A program made the translations under genes and the position numbers. A stretch of 64,000 nucleotides of DNA from Chlorokybus atmophyticus. Its lineage: Eukaryota > Plantae > Mesostigma and Chlorokybus algae. The notes beneath the pieces are model-generated. The model saw only the letters and a list, made by a program, of their open reading frames with translations, ran no database searches and was not told where the DNA came from. The stretch is taken from NCBI GenBank assembly GCA_009103225.1, contig RHPI01003330.1, positions 194,472-258,471 on the forward strand. The letters are read 5' to 3'. Each line of letters begins with the position of its first letter. Positions within the stretch are counted from its first letter, which is position 1. This document shows, piece after piece, positions 1 to 64,000 of this stretch.

Positions 1-2943
1 ATCTGCAGCGTATGCTGCCGATGGGAGCGTTTGCAGATGGCCGGCCAGGCCAAGGAGACGGCCGGCCGCTCGATCTCAGCGGCACAGCCGCAGCAGCCGG
101 AGCCGCAAGCAGCATGCATTGTGCATGGCTGCAAGCCAGGATGCTGCTACCACAGCAGAGCAGCAGGAGCCTCCTAGAATGGCAGTAACTCAGGTAATAT
201 GAGCATTCAATTTTCACTTGAGTGCAAAACACGTGGTTCGGGACATTGCGTTTGCCTGCTTGGAAGGCTGGGTGGTGCCTGCTTGTCTACGAAATTAGCT
301 GTGCAAAGCGTTCATGGTGTCTGTAGCACAAGCGTCAGTAACTGACAGGATGGCTCTAAGCACGACAATGTGCAAAGCGTGTTAGTTTGCTCGCATCTTC
401 GTGTGTGTGCGTGCGTGCGAATGTCAATGCCAACCAGATCAATCACATGTTTCATGGTAGAGGGCATGGCAGTGCTGTTGGACTACCTTCCTGTAACGCG
501 TTCAATAGGCTGCATGCACTAAGTGGAACAGTGCACTGAGTGTGCCACAGCAGCTCAACGATTACGTAAGCAGACAATAACAAAGCTGCACGGCTGTGAT
601 CTGCAAAGGTGTCCCCTGGAACGGCATCGTCAGTCACACACGTCCTTAATAGCTTGCTTGATTGAGGCACATTGGTCCAGTCCGACTACTGTCCAAAACG
701 ACATGCATTGCCTTGGGATGTTCAACAGTTGCTATAGCAGGACGATGACCATGCGGTGGGGATCAGCGGCTATGCGCACACCGACAACGTGGAAGAGGCA
801 ACCATGAGGCATGTCTCCAGTCGCTCGCAGCCCTCATTCAAGGGCACCTCAATAGAGATTAGGGATTTAGTGAAGCAGGTATGTGGTTGCCTGTCTCCGT
901 CGTATACGCTGTTATTCTGTCACATGCAAACACGTCCATGTTGCAGTACTCTACCAAAACTGGCTACTTTTTGGCGGTTGACAATGTATCATTAATTATT
1001 AGGCCCGGCGCGCTGATGGCCCTGTTAGGTGAGACCACTTGATCTTCGTGGCACTCGATGTGACCAGTGCCCTGACAGATCAATGTCTGATTCACGCAGG
1101 ACCTTCTGGGTCAGGTAAGACCACATTGCTGCGGACGATTGCGGGCTTAGATAACCCCACCTCAGGAAGCGTTTTCTTTGATGGCGAAGATGTTACGGAC
1201 TCCCGAGTGCAAGTACGCCATGCAGTGGCAGCTTCAATTGCACAGCATGTCGCTGTCTTATGGTCAGGATGCCATGGGTTCGGCGTTGATCGTGCTCTGA
1301 TTAACATAGTTGTTACTGCCAGGATCGAGGCATTGGTATGGTCTTCCAAAACTATGCTCTGTTCAAGCACATGACGGTTGCAGAAAATGTTGGGTTTGGT
1401 CCATACATTCAAAGGCAATCAAAGGTAAGAACCCGCGGCATGCACCAGCTTGTCACTGGTATTGATTTGGCATTACAGGCAAGGATAAAAACAAAGGTGA
1501 AGGAGTTGTTGGAGCTCATTCAGTTGCCCAACCTGGGGAATCGGTTTCCGCAAGAGGTACTGATAGAACCTTTGATTCCTTGCTCATTGCATGCATTACA
1601 TGCAACATCTTACTGGCTCTCCGCTGCTGGAGCTTCAGTGCATCTAGTACATTACTGGTGTTGCATTTGAAGCACACCAACTTGTCGTGCAGCTTTCTGG
1701 TGGACAGCGACAGCGGGTTGCATTGGCGAGAGCACTAGCCTGTGAACCGCGAGTCTTGCTACTTGATGAACCGTTTGGAGCCCTGGATGCTGTTGTTCGT
1801 CAAGTAAGGAGACTGTTCTGTAGTCCGTATTGTGTACCGGCATTGTCATCTGAAGAAACATGCACAGGATCTACGGGTGTGGTTGAAGGAGTTGCATCAT
1901 TCGTTGGGAATGACGACCATCTTCGTTACGCATGATCAAGTATGTGCCTGCCCTTGAGCCTACCGTCAGCTGTATATGTACTCGAATCATATGGTAAAGT
2001 TCTGTTTCACTTTGGTCTTGCCAGGAGGAAGCCATGGAGGTTGCTGACACTATTGCCATCTTCAACCGTGGCAGATTAACTCAGGCAAGTTGTGAATCAA
2101 TGTGCAGCGCATGGCAGGAGTGCATGGACATATATAGCGCTACCACAGTTTATCAACTGCCAGTCGCAACATTTTCACAAAGTGGCTGCGGCTGTGCTTC
2201 TTGTTTGACTACACAGGTGGGCTCCCCAGAGGACGTGTGGGAGCGGCCGGCAAATCCGTTTACCATGAACTTCCTCGGAGAGGTAACTGCCAACGCCATT
2301 GCAAATCCAAGCCGTTGCTGTTGTGGGCTGACTGGCTCAACCTGTGTGTTGTTCAGGTCAACTCGTTGCCAGCTACCTGTAAAGCAGTACGCGAGACAGG
2401 AATCCGCACGCAGAAGCCCAGCGTGAGTGTCCTGCAGCTGGCGGTGTGCTTGCAGTGCACCTCCTGACTCAACACTCATATTGTTTTGCCCTGCAGGTGC
2501 TGCTGCGGCCTACAGATGTAGTTGTGTATGACCGGCCTCCTACTGATCGTAACACTACGCCTGCTGTCATCTCTGATGTCATCAATGTCGGGTGGGAGGT
2601 ATGCGTGCGTTTGCTGCTTGCACTGTTTGTGTGTATTCTGCCAGGCTCTAAAATATGTCCTTGCTTGGTGATGTTCTCTGCCTTTCTGGGACTCAGAGTG
2701 TTCTTGACTTCAACAAGTTGCTTAAGTTGCTTTGCCATGGTTTTTAACCAGATTGCTGATTGTGCGGAGTGTTTGGTTTGATTGTAGGTTCGGTACGAGC
2801 TCAAGTACGACGATGGCCAGCGCATCACGATGGTTATGGACAGAGCGGAGTATGAAGAACAGCCCATGGCTGCGACTGACCGTGTTTATGTGGAGCTGGA
2901 CCCAGCATGCTTGATGCCATATGACAGAAATGAGCTGTTGTAG
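1..2943 (+). CDS. cysA: Sulfate/thiosulfate ABC transporter ATP-binding subunit (CysA/Sabc-like) with putative plastid transit peptide; multi-exon, 5' partial
   Basis: Spliced exons (e.g. 741-878, 947-1028, 1100-) give [28 protein letters not shown]...GPSGSGKT (Walker A), [48 protein letters not shown] (Walker B/D-loop), [12 protein letters not shown] and a TOBE-like C-terminus ending at TAG 2941-2943. The frame at 2-193 is Arg/Ser/Ala-rich and ends at a GT donor (194). Confidence 0.88.
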
Positions 2944-4627
2944 GCTGTTGTCTGTGAATGTCATAGACCATCCATGGAAGTCCTGTGCCAGTTTGGTATC
3001 GGTATACGGTGTTGCCTGTGTGTTGCCAGTAGTGTCAGACCTTGGGTGGCCTGTTCTTGTGCTGCAACAGGTTTTCTTATGGTGCATATTGTTAAGGCGA
3101 AGTGTACTGGCCACGAGAGCGCTGGCAGCCACTGCAGTAATAATGATTATCCCATATGGTGGTCCAGCAATTCAAGCTGAACACTGCACACCAGTTGCTG
3201 CTCTGACCGAAGTTCTGCAAGCACATCTTGTTGCAGGTGCATCCCAGCCTTAGGCACAAGCACATGATATGCATGCCAAAGACATAGCCTGGAATTTCTG
3301 CACGCAGATATGAGGACACAGCGCTGCACAAAGGTGAAGGTTGTGACTGTTAACTCAGGGTGACCTCCGACTCAAAGGTCAGGCTCTGACTCATTGTGGT
3401 GGCGCACATAATTCATTTGCACTACCTTGTAATGTTCTGAGTGCTATGCGCATACGCCCTCGGTGGAATGTAGTACCTGCAAACTTCAGTTTGCGTTGCG
3501 TTGGGGTAGGAAAGGTTGGCTTCACCACTATATTTCAGTACACAATCCCATGTCCCAGTGTAGTTTAATACTGTGCCTAACACAACATATCACAACCGGC
3601 ACCACAATACAAGTGGCACCCACTACTGCCCCGTGCTCACACCATGCCGCCCAATGCCACCTCTCAGTCATGAGCAGTACCGCGTGCAGGCGGGCGTCGT
3701 TTACCGATGCCGCTCGTCGCTGGAGCATCGCCCACACATGCGCTTGCTGCAATGTACACGCCACTGGATAGTGCAACAGCGCGATGAAGCCGCTCAGCCT
3801 ACTCGATTGCAGCGCTCGGCCGTACACGGCCCTGCGCGCGCATGACGGAGCTTGTGAAATTCCTCGCCTAGTGCATCGTGGGTCGCTTCAACCATTCTTG
3901 CATATACGGAGAAGATGGAAACCTAACCTGATCTGATGAAAGAAATACCTTATATATCATTGTGGCGGTAACGGACTAGTGTGACAGTGTGGAACTCGTC
4001 AACAGTGCAGTTATGTACATGTACATACATTGTCATACATCGTGTCGATGGTCCCATCACATGTATGCTCAGTCTATCAGTACAGGGTGTTGCTATGCCT
4101 GACCACATGGTCAACACTAGATAGCAGGCCTGCATGTACATGGCAGCATTGGTAAGCTATTACCATGGTCACCATTTCAGAATTACTGTGCAGCTTGCAG
4201 CAATGCGTATTTGTCTATCCTTCAAGACACTGTGTACATGATGATATCCCGTGCAGAGAACAAACAGCCAACGTGAGCAATTGCAAGCAGTAACGCAGCC
4301 AACAACCTCAGGACCACCATACTGTGTTTTTTGATAGTCTGTGCATATGCCATTATCGCAATGCACAGGTTAGAGGCTAGTGTAGCCTTACTACTCCAAC
4401 AGAGACATCACAAACATCTCACGCCAAACAGAAGCACTGACACAGAAGCGGCAAGTGCACGGGGTCCAACTGCAGCTATGCTGCCTAGCCTAGTTATGTG
4501 TACGCTAAGTATACTAGGGGTACTAGTTAGGAAGGTGGGAAGAGTGGGAGACGGTCTGTACAAGAGCCATGTGAGGCGGCAACCGGCACAGCTGACTAGC
4601 TGTACAGGCTACAAGAGTGGAGCTCTT

Positions 4628-6458
<1,831 letters not shown>

Positions 6459-7379
6459 TTAGTAGACAAGCAGCGGAAAAGCGTCGGCTGCGGTAAGCTG
6501 GTCTTCAGGAACAACGGCAACCCGTGGCAGCCTCACCAACAACCTTGCCGACGCCGTCAACACTGCCACCACCACTGCTTGCTTGCTTGCTTGGTATGGT
6601 TCGCTGCAAATGGTGAGTTGTGCACTTTTTATTCACCGCACTCTGCCTGTGGTTGTTTACACATGTGCACAACCGATATCGCCTCGATGACCGCAAACAA
6701 CCACTCTCATCCAGCTAACAACCAGTCACAGAACAGGATATCACCCAGAGCAAGTCCGATGTCGATTCCTCTCATGCTCGTGCTCACGCGCGAGCGGTGG
6801 CGTGCGCTTGTCGCCTCAATCACACAAAACGCCGGGTACCATTCCTCTCAACAAAAGACGCCTTCGGTCGCGGCTTGGACCGTTAGCGTTGGACGCCCGG
6901 CCGCGGGGTTGACCCTGCCAGCCGCAGCGTGCGTCACCAAGGTATTTGACGAGAGGAGAGAGAACTGTCGTTTTGTCGGGATGGAAAGGCAATGAATGGC
7001 AAAAAGGAAGCGGTGGACAGATTCCGTTTTATTCTACGCTCGCTGGCAGGACGGGAATGCGGGGCGTGGGGCTCCACGCCCTGTGTGTCGCACAGGTGCG
7101 CGTGTCGCGCTACGAAAAAGTCATGATGCAGCACACTGCGTGATAGGACAGCGCGCCAATTCGGTCTTAGCCCCTAGCTTTTGAGGTTGCTGGCGACATG
7201 CAAGGTGTTGCGCGCAAAGGCCCCTCCAGCATGAGGAAGAAAAGGACCGCCGCTGAGTCTCAGTGACTCATAGGCTATGAGTCGTGGGTGCGCGTCCTAG
7301 GTGCAAAGTTTTCCTCACACCACATTTGATGAAGATGGGCCGTCATTATGCATTGGCAGGGCTGTAGGCCACGGCAGGA

Positions 7380-9330
7380 GTTGTTATCTAAACTTTAAAC
7401 AATTTCATAAGCTACGGAGGCTTTCTTTATGCAATTGTACAATCATGCAAACCCATTCTGGTTGCTAACTGCCTTTAAACATGTAAATGCCCATAACAGT
7501 GGCATCGCAGCAAGCTGTTAAAGTTTGACAATGCAAATACAATATATAATTTGACCATAAAAAGTGCACATATATATAAAGTCATGCAACATGTTCTTTG
7601 CATCATTTTATCGCAAACGCGTATGTGCGCTTTATGCAAAGTAGCATGTTGCAGTGGTGGTAGATGTATTGTCGTAATTGGTAGTGCAGTATGCTGCATT
7701 GTATCACTGATACATTATATTATGGCATGATGTATAGTATATGCATTGTATTGTGCAATACAACGTGCATGCATATCTGGTATCGATATACGCACAGTAT
7801 AACTATTGAAACGTGTGTGTATTGTGCAGTTATTTGGTGCATTATTGCGCTATTATATACTGATCAACCACAAGAACCATCATGAATTGATACAAGTAAT
7901 CTACAAGAATTAATTGTTAAAATAATCCGACGATACATGCACTTTCTTCATTGCTGAATTAATATTGTTATACACTGTGTCTTATTCATCTTGTTGTAAA
8001 CGATTACTCTTCAAATTTCTGCCGTAAATGTACAAATGTGTAGCATCCGGCTTGTATCATATAATAACATTTAACGTGTTATTGATTAAGACAACCACAT
8101 GTCACACGTGAAGGGCCTTTACATTATGTGCATTAATTAATGTTGTATGTAAAGTACGTTGCCTCCTGCACAACATTGTTGTGGCTGCAGCCATGCTGAC
8201 AATAATCATGATGAAGCGTCAAGACTGTTTACATGTTGCACGCACGCACGCACACATGCTTCGCAGCAGGCTTTACATCTGCAAAGCACGTAATGAGTTG
8301 CATAGTAGGAGGGGTACCCATGAATAGCGAAAATTAGTTGGTGCGAATTAAGCCGACACGTCATAATATAGCACTACATGTTATAATTGTAGCATGGATC
8401 CGTATGAAATCCTCAACCATCAGCGCCTTTTACTGATGTGGCCTAGTGGAACACCCTCATTTTGTAACACCAAAGGTAGGCATGCAATGATCAACATGAC
8501 CAGACAATATCAAAACTACTCTCATTACGTAGTAAATACACATACCGCTCTGATCACTTACTGTGTAAAATGAGTGGTCGCTAATAGCTCATCAAGGTTA
8601 GGACTAGAGCCCACGTGTGTGAAAGGCATGACCGCATATATGTATATTGTACTCTTTATCATCCCCACCCTTCCTCATTCTCGCGAGAATTGATATACAA
8701 TATATGTTCTCAGTTGAAATGCATGTCTCATAATGAACATCAGTGGTCGTATTGAAGGAATTGTGAAGGGGAAGGGATGGGNNNNNNNNNNNNNNNNNNN
8801 NNNNNNNNNNNNNNNNNNNNNNNNNNNNNNNNNNNNNNGGAGACACGATAAATTTACGCGTGTGCATGTTTTATGTCATCAATCAAACATTGTGCCAATC
8901 TTTAATTTGTTCAAGATGGATATTGATGTTCTTAATTGAATAGTATCATCTCACCCTCCCCCTCACGAGATTATATGAGATTCATTATGCCTTTTATGCG
9001 AGCCCTTTACAAGCTCCGCATTCGAAACAAAAAATTTTTAATCGAGGGTTCTCAAGTTCAACTAATGGGCCTTGCTTGTGAGGAAAGACCGCATGCATCC
9101 CAATCAGTTGTGTCTGAACCATGTCAACAACATGCTACACGCAAACAAACATAATATAGAGAATGCTTGTATAACGTACTCAAAAAGGGGGGGATTGATA
9201 AGTACATGTTGTACTGTACATTTATCAATATTGTGCGTATGTGATAGTGGTTATGTTAACATGGTTGAAGAATTAAATCCTCCGATACATTCATACATGT
9301 GTAATACACATAATGAACAATCCTCCGGGC
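7380..9330. other. AT-rich non-coding island (similar islands at ~27320-28700 and ~55150-56650)
   Basis: Sampled lines are about one-third GC versus clearly GC-rich flanking exons; no credible ORFs. Boundaries are approximate. Confidence 0.6.
8782..8838. other. Assembly gap (N run)
   Basis: Run of N; further single Ns at 28874, 29228, 52904 and 56361. Confidence 0.99.
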
Positions 9331-9558
9331 CTTCTTGCGCCACCCCTTAGGCGCTTGCAGTACATAAGACAAGAACCGGATACACCCGGCCCATGTAGGT
9401 AGAGCACATAGCCTGGCGGTGGTCGTGTAAACATGTTAATGATGGTGCATGCTAAGAAGCGTGCGTGTGAATGTTGCATGTGCAGCAACAGAGTGCGCAT
9501 ATATGTCAGCATATATAATGCAGCACCCCGTATACACGGTAGTGTTCATCCACACTCC

Positions 9559-11252
9559 TTAGCAATCTCCGAACCTCAACCCGCGCGCCTTAGCCATCTC
9601 TCGCACCCGCTCAGCCGCCTCCTCCACATCCTCAAGCCCTCTATACCTCCACCCCTCCCCTACCAAGCTCTCTCTCGTCAAAACTCGCGTCGCCCCCCGT
9701 CTCGTGAGTCGCTCATGAAAGGCGCGCAGCTTCCCCGTGGCGTGGTTGGCGCCGATGACGCAGACGGGTGTTCCTGTTGAGCACGCCTCGCTGACCATGT
9801 TGACGGAGTCGGCTGTTACGATGAGGCGGTTGGACCAAGCCAACATGGCAAGGTAGGGGTTGGGGCCACGACCGTCCCAGACTTGAATATCTTGAGGACC
9901 TCTGCACTCTGCTCTCATGTCATTGTACAGAAAAGCAACATGTTTGGTCAGTAACGAGTGACTGGTAGCAAGTGCAAGGGCTATACTTGCTACCAGGAAA
10001 TGATTCAATAAACGATTGAGTGAGTGCATTCACAAACTCAACAGACACTCATAGGCCATACGCTATGACTTGTGCGCAAAAGTTCGTACATGGGATGAAC
10101 TTCAACAACAACTTGCTGTCCACACCTGCGAGCGTGGCGTGAAGGCGTCGTGCAAGCGCATCCGGCGTTCGTTGCGAGAGCGTAATCCTTGCACTTCCAC
10201 CCGTCTCACGCACCACCTCACCCACCACGCGCACGAGCTCCTCCACGAGCTCAACACCGTACGAGCACGAGCGCGCGGGTCCCCCCACGCACACGGTCAC
10301 AAGCGGCTTCGGGAGAGACCCGTACTCATCTCTCCACTGTTCTTTTGCCTTCTCCAACGCAGACTTGCTCACTCTATGCAGGGACCCCTCAGTGAGAATG
10401 ACATTACCTGAAGGGTGAGGGACGAACCAACGTAATGACCCGTCGGCTTTGAGCCAATCGTGCCTTGGCGTGATGACCGCGTCGAAGTGTGATACATCGC
10501 AGCGCGGGTGCTGAATCTGTATGAGAAAGATGTTGTCACTGGCTATGCGTTTGGCTTCTAATGCGGCTGCGACGGTGTCGCGACCAGATGCGACGACGAG
10601 TAAGGGTCCCTCATGTTGTTGTTGGTCGGCAAGGTCTGCGATGCGGGTGGCGAGGGCGTGGGGATCCGTGTAGCTGGTGACGCCTTGGTGTTGGGTTGTA
10701 GGTGTGTCGGCATGGCTCCACCAGGATGCGAGCTTCGTGTGCCAACTGACCGGGAGCGCGCGCAACAGGGAGGTGAAGGCTCCCCCATCCGGTCGCACGA
10801 TTCGCTGCAGATGGATTACATGACCACGCGCACATGCACTGTTACTGTGCATGTGCGCACATACACCCAAGAAGACATACATGTGTGCATGCGCACACGC
10901 ATGAGGCGTGCGATACACACATATGCAAAGAAACATGCGTCTGCGTACCCGCAATCACCCTCACACAATCACTCATGCACACGCATGCTCGCTCGTACAT
11001 GCGCATACGCAATCAGCCGCTCATAATCTCTACCCCCTCGCACTACCGCCACACCCACATTACTCAGCTAAAACCATACGTCCCTGCACCCCAACAACAC
11101 ACACTCACCAGCACCTCCCACACGGGCTCGACCTCCTCCTCCTCCCCCTCCCCCTCCGGTCCCAGCAGCGCCTGTACGAGCCCCCGACACTGGTTCTCCG
11201 CCCCCGCGGCGCCGTTGCCGATCACCACGCCGCAACGGATGACGGAAGGCAT
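9559..11252 (-). CDS. ELM1: Mitochondrial fission protein ELM1-like
   Basis: VVIGNGAAGAENQCRGLV, LVVASGRDTV, IQIQHPR...FDAVITPRHD, KPLVTVCVGGP, ITLSQRTP, VWDGRGPNPYLAMLAWS..IVTADSVNMVSEACSTGTPV: motifs typical of plant ELM1. Confidence 0.9.
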
Positions 11253-12638
11253 GGCTCACGTCGCGGTGTCGAACACACACGAGTGTGCTCGGACCTGCTA
11301 ACCAGAGCGAGGTGGAGCATGAGCGTGAGCATGAGCTTGGGCTGCACACTGCTAATGCTATGTGCTAGACTTAGAAAGTCAGTTGAAGACAGTTGAAGGT
11401 CAAGACAGGTCGCACAAGGTCAAGACAGTCGAGACAGTCGAAAGTTTAGCGTTATGCAAGGAACTTTTGTGCGTGCGGTCTGCCATCGTGTAAGATGCTC
11501 ACACGTGCAGGCACATGGGGTGTACGCACAATCACGCAAGCAAGCTACGGCAGGGGTAGATGCATGCGAGCTGATAGCTGCGTGTGCTGCCCCTAAAACA
11601 TTGCCAATATGAGGCAGGCTACGTAGGCATGTAGTACCGTCTTGGCGAATGCATTGCGCGTGTTTCAAGTGCATGCCTGAACAGCCGAAAAACTGTCCCA
11701 AATTACAAGCAACGCGGTCTGGTTCAGTGGCATAGTCATACCTGACCTAGCACGGGATGACATGGCAGTGTAGAGCACAGCATACCCTGCCAGGCAAGCA
11801 GAAAAAGTTCACTATGCTTGGGTTTAAGCTTTTCCTCATAGTCACCAAGACATCAGCAGGCCATCCTTGATAAGAATTTCAGCCACAATCACAACGACAT
11901 ATCATCCCCATTGCGAACATCAATTGTCTCACATGCTATGAGGTCGGCTGGCGTCCTCGCTCATGCTTCCGACGACGCCGCTAACGCCGCCGCCATGCAG
12001 GCGATGGGGGCAGTGTCCTTCTTTTTGTGTTGCTGGACTAAGCTTACCGAACAAGCCTCAGTGCATGTTGACGACTGACTGACTCAACTTGCCCACGTGA
12101 GTGCAAGTGCAAGGCGTCCGCCACACATGCGCGAAAGTTGTTCCACACACGTGAGAGGTACGTGTGTTGGTGGTGTTGGCCTGGCACCGAATGTAAGTCG
12201 AGTCTGCTTGGCACATGTCAAGTCATGTTGAGGTGCAGGTGAGACACGTTCAAGCTGCTGGTTGCCACCGCCGTACAGCCAAGCGCTTGATGATGTAGTA
12301 AACATCAGGGGTTAATGGCATGGTGCTGTGGTTCTGCCAGAGTAGTTAGGTAGGTTGCTGGCTTGTGGTCAGGTGACACACGCACAAGCATGCATGGGCT
12401 GTGCTTCCTTGCCTGCACACGGCCATATGCTATTTAAACCACAGTACAGGAATCAAACCTACCCCTACCTACCCCTACCTACCTACCTACAACCATGGTT
12501 ATGCACACTCAATTATGTACATAAGATGCAGCTCAAAGAGGCACATTGACCAACAAACACCAAGGGAAGTGAAGCATGCATAGAATCAAGTCGCGTTTTC
12601 CTCCGCCGTTTTCCCCTTGCTTTCGATTGGTCGGTGTC

Positions 12639-14781
12639 TCAAGCTGCAGCGCAGTCGATGAGGTCTGCGGAGGATGCAACTCGTTACACTACAGTTCATA
12701 ATCACATACAACATGCTGTACAGGTTGCATGTATGGAATGGTAGTGTACTTATTCCGGCGTCAAGCAGAAGACTTACTTTCAACTTGCAACAACGCTGCG
12801 GTCAGTTCCGACAACAGGCGCGCCTTGCGTGTCTGGCCTTCAGGGCTGGCAGCAACAGACCAAACAAGTTTGGCCATGGTAACATTCATTGCAATGAACA
12901 CAAGCTGCAACTGCAGGCAAACGCACCTCAATGCCTTGTCGGCCGTGGTTGATCTTGAGTCGGAAGCGCTGGCCTTGGTGACAGATGCTGGCGACGGAGA
13001 TGATGATGATGTTGACATAGAGTGGGACTTGCTCGCTTTGCTGCTGGTTGCACTGAGCAATCACAGACGGACGCTGTGAGATCTGCGCAAGCACGTGCAC
13101 ATGCGCACGAGCCCACCCACGCGCCCACCCACCCACACATGTAAGTGATCAAGTGCATACCTACCTATCTTGCCCTGGGGAACCATAGCTACTGTGATGA
13201 GCGCCAGAAGGAGTAGTAGTAGCGGCGGGCTCAAGCACGGCGCCAACCAAAACGTCCACATCGTCCTGAATGTCATCGACATGCACATGCACCAAGGCCG
13301 GGTTGTCCCGCTGCACTGCTTGCAGCAGCTTCAGCGCGCGAGGCCGCAGTGGCACACCTCTTAGATCCAACGCTGGGAAAAAGGGTAACAGAGGTTGACA
13401 ACAACAACAACAACAACAGCAACAGTGTTTGCTTTACTCGATCTACAGACAGCACAGACAGCAATCTCTTCTCACCTCTGAAGCCAGTGTCCGCACGCAT
13501 GGCATCGCACAGCGCCTTTACCCCTCGCCGCGTGATGCGCAGGTTGTGCGCGAGAGACAGAGTCCCGCCCTTTCTGCTTGCGTCATCGCTGTTGTCAAGT
13601 CTGTCAATGTGATGAAAGTCGCTGTCACCGCCACGTAAAGATGTTTGCCACTTGGACGCCGCTACTGCATACGCCCGCACCTGAGAGAAAGAAGAAGCAT
13701 TTTATGTATGTATGTTAGCAATAGTGGCAGCAGCAGCAGCAAAGTAGCAGAGGCATCAACAACAACTGCAATGACAACAGCGACACTAGCATCAATGCCA
13801 GCAACAACAACATGCTGACATGCACACGTACGTGCAGGAAGTGCGCGGCGCTTGCGGCTCCAGCGTCACCAATTCCGCACCCGGATAGGTCCACGCTGTC
13901 GACCATCACCATCCCCCTGATGTTGTTGCGCAGACGGGCAGAGAGGGCTCCGCAAACCAACGCAGCGCCCTCGTCACCGATGGCCGCGCCCGCAAAGGAG
14001 AGAGAGGCAAGCGCAGGACTCTGAGCTGAGATTGACACAGAGCGTCACATCACACAACTGTGAATTCAGAACTACCATCTCACTCTCTCTTCTCCCTTAC
14101 CGATGGCGTCGGTGAGGTTGCGCATGCCGGCCCGGCCAAGGCAGCACCCCACGTGCAGCTCTTGGATTCGGGTGGAGCGGTTGAGTGCGCTCGACAGCGC
14201 GGCTGCCAGGGCCGTTGCTGCGCGGTGGTCGCGGGCGAGAGGCTGGATCACGGGTGGGGTGTTGGCACCTGGTGAAGTTGAGGGTGAGACTCTCGGTACC
14301 AAATGTACACAGATAGTGATTATGAGCACATGCGCACAGGTACCCACGCATGCACATACGTATACACAAACACAGCGATGCTTTTGCGCATACACATGCA
14401 CGCACGCACGCACGCACAAGGTTGGATACTGGTGAGAGGCCTCAGCTTGTATCTCACGTTTAGAGGTGTGGCGTGTGTCACAGAATAGGCGTATGGCAGT
14501 GAGGCGTCTGCTGCTGGCATTGGCGGCGGCGGTGATGTTTTGCGCCAGGAGGCAGATCTCCGACGCAGAGAGGCCTACCAAATTGACCTGCTTACAGCAA
14601 CAACAATCACTCCTTCTGTTCCAGAAGGCATTCTGCTAGCACAAACGCGCATTCGCATGATGCTAACCTCGCACACGCCACCGCGCATGCCCGAGTCTCC
14701 AAGCCCCCCACTGCGAGCTGATGCCGGACGGTGCACGACAGCATCGCTGCTTTGATGATGTTGCCTGCGTGAGTTTTCCAC
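12639..14781 (-). CDS. RNI-like leucine-rich-repeat protein, probably CEP78-like centriolar protein; 5' end unresolved, may extend to ~15460
   Basis: Spliced exons give LSFAGAAIGDEGAALVCGAL, VDLSGCGIGDAGAASAAHFL, KWQTSLRG, LSLAHNLRITRRGVKALCDAMRADTGFR-ALDLRGV..., and a C-terminus KARLLSELTAALLQVENLIDCAAA* (TGA 12639-12641). The W..SLR insert between LRRs recalls CEP78 (recognised from memory). Confidence 0.6.
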
Positions 14782-16153
14782 AAGTGAGTTCAGGAGTATG
14801 CACCCAAGAAGAAAGAGGGACGTGTTACTGCATGTTGCTGCGAGAGAACTGATGGTTATGGCCAGCTTGTGGGTTCAAGACTTTGTGACCTGGTGTGGGG
14901 ACTGCTACGGTGCATGGAAAACATACAGTGCACATGACTGCACCAAGCTTAATCCAACAGTCCATTGGTTGGGTATAGCATGCCAGGCAGCAGGACAATC
15001 CGTCTTGCTGTCATTTGTACCTTTGGGCCTGAGGTTGCACCCTCCCCACCATGGCTCAGGGCTTCTACTTCACACAGGTTTCGTATATCCCCTTGTGCTT
15101 GAACGCATCATGGCATCTAGTTCCCGTTGGCACATTCTCAGCAATGAAGACGCCCCCTACAGCTCTGCACGCGAAGGCCTAGTTGCAGCCTGCGCTTACA
15201 GCGCAGTAGTAGTATAGCACTGTACCCCTCAAACCACGCTGGTGGTGACAACCCTTGCGCGAAACAACAATACTTACAATACAAACAAAGCAACAGACGC
15301 CGCCACCCTCATACACACGCGCGCACCGCCACCTTCGCACAACACCGCCACGGCTGGGCTCCTGTTCGCAGTGCACAAGGCTGCAGCACAGTGGTGGCAG
15401 GCGCAGAGTCCCCCGATTTGGGTGGGAGCGCACGTGACTTCCCGCGCAGATCGCTGCCACCACACTCCCCGAGTTCAGTGATCTTTAGAGCAATCGGCAA
15501 TCCACACCCGCGGGATCACTAGTCGTATCAACGCGTGTCACGTGACTGCCCTGCTCCCATGTACTGAGGTGGCGCCAGGCAAGCCCCACTGGCGGCAGCT
15601 GCGTGGCTGGCGTACATTGTCAAAACGTCGAGGTCGCTGTAGCCGGGCCAGAACCCCATGCCTGCGGTGCAGAAGGATGCTGGATGTCACACCGTACTGT
15701 GATTGCGTGCCAGAGTGAGCAAGCCACTTGAGAGTGTGCGGAGCCAGCATTCTCGCGCACTAGTGATAAAGGCGGTACGCTCGTGCTGATTTTCCACCAA
15801 TTCCCCTGCGGCCCAGGAAGTGCATGCTATGCAAGGTCTTTGAGAATTGTATGAAGTTGTGGTTTACTGAGTCATGGAAGTGCATCATCAGCAATGGAAG
15901 TTTGCAGCTTTGTAAATGTCCTTCACAAACAATGGTAGTGAACACTAAGGGTGCCTGACATGGCGACTCCACCAATCATTGTGCTACACAAGCACCGATG
16001 TCGGATTTGCTGTAGTCAAGGTCTGTGTCGCTATCAACAGAAAAACAACTATTTACACAGTTGATATTTACGCAGTAATAAACTGGCTGAGTCAATGAAT
16101 TCAATCTGTTACATCTACCTGTACATAAACCAAACACATACCAATGGCTGACC

Positions 16154-18374
16154 TCAGCAGTCAAGCGTTGTATCCCGCTCCCACTGCGTCAAGTGGCCCA
16201 TGAAGTCATCCCACTGTTGTATCTTGAGCTTGATGTAGCTGTCAATAAATGAACTCCCAAGCCCCTCCCGCAAGGCCTGCGCCACGTTGATGACACAATG
16301 CATTCAGCGTATAGACTGATCGGTGAACAGCTCACAACCTGGTTTTTGTGCGTTGGAAGCACATTGACCCACCCAACCTGACTGTGACTACCATCCTGTT
16401 CAACAGCTTACCGCTTAGCATGTTCATCTTTGAGCTACCTTAAGTCGCGACTGTGACTAATGGCTGCAAGCGATACCTGGCAGCTGTGCAGAGCACGCAG
16501 GGCGTCTAGGAGGTTAGCCGGTAGCCGGCGGACCTCTTCAGCCGTGTGCGCATGATACTCGTACATGTTGTTGTCCATGCGTGGCCCCGGGTCTGCGCCG
16601 GTTTTAACGCCGTGCAGCCCGGCAGCCAGCAACGCCGCTTGCAGAAGGTACGGGTTCACAGCTCCATCTGCTAACCTCAACTCAAGCCGTGACGCATCCG
16701 GTATTCTGTTAGAAGTTTCATCAACAACCCATGGGGTAAGTTAAGAGTGGTTCATGAACAGTGGTTCATGTCACTGACCGAATCATGTGGGTGCGGTTGT
16801 TGCCTGTGTATGAGATTGTGTTTGGCGCCCAAGTCGCCCCGGAGTGAGTGACGGGTCCGTTTGTGCGCTTGTAAGAGTTGACTGTGGGGTTGGTGATCGC
16901 TGCAAGAGCTTCTGCACAGCTGAGAAGTCCAGCAATGAAGCTGTACGCCAGCTTGGACAAGCCCTGGTATGAGCTTGTTTATGTGAGCACTCCATTGACT
17001 GTGACACAACACATGCCTCTGAAAGCACACGTACAACATTGCACATCGGCTACTAACCTTCTCGTCATTCTTGTCTGCAAACAGGTTCTGAGCGCCGTCT
17101 GGGGACCAAAGGGAGGCATGCACATGGCATCCGTTTCCGGTGAGCTGCGCAAATGGCTTCGGCATAAAAGTTGCCCTAAAACTGTGCTTCTCTGCAACGC
17201 TCTTCACCATGAACTTGAAGAAAGCGTGCCTGTCTGCCGTCACCACCGCGTCATCATACTCCCAGTTCATCTCGAACTGTCCGTTGGCATCCTGCAACGC
17301 AATGTGTGATCATACGAACTGTGCATACTGACCCTCATCAGCAAAACACACACAATTCACGCACAACACGTTTCATACTCCTGTATGATCTGCAGTCAAA
17401 GCCATGTCATGCCTACCTCATGGTCGCTTTGGTAAGGCTTCCAGCCTAGCTGCTGCATGTAGTCACAGACCTCCGTGATGATGTCGTACCTGCGCATGAT
17501 GGCACCCTGCAAGGACAGCACTGCATTGGTGTAGTGTGCGTGACAGGTGTGATTCCTTCCTGGTCTGCCATCATGGCGACTTTCTGCTTCAAGTAATACA
17601 CATGTCAAGTTTGTTGAAATCCTGACCTGGTCGTAGCATGGTTTGTCAGAAGTGTCCCGCACATCGGCAATGCTTTTGCCATCCTCAGCAAGCAGGAAGA
17701 ACTCGCACTCTACACCCGTTTTCAAAACGAATCCGTGCTTCGCGGCCTCAGCAACCTGACCGTGGGACAAGAAGAGCAACGTTGTCGGCAGTGGCATCGC
17801 ACACAAAGGCATGATGATATGTTTCAAACGCCCACCTGTTGCTTGAGCACAGTGCGCGGCACTTGCGCTATGGGTTCGCCATCCATAAACAGGTCCGCAG
17901 CCACCCATGCCAGCTGGGGCTTCCAAGGCGCTTGCATGACACTTGAAGCGTCTGGAAATGCAAGCTGGATGATGTGGGAGTGTCTAAGTAAGGTTGGCGA
18001 CACTCGTATACAACTCAACTCGACTGCCTGTGGCGCTGTAGCTACAGCTAATCAGAGTACAAGCCAGCAAATGACAGTTGTTACCACGTCAGGATGAGCA
18101 GGTGTGAGGTCCATATGAGTGGCAAACCCAGCGAAGCCTGCGCCATTAGTGCACATCTGGCCAATTGCTGCTGCTGGCACCAACTTTGAGCGGGCCACAC
18201 CAAACAGGTCGAGGAAAGTAATCTGCAAGCCAGCACGCCAGACACATCAACCAAGCTGCACAAGTGTTGGGGTCCACGATGCCACGCACCTACCATGAAG
18301 TACTTGATCCCCTTCGTTCTGGCAAACTCCTCGAGGTAAGGTGCAGCGTTTTCCGCAGCCGGCTGCCCCACCAT
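16154..18374 (-). CDS. glnT: Bacterial-type glutamine synthetase III / gamma-glutamylmethylamide synthetase family (GlnT/GmaS-like), 9 exons
   Basis: Spliced product: FARTKGIKYFM-ITFLDLFGVARSKLVPAAAI...GAGFAGFATHMDLTPAHPDV-LAFPDASS...PWKPQLAWVAADL...KTGVECEFF...KPCYDQ...YQSDHE-DANGQFEMNW...FMPKPFAQLTGNGCHVH...NPTVNSYKR...SGATWAPN...GNNRTHMIR...ELRLADGAVNPYL...WERDTTLDC*. All 8 introns are GT-AG and keep frame. Confidence 0.92.
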
Positions 18375-19086
18375 TGCATGCAGCTGGTCTTACAATGTAC
18401 TCAAGGGCCTTCCAGAGCAGGCAGTCAACTGAGACAGTGCTGGTTGGCAAAACAGTAGTGAAGAGCTGCGTTGAATGCTTGTTCCTCCTGTTGACGGTTG
18501 ACTCTCAGAATCCCAGGCATGCAGCGTGCGCTTGGTTGACTGCCGGTAGTGCGCAGTAGCTCACAAAAGCAGAAACGATGTCATGTGCTTCTGCAACAGC
18601 CCAGTTCACCGACCAGCACACAAACCACTGCTGTTGCCGTTAAACTTACATAACTTTGCAGCACAGCAGATGCTGCTGACAGACAGGGTGTCTGAAGTGC
18701 TGCAAGTGCTGTGTGGTCTCTCGTTGTCTCTACAGCACCCCGACAGCCATTGCAACAAACAACACGCAGCAACAGCAGCCCAGCTGCATAGTCAGCACAC
18801 AAACCAGTCATGCATGTGGACACGGATCTATCATTCTCAATAACACCACCTGTCTGCGCGCACCACCGCCTCCACCTTCGCAACCACATCCACATACAGA
18901 GCCTTGCTTGCCTTTCAGCGCTGCAAGCGACACTGCATTAAGCATGCTTGCATAGAGTGTTATGCTTATATGCAATCTGGAATACGCAGGCTCTCTATGC
19001 GGGTTACGTTGAATTACGCAAGACGGCGTAATTGACCTAAAGGGGAAGGCTTTCTATACACTTCTTACGTGGCTGAATTGGTGGCG

Positions 19087-21668
<2,582 letters not shown>

Positions 21669-22438
21669 TTTAGTTGCTAGTTCATTATACATTGGTTTGG
21701 TATGCATGCGCTTCGGTTGTGTATTTTTCCCGCCCAGTGCGGTAATTTCTTCCACAACTGGTGAGTAAGATTGGATGAGCTGCTGCACTGCGGATTGTCA
21801 CAATGTGGGCATAAAGGATCACCTCGGGGTGAAGTCAAAGCAAGCAAGGGCAGGTTAAAATAAGCGATCTGTTGTAAACAACATATTCAAACCTCACTTC
21901 TGCTTGCCATGCCTTGAAGCGTCTGTTGTTGGAGCTTGACAGTTCACCTCGCATGGTCGAGCGGAATTGTTTGGATTGTGATGGGCGCATTGAAATTCTG
22001 CCAGTGTGTCAGCTGTCACCTGTGAACTCATCACGAGACACTTGGCAAAGCACTGTTTCACGGCCACAACCAGTTTGATTTCACTTACGAGACAGCATCT
22101 TCTGTAATAATATCCGTTTACATTGGGAACAGGTCAGACAGACTACACAGAGTCTTAGGGGTATGTCATGTGGGCCGCATGTGCCTACATGTCAACGTGA
22201 ATATATGAGCTACTCATACCAAGATTGTTATTACCATCTGCTACCAATCATATTCTGCCAATCCTGTCTACATTGCCGTCGCACAACTCCTGCAAGGTAA
22301 GCCCCCAGTACGCATGCGCACCGCTCTCATGCTTGCCCAACACTCACTACCCTACAACTGGCCGAGCCACAGCGCAGCCTTCTCTTGTGGCAGCCGCACA
22401 TGGGCGCATGCGGTCAACTCAACTCAACAGAAAACCTG

Positions 22439-23349
22439 CTAGCTCGTGTCAGGGGCTGGGGGCGGGTTCCTCTGCTGTTGCTGCTCCCGTTGTTGTTGCT
22501 GCTGCTGCTGCTGCTGCTTTTGTTGTTGTTGTTGCAGTTTCCTGCGCGCGGCTTCCAGCTCCTCCTCCGACGCCGACCAGAACCTGTCCCTGGCTTCCAG
22601 CACCTTGTGCCTAATCTGATCACACACGGACCCACAGCATGTGAGCCAAAGGTTTTGGAGCACAGAGTGCCTTGTCGCGCGCAGACAATGCGATCATAAT
22701 ACAATAACAATCAATATGAGCGGGGAGCGTAGCAGAGACCACTACACTATCCTTGCGAGCAAGGGATTGGTGTCGGGTTTTGCCTTGTGAAAAGCGTATC
22801 ACGCTTCATACAACATACACACACAATCACACATGTGCAAGCGCACACACGCGCATGCGTGCAACATGCCATTGGTATAGCCACCATGTTGGTTGGGTGA
22901 TATGTTACCTGCTGGTTGTTTGACCGTGAGGCGCACAAGCACACCACAACAAGCATTTTGATAACGGTGTCATCCTGCACATGGCATGCCCTTCAGCACA
23001 GCAACAAGTGCACGAACACGACAACCTTGCTCAGTCGTCTCTCTGTGAATGCAAACCCAATACGCATGCACAACAGCAAGCAAAGAGAGATATAGAGGAC
23101 AATACAGAGGTTCGCCATTGGCGCATTGGACGACGGCGTTGCTTATCACTGCAGGAGGTGCAGCTGTTGTGACATGTGTGCTAATTTCAAAACATTTCTC
23201 ATTCTCACCGGTGTGAACACGTTCTCCCTCCCGTTCCCCTTCCCTCCCCCGTAGTCCGCCACCAGCAGCGCGGCCGCCAGCGCCGCCGTGCCGAACAGCA
23301 GCACCGCCCTGTAACGCAGCTGCCACGGGGTAGGCGGCGGGTCCGCCAT
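22439..23349 (-). CDS. Small single-pass membrane protein of unknown function with poly-Gln tail (exons 23349-23209 and 22615-22439)
   Basis: MADPPPTPWQLRYRAVLLFGTAALAAALLVADYGGGKGNGRENVFTP|IRHKVLEARDRFWSASEEELEAARRKLQQQ...DTS*. Phase-0 GTGAGA...CAG intron; one hydrophobic segment. Confidence 0.65.
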
Positions 23350-23621
23350 CAACACACCTCAACCCAGTCCGCCTACTCCTTGTCGTACTCGTCCTCTCCT
23401 TGCTCCTTTTCTCTTCCACTTGCTTGTCTACCGCTTCCTTGTCCGCCGCCGCCTCCCTGGCCGACGAGTTGCACAGCTCTGTGCATGTGAGCAACAAACA
23501 ACAAGTTCTATATTGCAGAGATAGCCATAACGGCAGAGTGAGAGTGCTGCTGCTCACAGGCAGGCGGCGGTGGCAGTGTCGGCGACGGTGGGTTGAGGTT
23601 GCTGCACGGCGTGGGGTGTGG

Positions 23622-24351
23622 ATGGAGGGGTTTGACCTGCAGGGGCGAGAGGAGGAGGAGGAGGAGGCGGTGCGGGTGGAGGAGCAGCGGGAGAGGGTTA
23701 AGCAGCTCGACAAAGAAGTGAGCGCTGAGGGGTGGCCGACTGCATGCAAGTTGTGCTGTGGTGCTTAATCCAATCGCTTGCTTGCCTGCTTGGTTCAGCT
23801 GCTTCGCTATGGTTTGCTTGTGAATCCATGCTCGTTGGTAAGTGCTGCTTAATTGCATGCAGCTGCAAGCACTCGCTTGTTGCTTCATTTGTGCGACTGC
23901 CTTAGGTTCAAGTGCTGGAAGTCACTGCGGCTGAGCTTGCGAGCCTCAAGCCTGGCAGGGTGAGCAGCAACAGTATGTAAACCAGCTCCAAGCTGCTGCG
24001 TATATGGTTTACAAATCGAAATGTGTATATGACAATCTGGCTGAAGCTTTGCTTCTTCTTTTGTCGTTGCCTGTGCTGTGCTCAGAGAGCGTATGAGAAG
24101 TTCGGCGGGGTGTTCTTCGCTCGGGACGTGAAGGCGTTGCGTGCTAGCGTGAGAGGTAAGCACAAAAAGAACACGCATACTCGCACACGCAGACGCACTT
24201 GAGCGCGCGCGCGCGCGCAGGCACGCAGCCACAACGCACGCACATCATGGGGTTACACAAGTTGGCAACGACGACCCTTCTGACTACAGATGAGATGGCG
24301 ACCAAAAAGTCCGAGCGCGACGGGTTGAAGCTCGGAGCACCCCTGCCATGA
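23622..24351 (+). CDS. 106-aa prefoldin-beta-like protein (ASDURF-like); exons 23622-23717, 23799-23837, 23906-23959, 24086-24155, 24290-24351
   Basis: Four canonical GT-AG introns with compatible phases give MEGFDLQGREEEEEEAVRVEEQRERVKQLDKELLRYGLLVNPCSLVQVLEVTAAELASLKPGRRAYEKFGGVFFARDVKALRASVRDEMATKKSERDGLKLGAPLP*. The helix-[EL..LK..R..Y..FGGVFF]-helix layout matches the beta-prefoldin pattern. The gene is absent from the ORF track because the exons are short. Confidence 0.72.
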
Positions 24352-26781
24352 CATCAACCGATTCACTCTCCCGCATGCCACTTCCAACACTCGGCCGCGC
24401 TCTTTACCATGCCGCCGAGGCGGGAGATGCCTGCAAAGTCGATCAGCTTTGCTGTGAAGCGGTCGCGCGAGACAGGTCTCAGCTGGACTGGTGCGGTGCG
24501 GAAGGGTGCAGCGCGCTCCACATCGCGGCGCGGTTCGGACGCACGGAGGTCGTGTGCTGCCTGCTGCGGGTGGGCATCTTGGGTTGGTGTTTCGGGTTCG
24601 CTGACATGCGACACGCATGGTTCTTTTCTGGCATGATGGGTTGTTTATTCGGTTGTTCAGCTGGTCTGGTCATGTGGGTCTCTCATCCCCTCGTGTCCGC
24701 ATGTGAGTGCGTGTGCATGCATGCATTATGGCGAGTTGATTGAAACAATGTGTCATTGTCGTAAGCAAGCTGTTGGTCTCACGGTGGGTCAGCATCACGT
24801 AAGCTTGTTTACTAAAAGTTGCAAGGCGGGAGCGGTCGTGTGATCGGCTGCATTGCATGGTTAGATGTGTGTGCTTGGTAACATCACATACTCAAGCCTG
24901 GAGCACATGCACCTTGATTGGGCGTTATTTGGGTCAAAGTGTGTCAGCACTCTTGGTGAACACCAGTTCTCTCTGCGCGCATGCGCACATAGTTGTTGAC
25001 GTGTGTCTCTGCTCTGCAGGCCGGTGCGAATGTCCAGCCTCGGGACCGCCGCGCGAAGACCCCGCTGCACGAGGCGTGCGCTCACGGCCACGTCCACTGC
25101 GCTCTTGCGCTGCTCGAGGCCGGTGCCGCCGTCGAACCCCGCAAGACTAACGGCTTCACGCCGCTGCATTCGGCCGCTGCAGGCAAGAGTTCGAGCATAC
25201 AGGTGTGCAGAGTGGCGCCACGTGCTCGTGGCTTTCCACCAAGTTATTTCGCATAGCCATTCAGCGCAAAACATTTCTTGATTTTATGAAACTGACTTTA
25301 TCATCAGCCCTCTTGTATGCAACGAGAATATTGCGCACACAAGAGTTGGCACCATGACATACTGTTTCATACCGTGCATACATGCTTGCACATGCAGGTA
25401 CACACGTAGGTGTATGCGTGCGTGCACATGTTCATGCTTGTGCGTGAGTACCAAGCAACATAGGGGCGTTGCTTTTGCAATATGTGCCTGAGCCAAGTAA
25501 CTCCCCTTCGGTTTCAAGCAGGTGGCTTCCTGGAACCTGTACAGTTGCTCCTGTCATCCGGCGCATCCGTGTCCGCCATGACTCGCGTGGGCGAGCACCC
25601 CCTCCACCTTGCTGCGCGTCGCGAGTCCACGGACGTCATTAATTGCCTTCTCCATGCCAAAACCAACGTCAACGCCCTTACACGGAACGGTCGCACACCT
25701 CTCCACTCGGCCGCGATCGGGGGACACGTAGACGCGGCGCGTGCGCTCGTGCATGCGGGCGCCGTTGTCAACGCCGCCGATAAGAGCGGGGCGACGCCGT
25801 TGCATGATGCGGCGGCGGCGGGGAGTGACGGGGTGGTGAGAATGCTGATTCAGGCAGGTAGTTGGCTTATGACAATCGTGCGATTGTTCGTCGGGTTGTT
25901 GAGTCCCAAGAACTTCATCATTGCAGTATCATCTACTTCATGGTGTTTGATTGCCTTATGTACTTGTGTTCACCCATGCATACACTCTTTTTTATACCTG
26001 TTTGTGTTTTGTGGGTGCCAACAGGCAATCAAAATGTATGTTTGTCAGGGGCTGAGGTTGATGCTAAAGACGGGAGCGGCTGCACTCCGCTGTTTCAAGC
26101 AGCGCTTCACGGGCACACCGAGACTGCGTCGTTTCTGATTCATCACGGTGCAGCTGTGGATGCCACCGACAAGCTTGGGTCGACACCTCTCTACTGGGCT
26201 GCGAGCAGGCAATCTTACCTTATCATCACGCAAATCAAACACATGACACAAACGCGCACATGCCGCACTGGGGAGATATGTCCTTCTCCACACGTTGCGC
26301 ATCAGAATTCAAGTTGACAGGATGTGTAGGAAGTGAGTGTCAAAGGTTATCGCATCGTATTCAAAGCCCGCGTCAATACCATACCTGGCCAACCTGTGTG
26401 CACTTGTGTGAATCAGTCCGAATGTCACTCAAACTTACACAAGTAGCTGGTTGTCTATCAAGAGTTATATTGTTTCAAGGACACACCATGCATTGCGTGC
26501 TGTGCCGAGAGCTGCCAAAACCACACATGCTTCTTTTCCTCAGGGGCGAAGCCGAAGTCATCAACCTCCTGCTCGCGCACGGTGCGGACCCCAACGTGGC
26601 CAACAAGCACCGTTCCCCGCTCCACATCGCCGTCGGGACCGGGGCCAGAGTGGAGGAGACCGTCGGCGCGCTGGTCGCGGGCGGCGCCTGTAAACATGCC
26701 ATTGATAAGGATGGTCGCTCGCCCGCGGAGGTCGCGAGGGCGGTGGGGACAGCGGGGCGGGTGGTTGATTTGTTGGAGTGA
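24348..26781 (+). CDS. Ankyrin-repeat protein (many repeats, 5 exons)
   Basis: Repeated TPLH/SALH.AA..G motifs: SALHIAARFG, TPLHEACAHG, TPLHSAAAGG, HPLHLAARRE, TPLHSAAIGG, TPLHDAAAAG, TPLFQAALHG, TPLYWAASRG, SPLHIAVGTG; stop TGA 26779-26781. Confidence 0.9.
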
Positions 26782-26991
26782 GTGAGGTGGATGGGATGGT
26801 TAGAGAGAGGGTGTTCAAAGACGTAGTGGGGATTGAAGGCATGCGCTTGGCTCGCAGCATGGTGCAGAGTAGGCAACATGCTCGTTGAAGCAACAGGCAC
26901 AGTCACAGGCACTCACTTATACAGCCACCACCGGGCTAGGCACTCACATGGCTAGCTATCTGTGAGCTAAGTACTCCTATAGCCCCACCCC

Positions 26992-27017
26992 ATGCATGCA
27001 TGCATGCATGCATGCAT
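26992..27017. repeat. (CATG/ATGC)n microsatellite; other simple repeats at 12459-12490 (CTAC), 22480-22545 (CAG/CAA), 29023-29044 (CCCA), 29983-30030 (GTGC)
   Basis: Directly visible tandem units. Confidence 0.85.
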
Positions 27018-29228
27018 ACACGCAGTTACCTGCATTCAGGCATGTACAGACTATGAGTAGTGCATCGGTAGTTAGAGCAGATGTGAGCATTAGCATGGTG
27101 TGCAGTGCGCAGCGTGCAACAGCAACCTGCCCCCCTACTCCCAAGCCTCCTTCCAGGTCCCCGCTTCCCCGCTCTCCGCCTCTCTATGCTACCCCTGTTG
27201 TCCGCTAGGGACGTGTTACATATGCTACATACGCAACCCTGGCTGTGCGGCGCTGCAGCTGAGGATTCCGTTACCTAGGGTCCCTCCCTGTGTTTAGTCA
27301 CACGTTGCCACACTTATGTACGTTGTGATCAGCAAGCATCAACAGTGTGTAATATGCATTTGACAATACACTGAGTATGATATGATGCATATTACATAAG
27401 TTATTTCACAATTTTGATGTTGTTGCTATACTACAAATACATCATGCAAAATCGTATTGTATAAACATACAAATATCAGTGGCATCCTCATTGCATCACA
27501 ACATGGGTGTATTCTCATTGTCATAACAACATGTCAAGGCCCTCGATATACATACTAGGGGCAGAGACTAACCCCAATACAAGTAAAGTTAAACCTTGTG
27601 CTAAGCACACTGTCGGTGTCAAATAATGTTGTGCTTACTTAAAGGTATGCTTCTTTTAGTCTATGCACATTGTGCATACTGACTCCGTAATACTGAGCAT
27701 AAACCTCTTAATATACACAGTGTGCATATTGCAAATCCTTGACATCGAGTCCACATTATTGATATACATCATAGCAAAGCCCAAAACTTTTGGTATATTA
27801 ATAAAAGGTCCAATATCACTTAATTGTATATAGTGTATACATCAAGTACAAAAATAGATTTCACATTCTCCCTCTCCATATGCACAAATGGGCCAACCCA
27901 AGTGTGCTTGCATTCATGTGCATGTGCTTGCAAATGATGAAGGAGTTTTGTTGCTGGGAGTTGTGTTCGTGTGAAAAACATGTATGCATAAATGATATGC
28001 ATGGTTTGAGTGTGCATACAGAGAGGTTAGACTGTACAAGGCACGAGTATCGTTGACAATAAACTTTCGATTTGCTTAGAACTGTGGCACGCATAAACAT
28101 GTTGAAGTCTTGTTAGAGCTTGGTCAGCGCAGCACACGCAACAAACTGTAAATGTTCAGCACATGTTGTCTCCAGCTATAGTACATGTAGCTATGTTGCT
28201 AACATAATCACATGTATAATTAGCTCCAAGGCCTTTAGCCTAGCGTATCGTAGATTACTATAAGGTCAATCTTATCGTCATCTTATTTGTGTTTGCGTGA
28301 TAATATGTATCTATGCTGTATGCCTTCATTATGACCAGTGAATTGTAGCGTTGATGGTGCAACTTATGTGTCTGCAACGCATCAGACAGCGCGTGCGAGG
28401 GGGTGGGGGTGGGGGGGTGGGGGGGGCGAGGGGGACAATCTTATCAAACTTTGCAATGTAAAGTTTAACAATCGTGTATTATATATACGTATCTTGTATT
28501 GTAATGCCACAATACAACCCATACTCACTTTTGCAAATTGATAGTCAATTCAACCTGTTTATTCTGATAATCTGATAAAAAGGAATGCACTTATGTGAGC
28601 CCTATTGAGGCCCTTTTTAACACCTAGTGAAAATGACAACCCCAAGCCACTGCATCAATACTTTTGCGTCGTAGATTACGACTGGTAATGTATGTGTCAC
28701 TATGGTACTGCAGATACACCGTATATAGCACCCAAACCCGTACTGCACGCCGTAATCGCTTGTGACACTCGTGTGTGAATTACGCTACTGATGACGAGGC
28801 TGGTCACGTGACGTCTCCTCCTTTCGTCAACCAAAAGAACTGACAGTAGGCGGCCGTACGGTACCGGCACAGCNACGGTTCGTTGCTGCCGTGGAGACAA
28901 GTTGTTCTCAGACAACGCCCTGCCTGCCGCTGTCTCACGATCGGCCTTACAAAAGGAGGAGGTGGTGGTGGTGGTGGTAGTGGTGGCCATTGGAGCTGTT
29001 GGTTTTCAACAGATCGACAACCACCCACCCACCCACCCACCCACAGAGAGTCTCTCAGAGACAGAGACAGAGTGGCTTTGCGTAACAGACCTACTTTGCA
29101 GAACTTCTTGCAAACATACATTGGGCTACTGCCACTCTTCCTCGCTGTGACCACGCCATCCATCAGCCTATCTGCCTCACCACACTCACCATCTACCAAC
29201 CACTGGCCGATTCTGTGCGCACGCCCCN

Positions 29229-29378
29229 CACAAGTTGCACGTCGGCTAGGCCAGGCCAGGCCAGGCCAGGCCAGGCTTTGAGGAGCATGCCTGATTGGGA
29301 GTGGGATGCCTAGCCTCTCGATCGTTCTTTAAGAAGATGTGCACACAGCTGGCTAGAGGGTCTGTAGGGTAAGCTGAG
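29229..29378 (+). repeat. 150-bp dispersed direct repeat, copy 1 (contains (GGCCA)5)
   Basis: Base-for-base identical by eye to 35646-35795; immediately preceded by a single N (29228). Confidence 0.9.
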
Positions 29379-29392
29379 CCCACACACACACA

Positions 29393-31576
29393 ATGGGTAG
29401 CGCCAGGTTGCTCTGGGCCTGCTTATTGCTATCCCTCTCGTCCGCGGTGTTGGTGTTGGCAGCGGACCCCGAGTGGCGCGCCATCGACGGCAGCAACAAC
29501 AACGCCGCGAACCCGACATGGGGAGGACCCAACATGGGCGTCCTACAGACAGAGTAGGATGATGTTGTTGTTGTTGATGATGATGACGATGGTGATCTTG
29601 ATGCGGATGATGACGAGTGTTGAGTGTGTTGTGTTGTGTGCGCAGTGGCATCTTCTTTGGTGATGGAGTGAGTTCGATGGGCGGGCAGGGCCGTCCCAGC
29701 GCGCGTGCCATCAGCAACGCAGTGTGCGCCCAGGCAAGTGGTTGACACAGCCACCAACATTGCCAACAACATCACATTGCCTTCCTGCTTGTAGACTATG
29801 CTCAAAATCACACATCAACACGCAGAATGGTTCGGTCCCGAACTGCTACGGGGTGTCCGACTTCCTGTGGGCGTGGGGCCAGATAGTGGATCACGATATC
29901 ACGCTGATCCCTGATAATGTCAAGGACGAGCCCAATTCGCTGATCACCGTGCCGGCCGGTGACCCGCAATTCGACCCTAAGGTGCGTGTGCGTGTGCGTG
30001 TGCGCGTGCGCGTGCGCGTGCGTGTGTGTAGTTGATTGCGTGCGTGAGTGCATTCGCATGTTTCACGCGCGCACATACGCACCCACACCCACGCTTGCAC
30101 GAGCGCGTATACTTATGTATGTGCGCGCACATTTGTGGACTTGCGCCGGCGTGTGTGTCACCTGTGCCTGTGCGCGTGTGAGTGTCTGCGTGCGTGGAAA
30201 CGTCGTCGTTGGAGCTTTCCATGCAATTAAGTGTCTCAACCCGATGCGCAGGGCAACGGGAATGTGGTGATCCCGGTGACCAGGACCGCTTACATGAAGG
30301 GCAGCAAGCCGAGGTGCCCTATGAACGTCAACAGCGCGTGGCTCGACGGCTCCATGCTGTACGGCTCCACAGCCGATCGCGCCAAATGGCTCCGCAGCGG
30401 AGTGGTAAGCACGCATGTCATGGGTTATGCCATCACATGCCGCAAGTTGTGTCAATGCAGCACATGAACACGCACGCACGCACGCACACACACACAGGGC
30501 GGTGGGATGAAGACGACAGCTGGCAACATGCTTCCCCTGAACGACGGTACCGTTGCGAACAAGGGCGGTCCCAACATCACCGACCTCTCACCCCGTCTCT
30601 ACGTCGGCGGGGACATCCGCGTCAATGAGCACGCCGTCCTGCACGCGATGCACACGCTCCTAGTCAGAGAACACAACTACCAGGTACATACCCACTACTC
30701 ATCAACACCATCATCAACATACTAATAAACTATTAGGCGTCGGAGGTGGCGAAGGCGAACCCGAAGTATACGGATGAGCAAATCTATCAGTACGCGAGGC
30801 GGATGGTGACGGCGGAGATACAAGCAATCACTTACAACGAGTTCTTGCCCAAACTGCTGGGAAGCATGGCGCCGGGGCCGTATGCCGGTACGCGTGCATG
30901 TGTGTGCATGTGCGTTTGTACGAGTGTATGTACGCGTGCGCGTGCAACTGTGCTTCCACTTACCAACGCATTGCGCGAGTTTGTAAAAGCTCATACCGGT
31001 AGCTGCTTCACCTACTGTCACATAACACTAGTATTATCACACTGATACGATTTGCACCATGTGTGACGATTGAGTTCGTGTGTGGGCAGGCTACGATCCG
31101 ACCGCCAACCCGCAGATGCTCAACACCTTCTCGTCGGCGATCTTCCGCCTCCACACATTCATCAGCGACACGATCCTGTTGCTCGACGACGCCGGCAACC
31201 ACACCTTCGGTAAGAAGAGAGACATACTCTATTCTATGTGTGTGATGTAACAACTTGTGACAACACGTGTTGTTATGTATGTACAGGGAGTCCGTTTCCA
31301 GTGCGCTCGATCTTCTTCGACCCAACCTTCGTCCCACGCGTCGGCATCGACCCCATCCTGCGCGGCCTCGCCGCACAAGCGTGCCAGGCCTCGGATGCCA
31401 AGGTGGACAACAAGAAGTTGTTGTTGTTGTTGTGGGGTGCTGATGCATTGCTATGCTATGCTTATGCAGCTTGTTGAGAGTCTGCGGAGCTTTCTGTTTG
31501 GTCAGCCAGGCAGCGGCGGGTTGGACCTCGCTGCCATCAACATCCAGCGCGGCAGAGAGCAGGTAAAATAGACGTG

Positions 31577-31638
<62 letters not shown>

Positions 31639-32226
31639 NNNNNNNNNNNNNNNNNNNNNNNNNNNNNNNNNNNNNNNNNNNNNNNNNNNNNNNNNNNNNN
31701 NNNNNNNNNNNNNNNNNNNNNNNNNNNNNNNNNNNNNNNNNNNNNNNNNNNNNNNNNNNNNNNNNNNNNNNNNNNNNNNNNNNNNNNNNNNNNNNNNNNN
31801 NNNNNNNNNNNNNNNNNNNNNNNNNNNNNNNNNNNNNNNNNNNNNNNNNNNNNNNNNNNNNNNNNNNNNNNNNNNNNNNNNNNNNNNNNNNNNNNNNNNN
31901 NNNNNNNNNNNNNNNNNNNNNNNNNNNNNNNNNNNNNNNNNNNNNNNNNNNNNNNNNNNNNNNNNNNNNNNNNNNNNNNNNNNNNNNNNNNNNNNNNNNN
32001 NNNNNNNNNNNNNNNNNNNNNNNNNNNNNNNNNNNNNNNNNNNNNNNNNNNNNNNNNNNNNNNNNNNNNNNNNNNNNNNNNNNNNNNNNNNNNNNNNNNN
32101 NNNNNNNNNNNNNNNNNNNNNNNNNNNNNNNNNNNNNNNNNNNNNNNNNNNNNNNNNNNNNNNNNNNNNNNNNNNNNNNNNNNNNNNNNNNNNNNNNNNN
32201 NNNNNNNNNNNNNNNNNNNNNNNNNN

Positions 32227-32273
<47 letters not shown>

Positions 32274-32680
32274 CGTGTTCGTGTGTTACTCATTCACTCA
32301 CTCACTCACCCACTCTTGTCTCAAAACTGATCGTCTTCCCTGCAAAGGTGACCGCTTCTGGTACGAGCGCATTTTTGACAAGTCCACAGTGGCTCAGATC
32401 AACCAGGTACAAGCTTTCTGTCCTTTACCTCTACGCATGCACAAGTGGTGGTCACAGAGTTCACACAGAGCTTCCCCTTATCTTGCAGGTGAAGCTCTCC
32501 GACATCATCCTCCGCAACACCGACATCTCCAGTCTCCAGCGCGACGTGTTCACGGCCAGCCGCGTGGGCGCGACCCCGCTGCCGTGCGACTGCGGCCGAC
32601 ACTGCATCGCGAGCAAGTGCTCCGGATGCGCCTGCGCATGCGCGTGCCAGAAGGCGTGCATCGCCAAGAACGCTGCTTGA
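29393..32680 (+). CDS. Secreted heme peroxidase of the peroxidase-cyclooxygenase (animal/MPO-like) superfamily; interrupted by an assembly gap
   Basis: Signal peptide [47 protein letters not shown], distal [51 protein letters not shown], proximal [34 protein letters not shown]; stop 32678-32680. Confidence 0.9.
31576..32263. repeat. (AC)n microsatellite, N gap (31639-32226) and (CT)n microsatellite inside the peroxidase gene
   Basis: Directly visible. The missing peroxidase exon(s) between QRGRE and GDRFWYE are probably in the gap. Confidence 0.95.
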
Positions 32681-33679
32681 GCAGTCGTGGAAGGAGATGT
32701 GGCGCGTGTCAAACGGCTTGGTGGGCACGACATTCTTTTATTGTTGTATTCTGCCTCTTTACTTGGGCTGCACTGCGGTAGAATGCACGCGTATAGAGCT
32801 GCAGTCACAGCAAGATAACCAGCTCACACATGAATGAGTATATATTTGTAGAGTAGTAAAGCAAGTCAAGCACGTGTACTAGTGGAGACCAATAGCACAA
32901 CAAGCACGTGCAGTATGTATGTGCTTGTTGTGCCAAGTGTGTATTGTATGTCACTCATTGAGTGCCAAATATTTATGTTTATACACCGCAGAGTAGTGTG
33001 GGTATGTTGTTGGTATGCACAGCGCTTGGTCGTAAGAGGTCTCTTGTCCCCCATCACTCTCCACTACCTGCTCCGCTTGTCACTGGTATGAATTCCTGCT
33101 TGTGGTGCTGCTTGTTGTGCATTTGGATTACATCTTTGCCCTGCGACTTATACCTGATGCGCGCGTCGCTGATGAGTTGCAGGAAGCCAGACCCAGGGCT
33201 TATGAGTCACGTGCAGCGAATGCACTGGTTGCGACATGGAGGAATAGCTTAGAGCATAACAGATGGTGTTGACAGTGCACTGATGGCAGCATGCCAATAA
33301 AAGCTTTCATAACAAGACGGACACCTGCGTGGTGGTACAAAGGCCCAAGCCAACATAGATGGCTTGGTAAAGCAGCAACAATGTGCACAACTTGCTGTAG
33401 CTGCCATGGACATGTGCTTTCAATTAACTACAGCATCACCATGCACACATCCGAGCCCTTACACATGTTCATGTCCACACAGTGACAGATTGACACAGCA
33501 AGGCACCGGTATGCAGCCGCATTCGCACACAGTGCAGACCTTCAGGCAAGAAGCGGGCAACTTCAATTCAAAGTCAACAAGCAACTCAATGCAAGCACTC
33601 CAAGGAGCTTCCAGCCACAGAACTGCCAAGGAGCAGTCTGCGTTGGTGGTGTTAAATCCGCGAGGACAGCGGATTACAC

Positions 33680-35181
33680 TTAGTAGACGCGCAGGGGTGG
33701 TCCCATAGTGCTCTTGATGTACAGCGACTTGACCTGCACGGAGCATTGCACGTACCACCATCAGCAACTGACGTGGTTGAGGCACATTGATGCTGCACAA
33801 ACACACACAGACAGCTTGATGTCGACAAACACCTTGAGCACTACTTACGTTTTGCCAGTTCTTCTTGAGCAATGACACCAAGAAGTTGACTGACAGAGTG
33901 ACATTGGAGAAGATCTCCTTGTCGCTCATGCCCACGTTGCCAACAGCAACACCCAGGCACAGCACCTTCTTCAGCTGGAACTTGACACTGCTCTTGACCT
34001 CATTGACCTTCTCCGCCAGGTTGTCGGAGTGGGTCACAAGGGTTGGGAACTTACCAGCCTTGTTCAGACCGGGGCCAAGGAGCCTGGGGATCTGCTTGAT
34101 GACAGCCTCAGAAGCAAGGAAAGCGTTGTACTTCTTGGCTGTTAACATGCAACGTCAGTGTGCGATAAAACAGCACGAACACGTAGCCGTCACGTCTCAA
34201 TACTCACCGAGCTTCTTGACAAGCTTCTTGTTCTTGTTCATCTTCTTCAGGGCCTCAACATCCATAGCATCGATGCCAACTGCCTTTGCCTGTGACCACA
34301 TGTCAATATCAGTCAGCGCTACAAGCAAGGACCTAGGCTGGTATACAACCAATTGACGCACGAAGAGAACAGTCTACCAACAGCTGTGTGACACAGTGTG
34401 GCATTCAATTGTCTACAATTTCATCCAATCCGCATTACCTCATCACAATGCTGTGCGTCTCCAAGCATGCACACGCGCAGCTTTGGCCTGGGAACATTGG
34501 GAAGGCGCACAGTGCCAGCGAAACGCTTATCCTTCTGGGGGTCGTAGTTCTTCAGACCAATCTGCAATTCAATGGTCTCCACAAAATTCCTCTTCTTCTC
34601 AGTGCTGTTGGACAGCACTGATGTGATGCACTCGCGCAACACATCGCTCTGGAGCTTGCTGCTGAACGGCATGAATTAGTGTATGAGGCAACAGAACCGC
34701 ATGATAGCTATGGCGTCGTAGCGCCAGCACATGTAACATGTGTAGCTTAAATGATAACACCGCCACTGTAGACAACAAAGAAGCTTGTGCAGCAACTCTC
34801 CCCTGCAGCAGGAGGGCAAGCGCTGTACGCAGATAGCAAACATGCATAGCTTCGTCACCCATGTTGATGCTTGATATGCTTTACTGCTAACCAGCCCTGA
34901 AATTGAACACTCTACTGCGCTTGCAAAACAAAAAACTTGCTGACTGTAGCTTTTGCACTCAACGCCCAGCATCATAACCCAGCATTACGATCCAACACAG
35001 TCGTCAGCTAGCCAAAAACGGGAATCGCCTCATTCCACTCCAAAGCCCCGGAGCAAACCCTCCCCAAACCCTAAACCAAGCTCTGCCGGCGCTGAAATCC
35101 AGCTGCGCCGCCGTCAAGCGACCCCTGTTATACAAATATAGACACACACATACACACCAGCGCATACTCCGCTCACCTCAT
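33680..35181 (-). CDS. RPL10A: 60S ribosomal protein L10a (uL1)
   Basis: ATGAG|C..: [13 protein letters not shown]...[32 protein letters not shown]...[31 protein letters not shown]...[10 protein letters not shown]|[17 protein letters not shown]. The 5-nt first coding exon is 35177-35181. Confidence 0.97.
35066..35075 (+). promoter_or_regulatory. Telo-box (AAACCCTAAA) in RPL10A intron 1
   Basis: Exact plant telo-box motif near the 5' end of a ribosomal-protein gene; function is inferred from land plants. Confidence 0.5.
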
Positions 35182-35645
35182 GGTTGCCGACTTTGTTGTT
35201 GGGGTTGCCCGGGGGGTGCGTGCGGGGATGGCTGCAAAGAGACCAGAGGCTGAGGCCGCCGCCGACTGATAAGCCTTGCCGGCGCTGGGCGCATATGAAC
35301 CGTCTATTTGGTCCTGAAGAGCGGAGACTCTAGCCGTTGGATCTGCTTGGGAAACTAGTGCTGTGTCTCCGCGTCGGCGTCACGCTTGTGTCGCGGCGTC
35401 ACTTGTTGAAGTGAATTATTGAGTGTGACCGTGCGCAAGCGTAACGTTGCTAGCAAACACAAGCAAGCAACGGACTGTTTTGGGACGGGCCGGCCCACAC
35501 GTGAGCGGGAGGGACGGGCCAGGCCACGCCAGGCCGGGCCAGGCCAGGGTGAGGGTTCCACTGGGCCGGGTTGTTGGCCTTTGTCTCGCTTGCTGTTAGG
35601 CTGTACCTGGGTTGTAATAGTGCAACACGTAGTGCGCTGCTTGCA

Positions 35646-35795
35646 CACAAGTTGCACGTCGGCTAGGCCAGGCCAGGCCAGGCCAGGCCAGGCTTTGAGG
35701 AGCATGCCTGATTGGGAGTGGGATGCCTAGCCTCTCGATCGTTCTTTAAGAAGATGTGCACACAGCTGGCTAGAGGGTCTGTAGGGTAAGCTGAG
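35646..35795 (+). repeat. 150-bp dispersed direct repeat, copy 2
   Basis: Identical to 29229-29378; lies in the RPL10A/kinesin divergent region, 53 nt before the kinesin ATG. Confidence 0.9.
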
Positions 35796-35848
35796 GCCTG
35801 CACGTACAACAACGCCCGTGAGCCCGTCCACGGCCAGCTGTGTTAGCC

Positions 35849-38800
35849 ATGCCGTCGTTGACGTACCAGCCGCTACCGCTGGAGCTGCTGGCCATGTGCG
35901 ACGACCTGGAGGCGCTGGGCGGCGGCGGTGCTGCGCGGGTGGGCCACGTCGACCTCCACGTCCGGGTGCGTGCCCCGCCGGCTGGCCTGCCCCGGTCCTA
36001 CATCTCCGTGGACAGCAACGGACTGACCATAAGGTTGATTTGTCAGTGCAGTCCTTGATTTGACATGCAGCTTGTGGATCTCGCCGAAGTACAGTAGAGT
36101 GAAGTAAAGTAAAGTTCATTACAAATGTCGTCCTATATACGACACACAACTGTTTGAGCAATACACAGTGAGCTATCGTCACTACCATTACTAAACTGCA
36201 TCTTTTCGGCAGATTACCTGGTTCTGTTGCTAGTTTTAAGACATATTGTTCGTGGGGCTCTTGCGTAGGGCTCTTCAACTTTGGCCGCTCCAATGGACGC
36301 ATACTACTACTGACATTGCGCAGTACAAATCATCCAACTCTTCATCCATGCGCATAGGTCTGTCATGGACAGAAACCTTGTCAGTGGGATTGCGTGGACT
36401 ATGCCATGTCACACACAAGAGTAGACCACTTGATGTCCTATCTGGTTTTGCTGGGGTGGCCGCAATACAATGCAAGGCCACAGTTGTTGCAAATTTCAAG
36501 GACACAAAAGTTGACCACATGCCGCCAGTGCAGCAGCACTCTCGCTGGTCTGGCACGTATACACGCACGATCAGGTCAAGGACACAGCTACCACAGTCGT
36601 GCTGCAGCTGCTTGTGTGAGGATGAATGACCACACAGCGGTTGTAACCATCCCCTCTGGCTGCCATGCATGCAGGGACCCGCGATGCGGTGATGATGTTC
36701 CTGCATCCCATAGTTTGCGTCGCTTCAAACTGCCCAACTGTCTTGGACCATCATCAACACAGGAGGTGAGGCTGGAAGTTCGCAAGACGAGCTGATTCGG
36801 CAACAGACTGCCTTCAATGGTGCTAATTCACACCGGCTTGCAGGACGTTTACACTTCCGTTGGAAAGCCAGCACTGGACTGGGTTTGGAGTGGGTTCAAT
36901 GCAGCGGTAGTTGCATTTGGACAGACAGGCGAGTGGCAATCTTGTCATACCATGCCTGTTTGCTCGCAGAATGCTCATGCTTATTGCTACTCCTCCAGGT
37001 ACTGGCAAGACGCACACGCTGTATGGCGTCAACCACGGAGAGCCTAATGCAGGGTTGGTGTCCCGGTGCCTCAGCGCATTGTTCACTCGCACATCAGGCA
37101 GGTTACTCTTTGCGTCTGATAGCCATAGCAAAGGGCTTACCGCTCTGTTTTTCTGAAGCTGTCGAAGGGACGTACTCCATTGGGTTGTGCTGCTGGGAGC
37201 TCCGCGGTGCAGCTGTTGTTGACCTGTTGTCGCCAAGCACTGGTGAGAGTTCGAGTTCTTAGACTTACACAGAGTGGTTTCTTGAAGTAGTGTCAACCTG
37301 ATCGTAGTTGTCCGGCAGACATTAACGCTGCACACAAGACAACTTCCCCGAGGCCTGTGTGTGTGACTTCAAGTTTACAAGCGCTTGAAGCTCTAGCCAA
37401 GGCACAACGTGCCAGCCTGAACTGGACTCAAAAGTGCTCAGGTGGGATAGTACCTTTGAATGCTGTGCACAGGCTTGCTGTTGCAGCGTTGGCACAATAA
37501 GCGAGACTGACTGTGGTCTTGGCAGGCATGCCATCAACGCCATTACCCAACCGCGCACATATGTTTACTCAAGTAATGCTGTACAGCCACGAACATCGCC
37601 GTGTGAGCTCGCTGCATGTAAGCAAACGAACTTGCTAGCCAATTGAAACTGGCTTTGAGCAACAACATCAGAGGGTTGACAATTATGTTGCCACAGGTTG
37701 TTGACCTCGTTGGCTTCCAGCCACTGTCTGCTCGTCATACTTCGCCTTGGCAAGCACCCGAAGCAAGTGCAGGTGGCACAGGTATGTTACTGTGCTGAGG
37801 GTATACTCTCAGGGGCGTCGTGTAACTTGTGACCACTCTATTGCTTCACAGCGCTAGCGATGCAAACTGAGCGAGACCGCCGGCTGGCCAGCCAACAGCT
37901 CCTCGGGTTCACGCGTTTGATATCGGAGATGTCTCAACGCTGCGGCAGCCAAAAGCCGTCGAGCACTGCTCCTCTTGTAACGGGCCGAGACTCAGCCCTT
38001 GCACAACAGGTGAGCGTACTGTTGTAGTGTAGTACCCATCCTTTGTATGGCAGTTGGTTAGCATGTTTCGGACTTGCATTGCTTCTTATTAGAATACAAT
38101 AACTACTTGAACTGAGAGTTAATTGTTAACGGAATATGCCACATACAAAACTACATGTTTCAAAGTGATGCTCCGTTCTTGGCTGATGTCGCTGTTGTAG
38201 ATTGGCACTCTCCTTGCGGGCAACTGCAAGACGCATCTCTTGGCGACTGTTTCCTTTAAAGAGGCAGATTACCTTGACACCGTCAACACGCTGCGGATGC
38301 TGTCTCGTGCGCGACCCATCTATACGCCTTGCATGCAGACACAGAACGTGTCGCTGGCTTCGCTCAACTTGCTGCCAGGCGAGCAGGTCCTAAGCGCCAT
38401 CGAGCAGCAGCCCATAAGTGCGACCATGACTCCAAAACAAATAACGTCTAGCAAGCTTGCCAGTGAGCAACGCTTCATGCAGCCGACTACTCCTCCTGTC
38501 CGGCAAGCAGCAGAGCCGTCCACTGCTGTGGCTCGTCGCAGTCAGGTTATTGCAAAGGCCGAACACGCTGTCAACACTTATGCCAAGGACAGCTATGCCA
38601 GCACGCTGTTGAAAACCAATATATCCCGCACGGACGAGCTGAGGTTGAGCTGGCGAGATTTAATACCAAAAGATGCAGCACACAGCACGGAAAGCGCTGA
38701 CAGCGATGGAGAGATGCAAAGCGAGTTGGAAACTGCGTCATACACAGACTCTGCAGAAAGCCCAGCCATGACCAAACGTGATGCCGTGCATGGTTCGCTG

Positions 38801-40794
38801 TCTCCTTTGGGTGTTGCTACCCATGGGCACCCAACCAAGCAGCATCCTGCTGGGGACTTGAAGACCTTCAGTTGGGAAGAGAACACCAAGTCTAAACCAA
38901 AGCTGTTTACAAACAGCGTTTTTGAAGCGGAGCCATCCATAAGCAGCACCACCCTGCAAGACGAGTACCTATCGTCTGTGCAGCACAAGCGGCATGACCG
39001 AGGCAAGACTGTCCAGGATGATGGTCTGCGCTCAGCTGGCACTGAGACTCGCAGCCGCACCAAAGCAAGCGCACCCATGTGGGAACTGGCAGACCAGCAC
39101 AGTGGACGCTCGGCTGAGGAGCTGGATGACCATCTGCGGTCATTGAAGCAGCAGTTCCGGCGTCTATACGCGTCGACCATGGATGAGGAGTTGACAGAGG
39201 ACAATGATTCGCCTGATGACAAGCAACCAAGCACACCTAATACCAATGAGCGTCCTCTGGCAAGTCCTGAGGGTTATGCACAAGCACCTCATGATGCAGG
39301 TCAGGCTTCTGGCATGGCTGTATCACGGCAAGGCGTGCACACTCCTGCAGAGAGGTTGCCTGCGACAGCTGTCACCAGCGCTTGCCAAACAATGTCAAAC
39401 CTGCCCACTGAAGCGCAGCTCGAAAACTTGGCCGCCGAGAATAAGCAACTGAATCAGAACTATGAAGCGGTGCTGGCCATGCTGCATCGCGAGGGCAAGC
39501 TGCGCGAGCGGCATGCCGCAAGGGTTCAAGAGCTAGAAGGGGAGCTAATGGAGTGTTCCACGAGTTACGAGGTGAAGCTCGACAGTCTGAAGCTAAAGAT
39601 GCTGGACCTTCAGTCCAAGTGTCGCCTGCTCGAAGCTGGCACCGGGTTTACGGACCTGTTTGAAAAGTATGATAGGGAAGTAGCAGCGCTTACATCAGAT
39701 ATGGAGAGACTCCGGCAGGAGAATGCTTCACTGTATGAGGACTTGTACAGGGGGAGTCAGCGAATCACTGAACACTTGGTTGGCAAGGAGTTCAAGGGTG
39801 ATGATACGCGCATAGCCAACATGAGAAGGACGATGCGGAGGTTGCAGACTGAGAACATGTCTCTGTCAAAGGAGCTCACGGAACTGCACCAGAAAGACCG
39901 GCAGTACGAGTTGCACAAGCGCACCGCAGAAGAGACTACGCGGAAGCTCAGCAAGCTGCAAAGGTTTGGCATCTGTTGAAGTTTGCGTGGTGTAGCCAAC
40001 CTCACCCAACCCAAGACCACCGACTCTCATCGTCGTGCATTGCTCGTTGCTAAAGTTGATGGCATTGGTATTGTAGGGACATGGGCATCAAGGACGATGA
40101 ACATCAGGCGCAAGGCCTGTTGATGGCGCGCTTACAAGGGCGGTTGCAGGTATGTCAACGGAACAACACCTGAATGTTCTGACGCGTCTCTGTTATATCC
40201 GTACTGAGTGTCTATAAACTCTTCGTAAGTCCGAATAGTGGTCTCAGGCCAGCGATACACATTCTTTCAGGTCCTTGTTGCACTGTGAGAAATAAATATT
40301 AGACTCTTGGATGTTTGAGGCTGATGAGATTGTTGGTTGTGCAGATTGCTGAAGCAGCCATAGAAGCTGCACGCCAGTCAGAGAGCGATCTGTGTCAGCA
40401 GCTGCAGGACATGTCAGAGACGGCTCGCGCCTACAAAGAAGAGCTGCAGAGAATCAAGCAGCAAGCGCGGAAAGAGACAATACTTGCGAGGCTGGACAGG
40501 TCAAGGACCATCCCGACAAAGCGCGCATCTAGCGGTTACATGTATTGCATCGACCTCGTGCACAAAGTTGAGCGTGAAGTTCCCAGCTCACCGCGTATTG
40601 TGTCATTGGTGGAGCGGCTACTCAAAGAACTGGAAGTATGCCGCTGTAGTTGTTGCTCGTTTGCATCATGTAATCTTTATTGCTGCACACGCTGCTTGAT
40701 GCAATGTAACTTCTTGCAGGCCCAACAGCAGGAGCTGCAGACAGCAAGAGCCCGCGAAGAAAAACTTCTTGTCATGCTGTCATCATCCGACTAA
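35849..40794 (+). CDS. Divergent kinesin-motor-domain protein with long coiled-coil tail
   Basis: LHVRVR, GPSSTQE-DVY, GFNAAVVAFGQTG|TGKT (P-loop), WELRG..VVDLL, RDS, ATVS...DTVNTLRMLSRARPI, then a 579-aa ORF with coiled coil; ends LLVMLSSSD*. Confidence 0.8.
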
Positions 40795-41764
40795 CAACAC
40801 TCACAGGCTGTGGAATAGACTGCTAACACACACGCGTGCGCACGCACCCATGCATGCACACTCACGCTGTTTTTCACGTAAGCATGCCTGCCTGCTCATG
40901 GCCTTCTGTTGACAATCAAACACAAGCACAGGTCCCATACGACACTGTGGTTGCATGACGGGACACGTTCACAGAGCTACGCTCTCATTGAAAGCATGCA
41001 GGTACGCAATGTGCAGTTTCACAACTGTGTACAATGATGGCACCTGTGCAACAACTTGCAACAGCTAGTTATACAATGAGCTGCTAGAATGCATGTTCTT
41101 CAGTTGTGCATTGCAACCATTGTCTCAACTTTGGTGGTTGTCACAGTGAGACATTACGCTGAGCACTTGCTTCCCTCAGCAAGGTGCTCTCTGTGAACGC
41201 GCAGGCTGGCTAGTGATTGAGCTGGATTGCGCTGCATGGGCATGGCACAGAGATTACTGTGTACAGCAAATCCAGGCCACAGTTGCGCATGCATATAACA
41301 TGCAACACACCACGCTCACCTGCATGCTACATACAAGACCACCGAACTACCCAGCACTTGCGCACTGCCTACCTTCTACCACTATTCCCCCCACCCCCCC
41401 CTTTTAGTCATGTGTGCATAATACATGCAGACCACATGCACACTCTGCATCATGGTTTCGTGAATGCAGGCATGCACGATAACAGGGCAGGTAGAGTTTC
41501 ACAGCTACCATGACTACATGGAGGCAGCGGGAGGCACAGCAGATCTTCACCGTATGGGCGGCACTGATGCCAACAGCAGACCAGTTTGGGCTTCACTGCG
41601 AGACATGCACACATAATTGTTGCTCATATTACCGAAGCACAGCACCACAACTGTACTCTCTTGCTAGGACACTAGCTTCGATGCACACAGAAGTCAACAG
41701 CTGTTGCTGTTGGAGGGAGACTGCTTGTGAATGCCTGCATGCGTCCATAACCTACTGCTAATCC

Positions 41765-44700
41765 TTAGGCAGCTACTGGCTCTTCCAGTCCATTGGACTC
41801 CGCATCAAGAAACTCTCTATCGTCACCGTCTGCATAGACAAAAGGAAGCAAATGTGACAAGCCTAGCCGCAGAACTGTTGCACATAGGCATGGTGCAACA
41901 CAAACAGGCACAAGAGATGTGCAATGACAACACACACCTGACGCGCCATTTGTCATGGGTGCCTCAGCACCATCCTGGACATGCGCTTTGATCAGTTCTG
42001 GTGTTGCTTTGGCTGGTTCAGGTGCCTGTTCCTCAGGAGGTAGCAAAACTGTCAACATTGCGCTTATGTCCTCTGGTAGCCGGTTGATAAGGTCACAAGC
42101 CGCGACGTCTTTCCTATTGCGGATACCCAGCAGGCGTGGATCGGTCTTGATGAACTTTGACGCGGTTGCAAAGAAGTACGCTTGCTGTTCGCTGAACACC
42201 CCAACCGCTGACTCACTGCTCCCTGCCAACAGCTGCAAAGAACAAATAGCAGGTTGGTCAATTGGTCCATCTTGCAATAAGATGGACCAATTCCTACTGT
42301 GAACTGTGTTGGAGGTTGGGAGCTTATAGTCAACACATGTACTGGCAACTTCTTGCCAAGTACTATCACCTGTAGAGCCACGTGCAACGGAGTGTCCCCA
42401 TCCTCATCCACAGCCAGTATGCCATCTGGATCAGCGACATCAAGCAGCAGGTCACGGGCATCGGGACAGTTCCTGGTGGCAGCAACATGCAGAGGTGTCG
42501 CTCCGCGCGCATTGCGAGCCATCAGTGATGCTCCATTGTTGATCAATACCACTGCAGCACGGTCGTTGCCACACAGAAGGGCCTGATGCAGCGCTGTGTT
42601 CAACGACTTGGGCTGGCAAGCGTTGGGATGTGCTCCAGCACGAAGCAGCAGCCCCAACAAAGGTGCCGAGTGTGTAGGGTGACTGAGGCAAGCCAGTAGT
42701 GGTGTGTCACCGTCCTCATCAAGTGCTTCAACATCAACTCCCGGCACTGCCAACAACAGCCGCATGCACTCCCCATTGCCGGCCACACAGCAGCGATGCA
42801 AGGCATTGGCGCCCCTGACCACAGTATTGATTGCAGCTGCCTGCATTTCTGGGGTTTCAGCTTCCGCCAACACCTCCTTCAATGCATCCGCGGCTGCTTC
42901 GAGTGCCTTGTCATCGCTTCTCCTGGCAGCTCTACCCAAAGCCGTGGTGATGCGCACCACATTGGGCACGAGGGCTTCCTCAACACCCAGCCTTTCCAGC
43001 TCGGCCGCGAGCTCCTCTTCGCTCTCTTTACTGTCAAAAGCGAAGTTGGGCGAGGCCAGAGGCGCCTGCGAGCTTTCACCCGGCCAAGCACGCAAGTGAT
43101 TTTGGAAAATGGCCAGCAGCTCCTTGGCTGTTGGGCGCCGGGCAGGGTCTCGTTCGAAGCAACGGGGGAGGACAGCTTCCAACTCGTCCGGGAAGAAGCC
43201 GCTTGGGATTGTGCCTGGCAGCTCGGATCCAGACACAACAGTGTCTTGAATGCCGGAAGTGCTCTCACTGTCCACCCACGGGGGATCTCCAGTGGCCATT
43301 TCGAGTAAAGTGCACGCCAGTCCCCAGACATCGGCTGCAGCGGTGATTATGGGACCTTTCTGCCACTGCTCTGGTGCCAAGTACCGCGCGCGCCACAGCG
43401 ACGGGTGAAGCGTGCGTCGTGAGCTGCCTATCCGCTCGCGCAGCGCTGCCACACCCACATCCGCCAGCAACGCACGTTCCCTCTCGTCCAGCACGAGGGT
43501 GGCAGGCCGCACGTCTTGTGCTACCAAGCCAGCGTCATGCAGTTCTGCCAGGGCCTTGCACACGTAAGCGCTGAAGCGTCGCACCTGTCCTGGTCTTAAG
43601 GCACCACCTGCCTCGCCCATACGCGACTCTACAGTGCTCTGCGTGTACCACCCTTGTTATGCCCCAGTTGCTGGCTACATGCTTTGCAATGTAATGATGC
43701 GACGGTGCACCAACACTACAACGTACCACATAAGGCTGTGTGATTGCAAGGAAGCTAGTGGATTTGCTGCAGACACCCAGCAGCTTCACCACAAACTTGC
43801 AGTGGAGCGATGCACCATGCAGCTTCAACAGCTCAGCCGCAAAGGCCTGCACTTCTGATGGGAAGAATTCCCCTGCCAGCCGATGCAATGTGAGCCTTTG
43901 TATCGCAATGAGGAATGGAACAACGTGTGCGTAGTAAACCGTTTCCTAATGAGCAACTTGATTGCAGATGCACGCATGAGTTCATACACATACCAATACG
44001 TCATATAATTGTAACTTAGTGCATCCCAAACGATGAAAGCCAAGAAACCATGCGCAACACACCTGTCAGATACTTGCGGATGCCAACGGGCATCAAAGTA
44101 TATCCTTGCCGGAGCTTTCCCAACCACACTTCGCCAACACCACCCGGAGCTACTGGTTCTTGCAGCTGTACAGCCTCAGGGTCAATCTCCCATGCCATGG
44201 CACCATCCAGTAGTTCTGACTCCACTCCTAACAAGAGAAAGAAACCTTGGCCCATGCTATTATATGTCAGTCAAAGGCAGGTCCCAACCACAGCTACTGA
44301 TGTCGCCACATTGCTGCAAGCTGGCTGTGCAAACAGACACATCAGGATTGTTTACCTTCGTTACCGCTGGATGCTTGCAAACCAACATTTGCAGCAGCGA
44401 TTGAAACGACTTTCTCAGCCTGTATCATCTCCTTCAGCAACTCTTTCAGTGCTTGAACAGACTTCAGAGGTGGCTGTCAACAACCCGGTTAACCACACTT
44501 GTCATGCGCTAGTGCAAGAAGGTACTGGCATTGGCTTTTCAGCACACCTGCGAAGCTTGCAAGAATGCTTCGCCATTGACTTCAAGCACGCAACCGTTAT
44601 ATCCTGACTGCGCCGTTGTGACATCCACCTCATGAATATCGCGCAGGACGACGCTTTTTGCCTGCAACCAAACACAAACAGCATTAACGGAGGCCTCACT

Positions 44701-46231
44701 GTGGACTCAAAGTGGACATCCACCTTGATGCCAACTCACCTCAGACTCTCCAAGATTGTGAGCATATAATCGACGTTCAGTGAGCAGAAGCCCGTCACGT
44801 GCCGACCGAGTGAACAGAGTATCATCAAGCAGCAGCAACGGTTCCTCACCTGCAGCAGCGAACATCAGTATTCATAACCAAGGAGTCGATGACTGATGTA
44901 CGCTGGGTTACGTACATGCAGTGGTGAACATGCAGTACCTGCGTCAATAGCGGGTGCTGCATATGTATCGAGTGCTGTCATAGCTTTGTCGATGGGCAGG
45001 AATGGAGTGATCTGTTAGCACAAGAGACCTGCCATTTGTAACGCACACACCAAGACAAAAGCAAGGAGAACAACTAGAATTGAGGGTAGCTAGTAATCAG
45101 ATATGTCATATGCAACCACTGTCAGCTACCAACAGAAGGCACAACCCATGCCTTGGTGTTTTGTTTGCGTAACCAAGCGCTTAAGCAACAGTACATGCAC
45201 TAACCGCAGTGGCCCACACAAGTACTGCTATGAACGACGCACTGTGTACGTTAAGTGTGCAACACCAGGAGACACCAGCAATGGTTGATAGCAGTCGCTG
45301 TACAGTCCCTCATTGGTGTGGCTTACAAGTACTTACATGCATGCCCTTTCCTTCCAGTTCACTGCGAAACATGCTGACGGCGTTCCGTTGCAAGAACCGT
45401 GTAGCTGATATAATCAACTGTTGTGGTGTCAGTCCAGCATACACCTGTAAACACCGACTGTCAGCAACACTGTTCTGGCCCTCAGCTTGACATTTCCAAA
45501 CAACAGCACAGAGACGTACATTTGGCAGAGGCTGTTGCAAGCACTCCACAATGCTTTCCAATAAGTGCACCAGTCGATCCACGCTCAACTCCGTGCCTGT
45601 GACATTGTCCAGGAACTTCTCGCCGTTGATGTGTATAGTACGCTCCGGAACAACTTCAACATTTGCAATGTCCTGCATATAAACAGTATAACCACTCCAC
45701 GCAAACTACCTATATTATGTGTTAAAAGATGTGCCTGGTTTAGGCCTGCATCCTGGCACTTACCTTGAGTGCAATGCATTTGCTATTCTCCCAGAAGTTG
45801 TGTGCGTAAAGATGCCGATGAGTAAGCAAGCCGCCCTCGCGCCCAGACCCCGTGAATAATGTGTCATCAATCAGCATCAAGATCTGCTCGTCCGCCGCCT
45901 GCGGCGCATACTTGCGTATAGCCTTGAGCGCCTTGTCACGAGGTATATAGGGAGCTACATAGACGTTCTTGCATTCTACAAAGGCGCTTCTCAATCGATC
46001 TACCACAAATGCCACTCTTTGCCTGCACCGCGCACACAACAGACACGGAAGCAGATGTCACGTGAGCTTGTTGGCATTTTGCGTTTAGCCTGCGGATGTG
46101 TTGTTGACATATTGATCAACAAAGAAAGTGAAGAACCACAGGGGTCGTACAACTGGATGGCAACACGCACACCTGTCAAAGATGTCCTCAAGGCTGCACA
46201 AGATTGTTTCGCACACTTCACGATTACTCAT
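41765..46231 (-). CDS. Pseudokinase plus ankyrin-repeat protein (KEG-like module) with an uncharacterised N-terminal domain; 5' end uncertain
   Basis: WEIDPEAVQL...GGVGEVWLG, ALAELHDAGLVAQDVRPATLVLD...LADVG, YLAPEQW, DVWGLACTLLEMATGDPPW, ARRPTAKELL, then ankyrins (DTPLLACL, NTALHQAL, ATPLHVAA, DTPLHVAL). Upstream exons (44350-46231) join in frame; possible further 5' exons to ~46860. Confidence 0.75.
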
Positions 46232-47028
46232 GGCTCCTGTTGGCAAGGCACGTAATCAAATCAACGTCACCCAGTTTGCTGACAACTTACATGACTGTAC
46301 ATGACTGAACATAACCTCAAGGCCAAAATCACTTGCAGAGTGCAAGCTCACCTTCGCCTCAACATGCCAGCAGGACCACACGTGTTTCTGCTCCTGCTCA
46401 CTTACTCAGAAACAGCTGCTTGCTCTGCGCTAATGCCAGCCTTCCATCTGCAGCGAAAATTCCTCTTGCATAGAGCACACGGGCAGTCATGAGGAGCTTG
46501 CATACAACATCCAGCACTGCACAGACGACAGCAGTGGCAGCAGCATGCCTGGCGTTCAGCTCACATTGCAAAGAAAAGAATCTCCTGACAAGCAGAAGTT
46601 ACTTAAATGGAAGCAACGCATGTAGACTCAGAAAAACACACCATGCCAATGTACATATACGAGTACTAGCTGCCTCCTGCGTGTTGACTGCACCTCACTT
46701 GGGTATAACAAGATGCCGCTAGCAACCGTCTTCGGCGGCGACGGAGCAGTGCTGGTAGTCTTTGACAGCAAGAGGATGAGGAGGAGTAGCAGCAGCACGC
46801 CCACCACGCCCCAGACCGCCGCCCACCGCCTTACCGCCGTGCAGCTTGCCAGCAACAATGCATTGACCTGCCAAACACGCTAAACGAGATACGATCGTAA
46901 CCAGCTTTGTCGCGTTTAGCTTACGCTATCTGCGTCATCTTGGATGACGTCAACGCTACTTCACACAGTGTAATCCGTGCGATCTGCAGGCCAATTACAC
47001 TCAACGGACGGCCAGTGTACGCAAGAAA

Positions 47029-47055
47029 TTAGGGTTAGGGTTGACGAACTTAGGG
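47029..47055 (+). promoter_or_regulatory. Telomere-like TTAGGG motifs (telo-box-like) upstream of NDUFS1
   Basis: TTAGGGTTAGGGTT at 47029-47042 and TTAGGG at 47050-47055 in a divergent intergenic region. Confidence 0.4.
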
Positions 47056-47251
47056 CTTGTCAGCAAGAGCAGAGCCGTGCTGGTGCTGGATCAGGTTGTC
47101 GCCGGGGGCCGCGGCAGCGGCGGTGTCGGCGGCGAGCTTGGGGTTACTGAACTAGGGGTGTTGCTTTGGAGGAGAAAGAGCACTTCTTCATCTGCGATCC
47201 GCTGGTGCTAGTTTGCTTTGTTGGTTGTGGCTCTGTGCTGCGCTCGCCATC

Positions 47252-50148
47252 ATGCAGAGGCTGCTGCCCGTCGCTGCGCGGGCTGCAACCCGCAGCCTGA
47301 CTGGGCGAAGTGCGTTGAGAAGCGCCATCGGTGGTCAAAGCAGGATTGCGTACAGCAGTGCTCCAGCAGCTGCTCCTTCGGATCATATGGAGGTGAGGAC
47401 GATGCCTTGCACGGTCTGATGGTTGTGGTATCACATGTATTTTACAAGAAGTGCGTAAGCCTGTTGATCTGATAGATGCACCGTACTTGGTCCAAGTGCT
47501 TTTCAGGACATATGAAACACTCAAGTTCATACCGGCAATATCATGCATTTTCACACAACCGCATACGCATGCGCAAGTGACAGTGGCAATAAGTTTCAAC
47601 AGCCGTTGTAGATTGCCGGCCAGTTGTAGCAGTAACGTTGGTGTGCGGGCTATGTAAGCTTGATGGTTGCTTTGCAATCGTTCTGCACGCAGTCCGTGTT
47701 TTGCATACAACTTGCAGTTGCAGGTTCCATTGCAGTACTCAACACTTGCTGCTTCATGCTGACCATTATAAAGCAGCAAGTGGTCAGTAAGCATAGAACT
47801 CTGCTGCTGCAATCTGTGCCATGAATGGGGATGGTCTCAGCAGACATTATTTAACGGCATTGTCACTGCAGGTGTTTGTGGATGGTGACTCTGTGCAAGT
47901 ACCAAAAGGTGTCACAGTACTTCAAGCATGCGAAGCCGCGGGCATTGACATCCCGCGCTTCTGCTACCACCAGCGGCTATCTATTGCTGGCAACTGCCGC
48001 ATGTGCCTGGTCGAGGTTAGTATGCCAGCGTGAGTTGTTGCAACTCAGTGTGCCTTTTGACTTATGCGCGCTTGTTTCTGTGGTACTTTTGTTTTTGCTG
48101 CTCACTTAATTCTTGCACCAGGTTGAGAAATCTCCCAAGCCTGTTGCATCCTGTGCAATGCCTGCTATGCCTGGCATGAAGATTAAAACGGGAACTCCGC
48201 TCGTGAAGAAAGCCCGCGAGGGCGTGATGGAGTTCTTGCTGTTGAATCACCCACTAGATTGTCCCATCTGTGATCAGGGCGGTGAATGTGACTTGCAAGA
48301 TCAGTCTATGATCTACGGCTCGGATCGTGGTCGGTTCACTGAGTACAAGCGATCAGTGGTTGACAAAAACCTTGGCCCACTTGTCAAGACTGTTATGACA
48401 CGCTGCATCCACTGCACTCGTTGTGTGCGATTCTCTGCGGAAGTGGCTGGCGTTGAAGTGAGTTGTAGCGGGTCGTATATTGCCATTCGAGCGCTTCACA
48501 GCATTTGTAAACCTACACGCACCACAGTACCTGACAACAACTTTCACTTTTACAGGATCTTGGTATGACCGGACGTGGTACAAACTCAGAGATTGGCACG
48601 TATGTTGAGCGACTCATGAGCAGTGAACTGTCTGGAAATGTGATCGACCTTTGCCCAGTTGGTGCCTTGACCTCAAAGCCGTACGCGTTCACTGCCCGTA
48701 ACTGGGAGCTGAAGAGCACGGAGTCTGTTGACGTCTTGGATGCGCTTGGCAGCAACATCCGTATCGACTCGCGTGGGTCAGAGGTCATGCGCATCTTGCC
48801 ACGCTTGAATGAGAATGTCAACGAGGAGTGGATCTCAGACAAGACTCGTTTTGCATATGATGGACTGAAGCGCCAGCGCTTGACGGCACCCATGGTGAAG
48901 ACAGAGGGCAGTCTGGCGCCCACCACCTGGCCAAAAGCGCTTGAAGCAATTGCGGACAAGCTGAAGGGCTTGAAAGGTGATGAGATGATGGCGGTTGCTG
49001 GCAAGCTGGCAGATGCTGAGGCCATCATTGCACTCAAGGACTTCATGAACCGATTGGGCAGTGGCCGTCTTGCATGCGAAGGTGATGCGCCAGATGTGGA
49101 GGCAGACGTGCGCTCAAGTTACCTTGCCAACACTGGCATTTCGCGCATGGAGGATGCGGATCTGCTCTTGCTTGTTGGCACAGATCCCCGTACAGAAGCT
49201 CCAGTGTTAAATGCCCGTCTTCGCAAGGCCTCTGTCTATGGCAACCTGAAGGTTGCGCACATAGGGCCTGATCTCAAGCTTACGTATCCTAGCGAGCATC
49301 TTGGAACAGATGTCAACACACTCATTGAAGTTGCCGAGGGGCGTCATCCATTCTGCACAAAGCTGGCCAGTGCCAAGAGGCCAATGATTATTGTTGGCAC
49401 TTCTGTCATGAAGCGCACCGATCGCGACACCGTATTGTCTGCTCTCCATGAGATCACTGAGCATGCTGGTGTGGTGCGCGACGACTGGAATGGCTACAAC
49501 GTGTTGCATGTCAGTGCTGGTCGTGTTGCTGGCTTGGATCTTGGTTTCCTACCAGGACCACAGGCGGCTGTTACCAAGACCCCTGTGAAGTTCCTCTACC
49601 TGTTGGGCGCAGATGACTTTGACCTGTCCACAATCTCAGATGACGCATTTGTTGTTTACCAAGGACACCATGGTGACCGCGGTGCCCACAGAGCAGATGT
49701 CATTCTGCCAGCGGCTGCGTACACAGAAAAGGAAGGTACATATGTGAACACTGAAGGGCGTGTACAACGCACCAAGGCTGCTGTTAGCATCGTGGGAGAT
49801 TCGCGCGACGACTGGAAGATCATCCGAGCGCTGTCAGAGATTGCGGGGGTCAAGCTGCCTTACGACACAGTTGCTGGCATTCGAGCACGATTGGCAGAGA
49901 TCGCCCCGCACTTGGCTCGCGTGGATGCAGTTGAGCAGCCTCTCTGGCTCAATGGCGACGCATTGGCACATCACCCCAAGGGAGAGTTCTCAGACGCGCC
50001 TTTTGACAGGGCGTTCTCCAACTTTTACATGACTGATGCCATTTCCAGGGCGTCGAGAACCATGGCGAAGTGTGTTGCTGCTCGCGAAGCCGAAAAGAAG
50101 CGTGCGGAGCATGGTACAGGTATCCCCGCAGGTGTCAAAGCATTGTAA
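47252..50148 (+). CDS. NDUFS1: NADH:ubiquinone oxidoreductase 75 kDa Fe-S subunit (complex I), mitochondrial
   Basis: Presequence [14 protein letters not shown]; [98 protein letters not shown]. Confidence 0.98.
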
Positions 50149-51384
50149 CTGTACGCCCTCTTGTATGTACACTCGTGTCGTATATTAGACACATTAGGCT
50201 GTTGGTATTGAGACCATCACATTGTCCTGGTTTGTGGATGGATTACTGCAAATCTAGCTAGGTTGGTACGTAGGACCTCTGATGAACAGCGCTGCGGCTT
50301 AGCTGTGCCAGAACGGTGGTGCAAAGTGTCCAACATGTCAGTTACGAAAGTTCAGCTATTGTGATGTGTTGCCAAACATCAGCTTGTGTGTACTTGTACA
50401 GAAAATGCGGTAGGGGTATTGTACTTGTACCCTTCCGCTATTGGTCTGATTGCCTGCGTTTACCCACATTTCTGCTGGCAGTGACAAAATGTGTTAGTAT
50501 CCTGCCACGCTCACAATGATTATAAAACACAGAATTAAAACTTTTGCCAGCTTGCTACCTGATTGCAAGGATTTTCTGCAGTGAAACATTACCCTTCCAT
50601 GTAATTGTGTACAGTGCTTTACTACACAAGTTGTGTGCAGGTCATCTTTATCCAACGCTCAGTGCCATGATCATCATTTACAGCAAGGTTGGCAGCAGTC
50701 ACAACTTGAGTGCTGGTAAGCATGTTAACATGGATACGGTATGAAGGTATTAAGGTTGATGCTTGCTAAGTAAGCATCACTCAAAACATGGCTGAGTAAG
50801 TTTGAGTAGAGACAGACACATCGTAACGACAGGTTGGAGTACTCTATGCCATTCAAATTTTGTGACATATGCACAGCATTGCATATTTTCTACACTGTGC
50901 ATATTCAATAGATCTGGTTGGGGCTGATGTGCACAAACATCGTTGACAGAATGTATGATGTAGCATGAACTATTGACTATTCCCTAGAGTACCAAATGTT
51001 CTTCTGAAGGCCAATTGGTGTACAACTTCGCTGTGGCTAATGTTATCATAACATTGTGTCACAGGACGATGTTTGGTCATCTACAGATTTGATACTTCAG
51101 TGACTGCGTATCATAATGCAGTTAGGGCATGTGGCAAAATGGCAGGTGCACATAAATGTTCCCCTACACCCCAGTGCATAACCAACAAAGTGGAGAAAGG
51201 TACAATACTCCTAGTATTACAACGCACACAAGAAAATTGTCAACATACCCTCAACTACCTCAGCTCTACTTGTGCCAATGCTGGCGCCGACTACTCTTGG
51301 TACAAACTCCCACCTCGAAGCTTAGTGCGAAGGGTGGCTAACTATGTATCTGCAGGCTATTGAAGTTCTACTGCCTAGCTGGAG

Positions 51385-54056
<2,672 letters not shown>

Positions 54057-57000
54057 CAAAGCCGGCCCCGCCGACGACCCGCACCCCGCCGCCGCCGCAA
54101 CCTACTGGGCGAAGCTGCTAGTTGCTTGTGTCCACGCTGTGACACTGCTACTGCTGATGAACCTCTTCTGCTCTGGACCGAAGTTGTATGTTCAAGCGAT
54201 TGCTTGCAATCACCACAGGAGGAAAGCCTGCTATTCTTCTGGCTCGCATACACCGCGTATCGAACCATTTCCGCGGCTGACCGCGGCAATGGTGGCAAGC
54301 CGTGGTTAATTGTTAACCATCCGACCACGAGGGGCCAGGGTTTCAACCGGTTAGCCTGGTGTTACGGTCGAATTAACTGTCGCGACCGCTCTCGTTTGGT
54401 GGAAAGCGAGCGCGGCCTCCGAACCGAGGTTGCCTTTTGACTCGTTCTGGTTAGTTGGCACCGTGACACAAGCCATGAAGAGCACCGCAGCGATACGCAA
54501 TCGTGAGGGGCAGATCGAAAATCGACTGCCATCGACTGCCAGCTGCAAGCCCCCTTCCTCTCTCAGCCTGCCAGCCCTTGGCTGTGCTGCCGCGGACCCA
54601 CCGCAGAGGCGTGTCAGCATATTGGTTGGCATTGCGTTATGCGATAATTTGATTGACAACTGTTGTCCTAGTGGCTTGGCGGCTAACGGCGCTTTTCGTT
54701 GTGTGCCCCCGAGCGGATTGCAAACTGCCATGACCCGCCGAGTCATCAACCGCACGCGCTTTTCGAGCTCTCAAGCCAGGAGTTTGGGGGTCCCTCGGGC
54801 ATTGCAATCTCCGCGGGAGTCGCCACGCCTCCGATCTCTAGGAAACTCGGGACACAAAATGCCTTAAATGGCCACTGGCCAGGGATTGATTTCTCTGTGC
54901 AGGAAAATTCGGAGCTGCCATTTGTTCGGACGGCGCTGAAGGATCTGGATCTGGACCTTTTCCGCTCGTACGGACACTGACCGACCGCCCCTCCCGTGGT
55001 GCAACTTTCCCGCCAAAACGATAAACAAGGATTGGCTGGCGACAACTGGTAACAGAAGCGCACCCTGATCGTTAACGCCTGCGTCGAGCGGACCTCTCAC
55101 GGGCGGAGGCCTGCATGTCAGCAGTGTCTCCATTGAGAGGAAAACTCTGTTGACACGAATTGTGTCAAGTCGTGTAGTGTATTACTGTGAATGCACAAGT
55201 CTAAGCAAAGTCAGTGCCTTTTTCATAATTGATACATGATAACTTGGAACGGACTTGTAGGCTACAGAAGGCCTTTCGAAGTTGTGTCACATGCGTAAAA
55301 AGGCCTAGTTTATAAGGCCTTTCTACGTACATGAATGAGGAGTCAACGTGGTGCGTCATATATAAAAGTTTTCAACGGGATGTCTTCGTTTGATCACATG
55401 TTGCTGTACGAAAGCATAATATTGCGCAATAGTACGCTTTCAACTACAAAGACTTCGTCACTCAATGGCATTTTTTATTTAACATGCATTTCACTATTTT
55501 ATGTGTTATTTGCATAAAACGTATTATACGATGATTATATAATTAAAACGACACTATTTCACTAAAACGTTTTAACACAACCAATGCTTATTGGTATTGC
55601 ATTTATTGAAAATGTATTGTAACTTTTGTGCACATGCAAATGAGGTCCATATATGTTTCAACATAAGCTATAAATTTATCATAGCGTGCAACTTACACGC
55701 TAGGTTGAAGCGCGACGACTGTTCTTTAACAATTGGTTAGTATAAATGTAAATTAGCATCAATCATAAAACTTGGTATATTAAACAACCAATGTACCAAG
55801 TTGATAGTTGTTAATATATATATATATATGTGTATGTATGTATATATATACATATCTGCGAGTAGATACTAGGTATTACATAAGGCGTATTGGATGCATG
55901 CAAGCGGACCAACTCAACATGTGCATGCCCGCTTGCTATTTATTGTCATATCATGATATACAGCAAAATAGATGCATTAATGGGCTAGGGGGCATAGCTC
56001 ATTACACAGACTATCTCGTAAGTCCATCTCAAACCTATATTATGGATTTAATGTTATTAAATATGTGAGCTTACCATATCATATTGAATCATGCAAATTA
56101 TGGCACAATTTGCTCATAGCAAAAATTTGTTTTAAAATAATATATGTTGTCGACAATTTTAGTTGATGTGCATGTACACCATACAATTGCGTCAATTGAT
56201 CACATATATTAATCTTTGTAAATTGTGACTCGTATGACAGCAATACTATGCGAATAAAATGTCACGTGCTTACGTGCAATACACATATAAATATGAAAGT
56301 ACATGCTGATTGACAAAATGTTCACATAAGTGCAGCAACAATGGTTTACCAGCTAACAATNAGTATCTATAATCCCAAATGCCGTAATTGCTATAACGGT
56401 CGGAACATGGCTGCATGCACTTTGACAAGTTCAGCTTTCGCTGCAATGCGCTTGAAAAGAAGGGGGGGGGGAGAGGGGGGGGGTTTATTTGAACGTAGCC
56501 CGCATTAAATCCAATGCGAGGGCTTTTGTTCGATAGATATGGTATGTCAGGTTGCACATAACATGTACGCTGCATGAACAGACATTAGGGATTCCGTTTA
56601 AGATGTTGTCCTGAATATTCTCACCATCGCTAGCCGACAGCCATCTGCATTGCTTTTGTCCCATTTCGGTTGCATGTTGCGTGTGCAATATGAAAAGTAT
56701 CGAACTGCGGTTGTGTGGCGATCAACGTGCAAAAACGCAATAGTAACCTCCGTGGGGTGGGGGTGGGGGTGGAGTTGAAGACTTGTATGTCACAATGTTG
56801 ATGATTGATGTCGCCAGCTGTGTTCATCAGCAGATCTACCCTGCACACTTTGACAGATGCAATATGCCATAACTGCTGTGCCCACTACCCCCTGCTCCCA
56901 ACCCATCGGCGGCGTCAGCTGAGCTGATGTACGAGTGGCTGCGTAGCTGTTGCTTGAGTATGTTAAAACCTCGCTATCCCTACCTGAAGCAGGGCAAAGC

Positions 57001-57274
57001 GCGCTGCCTGTCCCTGCGTCATATGTTGTACGCATATTGCATGCTTGTTCGCCCCATGTGAGCCCCATGCATGTAGTGACACTCGTGCGCATTGCAAGTC
57101 CCCTGTCGAGCGCAACTGTAGCCCGCTGACGTTGCCATTGACGATAGCAGCAGTCATTGCGCAAGATTCGTGCACATTTACACTCTGATACGCTGCATTG
57201 CAAGCGCCGTATTGTGAGCGTCTCACGTTGCCTCAGCCCACTGGCGTCGCAACCAGCATTAGCATTGTGACCGT

Positions 57275-60200
57275 TTACGACTGTAGCTGTGGGTGGTCTG
57301 AGAGCAATGAAAACTGCTCCTTTAGGCGCCGCGCCATTTGTTGCAGGTAGTCAACAGCGCGCCCAAGTTGCTCCTGCGCCGGAACATCAAAGTTGATGAT
57401 GTTACTGATGTGCACCCCATGGAAGCTACTCAGTGCATTGCCAAAACAGATGTGACTTGAAGATAAACGAGGCGTACCCTGTCCAGTTTGAGCAGATGCT
57501 CTAAAACAGGAGTGAGAAGCCTGCGCAGACGGTGCCATTCGTCACTGCTATTGGTTGGTCGTCTGCTGCCTGGGGTTGCCTGATGTCTGGCATACGCCGG
57601 TTGCTGTGAAGTGCCTGCCTGGCGCGCGAGGTGGTAGTACAGGACATCAAGCATGTGTTCTACCAAATAAATTGTGTCTGCTAGCTCCCCGCTTTTTTGC
57701 TTGACAGCACGCGACAGCTCGAGCAATGCGAAGCGCCGTCTGTGCCGATAACTGTGCTGCTGCAGAGCAGCGTGTTCTGCCATAGCAACGCTTTCAATCT
57801 GTGCATCAATTTCATCTGGCGATAGCTGGTTGATGCCCTTCAAGCTGCTGAGTAGTTGTGCACGCTCTTCAACCATGGTTGACAGTTCGTGTGCAGTTTG
57901 CTGCAGCATGTCACCAAGCAATTGGAGTGTTGGCTCTGCGCGGCAATTCACATCAACGTAAGAACTACTACTCCTTGTTACACGCTGTTGTTGGTACAAG
58001 CAAATCAAGCAAATGAGGCCAAAGGTACCTTCCGTTGCAGCTTCAGGCGTCATTCTGCTCTGACTAGTGGTCGTGACAGGCAATACGAGCTGATGGTGCA
58101 CAACAAGTGTGCGCAAGTACTCTGCCAGGTTGCATCGCAACTTGAGCAGTCCGCTGCGCAAAGCCTCTAGCGCCACACGGGTACCATGCTCCGCAGTTTG
58201 CGACTCTTGCAACCGAGTCAATTCCCGCAAATACTTGGACTTGGATCGATCGTTCAGACCAAAGTGGCGACGCATCAAAGTGAACATGTCTTTCCTATGC
58301 TTCAACTCCATCTCTTGTCGCCCTTTCCCTGCTATCCTGTTACCAAATGGCTAGTCAAGCTCACCAGCTTTGGCGCACCAACATTGCAAGATAAAGACAA
58401 TGTGTGGCTGTTGGACCAAGCTTGTATTGGCCTGACCTGGCCAAAATGCCTGTCACAAGCTTGATGTTCTCGAGGTCTTCCTCTTTGGCGAGAGCTCCCC
58501 GATCACTGAGGATGCGGGACATGACGCGATCGTGAGCTCCCATGAAGTCCATGACCTGCATGTGGTTTCATGCGTACAACGTTACATCTCGCAAGCGACT
58601 ACATGTGCATGCCTGTACAACAACCACACAAGCAACACACAATAACCCATGCAAGGCTGCAGCACCTGTTGACGGATTGCCAGGTTATCGGGTAAAGCGG
58701 CGAGGACGTTGTTTATCAATCGTAACACGGGAGCCAGCAGCATGTGGTAACGGTGCGCCTGTGAGACAGCTGCTGAAGTTCGCAGAGACATGCCACTGAT
58801 GCCGAGATCTTCATCATCGCCTTCAACAGCAACATCCAGTGCTCGGCAGCTAATGAGGTGCATCAACACCCCTTCCGAAAGCAGCAACTCTGAGCCGTTG
58901 ATGCCATTCACAGTCTTCTGTTGTAGCTGAGCAATGCTCAACAACAGGGTTACTTGCGCCTGGGAGGTATAAAGTCTGCGGAGAGACTGCAAACTGGGCA
59001 GCAGGATGGTCTGAGCTGGCGTACTACTCAAATCACTCAGAATGGCATGCAGAAGCCCCTTTCTTTGCATAGCGCCTGGCAACACCTATAGAGCACGCCG
59101 CATGTCACACGCATGCTCAGCAAGCAATGTTGCCGACACGTACATGTTGTTTGCTGTTAGCATGCATCACAACCCACAAGAAAATCAACGCACATAGCCA
59201 TGAATGGTGTGGATAAGGAAGGAGCCATTCAAATGAGATGGCACAAGCAAGCGTTCCATGGTGCAGTACTGCATGCTGGTGACCACTGCATGGATTGGAA
59301 GGCACCATACCAAGACTGACCTGATGACTTATGCGCACATAGGCAGGCGTCCTCAGCATGCACTCTACAACTCATGGTGCCAGCAACTGTCATGCCACAC
59401 AGTCATCATGCAGCAAACAACGCATCCCTGCACTGTACCTGATACCGATCCATATTCAGCAATCCTTCAGCTGCATAGTGTGCCAGTGTGCGTACGACCT
59501 CACTTGCTCCCACCGCATCTCTTGCAACGACCGCCAGGATGTTGCTGCATGATGATCGTATAAGATCGGCATTAGCAACCTGCAGAGCAGTTGCCTCTTT
59601 GTCAACTTGTGCAAGGATGTCTTCTCTTTCCTCCTGGATGCTGCTATCCGACAGAAGGATGTTCAACACCTGCACAGTACACTCTGTTATTGGTGTTGAC
59701 ATGCAAACAAGGTATCTATAAATTATGTACAGCATAGCCATCAGCTTTAATGTCCGATTACAATCTGTGGACTTGCTGACAGCATTATCTGTACCTCAGC
59801 AGGGACATCTCGATACGCTGTTGCCTGGCAGTACTGCGCATAGGTAAGCAGTGCGCCATACAGACGTCTGCGAACAGCCTCCGTGCTATCCGCGTAAGTG
59901 AGGGCATCAACGAGGTGACGAAACAAACTGACACACTGCATGACCGGCAACTGCGCGGCTGGCTTCACTAAGTCCAAGTATGTGACATAATCTGTGTCAC
60001 CAGGGGAAGCTGCAAGTTGCTGCTCTTGCAGCTTAGCCATGCCTGTAAGCACCACCTGCAGAACACACCGTCAGCATGCGCTGTATGCATCATGGAGAAT
60101 ACTCCACCATGCATAAGGGAGGATACTCCTTGATGCATACTTAGTTTTGGGGGGCGGGGGGAGGTGTCAATGGTTACCTGTGATAATGACACCCGCATTT

Positions 60201-63200
60201 TTGATGTCACCATGCTGCTGGTGATCAGGTCAAGGGAGGCATCTACAAGCTGAAAAAGCAGCGCAGCTTGGCCCCCAACTTCTGATATCAAGTCCGAACA
60301 TCGCGCAAGAGAAACCTCGATTATCTGCTGCCATCCTTCCAGCAGATGCTGCCTTCCCGCCAGCTCCTCCTCACGCTGGTTTTGCACCACGGCATCTTCA
60401 ACAGCAGACTGGACAGCTTCACGCAGGGCATGCAACCGTGACTGATTGCCAGGTGCGGCTGAGCCCAAAACTGACTCTAGGCGTTTTGCCTCCTGCGGAC
60501 CAATGCACACCCTGTCACAATGTTGAGCCAGGACAAAGCAACATTCTGCTTGAAAACACGTGTTGGTATACGCTTGCCTGCAACAGTGCATCCTGGAATG
60601 CTTCAACATCAATGAGGTGCTCCCCACGCCCATTGACTGTGCGGACACCGCCTTCTGAGCATGATGCTGTTGATGACAGAAGTTCGCTCACTCTCATCTC
60701 TTTTCTCAGACGCTCTGCTTCTGGAGAGGCTGTACTGGCTGGCTCTATCAATAATTGCTTCATGAGGTCCAGCAGCTCCAGAACCAGTGGCCGCGTGCGC
60801 ATGGAAGTGTATCCATTTGTGGTAAAGTCGCTGGGCACAACAGCCAATGTGTCGCTGGCAGGTTGCACGAAGAGCACCTGCAAGTGACGCACAGCAATGC
60901 ATAACAGGCATGACGCTTATCATTAAGCCAACACCAATAAACGCACTGAACATACATATTAAGGAACAACCAATCCTTCGGCGAGCGCACCTGAAGAAGG
61001 CGCATGCACCTATTGCGCTGTGATTTAATGTCCAGATCCGCCACATGCAAGGCAATGGTTGCGATTTCCAGAAGCCATGCGCGTTGGTGCAAACTGCACG
61101 AATGCATTGTAGTTGGTCAGTATACAGGTGGTGTATAGAGCCAGCTGAAATGCTAGGATAGCTGCAGGATGTGCTGAGAAGCAATACGTACCTTGATATC
61201 CTCCATTCTGGTTCTGCATGCTCAGGCAAGGGCTCCGAACACAGCACCGATATCTGCTGTGTGAACAGATCAAATTCCCTGCTTGTCAGGAGGTTACACG
61301 TTGGGTTGCTTGTTACTGAGTCCGCATTCAACTGATACAGGAGCCTGAAGCAGAGCTCAAAGAGTGTAGCGTTGATTTCAGGAGCCTCCATATCCTCTAT
61401 AAACTTCAATATGATTTTTAGACAATTGTAGTCACCACGTGGATCCAACTGTGACTGTTCTATAGGCCGCCCACTACAGTCATATCTGCAACCACAAATG
61501 AAGGTCATGCGAGAAGCACAAAATGGCCAAAAACATCTGCTTAGATGCGTACCCAAGAAGAAGATGGGCTGCATTAGGCTGAGGACGTTGAAGATTGGAC
61601 AAGAGTAGCTGAAAAATCAACGAGTACGAAGGCACAGAATCTGCAAGAGAATCCGATGCAGAAACCGTGTTGTGCGCTGACTCAGCCAAACGTGCGGCGT
61701 AACCCTGGGAGCAAGCAGAGCTTGGGCATCAGGACAAGCTCAATGTTTTCAGCTAATTTCAGCTTTGAATGTTTGGTCATATTGTGACGCTTGTGGCACA
61801 TCAGCGAGGACAGACTTCAGCAATCACCAATTGTATTGTCAGGCACGTCATACACCACGTAGCACAGCTAGTAGCGGTGCAACCGAACCTGTTTGATGCG
61901 GTCCTGGGCTCCCGCTTCCACAATCATAGGGACAATTCTGTCGATGCGTGTTGCAAGGTCAGAAAACAACTGGATGCTGTATCGCTGTATGGCAGCATTG
62001 TATTCGTAATTGACGTAGTCAAGAAGGAGCACAAGAAGTTTTTGATTGCGAACGAGGACTTGGTCGAGCGTTTGAGGAATTACACCAGCCTTTGATAACC
62101 TGATTGAACCTTGGTTAGCAAATGAAATGAATGAAATTCACAGTGTGTGCATATCACAGCCTGTAGACCGAACGCGCTGGGTGCAAGTACCTGATGTCGT
62201 GTACAAACGATTGATCTCGTTGTAGAACAACTAGCAATAGCTGCAGAGACAGGAGCACAGAACACTCTTCAAGGAACCCGTAAGACTGCTCAGCGCGGTC
62301 AGGCATCGCCCGATCCGCACCAGGAGCTAAAATAAAGATGACTGTCTGGTATAGAGCGCTTTCTCCAAGAATATTCTGCCAGATTTAACAAGGATTGGCA
62401 ACAACAAGCGACTACTTGTTAATCCAGCTTACAGCAGCCTGCCATACTGCAGCTGCTCCAGTTGGCAACAAATATTGAAGCAATAAACATTGAAAACCAA
62501 TGGCTTCTGAAACACCTGCATGAGTTCCGCGTGTGGAGGAGTTGCTTGTTGTGCACCACCGGTGCTTATCGTGTTTTGTTCAGTGTCCTTTGCAGCGGTC
62601 ATAGATGTGGCAGTATTCTGCAGGAGGCTGCAGGGTGATATGTGTGTCATGTGCTAATTCTCAGCAGCCCAGTTGGCATTACCACAACACCAATGTGCGC
62701 AGCTCACCCCAAGAAGTACTCCAGGCAAGCAGTGGCAACCTCCCACTTCTGTGAGGGCACCTTGTACTGACGTTGTGCGAAATAGATAAATACGTGGTCT
62801 CGCACAAAGTGAAAATACTTAGCGTCCCGTTGCATATGCGTTGAAGTTGCAAGTGGTCGCTGCAGCTTCTGAAGCGCGTTGAGCAGTTTGATCAGTCCTA
62901 GTGTTGCAGGGTACTGCTCTTCCCGAGACTCAACCTCATTGAGCTCAGTGATTGCATCATACTGAGAGGCAGGAGGAGCGCTGGTTCCCCCGTTGCCATT
63001 GAAGTCCTGCCATGACATTCAGTTTGGCCAATTACACAGTGCCAGACCTAGCTGCCTATCGCAAGCAATGTGAAAGTAACCTGCAGAGTGCCTATTTCCT
63101 CCATAAGTGTCCATATGCGCTCAGCCAGCTCTGGAGCAAAGGCGAAAGCAGCGATTGTTTCACGCAGAGCACCCTGAATGCACTTGAGAATTATGGCACA

Positions 63201-64000
63201 TGCACATATGTGCAAGAATGCATGCCAGCAAGCATGAAACAGGTGCGCTTTGAAGGTGCACCCATACGTACATCAGCCTCAATAGAACGCTCGCTCAACT
63301 TGCCTTGAGAGAAACAGGAATTGAATAGCCGAGCAACAAGAATATGGTTTCTAGGGGCTGCAGCTTGTGAGTTGTTGTCAGCTCATGGTACCACTGCTGT
63401 TTATCAGCTGCAGTTGCATTGTCAAACACAGTCTGCAAAACTTGTAGGTATGCTTGCAGGCTGACAACATCCTCCCTGGGCATCCTCGGCGGTGACTACA
63501 TCACAACAGTTTATTCAGTATAGCCAAGAGTCAGCCATGCGCAATAACTGCGCAACATTGTTCGCAACATTGTATCTGGCTAGCACATTCACAATTTGTG
63601 CCAGCTGGCATGCTTGTTACGACTTTAACATGTAACATATGCAGTCACAATGTAGAGGTGACCGTCACCTGCAGTGTGCCCTCAGCCCTTTCTTGCTCTG
63701 ATGCAGCGAACATGTCGTTGTACAATTGCAGTGTGCGAAACAATGCCTCCCAGGATACTGCTCCAGGATCTCGACCATGTCGAAGCATTTGCATGAACAC
63801 TGCTCTAGCGCCGTCCTCATCAGATGCCTAATCACAGTCAGCTCCTCAACCATGCATATCAAGTAAGAATTAAATAGTAAAGGCTTACCAGAGCTGCGAG
63901 CAGATGCAGGTATGGTACAAGGGTAGTGTGGGAGCGATGTCCCTGGCCGACATACTCCACAAAAAGAGGAAGCTCTCGCCATTGCAATTGTAACTCAGGT
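57275..64000 (-). CDS. NUP205: Nuclear pore complex protein Nup205 (Nup192 family); 5' partial
   Basis: YDAITELNEVESREEQYPATLGLIKLLNAL, FHFVRDHVF..FAQRQY..PSQKWEVATACLEYF, ELCFRLLYQL, LHQRAWLLEIATIALH, LLEGWQQIIEV, DFMGAHDRVMSRIL; inferred last exon ...LQQMARRLKEQFSLLSDHPQLQS*. Confidence 0.9.

What the first reader, a model, noticed from the sequence alone, without database searches (positions are those of the whole stretch)
16154..18374. Intron-bearing bacterial GlnT/GmaS (gamma-glutamylmethylamide synthetase-like) gene in an alga
Seen: a complete 9-exon gene whose product follows the bacterial type III GS/GmaS family end to end (GIKYF, GAGFAGFA, TPAHPD, PWKP, SGATWAPN, GNNRTHM, WERDTTLDC*) and does not resemble eukaryotic GSII. 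Eight spliceosomal introns and ordinary eukaryotic neighbours argue against contamination. Known: GmaS starts the N-methylglutamate pathway (with MgsABC/MgdABCD) and also makes theanine from ethylamine. Inference: an old, domesticated horizontal transfer that may let the alga capture methylamine nitrogen or make GMA/theanine-type amides. No mgs/mgd genes are present in this window.
Basis: partly seen in the sequence, partly recalled or inferred. Interest (0 to 1): 0.85.

Follow-up and report, generated by a model that had tools for sequence, protein, structure and literature searches.

The report
Bacterial methylamine-glutamate ligase gene in Chlorokybus
The early-branching green alga Chlorokybus carries and expresses an intron-filled nuclear gene for a bacterial-type enzyme (GmaS) that joins methylamine to glutamate; it was most likely picked up from a proteobacterium long ago, and what the alga uses it for is untested.

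Summary
On the minus strand at 16154-18374 lies a 9-exon, 8-intron (all GT-AG) gene for a 445-aa protein. Spliced transcript contigs from two Chlorokybus lineages cross all eight predicted junctions.

The exons tile NCBIfam TIGR03105 (GlnT/GmaS) from position 15 to 435 of 435. The protein is 57-66% identical, almost without gaps, to alpha- and gammaproteobacterial GmaS. All 22 functional residues of the solved Rhodovulum GmaS are kept, including the two changes that set GmaS apart from true glutamine synthetases.

In the closest named bacterium the gene follows mgsABC-like genes. The algal copy has host-like base composition. Of 38 codons that differ between the two lineages, 33 are synonymous.

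In the tree it falls inside the proteobacterial GmaS clade (99/97). Nesting within the sampled crown is not proven (AU p=0.40). The only other named eukaryote found, Paulinella, sits elsewhere, with borderline rejection of a shared origin (AU p=0.05).

The transfer reading is supported. Methylamine or theanine use is only inferred, and a lone GmaS cannot release methylamine nitrogen. The rest of the genome was not searched for mgs/mgd, and eukaryotes were sampled poorly. First readers have flagged many other intron-bearing bacterial-type genes in this genome. Moderate interest.

The parts
16154..18374 (-). Whole coding region (ATG to TGA) of the GmaS-family gene; 9 exons, 445 aa
18294..18374 (-). 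Exon 1 (27 aa). The first 13 aa have no bacterial counterpart, and there is no long N-terminal extension
   Evidence: junction 18222|18294
18085..18222 (-). Exon 2 (46 aa). Holds Lys40 (= RhGmaS Lys30') and GAGFAGFA with Ala58 in place of the GS Asp50'
17836..17964 (-). Exon 3 (43 aa), end of the N-terminal domain (PWKP)
17627..17755 (-). Exon 4 (43 aa). Holds Glu132 and Glu134 (metal/ATP) and Tyr157
17417..17506 (-). Exon 5 (30 aa). Holds Tyr184, Gln185, catalytic Asp187 and Glu189
17058..17291 (-). Exon 6 (78 aa). Holds catalytic Glu196, plus Asn198, Trp199, Tyr201, His245, His247 and Ser249
16779..16963 (-). Exon 7 (185 nt, ends in phase 2). Holds the flexible loop Lys299-Ile317 with Trp312 in place of the GS flap Glu, and Arg324
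16477..16705 (-). Exon 8 (229 nt). Holds Arg329 (split codon) and Glu337
16154..16276 (-). Exon 9 (40 aa plus TGA), C-terminal WERDTTLDC
16002..16153 (-). 3' UTR, at least as far as the X1 transcript contig reaches
   Evidence: table 8 (record 1 covers 16002-16275)
18375..18600 (-). 5' UTR (the transcript contig runs about 279 nt further upstream). Contains an in-frame TAA at 18392-18390 and an out-of-frame ATG at 18379-18377

Best explanation
This is a nuclear, expressed gene for a gamma-glutamylmethylamide-synthetase-family ligase (GmaS; NCBIfam 'type III glutamate--ammonia ligase', GlnT). A Chlorokybus ancestor most likely acquired it from a proteobacterium. The gene has since gained eight spliceosomal introns and host-like codon composition. 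The protein has no long N-terminal extension over its bacterial relatives, which suggests (untested) a cytosolic location. By homology with Rhodovulum GmaS it should be an ATP- and Mg-dependent enzyme. Such an enzyme phosphorylates the gamma-carboxyl of glutamate, then lets a small primary amine attack it; methylamine is preferred, and ethylamine, hydroxylamine and, poorly, ammonium are also accepted. The product is a gamma-glutamyl alkylamide. Shown here: gene structure, splicing and expression, family membership, conservation of every catalytic and binding residue, purifying selection, and a bacterial affinity. Inferred: the substrate, the oligomeric state, the cellular role and the exact donor. 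Possible roles are trapping or detoxifying methylamine, an entry step to methylamine nitrogen if downstream enzymes exist elsewhere, or making gamma-glutamyl amides.
For: Gene model and splicing: (eight junctions in two lineages). Family: TIGR03105 is hit by all eight exons of 30 aa or more, colinear over 15-435 of 435. The scores sum to about 519 bits against a cut-off of 469.6, and are far above GlnA and PuuA-type models. Pfam Gln-synt_C hits are colinear. The best solved structure for exon 6 is 7CQL (Rhodovulum GmaS) at 122 bits, against 63 bits for the best true GS. Identity is 57-66% over 432 aa to alpha- and gammaproteobacterial proteins. All 22 RhGmaS residues for ATP, Mg, glutamate, methylamine and catalysis are conserved; they include Ala58 for the GS Asp50' and Trp312 for the GS flap Glu. 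In the closest named relative (Sphingomonas formosensis, L042) the homologue directly follows MgsA-, MgsB- and MgsC-like genes. Tree: inside the 65-row proteobacterial GmaS clade (UFBoot 99 / SH-aLRT 97), with the cyanobacterial type III clade outside. Long residence: GC3 is 0.655, like the neighbouring ELM1 gene (0.62-0.63) and unlike the close bacterial homologues (0.81-0.93). Selection: of 38 codons differing between X2 and the window, 33 are synonymous and 5 are conservative changes.
Against: No biochemical data exist for this protein. No mgsABC is in the window, and the rest of the genome could not be searched, so the fate of the product is unknown. The AU test does not reject a tree in which all sampled proteobacterial sequences exclude Chlorokybus (delta lnL 4.3, p=0.40). 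The donor lineage, and strict nesting within sampled bacteria, are therefore not established. The Chlorokybus branch is long (0.96 against a median of 0.33), which allows some functional drift. RhGmaS and, from memory, rhizobial GlnT also turn over ammonium, so a minor GS role is not excluded. The TIGR03105 total is a sum over exons, not a score of the whole protein.
Confidence: 0.72

Rival explanations
1. It works in the alga mainly as an extra glutamine synthetase, assimilating ammonium. Rhizobial GlnT ('GSIII'), a member of the same family, was first described this way.
For: NCBIfam names the family 'type III glutamate--ammonia ligase'. RhGmaS accepts NH4Cl as a substrate (PMC7948447). No downstream NMG genes are in the window.
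Against: The paper reports a much higher Km for NH4Cl than for methylamine. The protein lacks both GS ammonium-handling residues: Ala58 replaces Asp50' and Trp312 replaces the flap Glu. From general knowledge, green algae already have GSII enzymes for this task.
Confidence: 0.12
2. It is not a lineage-specific transfer. It belongs to an older gene shared by several eukaryotes through one ancient acquisition, with Paulinella and other algae also descending from it.
For: A second eukaryote, Paulinella chromatophora, has a family member (P0058, 47-49% identical). Paulinella groups with marine metagenome sequences (P0299, P0302), and the neighbours of P0302 look weakly eukaryote-like. The AU test rejects Chlorokybus+Paulinella only marginally (p=0.0498). 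My searches could not target eukaryotes and listed only 120 hits each.
Against: Chlorokybus is 57-66% identical to proteobacterial proteins but only 47-49% to Paulinella. In the free tree they are separated by branches with 99/97 and 100/100 support, and the constrained tree is 46.5 lnL worse. Plant NodGS is about 845 aa by my recollection, and no hit near that length is among the 150 best representatives for exon 6.
Confidence: 0.12
3. It is bacterial contamination or a mis-assembly, or a dead relic of a transfer.
For: High similarity to bacterial genes.
Against: There are eight GT-AG introns, each removed in transcript contigs of two lineages. Base composition is host-like. The gene lies in a 20-kb stretch free of N together with eukaryotic genes. 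The frame is intact and synonymous changes strongly outnumber others.
Confidence: 0.01

Closest known systems
Gamma-glutamylmethylamide synthetase of Rhodovulum sp. 12E13 (RhGmaS, PDB 7CQL; PMC7948447)
   Same: The two proteins are similar in length and align over their whole length. 7CQL is the best solved-structure match. All 22 residues that the paper assigns to ATP, Mg2+, glutamate and methylamine binding and to catalysis are identical, including Asp177, Glu186 and Arg312. The two GmaS hallmarks, Ala48' and Trp300, are also kept.
   Different: The algal gene is nuclear, has eight introns and is not in an operon. It carries 13 extra N-terminal residues and a one-residue insertion near residue 376. 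Its activity is untested.
Proteobacterial gmaS in mgsABC-gmaS clusters of the N-methylglutamate pathway, e.g. Sphingomonas formosensis locus L042
   Same: 66% identity over 432 aa and the same family model, TIGR03105.
   Different: In the bacterium the gene directly follows MgsA-, MgsB- and MgsC-like genes. In the alga no such genes lie within the 64-kb window, and their presence elsewhere in the genome is unknown.
Rhizobial GlnT ('GSIII'), the founding member behind the NCBIfam name (from memory)
   Same: Same NCBIfam family.
   Different: GlnT was described by its weak GS activity. No GlnT sequence was compared directly here.
Methylovorus-type glutamate--methylamine ligase (PDB 9QUR)
   Same: Same reaction by the depositors' name, and the same fold family.
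   Different: It is a more distant branch. The close bacterial proxy P0219 scores 366 bits to 9QUR against 631 bits to 7CQL.
Paulinella chromatophora GS-like protein (EukProt, P0058)
   Same: It is the only other named eukaryotic member found, and it falls inside the same 65-row clade.
   Different: It is only 47-49% identical, has an N-terminal extension of about 70 aa and internal insertions, and lies in a different part of the tree.

Membership tests
GmaS / GlnT (NCBIfam TIGR03105, 'type III glutamate--ammonia ligase') | Full-length match to the family model above its curated cut-off (469.6 bits) | tested here: met
   The eight exons of 30 aa or more match model positions 15-435 in order. 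Scores are 49.3+43.5+45.5+36.3+126.4+96.6+89.3+32.5, about 519 bits in total. This is a sum over pieces; the spliced protein could not be submitted whole. A close bacterial relative scores 682.7 bits.
GmaS / GlnT (NCBIfam TIGR03105) | Catalytic residues Asp177, Glu186 and Arg312 (RhGmaS numbering), plus the ATP, Mg and glutamate ligands | tested here: met
   Asp187, Glu196 and Arg324 are present, and all 19 other listed residues are identical.
GmaS / GlnT (NCBIfam TIGR03105) | Loss of the GS ammonium-handling residues: Asp50' replaced by Ala, and the Glu-flap Glu replaced by Trp | tested here: met
   Ala58 and Trp312 (definition from PMC7948447).
GmaS / GlnT (NCBIfam TIGR03105) | Phylogenetic placement with GmaS rather than with other GS-like groups | tested here: met
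   It falls inside the 65-row proteobacterial clade, supported at 99/97.
GmaS as part of the N-methylglutamate pathway | Presence of mgsABC and mgdABCD in the same genome | not testable with these tools
   No mgsA/B/C lies in the 64-kb window. mgd was not searched.
GmaS (EC 6.3.4.12) | Preference for methylamine over ammonium | not testable with these tools
   This needs an enzyme assay.
GSI (GlnA, TIGR00653) | Best match to the GlnA model, with Asp50' and the flap Glu present | tested here: not met
   GlnA scores are 46-72 bits per exon against 89-126 bits for TIGR03105 on the same exons. Both residues are replaced.
Eukaryotic GSII | Closest similarity to GSII enzymes | tested here: not met
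   In the PDB hit list for exon 6 at E<=1e-5, the entries I could place are a GmaS, a glutamate--methylamine ligase and prokaryotic GS. I recognised no eukaryotic GSII entry among them.
Gamma-glutamylputrescine synthetase (PuuA, NF045547) | Match to the PuuA model near its cut-off (650 bits) | tested here: not met
   Scores are 17-70 bits per exon, well below TIGR03105.

The most novel reading that the evidence does not exclude
Chlorokybus, and perhaps separately Paulinella and some marine protists, uses a bacterial GmaS as a working eukaryotic route for methylated amines. The route could capture methylamine nitrogen together with downstream enzymes not yet found, or make gamma-glutamyl alkylamides of the theanine or GMA type as nitrogen stores or detoxification products. 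That would be an origin independent of the tea plant's theanine synthetase.
Probability: 0.3. Interest if true: 0.65.

Novelty: new member of a known kind. Interest (0 to 1): 0.45.

Why it matters
In the papers I could search, GmaS is treated as a bacterial marker for methylamine use in oceans and soils. I found no paper describing a eukaryotic one. An expressed, conserved copy in the alga most distant from land plants among streptophytes would be a clean case of a transferred enzyme kept for a long time. If the substrate preference holds, it would show that some algae can handle methylated amines directly rather than relying on bacterial cross-feeding. It also means gmaS reads in metagenomes need not all be bacterial. 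The enzyme family and the phenomenon are both well known, and first readers have flagged many similar intron-bearing bacterial-type genes in this genome. The finding is therefore solid but not surprising in kind.

Tried and rejected
1. Exon 2 donor at 18088 (444 aa). Rejected in favour of 18085 by the alignment and by transcripts.

2. Retrieving the algal protein and eukaryotic orthologues from the large protein collection. The spliced protein cannot be given by reference, so I tried three routes: exon 6 alone against the cluster representatives, profiles made of scaffold rows plus the nine exons (A1; A7), and the Paulinella protein as query.
- Every list was filled with bacterial GmaS, and the algal protein never surfaced.
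- This is no evidence of absence. Only the top 120 of at least 8000 hits are shown, and even some alignment rows did not reach the list.

3. Alignments of the exons against one scaffold or near-identical scaffolds (A2, A3, A6). They misplaced the short exons and were not used.

4. The 'closest' hits by exon 6, with 77-88% local identity. I suspected they were eukaryotic exons, but most look like frameshifted high-GC bacterial genes, with a few AT-rich fragments left unresolved.

5. The search for related loci with the exon-bearing alignment failed for lack of conserved columns. It was redone with full-length rows.

6. A tree with very long outgroup rows gave unstable placement. It was replaced by a trimmed set and a careful search.

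7. Notes on this genome were searched for mgs/mgd-like genes without result.

8. The ESM Atlas look-up of exon 6 returned only generic clusters of GS fragments.

9. No structure prediction was run. Identity of 57-66% to close relatives of a solved structure made it unnecessary.

Full report
**Observation**

The minus strand between 18374 and 16154 carries an ATG, nine coding segments and a TGA. The eight intervening sequences all start with GT and end with AG. They are 71, 120, 80, 120, 125, 94, 73 and 200 nt long, with seven in phase 0 and one in phase 2. The spliced CDS is 1338 nt and encodes 445 aa. An in-frame TAA lies 16 nt upstream of the ATG.

Two independent lines confirm the model.
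- The exons align end to end with full-length bacterial proteins. No residue is lost at any junction, and there is one single-residue insertion (A4).
- Logan contigs from two runs of one study are spliced at exactly the eight predicted junctions. X1 is identical to the window; X2 is about 94% identical and has an in-frame 6-nt deletion. A third run (X3) holds short unspliced pieces that include intron sequence, as expected for genomic DNA.
- The transcripts also fix the one ambiguous donor, so exon 2 ends at 18085.

The gene is therefore real, expressed and spliced in at least two Chlorokybus lineages. The organism name comes from earlier notes of this scan.

**Not contamination**

- The gene has introns that are removed in RNA.
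- It lies in a 20-kb stretch without N (8839-28873).
- Its composition (GC 0.56, GC3 0.655) matches the neighbouring ELM1 reading frames (GC3 0.62-0.63). It does not match its closest bacterial homologues (GC3 0.81-0.93).

**Family**

Pfam places exons 4 and 6-9 in order along Gln-synt_C. NCBIfam TIGR03105 ('type III glutamate--ammonia ligase', the GlnT/GmaS family) is the best model for every exon of 30 aa or more. The matches cover model positions 15-435 of 435 in order. The summed score is about 519 bits against a cut-off of 469.6, whereas GlnA and gamma-glutamylputrescine synthetase score much lower.

Exon 6 alone matches PDB 7CQL, the Rhodovulum GmaS, at 122 bits. The best true glutamine synthetase reaches 63 bits.

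Against full-length proteins the best identities are 63-66% over 432 aa. All of these are proteins annotated as type III glutamate--ammonia ligase or glutamate--methylamine ligase, from Alpha- and Gammaproteobacteria and from metagenomes. Against one genome per species the range is 57-66%. The top named species is Sphingomonas formosensis at 66%. In that genome the homologue directly follows three genes. Their products match a class-II amidotransferase, a GXGXG (FwdC-like) protein and the FMN domain of glutamate synthase. That is the mgsABC-gmaS arrangement of the N-methylglutamate pathway.

**Active site**

The structural paper on RhGmaS (PMC7948447) lists four groups of residues.
- ATP: Glu122, Tyr174, Gln175, Trp189, Tyr191, His237, Ser239, Arg312, Arg317.
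- Mg2+: Glu122, Glu124, Glu179, Glu186, His235, Glu325.
- Methylamine pocket: Tyr147, Gln175, Asp177, Glu179, Glu186, Asn188, Lys30'.
- Catalysis: Asp177, Glu186, Arg312.

The paper also gives two features that separate GmaS from GS. Ala48' stands where GS has the ammonium-binding Asp50', and Trp300 stands where GS has the flap glutamate.

I mapped these through the 7CQL alignment of the close proxy P0219 and a pairwise alignment to the algal protein. All 22 positions are identical in Chlorokybus. They include Ala58, Trp312, Asp187, Glu196 and Arg324.

**Selection**

One search lists 40 of the 98 differences between the X2 transcript and the window. Of these, 34 fall on third codon positions, 6 on first and none on second. 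They affect 38 codons: 33 changes are synonymous and 5 are conservative replacements. The full list was not available, but this pattern is that of a gene under purifying selection.

**Phylogeny**

I built a careful IQ-TREE search (LG+C20+F+G4, PMSF) on 71 rows.
- The rows were Chlorokybus, Paulinella, 49 named genome loci thinned at 78% identity, 14 metagenomic or named proteins, three cyanobacterial type III proteins and three distant GS-like outgroup rows.
- Very long rows used in a first quick tree were left out.

Chlorokybus falls inside a 65-row proteobacterial GmaS clade (UFBoot 99 / SH-aLRT 97). Within that it sits in a 55-row clade (80/80), and then in an 18-row clade whose named members are all Alphaproteobacteria (63/95). 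Its branch is long: 0.96 against a median of 0.33.

- An AU test does not reject a tree in which all 61 proteobacterial-crown rows exclude Chlorokybus (delta lnL 4.3, p=0.40). Nesting within sampled bacteria, and hence the donor group, is suggested but not shown.
- Paulinella chromatophora (P0058) was the only other eukaryotic protein that surfaced. It groups with two metagenome proteins (100/100) away from Chlorokybus.
- Forcing the two eukaryotes together costs 46.5 lnL, with p-AU 0.0498, which is borderline.

The direction of transfer rests on three things. The gene sits in an operon in bacteria. And only two named eukaryotes were seen.

**Function and mechanism**

By homology, the protein should bind ATP and then glutamate, form gamma-glutamyl phosphate, deprotonate an incoming amine with Asp187, and resolve the tetrahedral intermediate with Glu196. 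The product would be gamma-glutamylmethylamide, or theanine if the amine is ethylamine. RhGmaS has its lowest Km for methylamine. It also accepts ethylamine, hydroxylamine, propylamine and, with a much higher Km, ammonium.

What the alga does with the product is unknown. A lone GmaS does not release nitrogen from methylamine; that needs NMG synthase and NMG dehydrogenase, or another demethylating step. No mgsABC is in the window, and the genome could not be searched. Three roles are plausible:
- trapping or detoxifying methylamine, an ammonium analogue;
- entry into an as yet unseen downstream route;
- synthesis of gamma-glutamyl amides.

A minor GS role cannot be excluded, but the missing ammonium-handling residues argue against it.

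**Limits**

- The spliced protein could not be handed to the large protein searches, so eukaryote sampling is weak. All three searches listed only the top 120 of thousands of bacterial hits.
- I found no open-access paper describing a eukaryotic GmaS or this Chlorokybus gene. That is absence in a limited library.
- First-reader notes show many other intron-bearing bacterial-type genes in this genome. As a kind of event this one is ordinary.

**Verdict**

The family assignment and the old, domesticated transfer are well supported. The physiological reading (methylamine nitrogen capture, theanine-type amides) is an untested inference. This is a new eukaryotic member of a known bacterial enzyme family, of moderate interest.

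Noticed in passing
window 18377-18379 (minus strand): An out-of-frame ATG lies 5 nt upstream of the start codon. Its context is weak (T at -3), while the main ATG has A at -3 and G at +4. On the unspliced sequence it opens a 29-codon frame overlapping exon 1, so leaky scanning is presumably needed.
   Followed up: partly
window 16268-16481: Run X1 holds a second, low-depth contig (214 nt, depth 5.2 against 38.7) that covers intron 8 unspliced. This could be intron retention, pre-mRNA or a trace of DNA.
   Followed up: no
window 16555: The sister-lineage transcript (X2) has an in-frame 6-nt deletion in exon 8, within the variable stretch between the conserved DPGPR and RLPxNLLDA segments (near codons 378-381).
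   Followed up: no
window 9559-10954 (minus strand): Two adjacent reading frames match Pfam Mito_fiss_Elm1 (profile positions 10-205 and 198-302). This looks like an ELM1-type gene split by an intron or frame change, about 5 kb downstream of the GmaS gene.
   Followed up: partly
L081 (Tara Oceans contig, gene at 5001-6350) and proteins P0302, P0299, P0058: The Paulinella GmaS-like protein groups (100/100) with marine metagenome proteins. The P0302 contig carries long, domain-poor genes (a 1163-aa PDZ protein and a protein of more than 1400 aa). Their nearest Atlas clusters are eukaryotic at low scores. This may be a second, marine eukaryotic lineage with a GmaS-like gene.
   Followed up: partly
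proteins P0001 (4424 aa), P0052 (2757 aa), P0002 (1356 aa): These are giant proteins with three to six GS-like catalytic stretches each, about 31-32% identical to the algal protein. Their origin and meaning are unknown.
   Followed up: no
proteins P0003-P0045 and others: Many top hits by local identity are singleton clusters. They are frameshifted high-GC bacterial gmaS genes from metagenome assemblies, where the frame changes after 'MPKPF'. Such fragments can pass for 'closest relatives' in representative searches.
   Followed up: yes

Follow-up and report, generated by a model that had tools for sequence, protein, structure and literature searches.

The alga Chlorokybus atmophyticus probably possesses a nuclear bicistronic gene, in which one capped and spliced mRNA encodes an ASDURF-type prefoldin (ORF1) followed by an ankyrin-repeat protein (ORF2), the latter being translated most likely by leaky scanning past a weak first start codon (AUG1). 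The locus was analyzed within a stretch of 64,000 nt of genomic DNA, hereafter the window. All coordinates refer to the window, and the features lie on its plus strand unless stated otherwise.

ORF1 closed with CCA-TGA, the stop codon occupying 24349-24351, and ORF2 started with the ATG at 24348-24350, generating an ATGA stop/start overlap at 24348-24351 across which the contigs of the RNA runs X1 and X3 were unbroken. On the upstream side, the ORF2 frame was blocked by a TGA at 24291-24293. The overlap and this in-frame stop had both been claimed in an earlier note made from the sequence alone and were confirmed, as were the start contexts, which were weak for AUG1 (gtgtggATGg, with U at -3) and carried G at -3 for the ORF2 start, AUG2 (cctgccATGa). 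An ATGA can arise by chance, since approximately one in four TGA stops is preceded by A; the overlap carries weight here because both ORFs shared one exon in the RNA. Translation of both ORFs is inferred. As the two frames are distinct, the ORF1 TGA overlaps the ORF2 ATG, and the TGA at 24291 closes the ORF2 frame upstream, the locus would yield two separate proteins instead of a fusion.

Assembled RNA supported the bicistronic structure. A spliced contig of 1081 nt (X1 record 2) began in the 5' leader, crossed ORF1 and reached the third ankyrin exon, covering 23511-23717, 23906-23958, 24085-24153, 24288-24568, 25019-25178 and 25518-25828 continuously. X3 record 10 connected 24100-24153 with 24288-24395 and crossed the ATGA, X2 record 4 linked ORF1 exons 2, 3 and 4, and X1 record 3 corresponded to ankyrin exons 4-5 with the 3' UTR. 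The splicing of ORF1 exon 3 to the ATGA-bearing exon was detected in the assembled contigs of three RNA runs (X1, X2 and X3) with the joint 24155>24290, and all contigs reaching 24288-24290 carried the splice to 24155. The introns, including 24156-24287, had no coverage by the assembled RNA contigs. A motif scan that included 24352-25019 detected neither TGTAA nor AATAAA, whether at the ORF1-ORF2 boundary or within the first ankyrin intron. The bicistronic mRNA proposed in the same note was thus borne out at the level of assembled RNA, and a mature, spliced transcript that contains at least two conserved ORFs, a feature of green-algal polycistronic loci, was found here at contig level with family matches for both ORFs.

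The RNA evidence consists of assembled contigs, not of single molecules, and a contig extending over two genes is no proof of a single transcript. The ankyrin protein might then be produced from a separate and rarer monocistronic mRNA starting in the last intron or exon of ORF1, or the contig might merge two overlapping transcripts. Contigs are compatible with minor isoforms, because the assembler loses rare ones and contigs carry no 5'-end information, and many loci were only partly polycistronic according to Gallaher et al. (PMC7896298). No monocistronic contig was seen, within these properties of contigs, and the uniform splicing to 24155 in three runs, the uncovered intron 24156-24287, the mere 58 nt of exon upstream of AUG2 and the lack of poly(A) motifs in 24352-25019 all argue against a separate origin of the ankyrin mRNA, which we consider improbable.

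The 5' end of the bicistronic mRNA is not fixed, because several X1 contigs were common over 23501-23540 and then diverged. Upstream lies a divergent neighbor on the minus strand, for which X1 record 1 covered 23209-23418 with minus-strand splicing and an ATG at 23349. The interval separating the first exon of this neighbor from the start of the bicistronic contig (23419-23510) is presumed to be a shared promoter region, with the transcription start site in or near it. The 5' leader measured at least 111 nt (23511-23621, from X1 record 2), in which an AUG scan detected no AUG. The 3' UTR was assigned to 26782-27352 based on X1 record 3, the contig ending at 27334 and a TGTAA at 27348-27352 being a candidate poly(A) signal. 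The mature transcript would accordingly be a single mRNA of approximately 2.1 kb with eight exons and two reading frames, running from 23511 or slightly upstream to about 27334-27360. Loose contig ends at 23647 and 24628 in X1 and X2 were considered as an isoform and rejected, as the read depths are accounted for by a single abundant foreign contig that matches at two places over approximately 20 nt each. Separately, DNA contigs of run X7 showed joins to 30999 and 18511; duplicated ankyrin copies were considered as the origin of these odd contigs and rejected, as no repeat emerged when the window was compared with itself by BLAST.

The gene model of ORF1 required correction. It had been described as a five-exon ORF of 106 aa, and the RNA showed four exons and 93 aa: exon 1 at 23622-23717, beginning with AUG1; exon 2 at 23906-23959, seen in X1 record 2 and X2 record 4; exon 3 at 24086-24155, in which the out-of-frame AUG 24093 in weak context opens a 12-codon ORF; and exon 4 at 24290-24351, which makes up the initial 62 nt of the exon shared with ORF2 (24290-24569) and holds AUG 24290, AUG 24295 and the TGA at 24291. 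The former 39-nt "exon 2" (23799-23837), present in the earlier model and in the public annotation, lies within intron 1 (23718-23905) and was absent from the RNA contigs, in which 23717 was joined directly to 23906. Exactly 53 letters separate the pieces of X1 record 2 ending at 23717 and starting at 24085, and as these equal the exon 23906-23958, the 39-nt exon is absent. The publicly annotated protein (P0001, eukprot Chlat1 Chrsp369S00412, 106 aa) contains the same 13 extra residues. In the alignment none of the eight homologues had this insert, and its presence lowered the score for Pfam Prefoldin_2 from 31.4 bits, above the cut-off of 27.6, to 23.5 bits, below it. The five-exon model was thus ruled out by RNA joints, homologue alignment and Pfam score, and the public gene model carries a spurious 13-residue insert. 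Gene pairs of this kind tend to be missed or fused by gene finders.

The 93-aa ORF1 protein matched Pfam PF01920 (Prefoldin_2) over residues 18-82 with the above 31.4 bits (E 1.9e-7; 27.6 being the gathering cut-off). Its AlphaFold model (pLDDT 84) consisted of two long helices and a single beta-hairpin (H6-44, E51-56, E59-64, H65-88), and the top Foldseek matches of this model were PFDN2, PFDN6, PFDN1 and human ASDURF (L0R819), with TM up to 0.85; human ASDURF was aligned over 68 residues with an rmsd of 1.3. The Pfam score and the predicted fold indicate that ORF1 is a beta-class prefoldin, as the earlier note had suggested. A search among 1.8 billion representatives provided eight homologues of 70-95 aa from plants and algae. 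The profile of this family matched archaeal prefoldin beta (3aei) at 4.8e-4 and human PFDN2 only at 0.89, and did not match PFDN1/4/6 of entry 6nr8. By this profile search, the family consists of small beta-prefoldins without orthology to PFDN1, 2, 4 or 6, and might correspond to PDRG1.

The more specific assignment to ASDURF was only partly sustained. It is likely from the family as a whole, six of whose nine members matched Pfam PF21975 (ASDURF), all below the gathering score (best 26.3 bits versus 27), with one member scoring higher on PF21975 than on PF01920. It is not proven for the window protein, which had no match to PF21975 at E<=1. In the Atlas feature search, part of the window protein retrieved an ASDURF-carrying cluster at 0.88, and the Marchantia homologue retrieved ASDURF-carrying clusters at 0.92 and 0.85. 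The chordate ASDURF cluster was at rank four (0.85) for the Marchantia homologue, and two closer clusters were from Streptophyta and partly carried PF21975. A single-sequence search of solved structures with ORF1 gave no match, and the word-index homology searches recovered, besides the annotated protein, only Marchantia and a small number of algal relatives, reaching neither Arabidopsis nor animal ASDURF. Overall, ORF1 is likely to encode an ASDURF-type member of the small beta-class prefoldins. The protein would presumably join URI, UXT, PDRG1, PFDN2 and PFDN6 as sixth subunit of the prefoldin-like module acting with R2TP (in animals, the PAQosome).

ORF2 consisted of five exons encoding 372 aa, with ankyrin repeats over nearly the whole length. 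Exon 1 (24348-24569) contains the next in-frame AUG at 24375 and was connected to exon 2 by the joint 24569>25020; exon 2 (25020-25182) is followed by a GC-AG intron (25183-25521); exon 3 (25522-25857) has a 3' junction to 26049 that was set from the frame and the ankyrin consensus and is unbridged by the listed contigs; exon 4 (26049-26208) precedes a second GC-AG intron (26209-26543), whose joint was present in X1, X2 and X3; and exon 5 (26544-26781) ends with the TGA at 26779-26781. Pfam ankyrin models matched each exon with E-values down to 1e-29, and the strain of run X1 differed from the window by seven synonymous and five non-synonymous substitutions in ORF2. The matches in every exon and these counts indicate that ORF2 encodes a real protein.

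The earlier note had also raised the splicing of ORF1 to a GAG acceptor at 24294, five bases downstream of the CAG acceptor. The resulting exon start at 24295 would place ORF1 residues 1-73 in the ankyrin frame, and the arithmetic is correct, as this splice creates one open frame into the ankyrin repeats. The GAG acceptor was used in none of the three runs, while the CAG acceptor (exon start 24290) was used in all of them. Such a protein would lose the second helix of the modelled prefoldin coiled coil, and the homologues terminate as free small proteins. A prefoldin-ankyrin fusion is hence most improbable, and two separate products are the preferred reading.

Relatives of ORF1 were found at another kind of bicistronic locus. 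In chlorophyte-like taxa they shared a transcript with a REXO4-like exonuclease ORF and preceded it by 60-105 nt, an arrangement that is newly described here. The previous suggestion that the same small chaperone family sits on a bicistronic mRNA with a different partner therefore holds and is exceeded. No REXO4-like gene was present in the 64,000-nt window. The ORF1 relatives of liverworts were stand-alone, and the loci examined look monocistronic. U at -3 of AUG1 was observed in the Chlorokybus locus and in four of five other loci with a same-strand partner, and the corresponding bases in the clearly monocistronic loci were A, A and C. A purine at -3 of AUG2 was common to the Chlorokybus locus and three REXO4-type transcript contigs (L001, L004 and L011). 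A weak ORF1 start combined with a stronger ORF2 start, one of the characteristics of green-algal polycistrons, was accordingly present (U versus G at -3), and the same was seen in the homologous bicistrons. The REXO4-type bicistrons had one, one and no AUG ahead of ORF2, versus approximately 3.5 expected for each.

Between AUG1 and AUG2 of the Chlorokybus transcript, three AUGs were present (24093, 24290 and 24295), not the five counted previously on the five-exon model. The depletion of AUGs upstream of ORF2 that characterizes green-algal polycistrons was not observed, as three occurred in 275 nt versus 4.0 expected from shuffles (P=0.41). AUG 24290 opens a 12-codon ORF with its stop at 24326-24328, and AUG 24295, in the ORF1 frame and in strong context (G at -3 and G at +4), gives an 18-codon tail. 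With three intervening AUGs, one of them strong, and no AUG depletion, pure leaky scanning should be inefficient here. In the proposed route, a fraction of the scanning 43S complexes would bypass the weak AUG1. Complexes starting at AUG 24290 would terminate 20 nt before AUG2 and those starting at AUG 24295 would terminate on AUG2 itself, and both may resume at AUG2.

Another possible route is termination-reinitiation, in which the full 93-codon ORF1 is read to the UGA of the AUGA and the retained 40S subunit restarts at the overlapping AUG. The exact stop/start overlap at 24348-24351, a feature of TURBS-type junctions, speaks for it, together with the AUGs between the two starts, which are not depleted, contrary to pure leaky scanning, and a modest hairpin starting approximately 19 nt downstream of AUG2 (z = -2.3, mononucleotide shuffles). 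On the other hand, in a scan of the mRNA sequence alone, the 120 nt upstream of the ATGA contained neither UGGGA (TURBS motif 1) nor unusual RNA structure (fold z-scores -1.8 to +0.3), so that the virus-like translational coupling suggested previously found no support there. Eukaryotic ribosomes reinitiate poorly downstream of a long ORF unless signals of this kind are present (discussed in PMC11291117). Moreover, the weak AUG1 with U at -3 is common to the homologous bicistrons, which cannot use a stop/start overlap because their ORFs lie 60-105 nt apart. A start of ORF2 at AUG 24375 is also possible and would make the overlap irrelevant. We regard termination-reinitiation as unlikely to be the main route. 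The earlier preference for it was weakened because it had been built on five AUGs, two of which are absent; with three AUGs and the shared U at -3, leaky scanning is no less likely, possibly combined with a restart downstream of a short ORF. The common weak context of AUG1 favors leaky scanning, which stays a proposed mechanism, and reinitiation may still contribute, given the ATGA and the AUGs that are not depleted.

Among human "uORF" products with a function, ASDURF is the textbook example, and bicistronic nuclear mRNAs are known in chlorophytes; the Chlorokybus locus unites the two in a lineage close to the streptophyte base, with a small prefoldin whose downstream partner differs between lineages. 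In our literature search, no paper was found linking ASDURF to algal bicistrons, and no description was found of nuclear bicistrons in streptophyte algae. It has now become testable whether ASDURF lies upstream through historical chance in a single animal gene or because this arrangement is a recurring way to express a chaperone subunit at low dose, and the natural AUGA junction on a cellular mRNA is a site where leaky scanning and reinitiation predict opposite, measurable outcomes. A broader scenario is conceivable, if doubtful as a whole. The upstream-cistron position might be a feature that the ASDURF family has conserved throughout eukaryotes, or that selection has favored repeatedly. The partner would then have changed two or more times (animals have ASNSD1, chlorophyte-like algae a REXO4-like exonuclease and Chlorokybus an ankyrin protein), and land plants would have released the gene to stand alone. 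The position might set the dose of the sixth subunit or couple it to translation status, and the Chlorokybus AUGA might represent true stop-start coupling on a cellular mRNA.

One of the closest known systems is the human ASDURF-ASNSD1 bicistronic mRNA (Cloutier et al. 2020, J Proteome Res 19:18, as reported in PMC10893143 and PMC9776223). Both loci have a small beta-prefoldin-like upstream cistron of the same fold (96 aa in human) and an unrelated main ORF. They differ in that the Chlorokybus partner is an ankyrin-repeat protein, the ORFs overlap at the ATGA, and the link to the ASDURF model is sub-threshold. In Arabidopsis, ASDURF (AT1G49245) is a subunit of the plant prefoldin-like complex (bioRxiv 10.1101/2023.12.13.571423; PMC10893143). 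It resembles Chlorokybus ORF1 as a streptophyte small beta-prefoldin, but is encoded by a stand-alone gene. For a liverwort homologue (P0014, reached via P0002, the best match of the window protein), the nearest Atlas clusters were streptophyte small prefoldins partly carrying PF21975.

Exclusively polycistronic nuclear loci have been described in chlorophytes (Gallaher et al. 2021, PMC7896298), followed by a study of leaky scanning (PMC11291117). For such bicistrons leaky scanning was shown experimentally (PMC7896298, PMC11291117), and some Auxenochlorella loci have overlapping stop and start codons (PMC11291117). The available parts of the text and supplements of PMC7896298 and PMC11291117, Dataset S1 aside, contained no prefoldin, ASNSD1, ankyrin or RNase T entries. 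The published work on algal polycistrons concerns chlorophytes only, whereas Chlorokybus is a streptophyte alga. The Chlorokybus locus shares with the chlorophyte loci a small upstream and a larger downstream ORF on one mature mRNA, with a weak AUG1 and a stronger AUG2, but the region upstream of its ORF2 is not depleted of AUGs and its leader has a length of 111 nt or more. Viral termination-reinitiation junctions include the calicivirus TURBS, influenza B M1/BM2 and the victorivirus AUGA, some viral or fungal-virus junctions being AUGA or UAAUG. The likeness to Chlorokybus is the overlapping stop and start (AUGA); in contrast, the Chlorokybus junction lacks UGGGA and upstream structure, and lies on a cellular spliced mRNA. 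CDC26-TTM3 is a bicistronic transcript of plants and Chlamydomonas. REX1-S/REX1-B is also a bicistronic transcript (PMC7896298). As in these two cases, one green-lineage mRNA carries the ORF for a small subunit of a large complex ahead of the ORF for a larger, unrelated protein; the proteins are different, and while CDC26-TTM3 and REX1-S/REX1-B keep a constant partner across lineages, the ASDURF-like gene switches its partner.

In the streptophyte alga Chlorokybus atmophyticus, the small prefoldin-like ORF1 and the ankyrin-repeat ORF2 lie in a eukaryotic window with many introns and a base composition of about 51% G+C. The junction coordinates of the earlier note were exact when checked against the sequence. 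ORF1 ends in CCA-TGA with its stop at 24349-24351, the ATG of ORF2 begins at 24348 to give the overlap ATGA, and the ankyrin frame is closed upstream by TGA at 24291-24293. The proposal that both ORFs share one RNA was well supported by contigs of the RNA-type runs X1, X2 and X3, which carry one organism label, placed on 23000-27600 (4601 letters), these data being assembled contigs and not single molecules. A single X1 contig (record 2; 1081 nt, word depth 47) ran from the 5' leader through the whole of ORF1 and ATGA to a point within ankyrin exon 3, with blocks at 23511-23717, 23906-23958 (implied from record positions 208-260), 24085-24153, 24288-24568, 25019-25178 and 25518-25828. X3 record 10 joined 24100-24153 to 24288-24395, and X2 record 4 joined 23906-23958, 24085-24153 and 24288-24317. 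The joints in the three runs indicated that the last ORF1 intron is spliced out and that the shared exon is linked to ORF1; no contig of X1, X2 or X3 covered the intron 24156-24287. X1 record 3 contained ankyrin exons 4 and 5 plus 553 nt of 3' UTR, extending to 27334 just before TGTAA at 27348, while a motif scan found neither TGTAA nor AATAAA in 24352-25019. A rare isoform using the in-frame GAG acceptor at 24295 would fuse the two ORFs; the joints of all three runs placed the start of the shared exon at 24290 (CAG acceptor), and ORF1 and ORF2 are predicted to be separate proteins.

The observation of the earlier note was real except for the exon count, as its five-exon, 106-aa ORF1 did not agree with the RNA. 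Position 23717 was joined directly to 23906, so that the 39-nt exon 23799-23837 was unused and ORF1 consists of four plus-strand exons (23622-23717, 23906-23959, 24086-24155 and 24290-24351 from the RNA contigs) with 93 codons. The same 13 extra residues occur in the sole near-identical database protein (P0001, 106 aa; eukprot jgi/Chlat1/5556/Chrsp369S00412), but were absent from all eight homologues. The Pfam Prefoldin_2 score was 31.4 bits without the insert and 23.5 bits with it (cut-off 27.6), and the insert would break helix 6-44 of the predicted structure.

When letters fitting both sides of a joint were allowed for, the introns were GT-AG apart from two GC-AG introns on the plus strand, 25183-25521 (RNA joints of one run) and 26209-26543 (three runs), which make up half of the four ankyrin-gene introns. 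The junction 25857/26049 was bridged by none of the listed contigs, and was placed by frame continuity and the ankyrin consensus. X2 record 5 begins at 26045 with 7 unaligned letters, which would fit an alternative, out-of-frame GC donor at 25854 or a contig-end artefact. Loose ends at 23647-23669, a GAG repeat inside ORF1, and at about 24609-24628 were rejected as an isoform of this gene: both places, each about 20 nt long, match a single foreign RNA contig that is abundant in X1 and X2. In the DNA-type run X7, contigs of low depth joined 24353-24420 (68 nt of ankyrin exon 1) to 30999-31025, which lies 6.6 kb further downstream, and to 18511 onward, 5.8 kb in the upstream direction. No repeat at these three places was found in the window, and the library is possibly a proximity-ligation or otherwise chimeric one.

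At the 5' side, several X1 contigs share about 39 nt in 23501-23540 and then diverge on both sides into sequence absent from the window. As the bicistronic contig begins within this branched region, its start at 23511 is a contig end, and the true 5' end may lie elsewhere. A minus-strand gene for a glutamine-rich product (22586-23418, ATG at 23349, intron 22616-23208, first exon reaching at least 23418) lies head-to-head with the locus. The contig ends of the two transcripts are at most about 90 bp apart, making a short bidirectional promoter likely.

ORF1 matched Prefoldin_2 above the threshold. When 1.8 billion representatives were searched in full with HMMER, eight relatives came up, 70-95 aa long and with E values of 1e-6 to 1e-3, some of them from Riccia sorocarpa, R. 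fluitans and Monoraphidium minutum. Further relatives, from Dunaliella salina and Marchantia polymorpha (Mp7g08640), came from subsequent searches. The AlphaFold model from the relatives' alignment was a confident helix, hairpin and helix (pLDDT 84), for which all Foldseek matches among the Swiss-Prot models were beta-prefoldins, including human ASDURF (L0R819; 68 residues, rmsd 1.3). Against PDB, the family profile matched archaeal prefoldin beta at 4.8e-4, but human PFDN2 only at 0.89 and PFDN1, PFDN4 and PFDN6 not at all, which argues that ORF1 is not simply a canonical beta subunit. The Pfam ASDURF model (PF21975) did not match the window ORF1 protein; it matched six of nine family members, all under the gathering score (best 26.3 against 27). 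An Atlas feature search with the Marchantia homologue gave as nearest matches streptophyte small-prefoldin clusters partly with PF21975, with the chordate ASDURF cluster fourth, and part of the window protein gave a like list with lower scores. Arabidopsis ASDURF (AT1G49245) co-purifies with UXT, URI, PDRG1, PFD2 and PFD6 (bioRxiv 10.1101/2023.12.13.571423; PMC10893143). Of the prefoldin-beta/ASDURF-like identity proposed earlier, the beta-prefoldin part is sound; the ASDURF part is probable, and orthology to ASDURF is quite likely. ORF2 encodes 372 aa, of which all but roughly the first 15 residues are ankyrin repeats, and Pfam ankyrin models matched each exon. The divergent X1 strain showed 7 synonymous and 5 non-synonymous differences in ORF2, none listed in ORF1, and about 2.3% in the 3' UTR, a weak indication consistent with constraint.

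The surroundings of the relatives were surveyed for partners of the small prefoldin. Three transcript-contig sets carried it ahead of a REXO4-like ORF on the same strand, whose product has an N-terminus rich in lysine and an exonuclease domain of the RNase_T type: L001-L003 from three runs (L001:366-1901, gap 60 nt), L004 from an MMETSP transcriptome (157-1470, 105 nt) and L011 (41-1044, 74 nt). At the genomic loci (L009:6001-9024 and L013:6001-7432), the same exonuclease is the next same-strand gene in Monoraphidium, and probably also the neighbour in Dunaliella, where the gene that starts 89 bp past the prefoldin gene has a comparable lysine-rich beginning. No same-strand partner was found near the prefoldin gene in two compact genomes or in the liverworts Riccia and Marchantia, nor any REXO4-like sequence in the window. 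R. sorocarpa has a second, near-identical copy of the prefoldin stretch at a distance of 5 kb from its 70-aa prefoldin gene; it forms residues 181-241 of a 381-aa annotated protein (P0010; L012:14212-16861), where the annotation has possibly fused it to adjoining sequence. In a Marchantia transcript contig (L016:137-677), the last 11 nt of the 75-aa prefoldin ORF are shared with a called 107-aa ORF (354-677), which matches nothing in Pfam and is probably spurious.

Leaky scanning has been shown for chlorophyte bicistrons: the ORF1 start lies in a weak context, AUGs ahead of ORF2 are scarce, and ORF2 output responds inversely to the strength of the ORF1 context; stop and start codons overlap at some loci (PMC7896298, PMC11291117). 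The REXO4-type transcripts fit this signature, having U at -3 of the first AUG, a purine at -3 of the second, and 1, 1 and 0 AUGs before ORF2 against about 3.5 expected each (2 against about 10.6 in total). Chlorokybus shares U at -3 of AUG1 (gtgtggATGg) and a purine, G, at -3 of AUG2 (cctgccATGa), but lacks the AUG depletion. Five internal AUGs had been counted; dropping the 39-nt exon leaves three in 275 nt, as in shuffled sequences (mean 4.0, P=0.41). AUG 24093, in a weak context, opens a 12-codon ORF. The other two lie within the final 58 nt: AUG 24290 (G at -3) opens a 12-codon ORF closing at 24326-24328, 20 nt before AUG2, and AUG 24295, in the ORF1 frame with G at -3 and +4, opens 18 codons ending on the shared UGA. 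These two ORFs are short enough for ordinary reinitiation. ORF2 is probably reached by ribosomes leaking past AUG1, with reinitiation after these 12- and 18-codon ORFs adding to its initiation. In a small sample of loci, AUG1 had U at -3 in 5 of 6 with a partner, and A, A and C in the clear monocistronic ones. The main rival is reinitiation after the whole of ORF1, and prokaryote-like coupling at ATGA, the specific claim of the earlier note, may be a candidate mechanism; neither a UGGGA motif nor unusual structure was found upstream of ATGA, and a modest hairpin starts about 19 nt downstream of AUG2. The overlap would have no mechanistic role if AUG 24375 were the true start of ORF2.

In the literature, ASDURF is encoded upstream of ASNSD1 in animals (for human, Cloutier et al. 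2020, cited in PMC10893143 and PMC9776223). Together with the locus survey, this gives one small prefoldin family with a changing downstream partner: ASNSD1 in animals, an exonuclease of REXO4-like type in chlorophyte-like algae and, in Chlorokybus, an ankyrin protein, the prefoldin standing alone in land plants. This pattern was in no paper found, and the exonuclease pair may already be among the loci listed in the supplement to Gallaher et al. 2021 without the prefoldin label. The Chlorokybus prefoldin-ankyrin locus belongs to kinds already known, and the different partners across lineages provide a worthwhile comparative angle.
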